Positions 1 to 50,389 of a stretch of DNA of 50,389 bases are shown here, piece after piece; positions within the stretch are counted from its first letter, which is position 1; each line of letters starts with the position of its first letter. The DNA lies in contig CAYVAZ010000002.1 in NCBI GenBank assembly GCA_964449065.1, positions 1 through 50,389 on the forward strand, read 5' to 3'. This stretch comes from an uncultured bacterium (GTDB lineage Bacteria > Hinthialibacterota > Hinthialibacteria > Hinthialibacterales > Hinthialibacteraceae). The notes under the pieces were generated by a model. That model was not told the origin of the DNA and searched no databases. It saw only the letters and a list, made by a program, of their open reading frames with translations. A program made the position numbers and the translations under genes.

Positions 1-112
1 TGCTTCGATCCCCCCCTGCCCCCCTTAACAAGGGGGGGCAACAACGACAGACTCCTTAACAATGGGGGTTATGCATCCACCTACCATCATTTCATTGTTG
101 ATAGACTAGTAG
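1..112. mobile_element. MITE/REP-like element, copy 1 (left end cut by window edge)
   Basis: Hairpin tgcccccctt-aac-aagggggggca at 17-40. Bases 84-112 (ccatcatttcattgttgatagactagtag) resemble the reverse complement of 16905-16933. The core tcgatcccccc...ggggggcaacaacg is shared with the reverse complement of 16943-16974. Confidence 0.7.
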
Positions 113-143
113 GTATGAAAATGGCTATCGTATATCAATAGCG

Positions 144-270
144 CGTAAACGATATATTTCGAATAAATATTAACTGATGACGAATGGACAATCCGCCATT
201 CTAACATTTAAAACGCCGGAAAATCTTCGTGAAGTTCGGGCAAAATATATTTCCGCCATCGGCTGGTGAA
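144..270 (+). pseudogene. Possible decayed IS5-family transposase N-terminal fragment
   Basis: Frame-broken peptides RKRYISN (from 144), LTDDEWTI (from 170) and NLREV resemble the RYPSDLTDxEW...DLREV start of IS5-family transposases. No intact ORF. Confidence 0.3.
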
Positions 271-297
271 CCATGGATGAAATCAAAAAGGGATTGA

Positions 298-1746
298 TTA
301 AATCGTCCAAGGTCCATCTTCAAGGATATCCTTTTTTGGCCATTTTGCTAATGCAGCAATCCATGTTTGATGTTTCTTCCGCATCCTGTTCAATTGATCC
401 TGATACATTGGATAGTTGGCTAGATTCTCAATCTCCAGCGGATCATTCTTTAAATCATACAGTTCTTCCGTCATCATGGGTTCTTTTTCAAGGTATTTAA
501 AGTATTTCCACCGCTCGGTACGCACTCCCTCGCTTTTTGCAATTGTGGCATGGTCAAACATATGTTCATAAAAGAACTCTTTCCGCCAAGGGATGAGTTC
601 GCCATTCAATGTTGGGTTCAAGTCCAATCCCTGCATATCTTGCGGTGGTGTTATCCCTGCCATCGAAAGCATGGTTGGAGCCAAATCGATATTCAGTGTC
701 ATCCCATGCCGCTCATCCCCCCGTTTTTGCGAATCCATGCGCGGGTCCATAATAATGAGCGGGGCACGGATCGATTCTTCATGCGGATACCACTTCCCTG
801 CCAGACCGTATTCACCCAAGTAAAACCCATTATCGGATGTAAAGATAATAATTGTGTTTTGATCCAATCCCTTCTCTTTCAACTTTCGCCGGATCCTTCC
901 AATCACCCGGTCCACTCCTGTTATCAATCGGTAATAGCCCTTTACTGACTGCTGATATTTCTCGTCATTCGGAAAGCGCATTTCCCAGCGTCTTCGTGCT
1001 TCTGAATCTTGAATGAATTCCGGCAGGCTCTCATAATATTTCTCATCCGATTTCGGCGCGGGAGGGATAGTGTCATTCTCGTTCACCCACTCCAATTTCG
1101 GGTCATACAAAAACTGCCGCGGGTCAGAATCCTGTACATGCGGTGCTTTAAAACTGACCGAAAGGCAAAACGGCTGTTCATCACTGCATCCTTCCAAAAA
1201 CTCTTCGGAATGATCTCCCATAATATGAGTCAGGTGGACAGTCTCCCCGTCAATCTCGTGATAGTATTTTCCCTGCCCGGAGAAGCCTTCAAAGAAATCA
1301 AAGGAATCCTTCGGTAATTCCCCGCCCAAGCCCCATTTGCCGATGAAACCTGTTTTGTACCCTGCTTCACGCAGCAAGACCGGGTATGTCTTATCAAATC
1401 GCTCCTTTGATAATGGATCTCGAAACGAATCGATTCCGTGGCAGCGGGTGTATAGGCCGGTAAAAATACTGGCCCGGCTCGACATACAAATTGCCGTCGT
1501 AACAAAGTGGTTTTTGTATAGAACTCCGTCTTTTGCGAGTTGATCTATATTGGGTGTTTGAATGATTTCATTCCCTACACACCCCATCGTATCCGCCCGT
1601 TGATCATCGGTTAACAGAAAAACGATATTCGGTTTCTTTTCACGATGGCTGGCAGCCAAAACGTTAGATAAACCTGGCATAATTGAGACGGAACCGGCCG
1701 CGGATAAAGTAGAAAGAAAATTTCGTCGAGTAGTAGAATTCAGCAT
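298..1746 (-). CDS. Tat-exported formylglycine-dependent (S1) sulfatase
   Basis: ATG at 1746 after AAGGGGG; twin-arginine TRRNFL; KPNIVFLLTDDQ, CMSSRASIFTG, GYKTGFIGKW, FTSDNG, ELYDLKNDPLE motifs. Confidence 0.93.
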   Translation of the reverse strand: MLNSTTRRNFLSTLSAAGSVSIMPGLSNVLAASHREKKPNIVFLLTDDQRADTMGCVGNEIIQTPNIDQLAKDGVLYKNHFVTTAICMSSRASIFTGLYTRCHGIDSFRDPLSKERFDKTYPVLLREAGYKTGFIGKWGLGGELPKDSFDFFEGFSGQGKYYHEIDGETVHLTHIMGDHSEEFLEGCSDEQPFCLSVSFKAPHVQDSDPRQFLYDPKLEWVNENDTIPPAPKSDEKYYESLPEFIQDSEARRRWEMRFPNDEKYQQSVKGYYRLITGVDRVIGRIRRKLKEKGLDQNTIIIFTSDNGFYLGEYGLAGKWYPHEESIRAPLIIMDPRMDSQKRGDERHGMTLNIDLAPTMLSMAGITPPQDMQGLDLNPTLNGELIPWRKEFFYEHMFDHATIAKSEGVRTERWKYFKYLEKEPMMTEELYDLKNDPLEIENLANYPMYQDQLNRMRKKHQTWIAALAKWPKKDILEDGPWTI

Positions 1747-1883
1747 AATGCCCCCTTGAAAATATTTCAGATATCCTACGATAAACGATATTGGAAAAAA
1801 TATCAATATACTGAATTGCCATTAAAACTAATGCTTTGCCTTCAATCTTTTGGCGAGAGATGTGGTATTCATTTTAAGTCCGT

Positions 1884-1970
1884 AGCCCGTAGATGGGTTG
1901 AAGTACGTACCCCCATCTTTTCTCCGATGGGTTTCGTAGGGTAAACTGTTATCAACCCATCTACATGGCT
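1884..1970. repeat. REP doublet (REPIN-like)
   Basis: Perfect 13-bp inverted repeat gtagatgggttga (1889-1901) / tcaacccatctac (1952-1964), plus internal cccatc/gatggg arms. GTAG-started palindromes are typical of REP families. Confidence 0.75.
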
Positions 1971-1973
1971 GAG

Positions 1974-2279
1974 TTAGACTGGTGGTTGATACGTTTGAAT
2001 TTCTACATTAAGGTGTTCGGCTATTTTGTCTTCCGCGACATCTAAATCATAATCCATTTGTAGTCCCAGCCAAAACTGAGGTGACATATCAAAATATTTA
2101 GCCAATCGTAAAGCAGTATCTGCCGTTATTCTTCGCTTACCCTGTATGATTTCATTGATTCTTCGCGCAGGGACTCGAATATCGAGAGCTAGGCGATTTT
2201 GGCTAAGATTCATCGGTTTTAAGAATTCTTCTTGTATAATTTCTCCTGGATGTAAGGGGAGCATTCTCTTTGAAGTCAT
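1974..2279 (-). CDS. higA: HigA/VapI-family antitoxin (Xre HTH)
   Basis: LHPGEIIQEEFLKPMNLSQNRLA...RINEIIQGKRRITADTALRLAKYF...FWLGLQMDYDL; GGAGAG RBS; directly downstream of higB. Confidence 0.95.
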   Translation of the reverse strand: MTSKRMLPLHPGEIIQEEFLKPMNLSQNRLALDIRVPARRINEIIQGKRRITADTALRLAKYFDMSPQFWLGLQMDYDLDVAEDKIAEHLNVEIQTYQPPV

Positions 2280-2287
2280 GATCTCTC

Positions 2288-2569
2288 CTAATGATAATCA
2301 ACTATCTCTACATTATGAGCATCGCCCTCATGCCACTCAAAACAGATTCTCCATTGGGAATTTATTCGGATACTGTATTGACCTTTTCGAAAACCCTTTA
2401 ACGCTTCTAATTGATTTCCAGGTGGTACAAGCAAATCTTTCAAAGTCTGAGCTCGATTCAACATTCGTAGTTTTCTCAAAGGCACACGTTAAATGTGGTT
2501 TGGAAACTTTTTAGAAATTTGGCGCTCGAATATCTTTTTTGTTTCTTTGCACTTGAACGACTTTATCTA
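2288..2569 (-). pseudogene. higB: HigB (RelE-superfamily) toxin, inactivated
   Basis: The frame reads [38 protein letters not shown]...[11 protein letters not shown]...[15 protein letters not shown]...VEIVDYH. TAG occupies the start position (2569-2567) and there is an in-frame TAA (2491-2489). Confidence 0.88.
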
Positions 2570-2575
2570 GCAAAA

Positions 2576-2604
2576 AATATATAACGCTTATCGTTAAATG
2601 ACAA
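2576..2604 (-). promoter_or_regulatory. Putative higBA sigma70 promoter with operator palindrome
   Basis: Minus strand TTGTCA-17 bp-TATATT, ending 6 nt before the higB start position (leaderless geometry). Palindrome TAACG-N5-CGTTA (2582-2596) lies in the spacer. Confidence 0.65.
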
Positions 2605-2686
2605 ACAAAGTTCTACTGCACAATCTAAAGTATACCCCCCTGCGCTCAGACGCATGCGTCTTCACACGCCGGCTGCCAGTGCGTCA

Positions 2687-2717
2687 GGATGGGTTGAGCG
2701 CTATCGTAACCCATTCC
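2687..2717. repeat. REP-like palindrome
   Basis: ggatgggttgagcgctatcgtaacccattcc forms a hairpin and shares gatgggttga...aacccat with the repeat at 1884-1970. Confidence 0.65.
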
Positions 2718-2723
2718 AAATGC

Positions 2724-2993
2724 TTATTGCTCCCGAAGTACTTGGTGGATATCAGCGGTTTTTTGATTGACTTCAATGATGACATCACCTCCACGCCGTC
2801 CAATATAATCTTTCGGACCATAATCGATACGCCAAAATACCTCGTCTTTAACAGTCCGTTGGGTGATCGTTATGATTGATTGAAGGATATCAATTCCAAG
2901 TTCAGCGGCGCGTTTATTCGCTGCTGCCGTCGCCCTAGCAAGGGAAACAGCAATATCATCTTGAAGTACTTCAGTTGGAAGTATGGCTGCCAT
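2724..2993 (-). CDS. Small hypothetical protein, putative immunity/antitoxin partner of the JAB-motif protein
   Basis: ATG at 2993 (89 aa) behind an AAGGAG RBS that overlaps the upstream TAA. Helix then beta-rich WRIDYGP...RRGGDVIIEV, reminiscent of NTF2-fold immunity proteins (inference). Confidence 0.6.
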   Translation of the reverse strand: MAAILPTEVLQDDIAVSLARATAAANKRAAELGIDILQSIITITQRTVKDEVFWRIDYGPKDYIGRRGGDVIIEVNQKTADIHQVLREQ

Positions 2994-3003
2994 AATAATC
3001 TCC

Positions 3004-3435
3004 TTATGCGTCAAAAAAAGTTTCACTGGTATACCCAACGTCGCTTACCTGACCATCAACAGAAATGTGATATATTTTTTCTGCAGAAATAACTATTTCA
3101 CCTTCATAAAGTTTCCCTTTTAAATTCGGGTCATCCCGGACTGCCCGTTTGTCCGTTTCACTCGGCTCTTGTAGATAATCTTCGCCAGTATTCGGATGAG
3201 TGTGAAACGTTGCGATTATGTCTTTATTGCCAATTTTACAATCCGGATGTGGTGGCAGAACAATACTGCCCTGTTCACCCATTGACCATCGAATCACTTC
3301 TATATTGCCGCTCAAGTTCATGACAATAAAACCGCCTTCTTCGTGTCTGTCAGTCGTTCCAGGTTGAGAATCTTCCCATGCTTGTTTAAGGGCTGAACGA
3401 ACCGTCGGATCATTCAATATTCTGAATAGAGTCAT
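3004..3435 (-). CDS. Stand-alone JAB/MPN-motif metalloenzyme (DUF4329/Tox-JAB-like)
   Basis: HEEGGFI ... IATFHTHPN ... PSETD matches the JAB/JAMM pattern E...HxH...S..D. 143 aa, no signal peptide or delivery domain. Confidence 0.72.
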   Translation of the reverse strand: MTLFRILNDPTVRSALKQAWEDSQPGTTDRHEEGGFIVMNLSGNIEVIRWSMGEQGSIVLPPHPDCKIGNKDIIATFHTHPNTGEDYLQEPSETDKRAVRDDPNLKGKLYEGEIVISAEKIYHISVDGQVSDVGYTSETFFDA

Positions 3436-3497
3436 GAAGTTCTCAGGTAAGGATAATTATTCAAAACGTACAAGACGGTTCCGCTTTCCGTATTATA

Positions 3498-3532
3498 ATA
3501 ATAGCCATGAAATTGAAATGATACAATTCATG
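3498..3532 (-). promoter_or_regulatory. Putative promoter of the JAB pair with overlapping inverted repeat
   Basis: Minus strand TTGTAT-17 bp-TATTAT. Imperfect inverted repeat catgaaattg (3506-3515) / caattcatg (3524-3532) overlaps the -35 and spacer. Confidence 0.45.
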
Positions 3533-3773
3533 CCTGAATGAGTTGGAAAGATGAACCATCTGTAATCGTTCTTTTGTTGATATCAACTACCCGGAAGCAG
3601 CACGGAAGACCTTTCACGACATGCAATGGAGAAATTGTTGCGTAATATCAATCATTTGGTAAAATCTCAAAAGTGATATTGTTAGTACCGTCCATTCACA
3701 GTTTAGACCGAATCCGCATTCGTACATAAAAACACTTTTTGCGTAATGCTAGAAAAGAACAAGGAGAAGGATT

Positions 3774-4097
3774 ATGATTTTAGCCGAAAAAAAATGTGTC
3801 CCCTGCGAAGGTGGGGTCGAAAAATATACCGATGATGTCGCTCATAAGATGTTAGAACATGTAGATGGTTGGAACTTAAAAAACAATCAAATCCACAAAC
3901 GCTTCGCATTCAAAAACTTTGTGGAAGCGATAAAATTCATCAATCAAGCCGCGGACGTCGCGGAAGAAGAAGGCCACCATCCCGATATCTGTGTTCACTA
4001 CAACAAGGTGGATTTTTCGATTTGGACTCATGCGATCGGCGGTTTATCGGAAAACGACTTCATCTTGGCCTCAAAAATCGACCGTTTGCCGAAGTAG
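3774..4097 (+). CDS. phhB: Pterin-4-alpha-carbinolamine dehydratase
   Basis: CVPCEGG, FKNF, AEEEGHHPDI, WTHAIGGLSENDFILASKID; AAGGAG RBS-like sequence upstream. Confidence 0.93.
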   Translation: MILAEKKCVPCEGGVEKYTDDVAHKMLEHVDGWNLKNNQIHKRFAFKNFVEAIKFINQAADVAEEEGHHPDICVHYNKVDFSIWTHAIGGLSENDFILASKIDRLPK

Positions 4098-4103
4098 GCG
4101 TTT

Positions 4104-4490
4104 TTAATTTGGGAGATATTGTCCCAGTTTGATTCCGCATATCAATAGCACTACTCCCACCGCGATTTGGACGAAAATATCCAATCCTGCGGTGAAATAG
4201 CGGGAATCTTTGAGTAGACCATCAATCTCAAACACAAAGGTCGAAAAGGTGGTAAACGCTCCCATAAACCCGACCAAAATAATGGTGCGTGATTCTCCTG
4301 AAAGCCAGGAACTATCCCGTGCCATCGACCATACCAAACCAAACAAAAAACACCCTAAAATATTCACAACCGTGGTGCCCCATGGATAGTTCCAGCCCAG
4401 CCATGAATGCACCAGATTCGATAAGCCATAGCGGCTCAAACTGCCCAGTCCGCCGGCAATCGCGATCAAGACCAAAATTTTCATGTTCAA
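4104..4490 (-). CDS. crcB: Fluoride efflux channel CrcB/FluC
   Basis: GGLGSLSRY, PWGTTVVNILGCF, GFMGAFTTFSTF; four hydrophobic segments. Start may be the ATG at 4484. Confidence 0.93.
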   Translation of the reverse strand: MNMKILVLIAIAGGLGSLSRYGLSNLVHSWLGWNYPWGTTVVNILGCFLFGLVWSMARDSSWLSGESRTIILVGFMGAFTTFSTFVFEIDGLLKDSRYFTAGLDIFVQIAVGVVLLICGIKLGQYLPN

Positions 4491-4587
4491 GTTTCCTTCA
4501 ATATTATGGAAACAATAGCACTATTTTTAATTTCAGAGAATCAATCCGGCTTGGCATTATATAATCCTATGCATAAAATTCCATTTC

Positions 4588-5937
4588 ATGAATACCTATC
4601 AAGACTGCGTGGATTATCTCTATTCTCTCATATCCTATGAGACCAAGCCCAATTGGTCGTATGACAATAAAAGTCTGAACCTGGAACGTTTTAAGAAGTT
4701 TCTTCACCGAATCGGCGATCCCCAAAACGATTTGCGTATTATCCATATTGCCGGAAGCGATGGCAAAGGCTCAACCTGCGCTATCCTAACTTCCGTATTG
4801 CAACATGCAGGTTTCAAGACCGGCCTTTTCACTTCACCACATTTGCATTCTGTCCGCGAACGGATTCGCATCAACAACGATTGGATCGATAAAGAGTCAT
4901 TTGTATATTGGACGCAGTATTTACGCAATGAACTCGAAGCGTTTTCTCCCGGCCAAACCGGATTCACTACATTTTTTGAGTTATTGACTGCCATGGGGTT
5001 CCACTATTTTAAGCAGCAGCAAGTGGATTTTGCCGTCATGGAAACCGGATTAGGCGGGCGGCTGGATGCAACCAACGTTGGAAATCCCATCCTCTGTATC
5101 ATCACACATATTTCAATGGAACACGCGGAAAAATTGGGAGACACGCTTGAAAAAATCGCTGATGAAAAACTGGGAATTATTCGCAAAAATGCCCCGGTCA
5201 TTGTAGGGCCTCAAGATGAGACGTTATTGCCGCATTTCAAAAAACGTCTTGAATATCATCCCTCTTCTGTCAACTATGTGGATGAAGAATTTTCTCTGCT
5301 GGATACATCCATATTAAATGCGAAAAGAAATATCGTTTTCAAAGACAGTCATAATAGCATCGTCACTCTTGCCAGTCCGTTGTTGGGATATTATCAAGTC
5401 CAAAATGTCATGACCGCCTATGCTGCCTTTTCTCAATTGCGGGAAAGGAAATGGATTCCCTTCACTGATAGCGATATGTTTCAAGAAGGAGTAAACAAAA
5501 CCGTATGGGATGGCCGCTTTGAAGTTTTTACACTGCCTGATGGTAAATCAATCGTTCTCGATATCGCCCATACCGTAAAAGGCGCACTCTCGCTAAAACG
5601 CAGCTTGGATGATGTATTCCCCAATAAGAAGAGATCGTTTATCCTTGGATTTCTCAAAGAGAAAAATTATATGGCCATGATTGAGAATCTGTGCAATGAA
5701 GAAGACTTCATTATCCTCACCGAACCTCCATCTCCCCGGGCTATTCCATTGGATGAATTGCAGCGAACATGTTCAGTATTAGAATCTAAATTTGATATTC
5801 GGTATGAAAAAGAAGCTGCCAGCGCATTTCAAGCGGTGATTGATACGATTGATTCGAACCGTGTACTTGTAATTGCAGGATCGTTGTATTTAGTAAGCCA
5901 TGTCAGAAGTATGTTAACACAAGAAATAGAAGACTGA
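4588..5937 (+). CDS. folC: Folylpolyglutamate synthase/dihydrofolate synthase
   Basis: HIAGSDGKGST P-loop, FTSPHL...ERIRIN, TTFFELLT, ETGLGGRLDATN, GSLYLV. Confidence 0.93.
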   Translation: MNTYQDCVDYLYSLISYETKPNWSYDNKSLNLERFKKFLHRIGDPQNDLRIIHIAGSDGKGSTCAILTSVLQHAGFKTGLFTSPHLHSVRERIRINNDWIDKESFVYWTQYLRNELEAFSPGQTGFTTFFELLTAMGFHYFKQQQVDFAVMETGLGGRLDATNVGNPILCIITHISMEHAEKLGDTLEKIADEKLGIIRKNAPVIVGPQDETLLPHFKKRLEYHPSSVNYVDEEFSLLDTSILNAKRNIVFKDSHNSIVTLASPLLGYYQVQNVMTAYAAFSQLRERKWIPFTDSDMFQEGVNKTVWDGRFEVFTLPDGKSIVLDIAHTVKGALSLKRSLDDVFPNKKRSFILGFLKEKNYMAMIENLCNEEDFIILTEPPSPRAIPLDELQRTCSVLESKFDIRYEKEAASAFQAVIDTIDSNRVLVIAGSLYLVSHVRSMLTQEIED

Positions 5938-5938
5938 C

Positions 5939-7012
5939 TTAACGCCGACGGGAAGTGCGCGCCATTCGGCGGACTTGAGATTGCTTTTGAGGGGGCGTTT
6001 CCACTGCTTCCGGTTCGGGTTCGGGTGGTGGGGCTTCCGGTTCCGGTTGCCGCTTCATCTCTGTCACTTCTTTTGACGCATCCAGAGCCTTTTTGCCTTC
6101 TTCGGTCTCTCCCATTTCCTGTTCTCTCGAAGCCACGACAGACTGCATCCCGTCCCGCTCTTTATCGGCGACTAACGACTGGCCACCGTATCCTTGTGGA
6201 ATATTCTCACCCAGCAAGGCAAACGCCATATCCCACCGGCTGCATCGGGTTAGCTGCGTTTGTTCTCCGCCCCGCAGGTCTTCCCGCAGGTGGCTGTTGG
6301 CCGCGTCAATCCGCTGTTGAAACGCGGGCAGTTCTTTTCGGCATCGATCCAACATGATTTTGTGTGCTTTTTCTAAATCTTCCAGTGAATACCCTAAATC
6401 TTCAGGTTTTACTTGTCCGTTTTCTATTAAAGCGCGGGTAATTTTGATTCGCTCATAGAGCATTGCGCTTTGGGTCATCGCGTGTTTTAGATTGGGGCCT
6501 TGGTTTTTGATATCATCCAGCAGTAAGCGCAGCGACCTTTCACACCCTTCAAATTCCCGGTGCAAAAAATCGTGATTTGAGCCTAAGTTTTCTTTCAGTT
6601 GCTCCAATAAAATCAGATCATGCGATGCCGCCATGATCATCTGGCGCATGTTTGAAATATGGCTGCTAAAGATTTCCGCGGAAGTTAACTTCCATACCGG
6701 AGTCGGTCCTTCAATTTTCAATTGTTTAATTGGGATATCTAATTTTTCCAGAAACGTTTCCAATCCCCCTTGCGGCATCCAAAACGCGCCTTTGCCGGAT
6801 AGTACACACGTTATATCTTTGCCGGGGTATGCCTGCCTTAACCCCAGTTCGGAATTGGCGAGTGATTCCCGTATTCCCCGGATATTTTTGTAATCAACTT
6901 CCCAGGGATTTGGGGTTCCGGTCAAGTCGGTAAATGAAGATGTATAGAGAGATTCTTTTTCAAGAAGTTCTATTAGATCATCCGTTATGAGGACTGCTGG
7001 ATTTGATGACAT
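5939..7012 (-). CDS. Hypothetical helical protein with Pro/Glu linker and Arg-rich C-terminus
   Basis: 357-aa ORF convergent on folC; no recognised family. Confidence 0.7.
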   Translation of the reverse strand: MSSNPAVLITDDLIELLEKESLYTSSFTDLTGTPNPWEVDYKNIRGIRESLANSELGLRQAYPGKDITCVLSGKGAFWMPQGGLETFLEKLDIPIKQLKIEGPTPVWKLTSAEIFSSHISNMRQMIMAASHDLILLEQLKENLGSNHDFLHREFEGCERSLRLLLDDIKNQGPNLKHAMTQSAMLYERIKITRALIENGQVKPEDLGYSLEDLEKAHKIMLDRCRKELPAFQQRIDAANSHLREDLRGGEQTQLTRCSRWDMAFALLGENIPQGYGGQSLVADKERDGMQSVVASREQEMGETEEGKKALDASKEVTEMKRQPEPEAPPPEPEPEAVETPPQKQSQVRRMARTSRRR

Positions 7013-7197
7013 AGTTCGGCTTTATCGTCTCAACACACATAGAATAGATACTTATACCATATTCATTTTATAGGATTTCAACAAATAAAAAATAAGTAAA
7101 CTCCTGAAAAAATTAGATATAGGTGTATATTACGGGAGGAATACTATTCTATAATCTATTTCGCATGAAATGTTTGATTCTATCATGAGTGATTCTA

Positions 7198-7863
7198 TCA
7201 AGCGGCAAGGCAGATCAGACCTCTTGCATGATTGTTAACCGGGTTTCTTCCGGTGATGGTATTGGTGAAATATGTGTAAGAGAAATCGATATCAAATTTA
7301 AGTTCGCCAATTGTGCCGTATATCCCAGCCGGCAAAGGTCTTCCCGTATTTTGGCTGGGACCGCCGTCACCTTCTCCGGTTTCTTCTATTTCTTGAATTT
7401 GTCCTTTCAATACTTTTTGTACAATACGGTACCCCTTTTTTTTTCCTCCACCCATTCCGCTCCCGCGAGCAGGAGCGATTGCCCATCGGGTTGGCATTCG
7501 GAGCGTATGGTTTTCACCGTTAACTTCAAATGTAATACCTGTATTTATGGGCATATTTCCTGCAATTGTATTGTAAAGCGTTGTGTAATTCATTCGGGCA
7601 TTGATGAACTCATCACCAATATACCCTTTTAACCATGAATTCACCGGGAAATTTCCTTTGGTATTGGTTACGATATGGTATGAAAAACGCAAATCAACTG
7701 GAATATTCAATAAGGAACCGGAAATGCCACTGTTCACCGGAAAATTTCCATGCAGAGCATTGAACACAACTTTATATGAAAACTTTAAGTCAACACCGAT
7801 TGTTTGATTTTGTTTTACGTAATCAAGTAACCTGTCATAAATGTTTGTCATCACACACTCCAT
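7198..7863 (-). CDS. Hypothetical protein with four internal repeats
   Basis: 221-aa ORF (alternative ATG at 7851 after GGAG); repeated Y-x4-5-N-x2-3-G-x-x-P-[VI]-N motif. Confidence 0.75.
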   Translation of the reverse strand: MECVMTNIYDRLLDYVKQNQTIGVDLKFSYKVVFNALHGNFPVNSGISGSLLNIPVDLRFSYHIVTNTKGNFPVNSWLKGYIGDEFINARMNYTTLYNTIAGNMPINTGITFEVNGENHTLRMPTRWAIAPARGSGMGGGKKKGYRIVQKVLKGQIQEIEETGEGDGGPSQNTGRPLPAGIYGTIGELKFDIDFSYTYFTNTITGRNPVNNHARGLICLAA

Positions 7864-8006
7864 GGTTTTTAGAGTTTAAAGTATATTAATGCTAATACTC
7901 ATAAAAATAAAGAGGAAAAAACCTATTATAATTTAACTAAATCGAATGAATATAAGTATAGAAATCATATTATGTTACGGGAAATTAAAATATTCGAAAA
8001 TTGTTA

Positions 8007-8035
8007 TTGACATTCCGCTTAAAACAAGTCAGAAT
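8007..8035 (+). promoter_or_regulatory. Putative sigma70 promoter
   Basis: TTGACA-17 bp-CAGAAT in the AT-rich divergent region, about 270 nt before the 8305 start. Confidence 0.45.
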
Positions 8036-8304
8036 AAGAAAATGCTTGCTGAAGCACTTACCGGTTGAGGGTTGTGAGAAGGTGGTGGATTTATTCATCA
8101 ACCGTACAATCCTGTTATTATTGAAATTAAATTATTTTATTTAATATAATTTGTCAAGATAATTGACTGCATAAGATTGTTCGGGCCAAACTGTAACTCC
8201 CACTTCCAGTCTCACCTGTTTTCTAGATGCCATGAATATGGTTATCGATCATTCTCTACAAAAAGGAAAAAGAATGAAACCAAAACACACAGAGGAGACT
8301 TATC

Positions 8305-9735
8305 ATGTCAGAAGAATTAAAAAAAACGTATGAAGAAAACCAAACAAAGCAAGTTGTACAAGCAAAAATGCCAAAAGGCCTCGTCGTAACCGGAATCGTA
8401 GCGGTGGTAGGTTCATGGTTTGGAATGGCTGTTTACATGAACCATCGTATTTCTGACTTAGAAAGCGGTTTGACAAACGGCAATTCCAAAGTGATCAGCA
8501 GCATTGATGACAAGTATAAAGGCTTGTCAAGCGAATTAAACGGCATAGAAGTCCGCATCAGCAACAATGTACAAGAAACATCATCGGTATTAGCCAAAGG
8601 ATTACTGGATTTAACCGAAAACGGCGAAAAGCGGCATGATGCATTGACTTCTGCAATTCAAACCAGCCAAAAACAACTGGAATCCGCTTTTACGCAAAGC
8701 CAAGAAAAGCAAATCGAAACTGTATCAAACATTCTGACCGCTATGGGAGAAGCACAATCCTCCAATAGCCAGCAAGTCATTCAATCCATTAAAGATACCA
8801 AACAATCCTTGCAAGGAATCGTGCAAAACGGATTGCAAAACCAAAATGACAAACTTAGTGCGTTGGCAAATTCCATCGAACAAATTCCGGCAAATGAAAA
8901 AGAAAAGTCCAAAATCATTCATGCCCAATTAACTGCCCTATCCAACCGTATTCAAGAGTTCCGAAATGAATTATCAGACTCACAAGAAAGCATCAACAAA
9001 CTCAACAATGCATTGCCGCAATGGAAAGACTCAACAAAAGAAAATTATACCGAGCTGAAAAAAACATTGGCTTCGTATGAAGACAAATTTGTTAATCAAA
9101 TGAAAACCGTTCAGGAAAAAATTGTTCATATCCAACACAATATGGAACAGTCAACTGAGAACTTGTTGAAAACACTATACTTAACTTCTGAAGGTTTAGA
9201 AGGCACCAAGTTTGAATTGAAGTCTGAAGTCGAAACCATGAAGCAATCCGCTAAACAAGATTTCGACCAGTTAAATAAATCGATTCATTCCATAACCAAT
9301 TCTCTAAAAGAAATTAAATCGGATTTGTCGGAAAAAGCGGTTGACACCACCAGCCTGCAATCCGGTGAGATCAATGATGTCATTGACTCCGTTCAAGCTT
9401 TCAGCGATCGGTCTTTAACAATCCACACAACCCTGCAAAGCCATATCGATGAAATCAAAGCGTGGCTGGATAAAGATAGCGGTACCCCGCTCGACCGGAC
9501 GTTTTTCAAGAAAATGGTAGAAGACTATCAGGGTTATTTGGATAATAACAATAAGCAAATTGCCAATTTAATGAATTCCATCCTTGAAATTCACAAAAGT
9601 ATTTTGGAAGAAGGAGAAACCGGGGAAACCGTAGAGCAATCCAAGACTACTCCCGAGCCGGTGGATGAAGAACAAAAAACGGCAATGCATCCGGAAGAAC
9701 GAACCGAATCGGAAGTGGGTGTATCCTTGTATTAA
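8305..9735 (+). CDS. Membrane-anchored long coiled-coil protein
   Basis: GAGGAG RBS; one N-terminal TM (LVVTGIVAVVGSWFGMAVY); Q/S/E/K-rich heptad-like body; acidic tail. Confidence 0.8.
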   Translation: MSEELKKTYEENQTKQVVQAKMPKGLVVTGIVAVVGSWFGMAVYMNHRISDLESGLTNGNSKVISSIDDKYKGLSSELNGIEVRISNNVQETSSVLAKGLLDLTENGEKRHDALTSAIQTSQKQLESAFTQSQEKQIETVSNILTAMGEAQSSNSQQVIQSIKDTKQSLQGIVQNGLQNQNDKLSALANSIEQIPANEKEKSKIIHAQLTALSNRIQEFRNELSDSQESINKLNNALPQWKDSTKENYTELKKTLASYEDKFVNQMKTVQEKIVHIQHNMEQSTENLLKTLYLTSEGLEGTKFELKSEVETMKQSAKQDFDQLNKSIHSITNSLKEIKSDLSEKAVDTTSLQSGEINDVIDSVQAFSDRSLTIHTTLQSHIDEIKAWLDKDSGTPLDRTFFKKMVEDYQGYLDNNNKQIANLMNSILEIHKSILEEGETGETVEQSKTTPEPVDEEQKTAMHPEERTESEVGVSLY

Positions 9736-9763
9736 GGTCAAACATAAAGATTAAAGAATATGG

Positions 9764-9796
9764 AAAAAGACCGGGGGACGCTCCGGTCTTTTTTTT
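9764..9796 (+). terminator. Intrinsic terminator
   Basis: aaaaagaccgg...ccggtc followed by an 8-T run just after the 9735 stop. Confidence 0.85.
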
Positions 9797-9909
9797 GATT
9801 AAATGGAGATGTTTCCTAAAAAAGGGGTTGATCGTATTACCTTAATTGAATTCCTGTCTAAAATAGACCGGAATTGCATGGAAAAGACGGATGAAAAAGG
9901 GGATCTATT

Positions 9910-10845
9910 TTGAACGTATTGATTACAGGCTCCAGCGGACAAATCGGCACCAACCTGGGCTTACGGCTTCTAAAAGAAGGCCATTTTGTTTTGGGTGTCG
10001 ATAAAAGAGACAATCAATGGACGCATGAAATCGAGACCAAAAATGTGGACCTAACCACGGAATGCGAAGGCCGGCTGATTGAATTAATCAAAGGATATCA
10101 AATTGATATCATTATTCATTTGGCGGCGCATGCCAAAGTGTTTGAGTTGGTGCGGGAGCCCAGCCGGGCGCTCGAAAATATCGATATGACCTTTCGAGCC
10201 GCTGAAAGCGCCCGTCTTTCCAATATCCCCATCATTTTCGGCAGTTCCCGGGAAGTATATGGTGATATCCACCAGCATCTCACCGATGAAAGCAGTGCGG
10301 ATTTTGTTGTGGCGGAAAGCCCCTACTCCGCAAGCAAAATCGCTGGAGAGGCGCTGATTTATTCGTATGCCCAGTGCTATCAAATGCCCTACATCGTCTT
10401 TCGCTTCAGCAACGTATACGGTAGATTTGACAACGATCTGGAGCGGATGGAACGGGTCACTCCTTTATTTATCCATCGTATTTCCAATAACTTGCCTATC
10501 GTCATTCACGGCAAAGAAAAAGTGTTGGATTTCACCTATGTAGACGATTGTGTCAATGGTATTTTTTTAGGAATCCAAAAACTGCTTTCGGGTGAGGTGA
10601 AAAATCAAACCATCAATTTGGCGTATGGAGAGGGAAACAGTTTGGTCACTTTAGCCGAATATATTGCAGAAGAAGTAGGGGTACAGCCGGATATCACATT
10701 CACACCTTCACAAGCCGGTGAAGTTACACACTATATTGCCGATATTAAAAAAGCGCGGGAACTTTTAGGTTACGGCCCACAGACTTCTTTACGTGAAGGT
10801 ATCCGAAAATCTGTAGCATGGGGCAAATCGTTTTCCTCTCATTAA
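9910..10845 (+). CDS. NAD-dependent epimerase/dehydratase (extended SDR)
   Basis: ITGSSGQIG, HLAA, SSREVYG, YSASK (YxxxK), RFSNVYG, DFTYVDD; TTG start. Confidence 0.92.
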   Translation: MNVLITGSSGQIGTNLGLRLLKEGHFVLGVDKRDNQWTHEIETKNVDLTTECEGRLIELIKGYQIDIIIHLAAHAKVFELVREPSRALENIDMTFRAAESARLSNIPIIFGSSREVYGDIHQHLTDESSADFVVAESPYSASKIAGEALIYSYAQCYQMPYIVFRFSNVYGRFDNDLERMERVTPLFIHRISNNLPIVIHGKEKVLDFTYVDDCVNGIFLGIQKLLSGEVKNQTINLAYGEGNSLVTLAEYIAEEVGVQPDITFTPSQAGEVTHYIADIKKARELLGYGPQTSLREGIRKSVAWGKSFSSH

Positions 10846-10938
10846 ACAGAATTGACAAAAGCACACGAACTATGACATGATTATGATTGCATTACAACTT
10901 TTAGTGGTATCTTTACGTGTTTTTTTTTGGAATAACGA

Positions 10939-11847
10939 ATGAACGAAGAAATTATTTTGATTGTTGATGATGAACCGGTTATCCGTAATATTTTTTCAAA
11001 AATCCTCTCTACCAATTCTCAATACAAAATTATTGAAGCAACCAATGGAAGAGAAGCGCTTGAAATATGCCGCGAAGAAAAACCCGATCTGATCTTTACG
11101 GATATCAAAATGCCGGTTATGGACGGTATGGAATTTTTATCCGAACTGCGTGGAATTGAACCGGATGTACCTGTCGTGATTGTTTCCGCGCATGGCAAAA
11201 TGGAAGATATAATCAAAGCGCTTCGGTTGGGTGCATCGAATTTTTTAATGAAACCCAACGATATTTCCATTCTCCATTCCATAGCGGAAAAATTGCTCCG
11301 TGTCCGCAAAAAAGAAAAACTGGAAAAGTTTGTTTATTCTTACTTTAAAAAAGTAAGCGAACACTATGCTATCCCAAGCCAAGTAGAAGTTGCTATCCCG
11401 TTAATTGATATTGTATCCGAGAAAATCGAAAAACTTCATTTACTGGATGATTCTACTCTAAAGAACATTCGAATCGCTTTGGATGAAGCCATTACGAACG
11501 CTATCGTTCACGGCAATTTGGAACTCTCTTCAGAAAGCAAAGGGAAATCTCTTGAGGAGTTAGTCAACTTCAACAAGTTGCTGAAGAAGCGGTCTCTAGA
11601 AGACCCGTATGACTTACGAAAGGTGAATTTTCATTATAAAATCAATTTAGAGCGGATTGAATTCAGCATTACGGATGAAGGCAAAGGTTTTGATTGGAAA
11701 CAAATTCCCATATCATTTGAAAATATTGATGTTTTCTCATCCCATGGCAGAGGTTTGATCCTAATCCATACGTTTATGGATAAAGTTGAGTTTAATGAAA
11801 CCGGAAATCAAATCACCCTAATCAAAAATCTCAAACCATCTTCCTAA
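10939..11847 (+). CDS. Response regulator fused to an RsbW-like (HATPase_c_2) kinase domain
   Basis: Receiver LIVDDE...TDIKMP...KP; C-terminal ALDEAITNAIVHGN, ITDEGKGFD, HGRGL. Confidence 0.9.
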   Translation: MNEEIILIVDDEPVIRNIFSKILSTNSQYKIIEATNGREALEICREEKPDLIFTDIKMPVMDGMEFLSELRGIEPDVPVVIVSAHGKMEDIIKALRLGASNFLMKPNDISILHSIAEKLLRVRKKEKLEKFVYSYFKKVSEHYAIPSQVEVAIPLIDIVSEKIEKLHLLDDSTLKNIRIALDEAITNAIVHGNLELSSESKGKSLEELVNFNKLLKKRSLEDPYDLRKVNFHYKINLERIEFSITDEGKGFDWKQIPISFENIDVFSSHGRGLILIHTFMDKVEFNETGNQITLIKNLKPSS

Positions 11848-12086
11848 CTTCTTTTTTTTTGCGTTACAAAGATAAAATCAGTACGTTCGCTACTTTAGTT
11901 TTCTGTATTTCGTATGCCTTTACATTCAGCATTCATTCAAATTCAGTTTTTTTTTCGCTTGACCTTGTAATACTAGGGGTTTAGTGAGTAGGATACCATC
12001 TTTGTGATGTACTGTTTTGGGCAATCCAAGATAATGTAAATGTCTTTTTAAGCAAATTACATTCTAAAATTCGAGGTAAGAACGAT

Positions 12087-13043
12087 ATGATTAAGGCTGA
12101 AAACCTCAAAAAACTTTATGGTAGAGTCACCGCTGTGGATGGTATCACGTTTGAGGTCTCGGAAGGGGAAATCTTAGGCTTTTTAGGTCCAAATGGGGCA
12201 GGAAAATCATCCACAATGAGAATGGTTACCGGATACTCACCCCCCACCAGTGGAACCGCTATTGTGGCCGGTTTTGATATCACAAAAGATTCCTTAAAAG
12301 CACGGCAGCACATCGGCTACCTTCCGGAAAACACACCGCTTTACCATGAAATGAATGTGTTGAGTTACTTAGGATTCACGGCTCAAGTGAAAGGAGTATC
12401 TCCGGGAGACCGTGCTTCTCACATTCGGCACGTGATGGAAGAAACCGGTATTGATCATGTGGCCAATCGAACCGTTGGCAAGCTATCCAAAGGCTACCGT
12501 CAACGTGTCGGTCTCGCGCAGGCGTTAATCGGTGATCCAAAAATACTGATTTTAGACGAGCCAACCGTCGGTTTGGACCCCAATCAAATCCGTGAAATCC
12601 GTGATTTGATAAAAAACATGGCCGGTAAGCGGACTGTCATTCTTTCCACACACATCCTGCCGGAAGTCAGCATGGTGTGTGAACGCGTGATGATCATTCA
12701 TGAAGGCAAACTGGTTGCTTCTGATGCCGTTGGTGCATTATCCAAACAAGTTGCCACCAAACGCAATATTCGTATCGAATTAAAAGCTCCATCAGCAGAA
12801 GTGAATGGCGTCTTGGAAGATTTAGATGGTATTCAATCCATCGAGTGTATAGAACTGGCCTCCGCTGAGGGGGTATGCCAAGTCAAACTGGCAATCGATG
12901 CCGAAAAAGAACTGCGTCCAGATATTGTAAACCGGGTCGTGGGCAAGGGTTGGAGTTTATACGAAATTCGTTCGGACGAACCTACATTAGAAGATATCTT
13001 CGTTGAAATTATTTCCGGAAAGAAGGAGAATCAGGATGCGTAA
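12087..13043 (+). CDS. ABC-2 transporter ATP-binding subunit (GldA-like)
   Basis: GPNGAGKS, LSKGYRQR, LILDEPTVGLDP, LSTH. Confidence 0.93.
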   Translation: MIKAENLKKLYGRVTAVDGITFEVSEGEILGFLGPNGAGKSSTMRMVTGYSPPTSGTAIVAGFDITKDSLKARQHIGYLPENTPLYHEMNVLSYLGFTAQVKGVSPGDRASHIRHVMEETGIDHVANRTVGKLSKGYRQRVGLAQALIGDPKILILDEPTVGLDPNQIREIRDLIKNMAGKRTVILSTHILPEVSMVCERVMIIHEGKLVASDAVGALSKQVATKRNIRIELKAPSAEVNGVLEDLDGIQSIECIELASAEGVCQVKLAIDAEKELRPDIVNRVVGKGWSLYEIRSDEPTLEDIFVEIISGKKENQDA

Positions 13044-13836
13044 TATTTGTGCGATCTACATGCGGGAACTGGGCGCGTATTTTGTCTCTCCCCTGGCGTA
13101 TGTGCTGTATGTTCTCTTTATCATAGTGACCGCTGTGTTCTTTAATATGTATTTTTCGTTCTATCAGCAAATGAGCCAGCAGTATATGGCCATGATGCAA
13201 ATGCGTCAGATGCAGATGGCCGGTATGCAGCAACTCCCTAATTACACTGAAGTTGTGCTTCTTGGATTAAGTAATGTTATGACATTTGTTCTTCTGTTTA
13301 TTATCCCGATGCTATCGATGCGGATATTTGCAGAAGAGCGAAAAATGGGCACCATCGAATTGCTTTTTACCTATCCTCTACGCGATATTGAAATCACGTT
13401 AGGAAAATATCTTGCTGCTTTAACTGTTTTTGTAGGGATGTTGGTCATCACACTGGTCTTTTCCCTGCTCTCATATAATGTTGTGCCGGAGCAAACCTAT
13501 TTTCCTGTTGTTCTTTCATCCTATCTAGGGGTATTTTTGGTTGGAGCAGCATTCTTGGCTTTTGGGTTGTTTGCTTCTTCCCTCACAGATAATCAAGTCG
13601 TAGCCGGACTGATATCGTTTTCTGTTCTTTTAATTCTGTGGATGATCGGCTTTGTCGATGAATTCCAGCCAGGAATCTTGGGGACGATTTGCAATGAAAT
13701 TTCCGTTTATTCACACTTTGAAGATTTTGGCAAAGGCGTGATTGATACCGGTCATATTGCCTACTATGTTTTGTTTACATTTTTCTTTCTTTTCCTCACA
13801 CTTCGGGTGTTAGAATCCTATAAATGGAGAGGTTAA
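13036..13836 (+). CDS. ABC-2 permease (GldF-like)
   Basis: ATG at 13036 after AAGGAG; RELGAYFVSPLAY, SMRIFAEERKMGTIELLFTYP; multiple TM segments. Confidence 0.9.
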   Translation: MRNICAIYMRELGAYFVSPLAYVLYVLFIIVTAVFFNMYFSFYQQMSQQYMAMMQMRQMQMAGMQQLPNYTEVVLLGLSNVMTFVLLFIIPMLSMRIFAEERKMGTIELLFTYPLRDIEITLGKYLAALTVFVGMLVITLVFSLLSYNVVPEQTYFPVVLSSYLGVFLVGAAFLAFGLFASSLTDNQVVAGLISFSVLLILWMIGFVDEFQPGILGTICNEISVYSHFEDFGKGVIDTGHIAYYVLFTFFFLFLTLRVLESYKWRG

Positions 13837-15461
13837 TGATGCAAGTTAAGTACAGTATTTTAGGATATTTAGGTTTATTATTTCTCATCATTGGTTTGCT
13901 GGCTTGGGCTATTGTTACCGAGTTGACAACATTAGCGGTTGTTTTCATGTCGCTTGGTGGAGTTGTATTGCTTGCCTATATCAGCATAAACATCTCATAT
14001 CTGGTTCAAAAGATTACCGGTAAAACAGCCGTTGCCGGCGCCAATATGTTTATATCCATCGTTATTTTTGGCGCGATAGTCGTATTTCTTGAAATGATCT
14101 TAACCCGTCATAGCCAAAAAATAGATATGACAGAAGCCAAAAAGTTTAGTTTGGCCTCTCAAACCATCCAATTATTAGAAGGGTTAGAAGAGCCCATCAA
14201 TATGCTTTATTTGGAGAATCCTTCCGATCCAGGCGCAACGCAAAATGTTAAAGATATGATGGAGTTGTATCAACATCATAGTTCGGAAGTGACTTATGAA
14301 ATCATTGATCCGGAACGGCAGCCGGAAAAGGTGGAAGAACTTGCCCCGGTAACCCTCGGCGCGATCTATCTGCAAAAAGGTGATGTTCATGAAAAAGTTT
14401 CTCCCGTTGATGAAAACAACCTTACGAACGCATTTTTGAAAATTGCAAAGGGTGGAAACCGGGTCGTCTATTTCACTACCGGTCACGATGAGAGCGGCTT
14501 AGAAAGCCAGGAAAATAACGGCTTATTCGCTATGAATCAAGTTTTAAGTGAAGAAGGGTATGAGCCGAAAGATCTGCAACTGTACACCGAAGGTTCTGTG
14601 CCGGATGATGCCGTTGCTGTTGTTATTGCCGGACCGCAAAAGCCTTTCTTCGAACCGGAATTGGATGCCTTAAAAACCTATCTTGATGCAGGCGGGAAAC
14701 TGTTCGTCATGATCGATCCGGAAAAAAATACCGGTGTCGAAAAATTGCTGGAAGAACACTACGGTATCGTTTTTGGCAATAACTGGGTCGTTGAAAACAA
14801 CCCATTCATGAGAATGTTCGGCGGCAGCCCAAATGCCCCCGTTATTTCAGAAGTTGAAGAGCACCCAATTACGTCTGCATTTTCGAATGGGGTTCCAGCG
14901 ATTATGTTCCCCATCGTACAAAGTGTCCGTTTAAAGGAAGAATTGCCAGAAGGTGTGGAAGGTACGGAAATCCTCAAAACCAGTTCTGAAAGTTGGATTG
15001 AAACCGATTTGGAAGAAATCCGCCGTACATCCTCTGTGGAATTGAATACCGGAATCGATGAAAGAGGCCCTGTACCCATCGCGGTAACGGTTTCTAAACC
15101 AATCGAAGATGGCGGGGCAGTAGAAGAAACGGACGACTCTCTCGAGGAAGAAGATTCTACTGAGGATAATGTAGAAGAACTGGATGTTACGAACGAAATG
15201 CGGATTGTCGCGTTTGGAGACTCTAACTTCGCGCAAAACGCCAACTACCGCAACAGCATGGATTTATTTTCCAATTGTGTGAACTGGCTGGCCCGGCAAG
15301 AAGATATGATTTCAATCCGGCCTAAAGATGATAGCGGTCAGCCAATTATGGTTAGCCAATTTGATGCGAATAAATTGTTTTACACATCCATGATTATCAC
15401 GCCGGGAGCGGTAGCCATTTTTGGCGCGTTTGTTTGCATCCGCCGCCGTTACCGCGGTTAA
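13836..15461 (+). CDS. GldG-family ABC auxiliary component
   Basis: TAATG overlap; three N-terminal TMs, DMTEAKKFSLASQT, VYFTTGHDE, IVAFGDSNF, VNWL, C-terminal TM plus RRRYRG. Confidence 0.88.
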   Translation: MMQVKYSILGYLGLLFLIIGLLAWAIVTELTTLAVVFMSLGGVVLLAYISINISYLVQKITGKTAVAGANMFISIVIFGAIVVFLEMILTRHSQKIDMTEAKKFSLASQTIQLLEGLEEPINMLYLENPSDPGATQNVKDMMELYQHHSSEVTYEIIDPERQPEKVEELAPVTLGAIYLQKGDVHEKVSPVDENNLTNAFLKIAKGGNRVVYFTTGHDESGLESQENNGLFAMNQVLSEEGYEPKDLQLYTEGSVPDDAVAVVIAGPQKPFFEPELDALKTYLDAGGKLFVMIDPEKNTGVEKLLEEHYGIVFGNNWVVENNPFMRMFGGSPNAPVISEVEEHPITSAFSNGVPAIMFPIVQSVRLKEELPEGVEGTEILKTSSESWIETDLEEIRRTSSVELNTGIDERGPVPIAVTVSKPIEDGGAVEETDDSLEEEDSTEDNVEELDVTNEMRIVAFGDSNFAQNANYRNSMDLFSNCVNWLARQEDMISIRPKDDSGQPIMVSQFDANKLFYTSMIITPGAVAIFGAFVCIRRRYRG

Positions 15462-15505
15462 TAATAACTCAAATAAGAACCATGGCCGTTTAAGAGGTAC
15501 GAATC

Positions 15506-16903
15506 ATGAAACGGAATCTCATATTATTGGTAATTTGCCTGCTGGTGGGCGCCTACTACTTTTTGGATGTCCGCTATGAAGAACAGCAGACGGAAAAAGA
15601 AGAAAAAGAGAAGCAACTGGTTACGCTTGAAAAAGATGACATTGCTGAAGTCACCATCGAAAAGCCGGAGGAAACCATAAAAGCGGTCAAACAAGATGAG
15701 CGCTGGCAATTGGTGGAGCCGGTCAATGCCTCAGCAGACAAAAACAATTGGGATAATGTGGTCACTCAATACACCACGGGTGAACGTCAGCGTGTTATCC
15801 AAGAAAACACAACAGAGATAGAGCCTTATGGATTGGATGCACCCGGCTTTAAAGTCACCCTGGCCAAAGAAGGCGGCGAAGAAGCCACGACCATCATGCT
15901 GGGAAATGAAACCCCTACCGCAGGTAAATACTACGCTATGGTGGAAGGTACCAGCGAAGTGTTAACCGTTTTATCCAGCATGCATACCGCTGTAGACAAA
16001 GAACTATTTGATTTTCGAGATAAAACCATACTAACCTTCGCCAATGAAGATGTTCAAAAAATTGAATTGCAGCATGAAGGAATGGATGCCACCTTTGAAC
16101 GCAATGGTGAGCAATGGCTTTTATCTGAACCGGTAAACGTTCGCGCGGAAGAGCAAAAAGTCAACGATTTGATGAACGCCGTCAAAAACAGCCGCATCAA
16201 AATGTTTGTGGAAGAAGAGCCTGCATCCTACGAACCGTTCGGTTTGGTTGATCCTGCCACCAAGATCGTTTTTTGGACCAGTGAAGAAGGCAGCGAAGCC
16301 GGATTGTCTTCCCGTGCTCTTTTGATAGGGGCAACCAGTGCCACGGAAGACCTCTATGCCAAACGCGAAGGGCAAAAAAATGTCTTCACCGTCAATCCGC
16401 AAGACTTTAATAACGTACCTACATCAATTGAAGAACTTCGTCTGACTAAAATTACCCCGTTCCGGTCATGGGAGGTACAGCGTTTCACGATAGAAGAGCC
16501 TAGTGGCATCGTACTTTCCGCCAGCAAAGATTCCGGCAGTTGGATAATGTTGGAACCACAAGAAGGCAAAGCAAACTTTTCCGAAACATCAACCGTGGTG
16601 CGAGAACTGACGGGATTAGAGCCGGAGAAATTTATCGATGGAAGTAAGGATGAGTATATTTCGGATTATTCCATTACAGCCATAATAGAAACATCCGATG
16701 CGTCTGGCACGATTCAACTCTCCGGCCCCAAAGAAATCGATGGAGAAACCTTCTACATTGGTGCATTGGAAGATCCGTTAGAGATTTTTGCGGTGACAGA
16801 ATCTTCTGTCTCGGACCTACTTACAAAGGCGAAAACGGTAAAGCTCGATGAACCGGAAGTAGAGGATGAGACTGAAACGGAAACCACAGAAACCGGGGAG
16901 TAA
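15506..16903 (+). CDS. DUF4340-type repeat protein of the Gld-like ABC cluster
   Basis: N-terminal anchor; about three repeats (W-x-L-x-E-P, YGLDAP/FGLVDP, FRDK); typical position after gldG-like genes. Confidence 0.82.
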   Translation: MKRNLILLVICLLVGAYYFLDVRYEEQQTEKEEKEKQLVTLEKDDIAEVTIEKPEETIKAVKQDERWQLVEPVNASADKNNWDNVVTQYTTGERQRVIQENTTEIEPYGLDAPGFKVTLAKEGGEEATTIMLGNETPTAGKYYAMVEGTSEVLTVLSSMHTAVDKELFDFRDKTILTFANEDVQKIELQHEGMDATFERNGEQWLLSEPVNVRAEEQKVNDLMNAVKNSRIKMFVEEEPASYEPFGLVDPATKIVFWTSEEGSEAGLSSRALLIGATSATEDLYAKREGQKNVFTVNPQDFNNVPTSIEELRLTKITPFRSWEVQRFTIEEPSGIVLSASKDSGSWIMLEPQEGKANFSETSTVVRELTGLEPEKFIDGSKDEYISDYSITAIIETSDASGTIQLSGPKEIDGETFYIGALEDPLEIFAVTESSVSDLLTKAKTVKLDEPEVEDETETETTETGE

Positions 16904-16904
16904 C

Positions 16905-17006
16905 CTAGTAGTCTGTCAATCAAAAAATGACGGTTCGTTATACGTTGTTGCCCCCCTTGATAAGGGGGGATCGACACCCGTCATTTAATCGTTGACACTG
17001 TACTAG
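16905..17006. mobile_element. MITE-like element, copy 2 (102 bp, CTAG-bounded)
   Basis: Imperfect 29-bp terminal inverted repeats ctagtagtctgtcaatcaaaaaatgacgg / ccgtcatttaatcgttgacactgtactag around the hairpin cccccctt-gat-aagggggg. Confidence 0.75.
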
Positions 17007-17054
17007 TCTGTCACTGAAATACCATTTTAAATGTCTCAAGACTAGTGAGCGCGG

Positions 17055-17085
17055 CGCTAAGCCTTAGCGAAAGAACGGCTTAGCG
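17055..17085. repeat. Inverted repeat with alternative pairing
   Basis: cgctaagcc / ggcttagcg is a perfect 9-bp inverted repeat; cgctaa can also pair with ttagcg at 17064-17069. Confidence 0.5.
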
Positions 17086-17314
17086 GTTTCCTTTCTGAGC
17101 AATCCTGAATAAAATTGAAATAAAACAGAGTAAATAAGAAGGGTTAGGGTTTGAAGATCGAAGGAGGATATGATAATTTTAACAGATTGAATTTTGAATC
17201 GTTTTTTTGAGAATGAAAAGAGAAAACATTTCTATGAAAGTCGTTTTCATTTAGCCTGATTTTGTGATACCTTATAGTGTAAATCGTTTATTGCTCATTG
17301 ATTGAGGGAAAGAA

Positions 17315-18562
17315 TTGAAGCGCCAAACGACCAAAAAATTAACTCTACCGCCCGAACACCGCAGAAGCCCTGCCAAGGTTCCGCAATATCTAAAATTAAA
17401 GGATTCTGAGGCGTTCTACTATGCATTGGTGGAAAATATTCCTCAGAATATTATCTGCAAAGATGTAGAAGGCCGATTTACGTTTGTGAACCAAAAATTC
17501 AGTGATCTGTTGAATAAACCGGTTGAAGAGATTATTGGTAAGACGGATTTTGACTTTTTTCCACAAGACCTTGCTCAAAAATACCGTGAAGACGATTTGC
17601 GGGTTATGGAAACCGGGGAAATACTTGATTTGATTGAAGAAAATACCATTGAAGGCGGCGAAACAATTTATGTGCATGTCGTAAAAACGCCGATACATGA
17701 TATTAACGACAATGTAATTGGAATGCAGGGCATCTTTTGGGATATCACCGAGCGCAAAAAGGCTGAAGAAGCCCTTCAATCGGCTAATGAACGTATGAAA
17801 CAAGATTTAGTCGCCGCGTCTAAAGTGCAGCGCGGTTTTTTTCCCGATGAATACCCAAAAATCGAAGGCTATCAATTTGAATGGAGTTTCACTCCGTGTG
17901 AATATGTCGGCGGCGATTTGCTCAATGTGTTTCAACTGGATGAAGATCATTGGGCGTTTTATGTGTTGGATGTTTCCGGTCATGGGGTGCCGGCCGCCAT
18001 GCTTTCCGTGTCTATATCCCGTATGATGGAACCATCCGCGTTTCCACAAAGACTGAGCAATAATGGGGACAACGCAAAATTAAAAGATCCAGAGTCTGTC
18101 ATTAAAATGTTGAATAAGCGTTTTCCCTTAAGTGCAAAAACCGGTATGTTCTGCACCATGGTCTATGCCGTACTCAACGTCAAAACAGGAGAATTAAGCT
18201 GGGTACGTGCCGGACACGAACCGCCTTTATATGTACCCGGTAAAGAAAAAGATATTGTCTATTTTAATGAACCCGGTGGTTTGTTTGTGAGTCAAATGCC
18301 GATAAAAGAATCTTCATTAAAGTGCGGACGATTAACCATGAATCCCGGCGACCGTTTTGTTCTCTATTCAGATGGAATCACCGAAGCCATGAAAAACAAA
18401 GAAGAATTCGGGTATAACCGCCTTTCTGAAGTTATGAAGGAACACCGCCATAAACCGCTATCGGATGCTTTAGACGCAGTGGTAAATGCTGCCAGCCGTT
18501 GGACGGATGAAGAGAAATTTGTTGATGATGTCACCCTGCTTGCCCTCGAACGAATCCGTTAA
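17315..18562 (+). CDS. PAS + SpoIIE (PP2C) phosphatase, RsbU/RsbP-like
   Basis: PAS/PAC (GKTDFDFFP, WDITERKKAE); VGGD, DVSGHGVPAA, RAGHEPP, LYSDGITEA, DDVTLL. Confidence 0.93.
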   Translation: MKRQTTKKLTLPPEHRRSPAKVPQYLKLKDSEAFYYALVENIPQNIICKDVEGRFTFVNQKFSDLLNKPVEEIIGKTDFDFFPQDLAQKYREDDLRVMETGEILDLIEENTIEGGETIYVHVVKTPIHDINDNVIGMQGIFWDITERKKAEEALQSANERMKQDLVAASKVQRGFFPDEYPKIEGYQFEWSFTPCEYVGGDLLNVFQLDEDHWAFYVLDVSGHGVPAAMLSVSISRMMEPSAFPQRLSNNGDNAKLKDPESVIKMLNKRFPLSAKTGMFCTMVYAVLNVKTGELSWVRAGHEPPLYVPGKEKDIVYFNEPGGLFVSQMPIKESSLKCGRLTMNPGDRFVLYSDGITEAMKNKEEFGYNRLSEVMKEHRHKPLSDALDAVVNAASRWTDEEKFVDDVTLLALERIR

Positions 18563-18622
18563 AACTTACCTGCCTTGCTTTTTAAAATACAATAGTTTCA
18601 AACCAAATAGATTAGGATAACC

Positions 18623-19888
18623 ATGCGCCTCATTCTCTTGATTTTACTGTTAACCATTTCCCCGTTTGTCCGCGCGGTTGATTTTGATGCCGCGATTCTA
18701 ATTACTCAGCATTTTGAAGAAATCTCGTTTGCAAGAAACCCGCAAAACGCCATCCAAATCACGGATGATGGAACGGTGCATCTGGTATACACCATTGCGG
18801 ATACGAGTGTACCGGTACCCAACACCTCCATTTATTATCAAAGCATTCAAAACGGTCTCATAAACGGTCCTGTCCGAATCAACAGCAGCGGCACCAATGC
18901 AAACCATCCGGCAATGAAAATCGGCGAAGACGGGATTGTGCATGTGGTTTGGCAAGATAGCAGACATTCCACACCATCAGGCAATTGGGTGGATAACATT
19001 GAAATCTATTATGACCGGAAATCTCCTGAAGGTGATTTTCTGGATAACGATAACCGCATCACCAAAACGCAGGCAAATCATTTAGGCGATAACGGTTTTG
19101 CCCCACAACTCGAAATTACAGATAACGGCATTATTCATATCGTATGGTATGATTTTCATACCAACGGCAACAACGCGGATGTGTACCTAAGAAGCAGCGA
19201 TTCCGAAGGCGATTTTCCGGCGGTTGAAGGGATAGATGAATTTCGGATCACGAATATTGAAACCGGGGATAATTTTCTTTCTCATTGGCTGCCGACCATA
19301 TCCGGTTTTGCGGATGGGCTGTATGTGTTATGGGGTTTCCAGGAAGGATTCACCACGATATTTGAAATGCAGGGAATGGAAATCACAGGATCGAATCAAA
19401 AAGATATAGAGACAATTGGAAAAGGGGGGAAACTGCTCGATCCGCTTCGCTTGGCCTCCGATCATCAGGGAAACATAGGTTGTGTATATGGAAACATTGT
19501 CGAGAACCAAAGCGTCATTGAATTTCGGTATCGAACGGAAACAACAGATTGGAGTAAGCCGCTAAGGGTAAATTCAGGTTTCAATCATGCAACCCAGCCG
19601 CATTTGGCATTCGATTTGGACGGCAACGCCCATGCCGTTTGGCAAGAAGATATCGGCGGCGTATTTGAAATCCGCTATGCGGAAATTGATCCGGTAACAA
19701 TGTCGATTATTACCCAACAAAAATTTTCCAATGAAGAATCCGATCGCAGGACGCCGGTCATTGGAATCAACCCGCAAACCAGCCGAATTCATATAGCATG
19801 GATCGACCATTGGCCGCTGGAAGGCCGAGCCGTTTATTTGATGCAGGAAACGGTGACATCCATTTTGGAATGGAATCAAATAGACTAA
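18623..19888 (+). CDS. Secreted beta-propeller-like repeat protein
   Basis: Signal peptide ending VRA; repeated P...DG-x-[VIA]-H-[VIA]-V-W blades. Confidence 0.75.
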   Translation: MRLILLILLLTISPFVRAVDFDAAILITQHFEEISFARNPQNAIQITDDGTVHLVYTIADTSVPVPNTSIYYQSIQNGLINGPVRINSSGTNANHPAMKIGEDGIVHVVWQDSRHSTPSGNWVDNIEIYYDRKSPEGDFLDNDNRITKTQANHLGDNGFAPQLEITDNGIIHIVWYDFHTNGNNADVYLRSSDSEGDFPAVEGIDEFRITNIETGDNFLSHWLPTISGFADGLYVLWGFQEGFTTIFEMQGMEITGSNQKDIETIGKGGKLLDPLRLASDHQGNIGCVYGNIVENQSVIEFRYRTETTDWSKPLRVNSGFNHATQPHLAFDLDGNAHAVWQEDIGGVFEIRYAEIDPVTMSIITQQKFSNEESDRRTPVIGINPQTSRIHIAWIDHWPLEGRAVYLMQETVTSILEWNQID

Positions 19889-21342
19889 TTGTTTTTGGCC
19901 GATTTGCTATTCTTGCCGTTACCGGTAATGGCATTGGATATTGATTTAAACATTTCCCGCAGCGAAGCCGGTTTGTCGGAAGAAGAAATTAACTTATCCA
20001 TTTTTTCCACGGTTTCTCTGAGACCGATTACGATGACACGATCATTCGCTTTCAGTTCATTTTCTCCTTTGGGGATAATGACATCATCATCGCGCAAAAT
20101 TGCGCCTAAAAGTACCTGATTGGGGATATTGATTTCCCGGATTTTTTTTCCGGCTAGTGGAGAGTCATTCGAAACCACTACTTCCACCGCTTCGGCTTTA
20201 TCATCGGCAAATATCGTCATTGCAACGGATTCTCCTTTTCGGATATACCGCATAATAGAATGGATTGTCGATGTTCTGGGATTGATCGACACATCAATCG
20301 GTTGGATGTGCTCAAGAAGCGGAATATATTGCGGTTTTCGTATCAAAACAATAACCCGCTTTGCCCCTTGTTCTTTTGCCAGCAGGCATGAAAGTATGTT
20401 GGTTTCATCATCTTGCGAGAGCGCAATGAAAGAATCGGCATCGGCTACGCCTGATTCTTTCAGTAGAGCAACATCGGTCGCATCGCCATTAAGCATTGTG
20501 ATATTCTTGATCTCCGTCGCGAATTTTTCGCATGTATCTTTATCATAATCAATTACCAACAAACGGATACTTTCCTGATCAAATTTCTCGGCTAAAAATT
20601 GTGAGACACGGCTGGCCCCCACCACCACGACTTTATTGACAGAATCATTTTTGATTCCACCCATTTTATTGATGTACTTCATCGAATCGGCATCGGCAAT
20701 CACGTATATCATATCATTGGCATATAATGTAAATTCCCCCCGCGGGATGATTACGTCGTGGCCCCGCACCACGCAGGCAATCAATAATGATTTGTCATAT
20801 CCCAATTCCGGAATTTCTTTCAGCATGTGATTGCAGATAGGGGCATCCGGTTTGAGACGGAAGCCAATCAATTTCACCTTCCCCTTAGCGAATTCTTTTA
20901 CACTGGATGCCACCGGATTTAAAATTACATCATGCAGTTCTTGCGCCGTGACCTCATCCGGATTGATGATGAGATCGATGTTCAATGCCTTTTGATAGCA
21001 TTCACGGTCATGGGAGATAAAATCTTCCGTACGAATTCGGGCAATGGTGGTTTGCACTCCATACTGCTTTGCCGCCGCACAGGCCAACAGATTATGTTCA
21101 TCGCTTGAACTCACCGCGATAAACAGATCGGCACTTTGGATATTGGCACGTTTTAGCGTCTGTAAATCCGCGCCGCTGCCGGTCACGGTTAACAAATCCA
21201 CACGCGTTTCGATCTCACTGAGAAGAGAGGATTGTAGATCGATAAGAGTGATATCATGTCCTTGCGAAGAAAGCCCAATGGCGAGTCCTTTCCCGACTTC
21301 GCCCGCTCCCATGATTACAACATTTAGTTTCTTGCTTGCCAC
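19885..21342 (-). CDS. trkA: Trk potassium uptake regulatory subunit
   Basis: Two RCK_N/RCK_C pairs; GAGEVG, GDATD, DDETNIL. Confidence 0.93.
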   Translation of the reverse strand: MASKKLNVVIMGAGEVGKGLAIGLSSQGHDITLIDLQSSLLSEIETRVDLLTVTGSGADLQTLKRANIQSADLFIAVSSSDEHNLLACAAAKQYGVQTTIARIRTEDFISHDRECYQKALNIDLIINPDEVTAQELHDVILNPVASSVKEFAKGKVKLIGFRLKPDAPICNHMLKEIPELGYDKSLLIACVVRGHDVIIPRGEFTLYANDMIYVIADADSMKYINKMGGIKNDSVNKVVVVGASRVSQFLAEKFDQESIRLLVIDYDKDTCEKFATEIKNITMLNGDATDVALLKESGVADADSFIALSQDDETNILSCLLAKEQGAKRVIVLIRKPQYIPLLEHIQPIDVSINPRTSTIHSIMRYIRKGESVAMTIFADDKAEAVEVVVSNDSPLAGKKIREINIPNQVLLGAILRDDDVIIPKGENELKANDRVIVIGLRETVEKMDKLISSSDKPASLREMFKSISNAITGNGKNSKSAKNN

Positions 21343-22457
21343 AATTTCATCACCTGAAAAGCCGTATTATGCAGGAGTTCATCTGCTCTCGCCATAGATT
21401 CTTGTAGAGACAGTGGACCGTCTTGTATGGCAAAAACAGCGGTCATTCCATCTTCATATAATTTATCCAGATTGCCGTTAATTATCCCTGCAAATGCGGT
21501 TACCGGTTTATTGTACTTCTTGGCAAGCATTGCAACACCATGAGGCACTTTTCCGAAAGCGGTAGATGGATCGATTTTCCCCTCTCCGGTGAAGACTAAA
21601 TCGCATGTCTTAATCGCCTCTTCTAAGTTTGTGATTGAGGATATTAATTCAAAACCGGAATGAATTTCAGCGCGGCAAAACGCCATAAGACCCGCACCAA
21701 GCCCGCCTGCCGCACCTCCGCCGGTAATAGTATGAACGGATATACCTAAGGTTTGTTGTATGCAATCCGCGATATTCTTTAACCCCGTTTCCAGTTCATT
21801 CACCATTTCCGGTGATGCGCCTTTTTGCGGGCCGTATACTTGAGCGGCTCCTTGTGTGCCAAGCAGTGGATTGGTAACATCGCAGGCAATTTTGATTTCT
21901 GCGTTGAAACAAGCCTGCAATATATGAGTGGTATCAATTTTCACAATCCGCCTCATCGATTCACCATGAGGTGAGAGTTCATTTCCGTTTGCATCCAAAA
22001 AGCGGTATCCCAATGCGGCCGCCATACCGATGCCGGCATCCGTTGTCGCGCTGCCACCGATGCCGATGATGATTTGCTTAGCGCCCCGTTTGAGTGCATC
22101 CACAATCAGTTCACCCGTCCCATATGTTGATGTTTTTAAGGGATTCTTTTCGCTTTCTTGCAGCAACCGCAAGCCGGATGCTTCCGCCATCTCGATAACA
22201 GCGGTACTCCCATCATCAATCAAACCATATTTCGCCTGTACGGGGCGCATCAATGGATCGTTGACTTGCAACTTGATGTATTCGCCGTCGTTTGCGGATA
22301 CTAAGGCATCAACGGTTCCGTCACCGCCATCCGCAAGAGGAATGATCATACAATTCGAAGAAGGGGATGCTTCACGAACACCGGTTGCGATCGCTTTTGC
22401 CGCTTCTGGAGCGGACAGGCATTCCTTATACGCGTTTGGGGCAATTAAAATATTCAT
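21324..22457 (-). CDS. glxK: Glycerate kinase
   Basis: ATG at 22457 (ATGA overlap with mlaD); IAPNAYKECL, PLADGGDGT, EMAEASG, GIGGSATTDAG, GAAGGLG, TGEG. Confidence 0.93.
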   Translation of the reverse strand: MNILIAPNAYKECLSAPEAAKAIATGVREASPSSNCMIIPLADGGDGTVDALVSANDGEYIKLQVNDPLMRPVQAKYGLIDDGSTAVIEMAEASGLRLLQESEKNPLKTSTYGTGELIVDALKRGAKQIIIGIGGSATTDAGIGMAAALGYRFLDANGNELSPHGESMRRIVKIDTTHILQACFNAEIKIACDVTNPLLGTQGAAQVYGPQKGASPEMVNELETGLKNIADCIQQTLGISVHTITGGGAAGGLGAGLMAFCRAEIHSGFELISSITNLEEAIKTCDLVFTGEGKIDPSTAFGKVPHGVAMLAKKYNKPVTAFAGIINGNLDKLYEDGMTAVFAIQDGPLSLQESMARADELLHNTAFQVMKLWQARN

Positions 22458-23542
22458 GGTTTGGATAAATCGGGATTCCAATCCGGCGAGACTTTAACCG
22501 GTTGGCGTCGCGCATCGGTTTTCCATACCGCACGCCATGGGTGTTGCGCGAGCTGCTCTAACAATAAATCTAAATTCTGTGAGGTACGATTTAGGTTTTT
22601 TATCATGGCATCAAAATCGGGCCTGTTGTGTTGGATTAAATGGTCGGCATCCGCAAGCAGCGTGACCAGGCTATTATCTATATTCTTGATCCGGACTTGC
22701 AGGATTTGAATGGTGGATTTAATTTCCTGCGCAATCGATTTCATCTCTGGATTTATGTCTTGAATGAGACGGTCCGCATCGTCCAACAACAGCGTGAGTT
22801 TGTCATTGATTCCACTTAAGAGCGGGTCCAGTTTTTCGCTGCTTTTCCGAAAGCGTTTTAACATAGGCATTACCTCTCCAGAGGCACTGACTATGAACCG
22901 GTTGGTATTTCCAAACGTCTCTTCCACAAGCACATATCCATTGGTTACGAAAGCATCCAAGTGATTCAAAAGCGAGAGGGATTCACGACTGATATTGTTA
23001 ATCAAATCGCCCGCAACCATTAAAGGTTCATTCAAATTATCCAACGTGGTTTGGGCTTTTAATAATGTGTTTTTTACATCGCCGGCAAGCGCGTACAAGT
23101 CGCTGATGGATAAATAGGGCTGTGCCTCTAACACAATATCCACTTCTTTGATTTTGTTGTCTTGCAATAAGTATTTGAGTTTTTGCTCTCTGCTGCCGCC
23201 AGAGATTTCAACATACAAAGGCGAAAGCATACTGGATGCCGCCAGTTCACAGATTGAATCCAAACTGACAGGCGAATTTCTGCGTATGTTGGCGTAGATC
23301 ACGGCCTTATCAATGGTTTCGTTGTATTCGATCCTCATCACTCTACCGATGGGAACACCAGAGTATTTGACCGGAGCGTATTCTTCTAAGCCGGCCACAT
23401 CGGGTATCTCAATTTTGATACTGATGGTATCGGTGAGCAAATCGTCCAACTGGCCGACGGCAATCGACAACGCCACCAACAAGGTAATGGACAAAACCAC
23501 CATTAATCCCACGCGGATTTCCGTTAAATTGGTGAACGCCAT
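22454..23542 (-). CDS. mlaD: MCE/MlaD-family protein with long helical extension
   Basis: EIRVGL TM; VAGLEEYAPVKYSGVPIGRV MCE motif; helical region ending LAQHPW. Confidence 0.85.
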   Translation of the reverse strand: MAFTNLTEIRVGLMVVLSITLLVALSIAVGQLDDLLTDTISIKIEIPDVAGLEEYAPVKYSGVPIGRVMRIEYNETIDKAVIYANIRRNSPVSLDSICELAASSMLSPLYVEISGGSREQKLKYLLQDNKIKEVDIVLEAQPYLSISDLYALAGDVKNTLLKAQTTLDNLNEPLMVAGDLINNISRESLSLLNHLDAFVTNGYVLVEETFGNTNRFIVSASGEVMPMLKRFRKSSEKLDPLLSGINDKLTLLLDDADRLIQDINPEMKSIAQEIKSTIQILQVRIKNIDNSLVTLLADADHLIQHNRPDFDAMIKNLNRTSQNLDLLLEQLAQHPWRAVWKTDARRQPVKVSPDWNPDLSKP

Positions 23543-23544
23543 TG

Positions 23545-24393
23545 TTATCTCACTTCCAACAAATCTTGAATATAATTATCCGCGGACAATTGAAACGGTA
23601 CCGGCCCATCCGCCAAGCCGTTAACGAACTGCTTGATCAACGGCACTTCCGAATTTTTGAACACCTCCGGCGGACCGTCTTCTATTATTTTTCCGCCATG
23701 CAAAAACACCAGTTTATCACCGATTTTAAACGCGCTATCCATATGGTGGGTAACCACCACCGAGGTAATGTTTAATTTATGCGACAAATCCATCATCAAG
23801 TCGTCTACCACTGCCGCTGTAATGGGGTCAAGACCGGCGGACGGTTCATCATAAAACACAATTTCGGGATCCAATGCAATGGCTCGAGCCAAACCGACCC
23901 GCTTTCTCATTCCACCGGAAATTTGGGACGGCATAAACTCTTCAAAGCCGCGGAGACCGACCAACTCCAATTTCATCTTAACGATCATTCGAATGATTTT
24001 TTTATCCAAATCGGTATGCTCCACAATCGGTAAAGCAACATTATCGCCTACCGTCATGGAATTGAATAATGCCCCGTTTTGAAATAGGATTCCAAAGCGT
24101 TTACGGATGGGATCCAGTTCTTCTTCATTCATCGGAACAATGTCTTCCCCGTCATAACAGATTTGACCAGAATCAGGCTTCATGTATCCGATAATATGTT
24201 TCAGCAGCGTAGATTTTCCGCTACCGCTGCCCCCCATAATGACCGTTGTTTTTCCACGGGGAATATTAAAAGTCACTTCGTCCAATACCCGCAGGGGACC
24301 GAACGCGCGAACCAGTTTCTTAACCTCAATGACATTTTGCGGTTTGTTCTCATGCTCTACCGGCTTTTGTTCTTCTTGATTTGCCATCACCAT
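23545..24393 (-). CDS. mlaF: MlaF/Ttg2A-type ABC ATPase
   Basis: GGSGSGKS, FQNGALFNSMTV, ISGGMRKRVGLARA, YDEPSAGLDP. Confidence 0.9.
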   Translation of the reverse strand: MVMANQEEQKPVEHENKPQNVIEVKKLVRAFGPLRVLDEVTFNIPRGKTTVIMGGSGSGKSTLLKHIIGYMKPDSGQICYDGEDIVPMNEEELDPIRKRFGILFQNGALFNSMTVGDNVALPIVEHTDLDKKIIRMIVKMKLELVGLRGFEEFMPSQISGGMRKRVGLARAIALDPEIVFYDEPSAGLDPITAAVVDDLMMDLSHKLNITSVVVTHHMDSAFKIGDKLVFLHGGKIIEDGPPEVFKNSEVPLIKQFVNGLADGPVPFQLSADNYIQDLLEVR

Positions 24394-24486
24394 TTCTTAA
24401 GTCATCCAATACAGTGCCATATAAATGATTGAGTTGAGCATTATATTCTAATTTAGTCCGGTTCGGCAACGTGTAAACGCGTTAAA

Positions 24487-24900
24487 TTACTGTAAAACCG
24501 GAATCGCTATATTCTTAATCTTATTTTTCTCTTTTGCTTCTGCAATCAAATCTTGGTATGACTTAATAATCTCTACAGGAATTTTTACTGAGGGAAAAAC
24601 GATAGGTGGAATTTGTGGATGGGTGGAATAAATGTATACATCAAAAAGATGGTTTAAAGAGGATTTTTGAACATAATCAATCCGGTCTATACGAGACTTC
24701 TCAAAAAATCGGTTATGACCGGGATTAACCGAGTTATTTTTTCCCGCACCGCTACTGTCAAGATAATACGCAGTGTATTGAACCGTTCGAAAACGTCTCC
24801 ACATAAAATAAAGCGGTAGGATTAACCAAAATGTTAAACCGCATATTGTGTAGAACTTCCAGTGTACAACATGCGGTGTTTTCCCCTGCCAACCTGTCAT
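24487..24900 (-). CDS. Hypothetical small membrane protein
   Basis: 137 aa with one TM followed by WRRFR; fills the gap between co-oriented genes; start uncertain. Confidence 0.55.
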   Translation of the reverse strand: MTGWQGKTPHVVHWKFYTICGLTFWLILPLYFMWRRFRTVQYTAYYLDSSGAGKNNSVNPGHNRFFEKSRIDRIDYVQKSSLNHLFDVYIYSTHPQIPPIVFPSVKIPVEIIKSYQDLIAEAKEKNKIKNIAIPVLQ

Positions 24901-24927
24901 CAGTTATCCATAGCGTTTTGATAGAAT

Positions 24928-27897
24928 TTACGATTCCAGTGTGTTTTCCGTTTGCTGAATATCATCGGTATCGTCCGGCTTGATGATATCCATCTGGTAT
25001 TCAATTCTGGCTGTCGCACTGACTTCATCAATCCAGGCGGAAAACGCATAACGTTGAGCGGCTTGCTCCATAAACCGGGCGATTTGGGCATCACTTATTT
25101 GCCGCTGATCCGATGGGTCTTCTTCTTCCGGATCGGGTTTTCCAAGAACTTGAGCGATGTATACCCCGGTTAATTTATCGTTTACCAATTTGCCTTCATC
25201 GTTGATTTTTTTGGAGTAGGTATACACCAATCCCGATATCTCACTCGGCTGCAAAGCAAAGGCGGTTTTTGCCAACGCCAATGAACGCTGCGCCCCCGGA
25301 ATCTGTCCGTTTCCTGTGATTTCAAACGGTTGATTATACTTAACCTTATCACCGGCAGTATTCTGTTCGTCGATATCCGCAAACTCTTTCAATTCGATGG
25401 TTCTGGTAGCGGAAACCGGTTCCGCATTCTCTACGGCTTGTTTAATTTTTTCTAACGTTTCTTTGGCTTTTTCAATCGCGATATCTTCAGCCAAGACCAA
25501 CTTATAATCGCGTTCCACATCTTCTCTCACTTCTGCAAGTTCCGGTAAATACGTTTCTTTGATTTCATCCAATTGGATGATGAAATACGAATCCACCGGC
25601 GGGTCCTGTATACCGGGCTGCGCAAAGCCTTGAAGGGTTTCGATGGCAACCGAAATATCTCCCTCATCCATTTCAAAGGCCGCTGAAGTAAGTTCGGGTT
25701 TTCTACCGATTCCTGGAATGGGATCGTTTTGGGAAAAGAAGCCTGTCGTTTGACTTTCAAAACCGGAATTCTCAGCGCCTTCAGATAAGGCAACTTGATC
25801 CGCGTACACCCGGTCAGCAAATGTGTTGGCGGCCGTGCGTGCCATTTCTTTCGCGCGTTGCGCGATAAAAGCTTGATTGACCTGGGATTCCACTTCTTCC
25901 AGTTCCGGCAAATGCGCCGGTTCCCGTGCCAACAAACGAATAATGTGATAGCCGGTGGCCGTTTGGAATGGCCCATCGACTTCACCGGTTTCCATCGTCA
26001 TGGCCGAGTTGATAATTTGGGTGGGATTGGGACCAAAGCCTTGAACGAACTGATCTCCGCGTCCAAACAATTGAGACGTAACTAATTGAAGGTCTCTTTC
26101 TTCGGCAATTGTTTCCAAGGGTACGGATGCGCTTTTAATCCGCACGATATCCGCTTCCGCGGCCTGGCGGGCTACATCTTCGGCTTTTTCTAATCGTAAA
26201 TCTTCTTCGACATCGTCTTTCGCTTCTTCTAACGGCAAGGGTTGCGATTCTTGACGTTCAACGGTTTCGATCAGATATAAATTTTCGGTTAAGTTGTTCC
26301 CGCTGAATTTGATATCTGTGCCGGGCAGGTTCATAAACGCCGATGATGAAAAATACAGGCGGTCGGTTTCCGGTATGTTTGGGATCGGCTCTCCTCTTTT
26401 GATCCATCCGGTTTCTTGAACTTCTTTTCCGGTTGCGTTTAACGAATCAATCTCTTTGGCTTTTTGGCGGTATTCCGCGACTGCTTTTTGTTTCTTCAGC
26501 GTATCCGCGATTTCATCCCGCACTTCTTCCAATGAATCTGTCCCGGCCTCTTTGCGGTCCTCCACTTTGATAATGTGATACCCAAAGTCGGTTTTTACTG
26601 GAGGCGATACCTGCCCCAATGGAAGAGAAAAGGCGGATTCTTCAAACTCCGGCACCATTCTTCCCCGGCCGAAGTATCCCAAATCGCCGCCTTTTAGAGC
26701 GCTTCCGGTATCTTCGGAATACTTCTTGGCGGCTTCTTCAAACGGCAAACCGTTGATGATTTCCTCTTTGATCGCTTCAATCTTTTCTTTGGCCGCTGCG
26801 AGTTCGGAAGCGGGAGCGTTATTCCGTACTTTAATAAGAATATGTCTGGCTTTTACCTGATCATCGTGTTCATACCGGAACTTGTTTTTTTCGTAGTAAT
26901 CCTCTATTGCTCCTTCCGTGACATCTTGCGTTTCCGCAATCGCGGCCAGCGGTTCTTTAATATAGCGGACTTTTACCCGTTCACCGGTTTGATATTTGCT
27001 TTTGTTCGCTTCATAATAATCTTTCAGTTCATCATCGGTTACAGATACAGCGTTTTTCAATTGTTCCGCTGAATAGGTTAACCGTTCAACCCGCACTTGT
27101 TCCGGGATTTCATAATTTTGACGGTTTTCTTCAAAATACCGCTCCAACAAGCGCTGAAAGGTTGTCGCGTCGCTGATCAACTCATTCACTTTGCTACGGT
27201 ATTCCGATGGTTTAAATTGAACGTAAGTAATCTTGCGTTGCTGTGGAACCCGGTAGTCTTCTTGATTTTCTTCAAAATAGGCTTGCATTCCTTCATCGTC
27301 TACTTCGACTTCATCAGTGTAGGCAGACGGTTGAAAGGCTAAAAATTCAATCTCCGCTTTGCTTTTACGCTGCTGTTCACTCCGAGTTTGATCAGGTTTC
27401 GCGTTGGCGAAAGCATTTTGCGCGACGGTTCTCACTTTATCCTGTGTCAGTTGCATGCGTACGTTTTCTTCATAAACGATCGGATGCACACCGTTTTGAT
27501 AGAGTAATTGTGTATACTGCTGATTGCCAATGAAATTGCCGTTCTCGTCCTGAAAATTAGGATTGTTGACAATATGGGCTTTAATTTCACCGTCGGTTGT
27601 CGCCAAGGACCATTCGTCCGACTTTTGCCGGAAAATCTCAAAGATAATTTCTGTTGCCAGGGCTTGCTGGCGAACATATTCATCATCCAAATCCGTTTGC
27701 TCCTGGCCGCGAATTTGGTCCATCCGGTTGCGCCATTGCGATTCGTATATCTTTTCCCCATTCACTTTGGCAACCCAGCGGTGCTGCGGGGGGACGGAAC
27801 ACTGGCCGACACCGTACATGACAATAAATGACGGTATGATCAACCATAATGTATAGGTCATGATGGTCTTTTTGTGGTGGATTAAAAATTCAAACAT
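24928..27897 (-). CDS. PpiD-like membrane-anchored chaperone / parvulin PPIase, expanded
   Basis: GGAGG RBS; N-terminal [11 protein letters not shown] SurA-N region, parvulin core VKARHILI...[18 protein letters not shown]...MVPEFE...GYHIIKV. Confidence 0.88.
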
Positions 27898-27921
27898 GCA
27901 GCCTTACCTCCAAAATTCCGG

Positions 27922-30024
27922 TCAATACCGGTTCGAATGCTCTATAGTAGAAGTTTGTAATTCTATTCGATAAGCAGTATCTTTATTGAGTACCGAAACA
28001 GGAAATGTTAGCCTATTGTCGGAAACCAACAAGATTTGTGACAATATAGGGGTACCTTTGTATGTGTCAAAGTGTTCCGCTTTATACTTACCGTTTAGCA
28101 GTGACGGAATCGTGACTTCTGTTGGATGCGGTGGATTCTCGGTATCAAACTCATCAATGGCAGCAAATTTATGGGTGGAATCCTGCAACCAAACCAGCGC
28201 TTTTGTTGAATTGCCGATTGCGTAAGTTTGAATACGTTCCGCGTAATCTTCTATCCAATACCGTTGTACATTAATCCAATCTTTTCCTGTATTTTGAATG
28301 GATACGCGCGCCGGACCCGCGGGTAACGGAACCTCAAAGCGCTTCTTATCAGGGGTGTAATCGTTTGAAGATGAAGGGAAATTATGGTCTAATACGGTTT
28401 TATCATTCACGGCAATAGACAAATTACTCCCTGCGCGGGCAATGGTTTGAATTTCCATCCCAAATTGAGTGGGCAAATCATTCAAAAAGATAAAAGTTGG
28501 ATTGGGAGACATATTCCGGTGATTGGAGCCGTGAACAAATGAAGACAAATCGTGAATGCTTTCAATCAATCCATCTCGGTGAACAGTAAATTCTTCAGAA
28601 CGGGTAGGCCCCCACCCCACCACCGGAAGGATATTTAAATCCACTACATTTTCCGGATGCGGTTTTACCTCCGCTTCAATCGGCTGGAAATTCTCGCTGA
28701 TCCAGTCAATATCTTCCACATAATTCGCGACAGCACGGAATTTCGGATAGAGATTGTAGGGACGCACCCAATTATCCCACCACCAGGTCATCGCGGTTCC
28801 CGCATCCGCGCTGTGAACCGATGACCACAATTGATTGTGCAGAATCACCCCGTCTTTATCTTCTGTGTTCGGACCGCGGTAATCATAAGACAATTCACCA
28901 TGAAAATGCGGGTAGTTTGGATAATTCTCTGCGGCATAATTCGCTAACGATTGCACCGTCCCGGTAATATTGGTGCGGTAATTATGCGACTGTATGAAGT
29001 GCATCCCATCGGTCATATAATTTCCATGAAAGTTGCTGGATGCGCTGGTGGAACGCAAATGCTTGTACGGATCAATTTCATCGAAATAGGAAGACATCTC
29101 CCGGTGCCAGTCAGAGACCGTCTCATAATCGTATCCGGTTGTGAGATCGACTTCGTTCCAATATTCCCATGCCATTAGGCTGGTGCTGTAGCCATACCTT
29201 CCCACCAAATACCGCAGGCGGTTGCGGTAATGCTGTTTCGCGGTTTCATCCGTAAAAAACTGCTGGGGATGGCGCAGGAATCCACCATTGGCAACGTTGT
29301 ATGGATTTTCATTCCATATCGGATTGGTCTGCCGGGAATACTGCCCGTGGTGATTGATCACCAACTCAATATAGATACCCCGTTTTTCGGCTTCCGCAAA
29401 AATATCATCCAACATGCGGGCGTTATTGATGTCGTAACGCTCATAGCCGTGATAGCGGCCGTTTCGGGGAGTCCAAACCAACTCTGTATTTCCCCATGAG
29501 ACCATCCAGATGCGTATCCAGTTGATCCCTGCGGATTCGCATTCTTCCAAATACGAAACCCACGTACTGGTCTGCGCCGGATTCACCCAGCATAAATTCT
29601 GCCCAAGCGGATAGTATGAATCTCCATTGTCAAACGCGAACAAGCGGGGATTTTTTTTACTCACACGAATAAATCCCTTTGAGTTGGAAGCAACTGCATC
29701 AAATGTTCCTTTCAAAACAGTGGATTCAGTCCCATCTTTTTGAACCGTTATCTCATAAGAGTGCAGCCCTTCAAGCATCGGAGCAAAACGCATTTTCCAA
29801 TCCAGCGTGGCATCATAAAAGCATGGCACTATCCATTGTTTGCCGTTTTCATGCGCAATCACAGCATCCACTTGAATTTCATTGGAAAAGAAAGGATTGG
29901 CATTTTCACTATCCACTTTAAATTGCGCTTCATATTTTGTATAAAGCGGCACACTTTCCTGCGCGTGAATGTAGATTACAACTCCAAATAGAAATGTTAT
30001 GAGAGAGAAAAATTGTTTAATCAT
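27922..30024 (-). CDS. Secreted clan-A (GH5-like) glycoside hydrolase with DUF5060-like N-domain
   Basis: Signal peptide; NPF...VPCFYD...WKMRFAP; GINWIRIW, RYLVGRYG, WEYWNEVD (acid/base), HFHGE (candidate nucleophile). Confidence 0.8.
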   Translation of the reverse strand: MIKQFFSLITFLFGVVIYIHAQESVPLYTKYEAQFKVDSENANPFFSNEIQVDAVIAHENGKQWIVPCFYDATLDWKMRFAPMLEGLHSYEITVQKDGTESTVLKGTFDAVASNSKGFIRVSKKNPRLFAFDNGDSYYPLGQNLCWVNPAQTSTWVSYLEECESAGINWIRIWMVSWGNTELVWTPRNGRYHGYERYDINNARMLDDIFAEAEKRGIYIELVINHHGQYSRQTNPIWNENPYNVANGGFLRHPQQFFTDETAKQHYRNRLRYLVGRYGYSTSLMAWEYWNEVDLTTGYDYETVSDWHREMSSYFDEIDPYKHLRSTSASSNFHGNYMTDGMHFIQSHNYRTNITGTVQSLANYAAENYPNYPHFHGELSYDYRGPNTEDKDGVILHNQLWSSVHSADAGTAMTWWWDNWVRPYNLYPKFRAVANYVEDIDWISENFQPIEAEVKPHPENVVDLNILPVVGWGPTRSEEFTVHRDGLIESIHDLSSFVHGSNHRNMSPNPTFIFLNDLPTQFGMEIQTIARAGSNLSIAVNDKTVLDHNFPSSSNDYTPDKKRFEVPLPAGPARVSIQNTGKDWINVQRYWIEDYAERIQTYAIGNSTKALVWLQDSTHKFAAIDEFDTENPPHPTEVTIPSLLNGKYKAEHFDTYKGTPILSQILLVSDNRLTFPVSVLNKDTAYRIELQTSTIEHSNRY

Positions 30025-30050
30025 TATACAACCTCTTTTATCTAAATTGC

Positions 30051-31364
30051 TTATTCATCTTCTGAAATAAAACCTTCTGCCCTGCCTAGCCAATAACTGA
30101 TCGTCCAGTGCAGGCCGGTATATTCCATGCCCGCATCCGGCCTTGGTATCGTGGTTGCTGGAACTTGATAGGGATCATGCACGAGAATAGACCACGTCTT
30201 ATCCCACCAGGCATAGGGAAGCGGTTCTCCATCTTTGGGCAGGACATCCGGTTTGGTGGGTTCTAAATCCAAATCATATTTTTTCGCATAACGGTCGCGG
30301 GTTGCTTTGTTCCAATAAATATCAAACGTAAACGATTTCAAGTTTTCTGTTACTTTTTCAAGATGTGGAAGATCCCGTTTGCCGGTAATTGCAGCATACA
30401 AATACGTAAAATACGGTTGATTGATCTTTTGAATATATTCCCATGATTGATCAAGGCTTTTTTGGTAAAACGGTAAGATGGCTTCATCCTTCTCCAACCG
30501 AAACAACGGTTCATAGGCTAAAAAATGAAGAGTAATATCGGAGTGATTAATCTCCCCATCCAGCCCCGGTTCTCCCGAATAGGCTTTTGAAGCAATTTCC
30601 GCATACTTTTTATCAATCGCAAACTCGCGGTATTTTTCTTCCCATTTCGGATCCTTGGTCAATTGCGCGGTGACTTTTAAATGCTGAAGCCACAATAACG
30701 CGTTCATCGGTTCCGTGGTGGTGACATAGTCCCAATCATAGCGCCCCCATAGAGTCGGTTCGCCATCCACATCGGTGATTTTCATCCCGTTTTCTTCAAT
30801 GTGTGTACAAATCGCGGCACAGTCTTCTGCCATCCGCTTGATTTCTTCCTCCGAAGCGAGGTGCTCGGCATAAACGCTGCATCCGTACATATACCCATCC
30901 ACTTGGTCGCTGGATACATCCCCCCGCCAGCGGTAGTTTCTATCCGCCGAGCGGTGCCACTCGCCATCATCATGATACTGCATATCCCATGGCAGGAACG
31001 AACGTGCGAACAATCCTGGCTTTCCGGTTACTTCGATCAACTTGTGCAGGGCTTCACAGGCTTCTTTCGCATTCTTTTTGGCTTCGGGAGATGGTTCAGC
31101 CAACCAGCGATAAGTTTGCGATGCGAGGTACATGCCCGTCATATAGGCATTATCCGGCATATTGTATGAGACAAATGGAACCTGTTCGGTTGGGAGACGA
31201 AGTTTAGGAGCGATTTGCCCTTCAATCATAAACCGCTCTTTCATGTCTTCTTCCAGCAGCAAAGCGGTTTGATTTAAATCCGGTGTTTTGGTCTGACTGT
31301 GGGCTGTGATCATGAGTAAAGGCAAAACAGCAAGATAAAACATAAAGAATTGAAACATTTTCAT
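30051..31364 (-). CDS. Secreted uncharacterised protein, possibly carbohydrate-active
   Basis: Signal peptide; enzyme-like segments DNAYMTGMYL, GLFARS, WRGDVSSDQ, PTLWGRY, NHSD. Function inferred from context only. Confidence 0.65.
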   Translation of the reverse strand: MKMFQFFMFYLAVLPLLMITAHSQTKTPDLNQTALLLEEDMKERFMIEGQIAPKLRLPTEQVPFVSYNMPDNAYMTGMYLASQTYRWLAEPSPEAKKNAKEACEALHKLIEVTGKPGLFARSFLPWDMQYHDDGEWHRSADRNYRWRGDVSSDQVDGYMYGCSVYAEHLASEEEIKRMAEDCAAICTHIEENGMKITDVDGEPTLWGRYDWDYVTTTEPMNALLWLQHLKVTAQLTKDPKWEEKYREFAIDKKYAEIASKAYSGEPGLDGEINHSDITLHFLAYEPLFRLEKDEAILPFYQKSLDQSWEYIQKINQPYFTYLYAAITGKRDLPHLEKVTENLKSFTFDIYWNKATRDRYAKKYDLDLEPTKPDVLPKDGEPLPYAWWDKTWSILVHDPYQVPATTIPRPDAGMEYTGLHWTISYWLGRAEGFISEDE

Positions 31365-31445
31365 CTATTCATCCTTCTCAATTGATTGTTGTCAATTATG
31401 GTGAAAATAGTTTACCAATAATCTCTTGTCGTTGTGAGGTATATC

Positions 31446-32039
31446 ATGGATTTTACCGTATGGATTGATCCGAAAATATTACCCTGGGTGTTGCCGTTCA
31501 TCATCTTTTTTGCCCGCATTACGGATGTGACCATAGGAACATTGCGTATCGTTTTTATCACCAGAGGCAAACGCTTAATTGCAACATTACTTGGATTTTC
31601 TGAAGTATTTGTTTGGCTCTTAATTGTAAGCCAAGTCATCTCCAATATGGATAACGTTTTTAATTTCCTGGCTTATGCCGGTGGGTACGCTTGTGGAAAT
31701 TATGTCGGTGTCTATGTGGAAAATAAACTCGCCATCGGCAATTTGCTTGTCCGGATTATCACCCGTAAACCCGCAAAGCAACTCATCAATTATTTTATGC
31801 TCAATAAAATGCACTTTACAAACATTCCTGCTGAAGGAAATACCGGTGCGGTAAACGTTTTATTTACGGTTATAAAACGAAGAAATTTAAATGAAATTTT
31901 GAAGCAGATTAAGACCTACAACCCTCATGCCGTTTATACAATTGAAGATGTGCGCGATGTAAGCGAACGGGCCTTTCCCAAGAAAGACGCGGAGATGGAT
32001 TATCTGCGTTGGATGCGGCCATTGATGAAAGGCAAATGA
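31446..32039 (+). CDS. UPF0316 / DUF2179 membrane protein
   Basis: ATG at 31446 after GAGGT; IFFARITDVTIGTLR, GFSEV, AYAGGYACGNYVG, ENKLAIG. Confidence 0.88.
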   Translation: MDFTVWIDPKILPWVLPFIIFFARITDVTIGTLRIVFITRGKRLIATLLGFSEVFVWLLIVSQVISNMDNVFNFLAYAGGYACGNYVGVYVENKLAIGNLLVRIITRKPAKQLINYFMLNKMHFTNIPAEGNTGAVNVLFTVIKRRNLNEILKQIKTYNPHAVYTIEDVRDVSERAFPKKDAEMDYLRWMRPLMKGK

Positions 32040-33116
32040 TTACTCTTCGTTTTCATCTGCCAAAATAAAGTGTTCATCAAACACGGCATGCATGATCGTT
32101 GTCCGGCTGTTGGTGGTATAGACGACATGAATCATCTCATCGCTGGTTTGAATCGCGTACGGATAGGCAAAGGTGTTATCTCCCTCTGCAATGTTCTTGC
32201 GGTACGGATAGGTCTTATCTTTATCGGTTGAAACCGCAACAGTTAACGGTGTGCGCTCATACATGTGGTCGTTATAAACCAGCAAGAGATGCCCGTTCGC
32301 CAATTGAATAAAGCAAATCGCGGCATTGGGATTTTTAAACTGCGAGCGCTTCGCGTCTGTCCAGGATTCGCCGCCGTCGAACGAATCCGCCCGCAGCGTC
32401 CAGCCGTCATCCGTTGGCTCATAATCCCCTCCCCTGCGCATATACGCGATCAAATGATCATCACTGAGTTGCACCGCATGGGGCTGCAAGTTACCCATTT
32501 CAGACCAGATACGGCCGGTGGCCTTCCACCGCATGGTTTCAGGATTGATCCGAAAGAAGTACGACATTGTATCGGCAGCTGACATTTCGGTATCGCCGCC
32601 CTTTTCATGATACATTGGCAGCAAATACTCACCTGAGTTTAACACAATCGGCTGCCCTTGCACCATCGATCCCGGTTCAAACGACATCACGATTGGGTCA
32701 GTCCATGTTCGCGCGCCATCTTCAGAGATTTTGCATTTCACGATGGCGTCCGACCAAGTTTCACCGTAGTTATTCACATAAAACAGCCATACGTTGCCGT
32801 CCGGGGCCTGCCAAACCACCGGATTCCCTTCTGAACGGTAGGGTGTATCCGCAATTTTCTTTGGCATCTCCCATTCATCCGCACCCTTTGCCAGACGTGA
32901 ACCGAATACGGCAGTGTCATCCGAATACTCACCCGAACCGCCGTAATAGGCTATATAAAGATCACCATTCGCCAACTCGGTAATCGATGCAGGGTGCTTA
33001 TACGGTCCCGGATGCTCCGGACCGAACACACGTTTCGTTATCAATCCTTGAGCGGCCGCGGAAAAACAAATGAATATCAGTAAGAGTACATATAAATTTC
33101 GCATAAGGTTCCTCAT
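32040..33116 (-). CDS. BNR/Asp-box sialidase-family protein
   Basis: Signal peptide; HPASITELANGDL, Asp-boxes SEDGARTW and SFDGGESW, RTPL, AYPY. Confidence 0.85.
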   Translation of the reverse strand: MRNLMRNLYVLLLIFICFSAAAQGLITKRVFGPEHPGPYKHPASITELANGDLYIAYYGGSGEYSDDTAVFGSRLAKGADEWEMPKKIADTPYRSEGNPVVWQAPDGNVWLFYVNNYGETWSDAIVKCKISEDGARTWTDPIVMSFEPGSMVQGQPIVLNSGEYLLPMYHEKGGDTEMSAADTMSYFFRINPETMRWKATGRIWSEMGNLQPHAVQLSDDHLIAYMRRGGDYEPTDDGWTLRADSFDGGESWTDAKRSQFKNPNAAICFIQLANGHLLLVYNDHMYERTPLTVAVSTDKDKTYPYRKNIAEGDNTFAYPYAIQTSDEMIHVVYTTNSRTTIMHAVFDEHFILADENEE

Positions 33117-33423
33117 TAAAAGATGGAATAGATGATGATTTGACCGATTAACGCGATAATCGCAAACGGCCGGATATCGATGGTTTTATCACCCCAAAGG
33201 CTCAGTTTTCCCTGCACTTCTTCTTTTTTAAACATCAGCACCCAAATAATCAAAAGAATCGGATATAAAATAAACAATGCTTTCGCACCGCTTAACGGGA
33301 TAGCAAGAATCAACTGCCGCAGCGCCTCGCCGGGTATCATCNNNNNNNNNNCAGCACTTGCGCGATAGGATCAAGAATAGGGCTTAAGAATTCTGTAACG
33401 GGATGCACTTGATTTTCATCCAT
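33116..33423 (-). CDS. Small membrane protein spanning the assembly gap
   Basis: ATG at 33423 overlaps the symporter end and reads open (MDENQVHPVTEFLSPILDPIAQVL) up to the N-gap; MIPGEALRQ...IIIYSIF with two TMs follows the gap. Confidence 0.6.
33342..33351. other. Assembly gap (10 N)
   Basis: Run of n in the sequence. Confidence 1.
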
Positions 33424-34942
33424 TGGCTGCGCTCCTGTAACGGAAAACCAATCCGTTGAGTTTCTCTTCCGGTTCCGGCCGGGTAAGCAGACTTACTATA
33501 ATTGCAGATATCATCGATACCAAGAATGACCAAAATGCAATGTATAAAAATGGGTCTTCAATTTTAAAGAGTTGAACCGTTGAGAAATAGTTTATCAGCA
33601 ATAATAGCGTAGAAGTACACAATCCTAAAATTAACCCGGTCAACGCGCCGATACCGGTTGTCCGCCACCAAAGGATACCCAGGATAATCAGCATCAAACT
33701 TGGCCCTTGAAAGAGGGATAACAAGGTTTGAATCATCTCATAAATGCCTTTACCGGCATATTCCACATAAAACGCGAATCCGGTTCCAAACAAGATGAAA
33801 AACACCGTAACAATTCTTCCAATCACAAGATAATGTTCATCGGGTTTATCTGCATTCACAAACGGCCGGTAAATATCCTGCGTCCAAAGTGTGGCAGCCG
33901 AGTTCAAGCATGAGTCAACGCTGGACATAAACGCCGCCAAAAATGCCGCGAAGAATATCCCCAGCAAACCGGGAGGCAGCATATTGCGGATTAAGGTAGG
34001 CAGGGCTTCATCCGCGTCTGTAACGGGTTCGATTAACAAAATGGCGATGATGCCCGGTATCACCATAACGATTGGGATAAATGTTTTGAGGATAGCACCC
34101 CACATTAAAGAAGCTTTGGCTTCAAACTCAGACCGGGCAGCAAAACAGCGTTGCACAATCGACTGGTTGGTAAACCAATATGCGGGAGCCAACACAAAGC
34201 CCAAACCAAACAAAATCCCTGACCAGGGGAAATCGGTATCGGCATCTGCTGGAATAACCAAATCAAAGTGGTGCTTATATTCTTCTCCCAATGCTTGAAC
34301 CTGTGTCATTAATTCTCCGAATCCGCCGACCGCGTACAATCCCATGCATAAAACGATCGTACAACCGATAAACATCACAATACACTGAATCACATCTGTA
34401 TAAACAACAGCCGCCAAACCGCCAATAAGTGTATATAACCCTATTGCAGCAGCAGAAACAATTATCGATAACGCTGTGTTCCAGTCCAGCATGACTCCCA
34501 GCATTTTGGCCGTGGCAAACAGCATTATGCCTAAGTTGCAGGCAAGGAATATTCCCCAGATCAGCGACATGATCGTACGAACGGCCGGGTTATACCGCTT
34601 CCCTAAAAATTCCGGGACGGTGTATGCTCCGGAACGCCAGATATAAGGGATGAATAGCATTCCGCCGATCACCATGACTGGAATACTGCCCAGCCAGTCA
34701 AAATTCCCTAACACAATACCGGAAATATAGGCGGCACCGGCTATACCAACAATATCAATCGCTCCGATATCCGATACCACCAGCGACATGCCAATGGCCC
34801 ACCAGGGCAAATTTCTTCCGGCCAAAAAATAATCCTTACCGGTGCGGATTCTTCTTCCCAGATAGATCCCAAACAAAATGGTAAAGATTAGATAGACGAT
34901 CATACAGACATAATCTAAACCGCTGAGTGAATATGCAGACAT
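33416..34942 (-). CDS. Sodium:solute symporter (SSS/SLC5)
   Basis: DYFLAGRNLPWW, TVPEFLGKRY, GGLAAVVYTDVIQ, QSIVQR, AAFMSSVDS, DIYRP. Confidence 0.94.
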   Translation of the reverse strand: MSAYSLSGLDYVCMIVYLIFTILFGIYLGRRIRTGKDYFLAGRNLPWWAIGMSLVVSDIGAIDIVGIAGAAYISGIVLGNFDWLGSIPVMVIGGMLFIPYIWRSGAYTVPEFLGKRYNPAVRTIMSLIWGIFLACNLGIMLFATAKMLGVMLDWNTALSIIVSAAAIGLYTLIGGLAAVVYTDVIQCIVMFIGCTIVLCMGLYAVGGFGELMTQVQALGEEYKHHFDLVIPADADTDFPWSGILFGLGFVLAPAYWFTNQSIVQRCFAARSEFEAKASLMWGAILKTFIPIVMVIPGIIAILLIEPVTDADEALPTLIRNMLPPGLLGIFFAAFLAAFMSSVDSCLNSAATLWTQDIYRPFVNADKPDEHYLVIGRIVTVFFILFGTGFAFYVEYAGKGIYEMIQTLLSLFQGPSLMLIILGILWWRTTGIGALTGLILGLCTSTLLLLINYFSTVQLFKIEDPFLYIAFWSFLVSMISAIIVSLLTRPEPEEKLNGLVFRYRSAANG

Positions 34943-35026
34943 AGAGGCCCTCGATAATAAGTTAGACCAGTTTAAGAAAATTCGATGGATAATAAAAGGT
35001 GAAGGATGAAAAATGCTAGCGAAAAG

Positions 35027-36157
35027 TTAGAAACTGTATGACAAACCGGTGCGAACCGCAACGTCATTTTTTTTAATATCCGCGCTTCTCGGGTCGGTAT
35101 CAAATTCGTCAATAATCGATAAATTCCAAGATAGCGAATCCAGAATCGGCGTTGAAAAATTCGAACGCGAAATCAGACGTGCTTCACCGAACGCGCCGAC
35201 ACTGGGGAAAACAGTTAAGCTTTGTGTGAACTTTGTTTTCCCAAACAGGACTTTGCTGAATTCCGCTCCAAAACGCAAAATCGCTTCCGAATCAGACCCG
35301 CCGGAGCGAAACGTCTCATGAGACGCGCCGGCGCCGGCATCCAATGAAAAATGGGAATCCTTGGTTTTCCAAAACTGATACCCGCTACCGATGGTGCCGT
35401 CGACCCGCAATTCTAAATCTTCAAAACGGTCATGCTCAAAAAGAACGTCCCCAAACGCAAAGGTTTTTTCTTGAAAGAATACCCGTAAATTGGATTGCAC
35501 TCTTCCTTCGGTCGTATCGACTACACCTTCCGATTCTCCATACCCAAAATCACCGCGCAGGGTTAACACTTCCGTGTCGGTTTCGCGAACCACTTCGGAT
35601 TCAAAATACAAATCGAATGCTTCGCGGTTGCCGGCTTTTAACCCGCCCATTAACGAAACGGATCCCCCCCATAATTGGTCGAGTTCTGTTACTTCAGCCA
35701 ATTGGGTTTGCAATTCTTCAACCGTTTTATTTTGGATGGACAAGGAAGACGATATGTTATCGATTGTGTCTTTGGCCGATTGTAGATCGTTCTGTAACTG
35801 AATATTCGACTCAATGCCGATTCCATGAATCCGGTTTTTGGGGAGAGTTACATTGTTATAAAGATCGGATTGCAATTCAAATCCATGATCGGATACCAAA
35901 TTTCCGGTAATACGATCACCATTTTGCAGAATGAGAGAGATCGGCTGATTGGTCTCTATTCCTTTGACCGATTCCCACGGAATGGTAATTTCACCCATTA
36001 TGGAAGATTCCAATTTTAAACGATTTTCTTCCATAGAGATTACGCTTCCGCTGACGACATCTCCATTCGTCAAATAGAGTTTATCTGCCAATAGAGAGGA
36101 AGTCGTGAAAAAGCAGAAACTCAAACCAACACCAAAGTGGAAAAGGCTACGAATCAC
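35027..36157 (-). CDS. DUF481/YdiY-like outer-membrane beta-barrel with N-terminal extension
   Basis: Signal peptide; two L-x-NGD-x-x-x-G modules, a coiled segment, then a barrel (EHDRFEDLELR, GSGYQFW) ending GLSYSF. Confidence 0.8.
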   Translation of the reverse strand: MIRSLFHFGVGLSFCFFTTSSLLADKLYLTNGDVVSGSVISMEENRLKLESSIMGEITIPWESVKGIETNQPISLILQNGDRITGNLVSDHGFELQSDLYNNVTLPKNRIHGIGIESNIQLQNDLQSAKDTIDNISSSLSIQNKTVEELQTQLAEVTELDQLWGGSVSLMGGLKAGNREAFDLYFESEVVRETDTEVLTLRGDFGYGESEGVVDTTEGRVQSNLRVFFQEKTFAFGDVLFEHDRFEDLELRVDGTIGSGYQFWKTKDSHFSLDAGAGASHETFRSGGSDSEAILRFGAEFSKVLFGKTKFTQSLTVFPSVGAFGEARLISRSNFSTPILDSLSWNLSIIDEFDTDPRSADIKKNDVAVRTGLSYSF

Positions 36158-36224
36158 AATGAGTCCTTAACGATCAATATCCCTCAGTTGAGGAGTAATA
36201 CTAAACTCGTAACCGCAATAAAAA

Positions 36225-37622
36225 TCAAGATGCGGACTGTTCCGAGTAGCTGTTTTGAAGAATTAAATCTTCTTTTCGTTTGACATTGGTCATAATTTTT
36301 ACTTTGCTGATTTTCCGTTCATCGGAATCCAAGATGGAAAACCGCAAATTTTCATACTCCACCTGTTCTCCTTTTCTAGGCACCCGTCCAATCAGTTGCG
36401 AGATAAATCCTCCCAATGTTTCCACATCCGCCGCAGGAAATTCCACTTCAAGAATCCGGGCTAAATCATCCAAATCAATTTTCGCGTCCGCCATAATGGT
36501 TTGGTTGTCTTTGATTTCATACTCCGGCTCTTCCAAATCATATTCATCCTGAATATCCCCAACGATTTCTTCCAATAAGTCTTCAATCGTCACCAAACCA
36601 TCGGTCGTTCCATATTCATCCACCACAATCGCAATGTGAGTCCGTTTCAAACGAAACATTTTTAAGACTTCATCCATCTTTTTGGTGTGAGGAATATAAA
36701 TGGCAGGACGGATGATTTTATCCAACGCGATGTCTTTCTCACGAAATTCCACCCGCAGGAGGTCTTTCACATACAAAATGCCGACAATATGATCCAAGTC
36801 GTTTTCATACACCGGGATGCGGGAATGGCCGTATTTGATCGCTTCTTCAATGACTTCCGAAACGGGCATATTTAGCGGAATCGCTTTAAAATCCACCCGC
36901 GGAGTCATAATTTCTTTGACCGGCCGTTCATCAAATTCGATAATGCTGGCAATCATTTCCGTTTCATGCGGTTCCAACACACCTTCCCGTTCGCTGACTT
37001 CAATGAGCGTTTTCACGTCATCTTCTGTTAACAAAGGCACTTCCTGAATCGTATTCCCCCCAAATATTTTGAGAACAGCATTGGATAAAAAGATAAAAAA
37101 GATACTGACCGGATGAATGATCTTGCTTAAAAAATCCAGCGGGCCGATCGCGTGCAATGAAACCTTAACAGCATGTTCTTTGCAAAATATCTTGGGCAGA
37201 ATTTCACCGAAAACAAGAAGCAAAAACGTTGTAACCGCAACCGCCACGGCCGAACTGAACGCGACGCTTTCGCTGAAACCTAACGATTCCAAATACACCT
37301 CGCTCAGGTGCGCGGCCAACACGGAAGCCAGAATGTTAATGAAGTTGTTGCCGACAAGAATGGTGATTAAAAAGCGGTTCGGCTCATGAAGCCATGGTTC
37401 TAATTTTCTGAAGGAATCGTCTTCTTCGTTGAACAGGCGTTTGATGCGCAATTTGCTCATCGACGTCAACGCGGTCTCTGAACCGGACAATAATCCCGAT
37501 GCAAGTAAACACAGACAAAAGATGACGATTTCTATTGTGAAAATGGTAGTGGATACTTCTGTAATCGAACTGAAGTTGTTTAAAAATTGCTGCTCATATA
37601 AGCCAGACTCATCTGAATTCAT
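36225..37622 (-). CDS. CNNM/CBS/CorC (hemolysin-family) transporter
   Basis: SGSETAL, ILVGNN, FGEILPK, IMTPR, HSRIPVY, VVDEYG, EDLLEEIVGDIQDEYD. Start 37622 preferred over 37709 but uncertain. Confidence 0.92.
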   Translation of the reverse strand: MNSDESGLYEQQFLNNFSSITEVSTTIFTIEIVIFCLCLLASGLLSGSETALTSMSKLRIKRLFNEEDDSFRKLEPWLHEPNRFLITILVGNNFINILASVLAAHLSEVYLESLGFSESVAFSSAVAVAVTTFLLLVFGEILPKIFCKEHAVKVSLHAIGPLDFLSKIIHPVSIFFIFLSNAVLKIFGGNTIQEVPLLTEDDVKTLIEVSEREGVLEPHETEMIASIIEFDERPVKEIMTPRVDFKAIPLNMPVSEVIEEAIKYGHSRIPVYENDLDHIVGILYVKDLLRVEFREKDIALDKIIRPAIYIPHTKKMDEVLKMFRLKRTHIAIVVDEYGTTDGLVTIEDLLEEIVGDIQDEYDLEEPEYEIKDNQTIMADAKIDLDDLARILEVEFPAADVETLGGFISQLIGRVPRKGEQVEYENLRFSILDSDERKISKVKIMTNVKRKEDLILQNSYSEQSAS

Positions 37623-37692
37623 AAGGTTGGAATTACCTTCTCCTTTACCAAAAAAGTTATCGTATTTCGTTTCTATTTTGCATGGAAAACAG

Positions 37693-38175
37693 TTACGTTT
37701 CAACTCCAATTAAACCGTATGGTATATAGGGACTGCCGACCGATTCCAACTGTTCGATAGCACGGATTTCCGCCGATTTCCATTCCATTATATTCGTTTC
37801 ATGGTCAAACCCAAGCAAATGCATCATGCCATGAAAAATCAATTCGTCAATTTCATTTTGCAGAGAGTGTTGATATTCTTCCGCTTGCTTTATTGCCGTC
37901 TCATAGGAGATGACAATATCTCCCAGTGAAATGGATGCCGCCATTGGAATTCCTTCGTTTTGCGCAAACGAAAGCACATCCGTGGATGCATCAATACCCC
38001 GGTATAGCCGGTTCAATTCCTGCATTTCCTGATCATCCATGATAGAAATCGAGATGCCGGCCTGTTGCACTTGAAAGGCGGAACATACTGCCGCAATAAA
38101 CCGGGTATGATGGCTCTCATCGAAGGGAATCGATTCATTCGAAGAGGAGAAATATATGTTCAATTGAGGCTTCAT
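37693..38175 (-). CDS. ybeY: rRNA maturation endoribonuclease YbeY
   Basis: LNRLYRG, TDVLSF, LGDIVIS, HGMMHLLGFDH. Confidence 0.93.
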   Translation of the reverse strand: MKPQLNIYFSSSNESIPFDESHHTRFIAAVCSAFQVQQAGISISIMDDQEMQELNRLYRGIDASTDVLSFAQNEGIPMAASISLGDIVISYETAIKQAEEYQHSLQNEIDELIFHGMMHLLGFDHETNIMEWKSAEIRAIEQLESVGSPYIPYGLIGVET

Positions 38176-40682
38176 TTTTGTTTGATCGCAACCGGTTTAT
38201 CTTCTTCTTCATTATGTTCGTTTGAATCCGCTGCAGACGGGGGAGCAGGGCTTTGTTGAGCGGCTTGTTTCGCGGAGGGGTTTGATGAGAGCGGCTGTTT
38301 ATCGGAAGTCGGTTTTTCCGGATAGACAATTCGTTGATGCATTGTGTGCAGCAAGGATTCCGAAAACGATTGATACAGGGTATGCAAATCTTGCAGTGTC
38401 AAATTGCACTCATCAAACTGCCCGTCCATGAAGCGGTCATTAATGATTTTACGCACCAACTGCCGGATTTCCCGTTCAGACACATTTTCGAGCGTGCGTG
38501 AAGTTGCTTCCAATGCGTCGGAAAGCATAAGGATAGCCGTTTCTTTTGACTGCGGTTTCGGTCCGGGATATCGGAAATCCTTTTCTTTTACTGTCCCCTC
38601 TTTTTCCTGCTCCGCCAAGGCTTCATGATAAAAATAGGTCATCAATGTGGTGCCGTGATGTTCCGGTATAAAATCCTGAATAACTATCGGCAAATTGTAC
38701 TGCTTCGCGATTTCCAACCCGTGCTTGACGTGATTGCGAATGATCATGCAACTCATATTGGTGGATATTTTGGAGTGCTTGGCGCGGTCTGCTTTGGTAT
38801 GCTGATTTTCCACAAAATACTGCGGTTTCACCGTTTTGCCGATGTCGTGATAGTACGCGCCCACCCGGGTCAATAACGTGTTGGCTCCAATGGCTTCCGC
38901 GGCCGATTCCGCCAAGGTCGCCACTCGCATGGTATGCTGATAGGAACCGGGCGCGTCTTCCTCTAATTTTTTAAGCAGCGCGTTTCGCTGTGAAAGTTCC
39001 AGTAACTTAATATCGGTGGTGATGCCAAGCAGTTCTTCCAATACGGGGAGCAAAGCGACGGATAAGATCGCAACCAAACAGCCGTTTACGGCGGACCATA
39101 ACAAAGACCACTTTAGCGATTCTACGGCTGCGCCAAACGTTTGAAATTGTTCGGCATGAAACAATGTATGAGTAAAAATTAATATACTGCCGACCACAAT
39201 AACCACCCCGCCGGCCCGGTATAAATCGGTTCTTTGCCGGATTTTATGAATCGAAAAAATAGCACACCAGGCGGTTGCGGCGGCAACAACCACATTCAAT
39301 ATGGGGACATTATTCATCTGGCCGCTGAAGATGAACCCGCAATAGATCGCGGTTATGGAACAAATATAAATGGCAAAGCGGGAATCATACAATACGGTTA
39401 ATACAACTCCCAATGCGCCTACCGGTACCCCGTATTCCGCAAATTGAAACCGGTAAGATCCAATATCAACCAATGATAAATACGCGCTGACTTTGGCCAA
39501 AAACATGGTTAAAAATATGGTGAAAAAGATCACCAAAAAGGACCGCTCCGTAAACGAATTGACCGGATAGAAGTAGTAACAATATCCGGACACCATGAGC
39601 ACAAAAAAAATAGACAGCAGTAAATAACCGAACTCCGCCGGAGTGGAAATCGTCATCCTTTGCGCGATTTCTTCAATGATTATCATTTGGCGGGGAGTTA
39701 TCTCTTCTTGATATCCAACAATTATCTCCCCTTCAGAAATCCGTACGATGACTGGAGTAACCCGTTCCAGCCTTTCCTGCTTACGACGCTCCGTCAACTC
39801 TTGGTTGTAGGTAAGAGTGGGTCCGGCATACACGGCTTGAACTAGATCTTCGGCAAAGTGGGGTAATAAATGGCTTTTCGTTTCATCCGAAGAACCATTC
39901 TTCATTTGCAACAGCAAGCGTGTTAGAAATTGCTCGAACGTGAATATCTCCTGCCCCGAAAACGATACACGCTCTTCTCCATTCGGGTCGATAATTTGGA
40001 TGACTCCCGGTTCATTGTTTTTCGTACCGGAAGAGGAAACTTGAGCATTGCGAAGGGGAGAAATTTCGTTGGTAATGCCTTCGCCGATAGCCGTTTGGAT
40101 AGTTTCTCGTAGGGAAAGCCAAAGCGTGTTGTCGTCTCGATACTGGAACAAAAGTTCATAAAACGTTGTCCGGTTTGATTCCGAATCCACATTTGCAATA
40201 TCCACATTTGCAATATCAAAATTTTCAATATCATAGTTATGGTTGGGAAGAGAAAATGGGACTTGGGAGTTGATTTCTTCCCCCCACTCTTGAATACTCT
40301 GTCCTTCTTTCCGGTCAACTGAATGTACCGTCTGCTGAAGAATTTCAAGATTGGAGAGCAAGGCTTCCAACCGGTCCGGCTGATGATTGTAGACCGGATT
40401 CAATTTTTGTACCGCTTCTTTTTTCTTGGCATCGGTAGCGGATTCGTCTACAAATTCAAAGGCAAATGGAGCATAAACGGTACGGGGAGCCGGTTCATTC
40501 ACTTCCAAGCCTTGATAGTCCATAGCCATTTGAGGCCGGATTAATAAAAAGAGGAACAAAACCGCGCCGCCAAGAACAAAACAAATATTGCGGTTTTCGT
40601 TCAGACCAGCAAAAAAAAGAACGATCGTATTGACATACTTATTGTTCCAACGTTGATCTGAAGGATGCGTGGGTTTACTCAT
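38172..40682 (-). CDS. 7TM-HD phosphohydrolase (PgpH-like)
   Basis: Extracytoplasmic domain, TM block, APGSYQH, YYHDIGK, YFVENQ, EHHGTT, FRYPGPKPQSKE; lies between phoH and ybeY. Confidence 0.9.
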   Translation of the reverse strand: MSKPTHPSDQRWNNKYVNTIVLFFAGLNENRNICFVLGGAVLFLFLLIRPQMAMDYQGLEVNEPAPRTVYAPFAFEFVDESATDAKKKEAVQKLNPVYNHQPDRLEALLSNLEILQQTVHSVDRKEGQSIQEWGEEINSQVPFSLPNHNYDIENFDIANVDIANVDSESNRTTFYELLFQYRDDNTLWLSLRETIQTAIGEGITNEISPLRNAQVSSSGTKNNEPGVIQIIDPNGEERVSFSGQEIFTFEQFLTRLLLQMKNGSSDETKSHLLPHFAEDLVQAVYAGPTLTYNQELTERRKQERLERVTPVIVRISEGEIIVGYQEEITPRQMIIIEEIAQRMTISTPAEFGYLLLSIFFVLMVSGYCYYFYPVNSFTERSFLVIFFTIFLTMFLAKVSAYLSLVDIGSYRFQFAEYGVPVGALGVVLTVLYDSRFAIYICSITAIYCGFIFSGQMNNVPILNVVVAAATAWCAIFSIHKIRQRTDLYRAGGVVIVVGSILIFTHTLFHAEQFQTFGAAVESLKWSLLWSAVNGCLVAILSVALLPVLEELLGITTDIKLLELSQRNALLKKLEEDAPGSYQHTMRVATLAESAAEAIGANTLLTRVGAYYHDIGKTVKPQYFVENQHTKADRAKHSKISTNMSCMIIRNHVKHGLEIAKQYNLPIVIQDFIPEHHGTTLMTYFYHEALAEQEKEGTVKEKDFRYPGPKPQSKETAILMLSDALEATSRTLENVSEREIRQLVRKIINDRFMDGQFDECNLTLQDLHTLYQSFSESLLHTMHQRIVYPEKPTSDKQPLSSNPSAKQAAQQSPAPPSAADSNEHNEEEDKPVAIKQK
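40185..40214. repeat. Perfect 15-bp tandem duplication (in frame)
   Basis: atccacatttgcaat x2, encoding IANVD-IANVD. Confidence 0.9.
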
Positions 40683-41758
40683 GTTGTATCAAGTTGGACC
40701 GATGACGGCCTCAATCTTTTGCCAGGAGACAATGTTGTCGCCGGTATATTTTGCTGGTTACTTTCATACTGATCGTAAGCAAGAATAATTTTTTGAACCA
40801 ACGGATGCCGAACAACGTCATGTTGAGACATGTATACAAAATCGATCCCTTCGATTCCTTTAAGCATTTTTGATACTTCAATTAAACCGCTTTTTTTTCC
40901 GTTTGGCAAATCGGTTTGGGTAACATCACCCGTAATAATCGCTTTGGAGTTAAATCCTAACCGGGTCAAAAACATTTTCATTTGCGATTGCGTTGTATTT
41001 TGCGCTTCATCCAAAATCACAAATGAATTGTTCAGAGTTCGGCCGCGCATGAAAGCAAGAGGCGCGATTTCAACCACTTCTTGTTCAATGTACCGGTGCA
41101 CCAAATCCCCCGGAATCATATCATACAGCGCGTCATACAAGGGGCGTAAAAACGGATCGACCTTTGCCCGCAAGTCACCGGGCAAATATCCCAGCGACTC
41201 TCCGGCCTCCACAGCAGGACGAGTTAGAATGATACGTTTAATTTCTTTCCGCTGTAAACAAGAGACCGCAGCCGCCATGGCTAAATACGTTTTCCCTGTC
41301 CCGGCTGGACCAATTCCAAACACGATATCGTTTTGGGATATGGAGTTTAAATATTTGCGCTGTCCGAATGTTTTGGGTTTAATGGCCCCTTTTTTGCCGC
41401 GCAACGGCATGGTAATGGGAGAATATTCTTCTGAGGTAGGCTGTTGTTGTTTGCCTTTAGAGGCATCCAAGAGATACTCGACATCACGCCTTTGCACAGA
41501 ATCACCCTGACGAACCAATTTCAGTAGTTCTTCTACTAACGTGACCACTTGAGGAACTTCATCCGGCGGTCCGATGATTGATAATGAGTCTCCGCGTGAA
41601 ACCACTCGGGACTCGAAATGGTTATGGATCACGCGCAGGTTTTCATCCATTGCGCCGAATAACCGCTGGCTTTCATCCAGTGCGGAGAGAGGAATCAAAT
41701 GTTTGATTTCTTGAACAGACGCTTGCGTTTGAACCATAGTTTTCGCTACCTTCCCCAT
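40679..41758 (-). CDS. phoH: PhoH-family ATPase
   Basis: GPAGTGKT, RPAVEAGE, RPLYDAL, MRGRTL, DEAQN. Start may be 41737. Confidence 0.95.
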   Translation of the reverse strand: MGKVAKTMVQTQASVQEIKHLIPLSALDESQRLFGAMDENLRVIHNHFESRVVSRGDSLSIIGPPDEVPQVVTLVEELLKLVRQGDSVQRRDVEYLLDASKGKQQQPTSEEYSPITMPLRGKKGAIKPKTFGQRKYLNSISQNDIVFGIGPAGTGKTYLAMAAAVSCLQRKEIKRIILTRPAVEAGESLGYLPGDLRAKVDPFLRPLYDALYDMIPGDLVHRYIEQEVVEIAPLAFMRGRTLNNSFVILDEAQNTTQSQMKMFLTRLGFNSKAIITGDVTQTDLPNGKKSGLIEVSKMLKGIEGIDFVYMSQHDVVRHPLVQKIILAYDQYESNQQNIPATTLSPGKRLRPSSVQLDTT

Positions 41759-42092
41759 GATGAATGTAATAATGTAAGTAATTTATATTCAGTGCATTAT
41801 GTATTATATTTTTTTTAAAATCAGACGAAGGGTTAAAACCGGAACGATGGAGTGCTAATCGATTCGGCATTGAAAAACAGGCAAATATCTCTGAATGGTT
41901 TAGAAAATTCAAACGTGTTGTTGTGGGAACGGTTATATTTATCATATTCAATATTATAGATACGAAAATTTAGAATGTCAACGAAATTTCTTGTACGGAC
42001 AGATACAAATTACATTAACTGTAATTATCCCGAAAATTGTTTTAGTTGTGTTAGTGAGTTAAAAATAATCTGATTTTAATCAAATCATAGTC

Positions 42093-42120
42093 TTGATGCC
42101 TGGTTCAATTCATGTAAAAT
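42093..42120 (+). promoter_or_regulatory. Putative tRNA promoter
   Basis: TTGATG-16 bp-TAAAAT ending 12 nt before the tRNA. Confidence 0.4.
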
Positions 42121-42132
42121 TCGCAGTTGACA

Positions 42133-42205
42133 GGGGCTGTAGCTCAGCTGGGAGAGCGTTTGACTGGCAGTCAAAAGGTCTGGGGTTCGATCCCCCACAG
42201 CTCCA
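42133..42205 (+). tRNA. tRNA-Ala(GGC), CCA not encoded
   Basis: GGGGCTG/CAGCTCC-A acceptor with G3:U70; D-arm AGCTCAGCTGGGAGAGC; anticodon arm TTTGA-CTGGCAG-TCAAA; GTTCGATC T-loop. Confidence 0.97.
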
Positions 42206-42218
42206 TAACTGAAAACAC

Positions 42219-42253
42219 TGGACTTACGACAATTCCTTCGTAAGTCCATTTTT
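42219..42253 (+). terminator. Terminator-like hairpin after tRNA-Ala
   Basis: 11-bp stem tggacttacga / tcgtaagtcca followed by ttttt. Confidence 0.75.
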
Positions 42254-42493
42254 GTTTGAGTCACCAATCATTTACCAAAACCTTTAGAGAAATTCAAGTA
42301 TGAGTAAAGGCCTAAACCTATATGACTCGGCAAGAAGTCGATGTTCCCCTTCTATTCAACTCTGAAATACTTTAATTGACCATCAAAAATTTAAGGATAG
42401 GTGATTTCTTACCCATCCACTTGAAACGAATGGTATCTCTCTATTACATGCGTTGGAATAATGTTAGCTCACCCCTTATATAAACCTAAAAAC

Positions 42494-42524
42494 AGTGATT
42501 AGTGACCGGTGACGAGTGATAAGT
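42494..42524. repeat. Short heptamer tandem repeat
   Basis: agtgatt-agtgacc-ggtgacg-agtgata-agt. Confidence 0.5.
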
Positions 42525-43112
42525 CCAACGAATTCAAGAAATTCTACGATAGACCGCTCTCACCCTTTTGGTGATTATTTTTCAACTGCTCCGCATTTCA
42601 TAATTCTATTATATTCAAAAAGTTATGGCATACTTTTCAATAGCAACTGCTTTTATTAGTATAAAGGGTTGATTTAGCTTGATTTATGGATTTGTGTCGT
42701 TGATAGCGTGATCGCCCCCCTCTAATTGCGGTTGTAAAAACAACAAAAAGGTTTAACAATTGAAAATATTTTTTCGATCTTTTATTTCGTTGAGGACAGA
42801 CTACAAGGAACTTTTTTTCCGGTCCGTGAACCCTCTAAGGTGTTGCAAGTACGAAGTTAGACCATATATCAAATTTGCTTCACTTGTGATTTTGTTTTGA
42901 CTGCAATCCAGTAAAAAATACACAGTATTTTTTTTGCTTAAAAAAGATTGTCAAATTTCTTGTTCATTTCATTTTCGCTCTTATGAATGCAATATTTATA
43001 TTATATTTATTAATATTTATACATAGATAATTATTTCATTTAAAAGGTTGTGTATATTTTGTTCAAGACTAAACTATAACGAAAATACCATGATATAAGG
43101 AGATGAAAGAAT

Positions 43113-44555
43113 ATGGCTACAAAAATTGCTGTTGCGCATGGAGATGGGATTGGTCCGGAAATTATGGACGCTTGTTTGAAAATTTTTCAACAAGCGGGGG
43201 CTGATTTCGAAATTGATCCCATCGAAATTGGTGAAAAGGTGTATCTTAAGGGAAACTCGGCTGGGATTAAAGATGACGATTGGGAAAAACTGGTGCAACA
43301 CAAAATATTTTACAAAGCCCCCATTACAACCCCGCAAGGCGGCGGGTTTAAAAGCCTGAATGTGACGGTACGAAAAACGCTGGGACTCTTTGCGAATGTG
43401 AGGCCCGTAAAATCACTTCACCCTTTTGTTCACACAAAGCATCCGACCATCGATACCATAATCGTAAGAGAAAACGAAGAAGACCTGTATGCCGGTATAG
43501 AACACAGACAAACCGACGAGGTGTATCAATGCTTGAAATTAATATCCCGTCCGGGATGCGAAAAAATCATTCGGTTCGCGTTTGAATACGCCAAAAACGC
43601 GGGCCGCAAAAAAATCACTTGCATGACCAAAGACAATATCATGAAACTGACGGATGGCGCGTTTCATAAAATGTTTGATGAAGTGGCACAAGAATATCCG
43701 GACATTGAATCCGAACATTGGATAATCGACATTGGTGCGGCCAAATTCGCGGATAAGCCGGAGCTTTTTGATGTGATTGTATTGCCCAATCTGTATGGAG
43801 ATATCCTATCCGATGTCGCGGCTCAAATTGCGGGTTCGGTTGGCTTAGCGGGATCCGCCAACATCGGTTCGGAATGCGCTATGTTTGAAGCCATTCACGG
43901 TTCGGCTCCAAGAAGGGCGGGACAAAATGTCGCGAATCCCAGCGGATTGTTATTGGGCGGCATTCAGATGCTGAATTATTTGGGGGAAAATGAAATTGCT
44001 GAGAAGGTAGAAAACGCTTGGCTTTCAACCATAGAAGACGGCATGCATACTTATGATATTTTTGACGAACAAAGCAGCAAAAAAAAGGTTTCCACCTCCG
44101 AATTCGCGGATGAGGTCATTCAACGGTTAGGAAACAAACCACAAACACTCCCCCCGGTTTCGTACCCCAAAAATGCCAAAAAAATATCCGTAACGATTAA
44201 ACAAAGAACACCCCAGAAAAAAACGTTGGATGGTGTGGATATTTTTGTTTGTGAAAACAACCGAAACCCAAATGATTTGGGGGATAAACTGAATGCCGCA
44301 ACCAAAGATTCGCCATTGAATTTGGTGATGATTACCAATCGAGGTGTCAAGGTGTATCCAAAAGGCAATCCGTTAACCTTTAGCACGGATCACTGGCGCT
44401 GCCGCTTTATGCCGGAGAAAAACACGGCAATCGAAGGTCATCATATTGTTGAGTTGCAAGCACAAATCCAACAATCGAATTTTGAAATCATCAAGACGGA
44501 AAACCTGTATCGGTTTGACGGTGAACTGGGCTATTCTTTGGGACAGGGACAATAA
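43113..44555 (+). CDS. icd: NADP-dependent isocitrate dehydrogenase with C-terminal extension
   Basis: GDGIGPEI, KAPITTPQGGGFKSLNVTVRK, RENEEDLYAG, KDNIMK, NLYGDILSD, EAIHGSAP, MITNRGVKVYP. Confidence 0.93.
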   Translation: MATKIAVAHGDGIGPEIMDACLKIFQQAGADFEIDPIEIGEKVYLKGNSAGIKDDDWEKLVQHKIFYKAPITTPQGGGFKSLNVTVRKTLGLFANVRPVKSLHPFVHTKHPTIDTIIVRENEEDLYAGIEHRQTDEVYQCLKLISRPGCEKIIRFAFEYAKNAGRKKITCMTKDNIMKLTDGAFHKMFDEVAQEYPDIESEHWIIDIGAAKFADKPELFDVIVLPNLYGDILSDVAAQIAGSVGLAGSANIGSECAMFEAIHGSAPRRAGQNVANPSGLLLGGIQMLNYLGENEIAEKVENAWLSTIEDGMHTYDIFDEQSSKKKVSTSEFADEVIQRLGNKPQTLPPVSYPKNAKKISVTIKQRTPQKKTLDGVDIFVCENNRNPNDLGDKLNAATKDSPLNLVMITNRGVKVYPKGNPLTFSTDHWRCRFMPEKNTAIEGHHIVELQAQIQQSNFEIIKTENLYRFDGELGYSLGQGQ

Positions 44556-44562
44556 TTCATTC

Positions 44563-45447
44563 ATGAATTTTGTTTTCAATGATCGTCATCCTTACTTTCA
44601 AACAACGGTTGCGTTTCCCACATTGCACAAAAAAGAGCAGATTTTGCAGCCTCTTTTTGAACTGGTTTTTGACGCGAAATTACACGTGCCGAATGAAATC
44701 AATACCGATTCGTTCGGCACGTTTACTGGAGAAATCAAGCGGGAATCGGATGTAAAAAACGTGCTGAGAAAGAAAGCCATGGCGGGGATACAGAAAACCG
44801 GATTGCGGTATGGTTTGGCCAGTGAGGGAACCTTTGGCCCCCATCCCATGACCCCCTTTATGAATTGCAATCAAGAATCATTACTCTTTGTGGATACGGA
44901 GAGAAAAATCGAAATCTTCCACAATCATATCAGCACCAAAAACCAATCCGAATATGCGGAAATTGAAACAGAAAACGAGTTAGAGCAATTCTTAAATCAA
45001 ATCAATTTTGGACCGCAAGCGGTGATCGTAAAGCCCGGCAAAGAATGGGAGAAACAGCCGGAATGGATCTTCAAAGGGATAACAACACGCAAAGAAATTA
45101 AGCGCGCGATTCAACAGATTCACGCGACTTTTTCAAGAACAAAAGTCTGGATTGAGACCGACAACCGGGCTCACCTTAACCCGAAACGAAGAAACGTGAT
45201 CTGGGAATGCGGTAAAAAATTGGTGCAAAAAATGGAGGCCCTTTGTCCATCTTGCAACACGCCTGGTTTTGCTGTTTGCGGTTATATTCCAGGCCTTGTA
45301 TGCAGCCAATGCGGAAGGCTTTCCAATCATCCAAAAGAAGAAATTTGGCGCTGCCCAAACGTGGACTGCCCGTATCAAGAAATCAAACCTAGACTGGATG
45401 GCATCACGCAATTAGACCCTGGTGAGTGTGAGTGGTGCAATCCATGA
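44563..45447 (+). CDS. DUF6671-like protein with Cys-rich C-terminus
   Basis: ATG 7 nt after the icd stop; TLHKKE, NTDSFGTFTGE, ASEGTFGPHP, ETDNRAHLNPKR, CPSC/CSQC/CPNVDC/CEWCNP. Confidence 0.75.
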   Translation: MNFVFNDRHPYFQTTVAFPTLHKKEQILQPLFELVFDAKLHVPNEINTDSFGTFTGEIKRESDVKNVLRKKAMAGIQKTGLRYGLASEGTFGPHPMTPFMNCNQESLLFVDTERKIEIFHNHISTKNQSEYAEIETENELEQFLNQINFGPQAVIVKPGKEWEKQPEWIFKGITTRKEIKRAIQQIHATFSRTKVWIETDNRAHLNPKRRNVIWECGKKLVQKMEALCPSCNTPGFAVCGYIPGLVCSQCGRLSNHPKEEIWRCPNVDCPYQEIKPRLDGITQLDPGECEWCNP

Positions 45448-45519
45448 CTCTTTTCATTTGCAATGCCACATATAAAATACCTCACAAAATTTATTGAATA
45501 GGTATGGACATTACATCGC

Positions 45520-46608
45520 ATGAACAATTCGGATCGACGCTGTATTGGTTGTGAAATCTTACCACACAAAATCACGACACCAGGGAAGCTCTATGTATGG
45601 ACACCCACCTACCATACGCAGATTAAATTCGTGCAAGTTATCCGGCAGTGTGATTTGACCTACCATTTAGTAGAAAACAAAACCGTCATCGAAGTATTGA
45701 TCGATCAAAATCTCAATACGCTTACCGGTGAAATTCAGAAGAATTTTAGTTCCGAAGAAATGACCAATTCCCGTGTGGTATTTCTTGACGTGAACGAATC
45801 CATCACGATTGGTTCCCTGGGAAAAACGCAGTCATTGCTGGAATTCATCCATTTATCCAAATCGGATTGGTTGTTGGATATTTTAAACGAAAACCGTATG
45901 GTTACGTTTTTTCAACCGATTGTTCACGCGCAAGATCCAACCAATATTTTTGCGTACGAGTGTCTCTTGCGAGGTAAGACAAAAAATGACGAATTGATCT
46001 CTCCCTTTCAAATGTATTCCATTGCCCGAAATGCGAATTTGTTGTTTCAATTAGACCGAGCGGCACGAATGACTGCAATTGAAACGTCGGTTCATCAAAA
46101 TATTTCCAATAAACTGTTTATCAATTTCAATCCATCTTCCATTTATGATCCCAGTAATTGCCTAAAAACCACTATGGACCTTATGAACCAACTGAACCTC
46201 TCAACGTCATCCGTAATATTTGAAGTGGTTGAAACCGATAAAATAAACGATTATCATCACTTATCGAATATTTTAAAATTTTACCGGGATCATGGGTTTT
46301 CGATTGCGTTGGATGATGTCGGTTCAGGGTATTCATCACTAAATTTGCTTCCTGAATTGTCACCGGATTATGTGAAAATTGATATGGAACTGGTACGAAA
46401 CATTCATCAAGACAACACCAAAGCGGTTATCGTTGCTAAACTATTGGAAATTTGTCATGATTTAAACATTCAATGTATCGCGGAAGGCGTAGAAACCCAT
46501 GATGAATATACTTGGCTAAACGATCATGGAGCTGACTTTCTTCAGGGATATCTATTCGCCAAACCGAATGCCACCCCGCCTAGCAACCTAAATTTTACCG
46601 GCAAGTAA
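45520..46608 (+). CDS. EAL-domain c-di-GMP phosphodiesterase
   Basis: FQPIV, YECLLR, FINFNP, EVVE, LDDVGSGYSSL, VKID, EGVE, QGYLFAKP. Confidence 0.92.
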   Translation: MNNSDRRCIGCEILPHKITTPGKLYVWTPTYHTQIKFVQVIRQCDLTYHLVENKTVIEVLIDQNLNTLTGEIQKNFSSEEMTNSRVVFLDVNESITIGSLGKTQSLLEFIHLSKSDWLLDILNENRMVTFFQPIVHAQDPTNIFAYECLLRGKTKNDELISPFQMYSIARNANLLFQLDRAARMTAIETSVHQNISNKLFINFNPSSIYDPSNCLKTTMDLMNQLNLSTSSVIFEVVETDKINDYHHLSNILKFYRDHGFSIALDDVGSGYSSLNLLPELSPDYVKIDMELVRNIHQDNTKAVIVAKLLEICHDLNIQCIAEGVETHDEYTWLNDHGADFLQGYLFAKPNATPPSNLNFTGK

Positions 46609-46701
46609 AACGGAAATACTTCATCGGATGTTCATTCCACTTAGCATTCTGAATCGTTGGAAGATAATATAGAGATTTATTTCTATAGGTAGAGGAAAAA
46701 C

Positions 46702-48111
46702 ATGCCTAAAAATATCTACGAAAAAATTTGGGATTCCCATGTCGTTCATGAAGAAGATGATAAGGATACCGTTCTGTACATCGATTTACAATTGATTCAT
46801 GAAGTGACATCACCGCAAGCGTTTGAAGGCCTGCGCATAAACAACCGCAAAGTCCGCCGTCCGGAACGGACCTTCGCGACCATGGATCACAACATTCCAA
46901 CCACAGACCGTTCCCTGCCGATCAAAGACCAAATGTCCAAAATCCAGGTCGAAACCCTGATCCAAAACTGCCGGGAATATGGCATCACCTGCTTCGACAT
47001 GAATCACTCTAAAAACGGAATCGTCCACGTCATCGGTCCGGAATTAGGGCTAACTCAACCCGGCATGACCATCGTCTGCGGCGATTCCCACACATCCACT
47101 CACGGCGCTTTCGGCGCCCTGGCTTTTGGAATCGGTACCAGCGAAGTCGAACACGTACTTGCAACCCAAACCTTGCTGCAACAAAAATCCAAAACGATGG
47201 AAATCCGTGTAGACGGTTCCCTTCCCAACGGCATAACCGCGAAAGATGTTATCTTGGCCATCATCGGCAAAATCGGCACGAGTGGAGGGACCGGATACGT
47301 CATTGAGTACACCGGCAATGTCATCCGCCAACTCTCAATGGAAGGTCGAATGACCATCTGCAATATGTCTATCGAAGCGGGCGCCCGTGCCGGACTCATC
47401 TCCCCCGATGAGAAAACCATCGCATACCTCAAAGGGCGTGAGTACATCCCGCGAGACCGCTCTTGGGATGATTTGAAAGCCGAATGGCTTTCCTATGTCT
47501 CGGACAAAGGATGCCAATACGATGCCGTCATCGAACTCGACGCTTCTGAAATAGAACCTCAAGTAACTTGGGGCAGTTCGCCGGAAATGGTAACCAATAT
47601 CAGCGGCACCACACCCAAAATTGCTAAATTAGAGGGCAGCAACAAACAAGCTACCTATAAAAAAGGCTTGGAATATATGGGACTCGATGAAGGCGTTTCC
47701 ATTCAAGATATTTCTTTAGATAAAATCTTTATTGGCTCCTGCACCAATGCCCGCATCGAAGATTTGCGCGAGGCTGCGCGAGTTGTAAAGGGCTATAAAA
47801 TCAACCCCAACATCAAATTGGGTATGATTGTCCCCGGCTCGCATCAGGTGAAAGTCAAGGCGGAAGAAGAAGGTTTGGATCAAGTTTTTAAAGAAGCCGG
47901 GTTTGAATGGCGCGAAGCCGGTTGCTCAATGTGTCTGGCGATGAACGATGACGTTTTATCGCCGGGAGAGCGTTGCGCATCGACCTCAAACCGCAACTTT
48001 GAGGGACGCCAAGGCAAAGGCGGCAGAACCCACTTGGTCAGCCCCGCAATGGCAGCCGCCGCCGCTATAAAAGGACATTTCACCGATATTCGTGAATGGG
48101 AGTATAAATAA
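46702..48111 (+). CDS. leuC: 3-isopropylmalate dehydratase large subunit
   Basis: [60 protein letters not shown]. Confidence 0.97.
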
Positions 48112-48707
48112 TGGAACCGTTTTCCACACACAAAGGGATTGTAGCCCCGCTTGAAGCGTTGAACGTAGATACTGACCAAATCATCCCCAAGCAATTCTTA
48201 AAACGTATTGAACGCACGGGCTATGGTGACTTTTTGTTTTTCGACTGGCGCTATCAAGATGATGGAAAAACGCCCAATCCAGACTTCGAGATGAATGCCG
48301 ACCGCTACAAAAGCGCCAGCATTTTGTTGACCAAAGACAACTTCGGATGCGGCTCATCCCGTGAACACGCACCGTGGGCGTTAAACGATTACGGTATCCG
48401 AGTCATTCTGGCTCCCAGCTACGCTGATATTTTCTTCAACAACTGCTTTAACAATGGTATGCTGCCAATCATCCTTCGTTCTGAGACGATTGAGCAGTTA
48501 TTTAATGAAGTACGCGCAACCGAAGGTTACACGCTGGATGTTGATCTTGAAAACCAACGCATCACCAAACCCGATGGCAGCCCGATTTCATTTGATATCG
48601 ATCCCTTCAAAAAATACCGGTTGTTGAATGGGTTGGATCAAATCGGCATGACCCTGCTGCACGAAGACAAAATCACAGCCTACGAAGAACAAAGAGGGAT
48701 TGCTTAA
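48111..48707 (+). CDS. leuD: 3-isopropylmalate dehydratase small subunit
   Basis: [34 protein letters not shown] overlap with leuC. Confidence 0.97.
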
Positions 48708-48708
48708 T

Positions 48709-49335
48709 TTACTGCTGAAAATACAAATCCTTATAATCTTCCTGGCTTAGACGGATCACTTCATGCGCCTCTTTGTGATCATACACATGCGTAATCTCAC
48801 AAACCAAATTGGGGTTATCCGGCGCTTGCTTATAGGTAAGGAAATAATGCTTTAGCCGCTGAATGGTGGAGTCTTGGCATTCGCTAATATCCTGGATTTT
48901 ACCATAATATACATCCCCTTTTAACACGGCGACAATTTTGTCATCTGCTTCGTTTCCATCCAGCATACGAAACCCGCCAATGGGGATGACATCCACAAGT
49001 ACATTGCCTTTTGTCAAATTGGTTTCACACAAGACAAGGATATCCAACGGATCGCTATCTCCTTCTATCCCGGTTTTACCGGATTTGTCCATACAAAATT
49101 GAGCAATCCGCTTGCCGCAATAGGTCTGCGGGATCAAGCCATACAACGCCGGACAGATATTGGAAAACCGCTGCGGCCGGTCAACCCGAAGAATACCGGA
49201 ATCTTTATCCAGTTCATATTTAACCGTATCCGTAGGGACAATTTCTATATAACACCGAATTTCCTGCGGTGCTTTTTTGCCGATATAGACACCATGCCAG
49301 GGATGCGCTCTGTAATGACGGTCTTGGTTTCTCAT
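48709..49335 (-). CDS. ppa: Family I inorganic pyrophosphatase
   Basis: HPWHG, KYELDK, YGLIPQTY, DSDPLDILV, DDKIVAV, FLTYK. Confidence 0.93.
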   Translation of the reverse strand: MRNQDRHYRAHPWHGVYIGKKAPQEIRCYIEIVPTDTVKYELDKDSGILRVDRPQRFSNICPALYGLIPQTYCGKRIAQFCMDKSGKTGIEGDSDPLDILVLCETNLTKGNVLVDVIPIGGFRMLDGNEADDKIVAVLKGDVYYGKIQDISECQDSTIQRLKHYFLTYKQAPDNPNLVCEITHVYDHKEAHEVIRLSQEDYKDLYFQQ

Positions 49336-49769
49336 ATTCGTTCCGCGTGTTTTCCATTTTTCTTGGGTTCGGCTTTTTGTTTTCTACTCTTCTTTTTCTT
49401 CTCTAAATAATCCGCAAATGCTTCGGGGGTTTCGATTTCAATATAATCCGTCCCCCAGCCTTCAAACACGGTGTGAAAATCGCAATTGTCAGTTGAGTAT
49501 TCCCGGCAAGTTTCGGGACGGGTCTCGTAGATGGTACATTCGTTTTTCATTCCCAATTTTTCGCAGGGGGTAGGCACCTTTACCTGCCAATCGTCATCCG
49601 CAATCAGAATCGTGATCCCTTCATGCAACAAATACCAGCGGATATCATCTTTCTCGCGTTTGGTTGTGGGTTTATCGATTCGAATTGTGATGTAATTGCA
49701 GCACAATCCAACGCATTTATCGCATAAGGTGCCTTGAAGCACATTGAGTTCTGTCTTGACTTTAGGCAT
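49332..49769 (-). CDS. YkgJ-family (CxxCxxCC) cysteine-cluster protein
   Basis: CDKCVGLCC...PCEKL...CTIYETRPETCREY; GGAGG RBS; ATGA overlap with ppa. Confidence 0.88.
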   Translation of the reverse strand: MPKVKTELNVLQGTLCDKCVGLCCNYITIRIDKPTTKREKDDIRWYLLHEGITILIADDDWQVKVPTPCEKLGMKNECTIYETRPETCREYSTDNCDFHTVFEGWGTDYIEIETPEAFADYLEKKKKSRKQKAEPKKNGKHAERI

Positions 49770-49779
49770 AATGCCTCCG

Positions 49780-49809
49780 TTATGTATAATTCACTTATGT
49801 ATAATTCAC
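49780..49809. repeat. Perfect 15-bp tandem duplication in a divergent intergenic region
   Basis: ttatgtataattcac x2, overlapping the palindrome ttcact-g-agtgaa (49805-49817). Confidence 0.85.
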
Positions 49810-49920
49810 TGAGTGAAAACCCCATGAACTGTAAAATCGAAATTATAGAACAGATTGGCATAGAAACCAGTTAAATTGATTGATCTCTTCTACATTATCA
49901 CAAAAAGGAACACGCAGCGA

Positions 49921-50337
49921 ATGCAAAACAAGAAAGTGATCTATTTATGCGGGCCCATCATGGGTGAAGTGGATGGAGAAGCGGCAAACTGGCGTCACGA
50001 AGCGACAGCAAAACTAAAAGAGCGGTTTTCCTTGCTGGACCCCATGCGGCGTGATTTTAAAGACAACGAAGTCGATAGCGCCAATGAAATCGTGGAGTTT
50101 GATCTGCAGGACATCCGGGATGCGGACATCCTGTTGGTCAACTACAGCAAACCCAGCATCGGTACCGCCATGGAAGTGTTTTACGCTTCTCACGATTTGG
50201 GGAAATTTGTAGTCGCGTTTTCACCCTTCCCCTTTCAAGACTGTAACCCTTGGATGGTAAAATTCACCACCAAAATACTACCGAGTCTGGATGCAGCCAT
50301 CCAATACATTGACCGCCATTTTCCGGATTCTGTATAA
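49921..50337 (+). CDS. Nucleoside 2-deoxyribosyltransferase-family protein
   Basis: ATG at 49921; IYLCGPI, WR, LDPMRR, EFDLQDIRDADILLV, SIGTAME. Confidence 0.85.
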   Translation: MQNKKVIYLCGPIMGEVDGEAANWRHEATAKLKERFSLLDPMRRDFKDNEVDSANEIVEFDLQDIRDADILLVNYSKPSIGTAMEVFYASHDLGKFVVAFSPFPFQDCNPWMVKFTTKILPSLDAAIQYIDRHFPDSV

Positions 50338-50389
50338 CTCATGTTACGCACTACATTATGATATACCCGTTTTTCTAATCGTTCGCTGA

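Follow-up and report, generated by a model that had tools for sequence, protein, structure and literature searches.

The window analyzed here, a stretch of 50,389 nucleotides from an uncultured bacterium of the Hinthialibacteraceae (contig CAYVAZ010000002.1), carries on its minus strand a tightly linked and patchily distributed pair of genes which, on comparative sequence evidence, probably acts as an intracellular type II-like toxin–antitoxin (TA) module consisting of a predicted JAB toxin and an 89-residue partner that likely binds and blocks it. The pair is a variant of the Tox-JAB-2/immunity combination and likely forms a type II-like TA family. The proposal made in the preliminary description, that the pair is a free-standing unit with the toxin gene in first place and perhaps derives from a toxin tip domesticated as a TA system, is supported by unfused JABs, pairing in 79 of 80 genome loci, the homology of the partner to toxin-linked genes, and one-sided gene loss.

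Locus Organization

Both open reading frames first described from the sequence, one of 143 residues with the pattern E...FHTHPN...PSETD and one of 89 residues whose AAGGAG ribosome-binding site is overlapped by the TAA of the former, are present at the positions given in Table 1. The JAB frame lies inside an open frame of 150 codons, and the junction reads TAA-GGAG-ATTATT-ATG, leaving a gap of 10 nt. Searches within set length limits recovered 792 JAB and 467 partner homologs; based upon these counts and upon dN/dS values well below 1, both are considered real genes. A Pfam scan of 41 window proteins (beyond position 12000, those from frames of at least 150 aa) revealed no E1/E2, ubiquitin-like (Ubl), CD-NTase, or RHS families, in agreement with what had been stated for the window.

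Table 1. Features in and around the JAB–partner pair, with coordinates in the window.
Feature	Position	Strand	Remarks
Sulfatase, flank	298..1746	-	Distance to pcbD about 2030 nt here, but about 190-590 nt at the empty sites of three relatives
REP-like palindrome, low copy	1889..1964		13-nt perfect arms
higA antitoxin, intact, same variable stretch	1974..2279	-	TIGR02607 above cut-off
higB pseudogene, same variable stretch	2288..2569	-	Stop codon at start position; internal TAA 2489-2491
Second REP-like palindrome, imperfect, just 3′ of partner	2687..2717		Low copy
Partner, 89 aa, predicted antitoxin	2724..2993	-	PepSY-like model (helix + four-strand meander); conserved terminal Gln; homologous to genes behind PAAR-JAB/long JAB-tipped toxins
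AAGGAG Shine-Dalgarno of partner, overlapping JAB stop codon	3000..3005	-	Present in 117 of 131 pairs of the family
Predicted toxin: stand-alone JAB/MPN zinc hydrolase, Tox-JAB-2/DUF4329-like, 143 aa	3004..3435	-	Motif E32, H78, H80, S92, D95; signal peptide and Shine-Dalgarno both absent
Candidate promoter TTGTAT (3526-3521)-17 nt-TATTAT (3503-3498), perfect TATAAT 3497-3492, with inverted repeat	3492..3532	-	No better than chance
Pterin-4a-carbinolamine dehydratase (pcbD), flank, other side of insertion	3774..4097	+	Site empty in 3 of 13 pcbD loci

The pair is found in 2 of 41 relatives, and 3 of 13 pcbD loci have an empty site. The neighboring "higBA" is rejected as an intact system: higA is whole, but higB lacks a start codon and possesses an internal stop. 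The REP palindromes reported to adjoin the pair exist but are of low copy number, each yielding a single blastn HSP in the genome; their core 10-mer occurs 33 times versus about 10 expected. A survey for conservation near TA or defense genes had also been proposed. A member of a known TA family occurs within three genes of the pair in at least 21 of 80 loci and a defense-type neighbor in only about 7, both counts being uncontrolled. The flanks of most loci consist of housekeeping or TA genes.

The JAB Protein

The zinc motif of the JAB/MPN+ superfamily is described as Glu ... HxH ... Ser ... Asp (PMC3239186) and is complete in the window protein (HEEGG..FHTHPN..EPSETD). Among 84 JAB sequences E32, H78, and H80 are invariant and D95 occurs in at least 90%; S92 is present in the window protein, and its position is occupied by Ser in 119 of 148 JABs and by Gly in 19. 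A wide fold search with the structure model (pLDDT 88.8) places MPN-domain structures in the top ranks, which assigns it to the JAB/MPN fold. The best matches are JAMM peptidases, with Rpn11 at Z 8.4 (rmsd 3.5, 112 residues aligned); these score higher, by less than 2 Z units, than RadC at Z 6.6 (rmsd 3.8, 110 aligned). Foldseek puts PfJAMM1 first (E 1.6e-3, prob 0.99). No Foldseek match of this model or of that of the partner reaches E 0.001, and the fold Z-scores of both are all middling (≤8.4). Searches of PDB sequences with profiles of both proteins returned only chance rows.

The window JAB scores 20.1 bits against DUF4329 (PF14220; cut-off 28.6), a family matched by 83 of the 84 members of the JAB alignment at E ≤ 0.01 (best E 7.5e-11), and the JAB profile matches the C-terminus of E. 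coli RhsD (88%, E 3e-6); TIGR02256 gives 11.8 against a cut-off of 127.6. The protein probably belongs to a divergent subfamily homologous to Tox-JAB-2/DUF4329, its predicted role being that of a toxic hydrolase that depends on zinc. The family is acidic, with a median pI of 4.8.

The Partner Protein

The preliminary description mentioned NTF2-fold immunity neighbors of Tox-JAB; the model of the partner (pLDDT 88.5) is closer to PepSY-type domains than to NTF2 proteins. The best match is 4exr (Z 7.3, rmsd 3.0, 64 aligned), PepSY-type chains reaching Z 6.3-7.3 and NTF2-like chains about 4.1. The PepSY family (PF03413) is matched weakly, below the Pfam cut-off, by 14 of 85 partners. Imm-NTF2-2 (PF15631) does not match the window partner and is matched by 2 of the 85 (best E 0.025; control YbbC 91.3 bits); the similarity of the partner to Imm-NTF2-2/YbbC is weak (P 0.007, reached by 1 of 200 shuffles) and not significant in a second comparison.

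All 143 complete partners terminate in Gln, with GQ in 142 and a VL-R/W/H-GQ tail likewise in 142; the window partner ends in REQ, not xGQ, and YbbC in Lys. The conserved terminal Gln of the partner is possibly a zinc plug. In the MCP-02 structure (Gao 2010) the zinc is reportedly bound by the C-terminus of the propeptide. PepSY domains likely have protease-inhibitory activity (PMC5078317).

Relatives Linked to Exported Toxins

Homologs of the partner follow a vgrG-PAAR-JAB locus (L098), a PAAR-JAB gene (L099), and a toxin of more than 1150 aa (L172). Five genes of this kind, including two taken from stand-alone loci, were aligned and are matched by the partner profile (95.7%, E 1e-8); all five individually outscore every one of 200 shuffles against it. 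By this homology to genes behind PAAR-JAB and long JAB toxins, the gene directly 3′ of JAB is classed as immunity-type. Behind two RHS-core JAB toxins (L242, L243) lie lipoproteins with a comparable pattern and a C-terminal Gln, and the toxin-linked partner homologs, themselves lipoproteins, end in YTQ or YYQ without Gly. The latter give weak Imm-NTF2-2 matches; a transitive profile link from them to YbbC failed (P 0.15-0.26). The gene downstream of a fused JAB on a viral contig (L096) also ends in Gln, but 69 of 200 shuffles match it against the partner profile.

A hydrophobic signal or lipobox is found at the start of seven of the eight partner-like genes inspected behind fused JABs, E. coli ybbC included. 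The stand-alone partner has no signal peptide, unlike most toxin-linked homologs; the partner of another PAAR-JAB gene (L097) apparently has none either. These calls rest on inspection and the lipobox pattern because a hydrophobicity score (2.46-3.15 for toxin-linked genes; stand-alone median 1.91, up to 2.53) leaves an overlap between signal peptides and the first helix of the partner. Because distant JABs tip PAAR/RHS toxins, and because their partner homologs mostly carry signal peptides or lipoboxes, the partner is most likely a cognate immunity protein that has turned cytoplasmic.

Pairing and Distribution

The partner lies directly 3′ of JAB in 79 of 80 GTDB loci, the 80th ending 116 nt past the JAB stop, and in 73 of the 74 loci that metagenomes contribute to this clade, so that the two genes do co-occur elsewhere. 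They are small, adjacent, and co-oriented, with a gap of -31 to +31 nt. JAB is unfused in all 80 GTDB loci, with stop-to-stop frames of 141-235 aa; the start codon has a fixed position and the length is 138-156 aa in nearly all copies, and representatives at E ≤ 1e-30 (n = 23) measure 100-195 aa. Homologs are thus not confined to the C-termini of RHS proteins, the close ones being stand-alone.

No trafficking domains are found on the JAB protein, which sets it apart from the C-terminal tips of polymorphic toxins, and neither a complete toxin, nor an orphan cassette, nor a secretion gene is seen beside the pair among the scanned window proteins. Across 154 loci (1.1 Mb), a tblastn search for PAAR, VgrG, and Rhs gave no match; PAAR and VgrG were recovered in the control, but L172 was not picked up by the Rhs queries, and divergent repeats may therefore escape. 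Among the 150 nearest neighbors there is no RHS family. The bacterium's own genome gives no match to PAAR or VgrG and contains two Rhs-core genes, neither with a JAB match. Searches of this genome with PF15631 and PF13699 are given no weight, since the same families gave no signal in any control genome.

Judged by record titles, the JAB family spans at least ten phyla. The pair has no match on plasmids, and viral contigs hold no close relative, only the distant fused JAB mentioned above. In a quick tree (72 rows, SH-aLRT only; 37 stand-alone rows at <72% identity) the stand-alone JABs group apart from the fused ones; RhsD forms a very long branch, and the tree gives no direction of origin.

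Gene Loss and Selection

Loss was surveyed in 502 genomes of two classes, among which kin are not independent. All 12 full-length JABs, 2 of whose intact pairs belong to the seed genomes, have an intact partner. At the 31 loci with a full-length partner, JAB is intact in 12, broken in 7, absent in 11, and at a contig edge in 1, giving 18 intact partners with JAB lost or broken out of 30 informative loci, and the JAB deletions differ between loci. Such one-sided loss indicates toxin–antidote polarity: by this genomic proxy, the toxin depends on the antitoxin and not the reverse. On the other side, the JAB gene is the larger mutational target of the two, and there are two exceptions. At one locus (L152) an intact JAB stands beside a frameshifted partner, possibly an assembly error because L155, with the same JAB score, has a whole partner; at another (L239) a C-terminally truncated JAB retains its metal ligands and the partner is absent. 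Median dN/dS is 0.20 for JAB and 0.08 for the partner (31 disjoint pairs), and both genes are judged to be under purifying selection. The two co-diverge (rho 0.60; 0 of 500 permutations).

Expression Signals

A Shine-Dalgarno sequence precedes the partner in 117 of 131 pairs and JAB in 23; an extended -10 lies six nt upstream of the JAB ATG in one subclade (16 of 131). The promoter overlapped by an inverted repeat, highlighted in the preliminary description, exists as sequence, but its function as promoter or operator is no better supported than chance, because the repeat is single-copy in the genome and the upstream regions of JAB homologs, inspected by eye, reveal no conserved operator or palindrome. 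The repeat (3532-3506) is imperfect, with 9 of 10 nt pairing; the candidate -35 matches the consensus at 3 of 6 positions, and the promoter scanner does not list it. Promoter-like sites in the region number 19 versus 10.9±3.3 by chance. Promoter and repeat were rejected as evidence.

Most type II TA systems have a DNA-binding domain, and in this the JAB pair differs: no HTH, RHH, or AbrB Pfam domains were found in 85 partners. Because neither protein has a recognizable DNA-binding domain, dosage would likely be set by translation, through a weak or leaderless toxin start and a strong partner Shine-Dalgarno, and not by operator repression.

Proposed Mode of Action and Alternative Explanations

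We think it likely that JAB would harm the cell unless the partner is present, and fairly likely that the latter would neutralize it by direct binding. The last strand of the partner may enter the JAB groove, the carboxylate of the terminal Gln mimicking a product and occupying the fourth coordination site of the zinc, a detail with somewhat less than an even chance of being right. Amide or isopeptide hydrolysis is moderately favored over nuclease activity as the chemistry of JAB. The substrate would be accessible from either face of the inner membrane; the single best guess, and a doubtful one, is that it is the stem peptide found in peptidoglycan precursors. Since immunity in the exported relatives is periplasmic, a cytoplasmic JAB may have no target. 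Taken as a whole, an undescribed, widespread type II TA system in which a JAB zinc amidohydrolase is met by a PepSY-like antitoxin plugging the zinc with its terminal Gln, derived from a T6SS/RHS effector–immunity pair that lost both its stalk and the signal peptide of its immunity protein, is put forward tentatively.

The same TA logic could operate if JAB had nuclease or RNase activity, which has been predicted for Tox-JAB-2 and RadC; we regard this as unlikely, if not negligibly so. Toxin JABs are stated to lack the Ubl-tail tunnel residues and to be possible nucleases (PMC3482391), RadC does match the model, and nucleic acid is within reach of a cytoplasmic toxin. The acidic pI argues against this, as do the higher rank of JAMM peptidases, slight as the margin is, and the signals or lipoboxes of the toxin-linked partner-like genes, which place those immunity proteins outside the cytoplasm.

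Rather smaller is the chance that the pair serves in anti-phage abortive infection, phage infection freeing the JAB toxin, a reading compatible with the TA mechanism that supposes a different selected function. Many TA systems act against phage, and defense genes stand beside some loci: GmrSD and Mrr beside L045 and L054, and PADLOC matches to AbiEii, AbiL/AriA, type II REase, PDC-S14, and PDC-M19A at L053, L070, L072, L075, and L077. However, several of the PADLOC neighbor matches (12 of 117 hand-picked neighbors at 1e-20) look generic, the flanks are mostly of other kinds, neither protein matches a PADLOC model, and plasmids and viral contigs hold no close relative. With defense-type neighbors at about 7 of 80 loci, an uncontrolled count, the defense role first suggested is not sustained.

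A reading of the pair as an orphan cassette of toxin tip and immunity gene, or as a locus of acquired immunity, is improbable; here the partner would be kept to guard against the JAB toxins of competitors and JAB would be a silent passenger or recombination donor. Both genes are related to polymorphic-toxin parts, the partner persists without an intact JAB at 18 of 30 informative loci, JAB usually has no Shine-Dalgarno, the L097 partner seemingly has no signal peptide, and the genome has two Rhs-core genes of its own. Against this stand the lack of PAAR, VgrG, or Rhs matches near the 154 loci (with limited Rhs sensitivity), a JAB of fixed start and size with conserved metal ligands and a dN/dS of 0.20, the separate grouping of stand-alone JABs, and the absence of a JAB match in the genome's own Rhs genes.

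A role of the partner as a modifier resembling ubiquitin or Pup, with JAB as its processing or deconjugating enzyme and the xGQ tail as substrate, is very improbable: the fold matches of JAB are Ubl-cleaving JAMM enzymes and the near-invariant tail recalls ubiquitin LRGG and Pup GGQ, but the partner model is not a beta-grasp, no E1/E2 or ligase families occur among the 150 nearest and 115 further small neighbors scanned or in the scanned window proteins, toxin-linked homologs end without Gly, and loss is one-sided. A Pup/UBact-like partner was rejected, the model being folded and no ligase or proteasome family occurring among the scanned neighbors.

Comparison with Known Systems

We know of no type II TA system with a JAB/MPN toxin, and a literature search, with most subscription journals outside its reach, found none; stand-alone members of Tox-JAB-2 may be among those listed in Additional File 1 of PMC3482391, in which case the family would be less new. 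For Tox-JAB-2, both enzymatic activity and substrate continue to be described as unknown (bioRxiv 10.1101/2024.03.05.583533). Because the JAB family offers a small, soluble, stalk-free version of that toxin together with its predicted inhibitor, activity, target, and inhibition are directly testable. It would also illustrate cleanly how weapons used between bacteria and selfish modules inside the cell exchange parts, the change of compartment being visible in the signal peptide carried by immunity genes of exported forms and absent from the stand-alone partner. If the zinc-plug TA reading is true, Tox-JAB-2 toxins, annotated as RNases, would attack the cell envelope or its precursors.

The closest known system is Tox-JAB-2 (DUF4329)/Imm-NTF2-2, exemplified by the RhsD C-terminus and YbbC of E. 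coli K-12. It shares a homologous JAB with the E/HxH/S/D motif, the toxin-first order, and a small alpha+beta gene behind. The present pair differs in being stand-alone and of fixed size, without RHS, PAAR, or secretion parts and without signal peptides; its proteins fall below both Pfam cut-offs, and its partner ends in Gln where YbbC ends in Lys. As far as the listing in Zhang et al. 2012 (PMC3482391) goes, Imm-NTF2-2 is confined to E. coli, compared with at least ten phyla for the stand-alone JAB. A precedent for a toxin tip and immunity gene expressed intracellularly as a TA pair is provided by the Rhs-CT/RhsI pairs of Salmonella Typhimurium, which function as type II TA modules (Starsta et al. 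2020, PMC7043789). Those pairs remain in rhs loci with promoters inside the rhs ORF, whereas the JAB family has no rhs context and is its own mobile unit.

With the JAMM/MPN+ isopeptidases (Rpn11, AF2198, PfJAMM1, CBASS Cap3, and bacterial Ubl deubiquitinases) the JAB protein shares the fold (Z 7-8.4) and the full zinc motif, at 10-19% identity, but the pair has no Ubl, E1/E2, or CD-NTase nearby. The same absence at JAB loci, together with the lack of a PADLOC match, distinguishes it from the Ubl-conjugation and CBASS JAB systems (Cap3, Bil, Bub, SAMP). Lastly, the modeled partner shares a helix and four-strand meander (Z 5.3-7.3) with the PepSY domains of YpeB, YpmB, CD1622, and M4 peptidase propeptides, which are proposed peptidase inhibitors (PMC5078317); it differs from them in being a single domain that stands alone in the cytoplasm and has a JAB, not an M4 peptidase, as its counterpart.

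A widespread pair of stand-alone genes

JAB and the partner have 792 homologues among 800 candidates (length limits 78-251 aa) and 467 among 468 (48-156 aa), respectively. A GTDB genome scan confirmed 140 JAB relatives, the best 80 of which span Chloroflexota, Cyanobacteriota, Acidobacteriota, Planctomycetota, KSB1, Armatimonadota, Gemmatimonadota, Verrucomicrobiota, Bacteroidota and deltaproteobacteria (by record title), among others. The two-gene coupling claimed in the preliminary description is borne out by these best 80 loci: the partner lies directly 3′ of JAB in 79, and the sole remaining sequence ends 116 nt past the JAB stop. So is the free-standing nature of JAB, since the stop-to-stop frames measure 141-235 aa in all 80. 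Among 80 metagenome loci, 74 belong to the stand-alone clade, with the partner seen in 73 of these (five cut by contig ends, one frameshifted).

Across 155 loci the intergenic gap is −31 to +31 nt and the complete partner is 87-90 aa long. Every complete partner (143/143) terminates in Gln, and 142 in Gly-Gln; the window partner, ending REQ, is the lone exception. Over 31 disjoint pairs, dN/dS has a median of 0.20 in JAB and 0.08 in the partner, and the distances of the two proteins are correlated (rho 0.60; n = 90 of 129 distinct pairs; 0/500 permutations). Both are acidic, with median pI values of 4.8 (JAB) and 5.7 (partner). The window JAB scores 20.1 bits against DUF4329, below the cut-off of 28.6, and matches Prok-JAB weakly; its partner has no match in Pfam, NCBIfam or PADLOC.

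Several further loci deserve mention. The divergent stand-alone pairs at L100, L101 and L220, whose partners carry no signal peptides, are nearer in sequence to PAAR-linked toxins; stand-alone pairs may have originated more than once. On the minus strand of locus L199 (genome G464) JAB is absent, and a partner domain is fused in-frame to the end of part of a different small protein. Loci L225, L226 and L227, from the Anaerolineae-class sample, encode a different stand-alone JAB-like family of ~200 aa, in two cases followed 3′ by a HicB-like gene (by eye). The records behind loci L030, L038, L044 and also L119 are titled Heliomicrobium, a label that is probably wrong, as Blastocatellia loci have sequence and flanking genes in common with them.

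Coordinates of features in the window and in fetched loci (L-numbers)
Feature	Coordinates	Strand	Remarks
JAB ORF	3004-3435	minus	143 aa; motif HEEGG..FHTHPN..EPSETD
Partner ORF	2724-2993	minus	89 aa; starts 10 nt past JAB stop
higB pseudogene	2288-2569		adjoins intact higA
Palindromic repeat, CCCCCCT..AGGGGGG type	1-80; about 16943-16969		239 blastn HSPs on 173 contigs of the genome
ORF, 357 aa	5939-7012		no convincing Pfam/NCBIfam family
ORF, 221 aa	7198-7863		no convincing Pfam/NCBIfam family
ORF, 421 aa	18623-19888		no convincing Pfam/NCBIfam family
E. coli K-12 ybbC	L177:5082-5450		behind Tox-JAB-2-type tip; signal peptide/lipobox
Immunity-like gene	L098:1560-1886		as above
Immunity-like gene	L099:803-1135		as above
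Immunity-like gene	L172:3443-3841		as above
Lipoprotein gene	L242:1945-2265		as above
Lipoprotein gene	L243:652-1260		as above
JAB-tipped protein	L096:1455-2904		viral contig, prophage head-tail region; apparently frameshifted near end
Second L096 protein	L096:4212-5519		N-terminus similar to JAB-tipped protein, different tip
Divergent stand-alone pair	L100:702-1432
Divergent stand-alone pair	L101:73-869

One-sided gene loss and translation signals

Each profile was run against one set of 502 genomes, of which 301 belong to the class of an Anaerolineae record and 201 to that of a Pyrinomonadaceae record; partner hits came from 10 and 24 genomes of the two classes. At the 31 loci with a full-length partner, JAB is intact in 12, truncated, frameshifted or internally deleted in seven, absent in 11 and at a contig edge in one. 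Six additional partner fragments all lie beside a broken or absent JAB. The lesions vary, and include deletions joining the JAB 5′-end to the partner ribosome site, an internal deletion and an interruption; one loss is clean, at a site where relatives keep the pair. The reverse search yielded 12 full-length stand-alone JABs, each accompanied by an intact partner (12/12); a truncated JAB at locus L239 has none. Two of the 12 JABs come from the seed genomes, and related genomes do not count as independent cases; even so, an asymmetry of 18 versus none or one is what would be expected of a harmful gene with an antidote.

Of 131 distinct pairs, 117 have a Shine-Dalgarno word ahead of the partner and 23 have one ahead of JAB, a bias which agrees with the one-sided loss. 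One subclade carries TGCTATAAT six nt upstream of the JAB ATG, and TAnnnT occurs at this offset in 16/131 pairs, which suggests that the JAB mRNA may be leaderless in that subclade. In the window, the JAB stop codon does overlap the AAGGAG of its partner, as previously described. The letters of the proposed promoter and inverted repeat are likewise present, yet not above chance expectation.

Relationship to polymorphic toxins

The 23 representatives at E≤1e-30 are 100-195 aa long. Fused forms begin at 118 bits, mostly carry JAB as the last domain, and have N-termini that are PAAR, LysM, eCIS core, Ig-like or very long. A length-restricted search gave 20 longer JAB proteins of 31-43% identity. 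Locus L098 is a vgrG-PAAR-JAB T6SS locus, L097 and L099 hold two more PAAR-JABs, and L172 encodes a toxin of >1150 aa with JAB. The genes 3′ of the L098, L099 and L172 toxins end ERGQ, ERGQ and MQGQ, respectively; aligned with two divergent stand-alone partners, they match the partner profile at 95.7% (E 1e-8), each of the five scoring above 200 shuffles. Loci L242 and L243 possess a true RHS core with a JAB tip, followed by lipoproteins of partner-like pattern ending YTQ and YYQ. The JAB profile also matches the E. coli RhsD C-terminus (88%, E 3e-6), a DUF4329 member with the Imm-NTF2-2 gene ybbC directly 3′, a pairing already listed in PMC3482391. The direct sequence link between partner and YbbC is weak.

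Eight partner-like genes behind fused JABs were inspected, and seven of them (L096, L098, L099, L172, L242, L243 and ybbC; L097 is the exception) start with a hydrophobic signal or lipobox, as none of the stand-alone partners does. These signals, together with the eight cysteines within the last 179 residues of the RhsD tip, suggest that Tox-JAB-2 acts in the periplasm and that its annotation as an RNase is wrong. The L098, L099 and L172 immunity-like genes have an internal Met at the point where a cytoplasmic form would start. In L096 the gene directly 3′ of the JAB-tipped protein ends in Gln. Proteins P0242, P0243, P0246, P0250 and P0251 are secreted, with a signal peptide and an N-terminal JAB followed by VWD domains, an architecture unlike that of toxin tips.

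In a quick unrooted tree two changes separate stand-alone from fused JABs, versus 20 in shuffles. From the greater diversity of the toxins we infer that stand-alone JAB derived from them.

Predicted structures and proposed mechanism

The JAB model (pLDDT 88.8) best matches JAMM/MPN proteins (Rpn11, Z 8.4; AF2198, 8.0; PfJAMM1, 7.5; Cap3, 7.1), with RadC at 6.6 and deaminases at ≤4.6; an Atlas search led to DUF4329, Prok-JAB and Toxin-JAB1 clusters. In the partner model (pLDDT 88.5) a long helix lies over a four-strand meander, whose final strand stops at residue 87 of 89. It best resembles PepSY-type structures (CD1622, Z 7.3; YpeB, 6.8; YpmB, 6.3; MCP-02 propeptide, 5.3), with NTF2-like chains at Z ~4.1 and Atlas leads to PepSY (0.86) and Imm-NTF2-2 (0.85). 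The Z values for both proteins are middling and by themselves show no function.

We envisage a weakly translated JAB zinc hydrolase which would be restrained by a PepSY-like partner whose translation is strong. Were the partner lost or its synthesis halted, the toxin would be freed, and this would both retain the pair in genomes and favor toxin-first decay. The partner's constant length and its Gln end, features that recur in the toxin-linked lipoproteins, point to a C-terminal carboxylate that may bind the JAB zinc, mimicking the product of JAMM cleavage. The terminus of the MCP-02 PepSY propeptide reportedly has a similar zinc role. Tox-JAB-2 is labelled an RNase in 10.1101/2024.03.05.583533 and PMC10469887; two features, the periplasmic immunity of the exported relatives and the acidic surface, speak against this label and for amide hydrolysis. 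The target would then be an amide hydrolysis substrate that occurs on either side of the inner membrane, for which peptidoglycan precursors are our best, though doubtful, guess.

Mobility and gene neighborhood

JAB is present in two of 41 genomes around the window's own, at differing positions. The sulfatase-pcbD distance is ~190-590 nt in 3 of 13 pcbD loci of relatives (the other ten, with no sulfatase within 1.5 kb, are uninformative) versus ~2030 nt in the window, which indicates that higA, the dead higB and the JAB pair fill an insertion. Of the higBA neighbor claimed earlier, higA is intact but higB has no start and an internal stop; this decay beside a whole higA is a second toxin-first case within the insertion. 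The claimed REP palindromes are REP-like but low-copy, and are distinct from the CCCCCCT..AGGGGGG repeat, the genome's main REP-like family. E1/E2, Ubl, CD-NTase and RHS were, as stated previously, found in none of 41 scanned window proteins, and the remaining window genes are housekeeping.

Flanks differ among the best 80 GTDB loci, with many housekeeping genes. A known TA-family gene (MazF, HigB, HicA, BrnTA, PIN, HepT, ParE, DUF433, DUF5615 or DUF2442) lies no more than three genes away, to one side or the other, in at least 21 of these 80; this uncontrolled count covers 150/154 nearest neighbors and 115 small ones of 253 second or third neighbors. Defense-type neighbors occur in about seven of the 80 (117 hand-picked proteins). 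In 154 loci the surroundings of the pair yielded no PAAR, VgrG or Rhs sequence; the search recovered control PAAR and VgrG, but its Rhs sensitivity is limited, the queries having missed the long L172 toxin.

Comparison with known systems

The JAB domain, like its pairing with immunity, has been predicted before (PMC3482391), and there is precedent for type II TAs formed from toxin tips (PMC7043789). No description of a stalk-free, cytoplasmic, multi-phylum JAB pair was found in the literature searched: the effector survey PMC12994826 does not mention JAB, and a term search of PMC7618764 returned nothing. By genomic proxies the JAB pair works like a type II TA, of which it is a predicted member, and in architecture it differs from the polymorphic toxins. 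On present sequence evidence it is a variant of the Tox-JAB-2/immunity pairing, apparently new in being stalk-free, cytoplasmic and distributed over many phyla.
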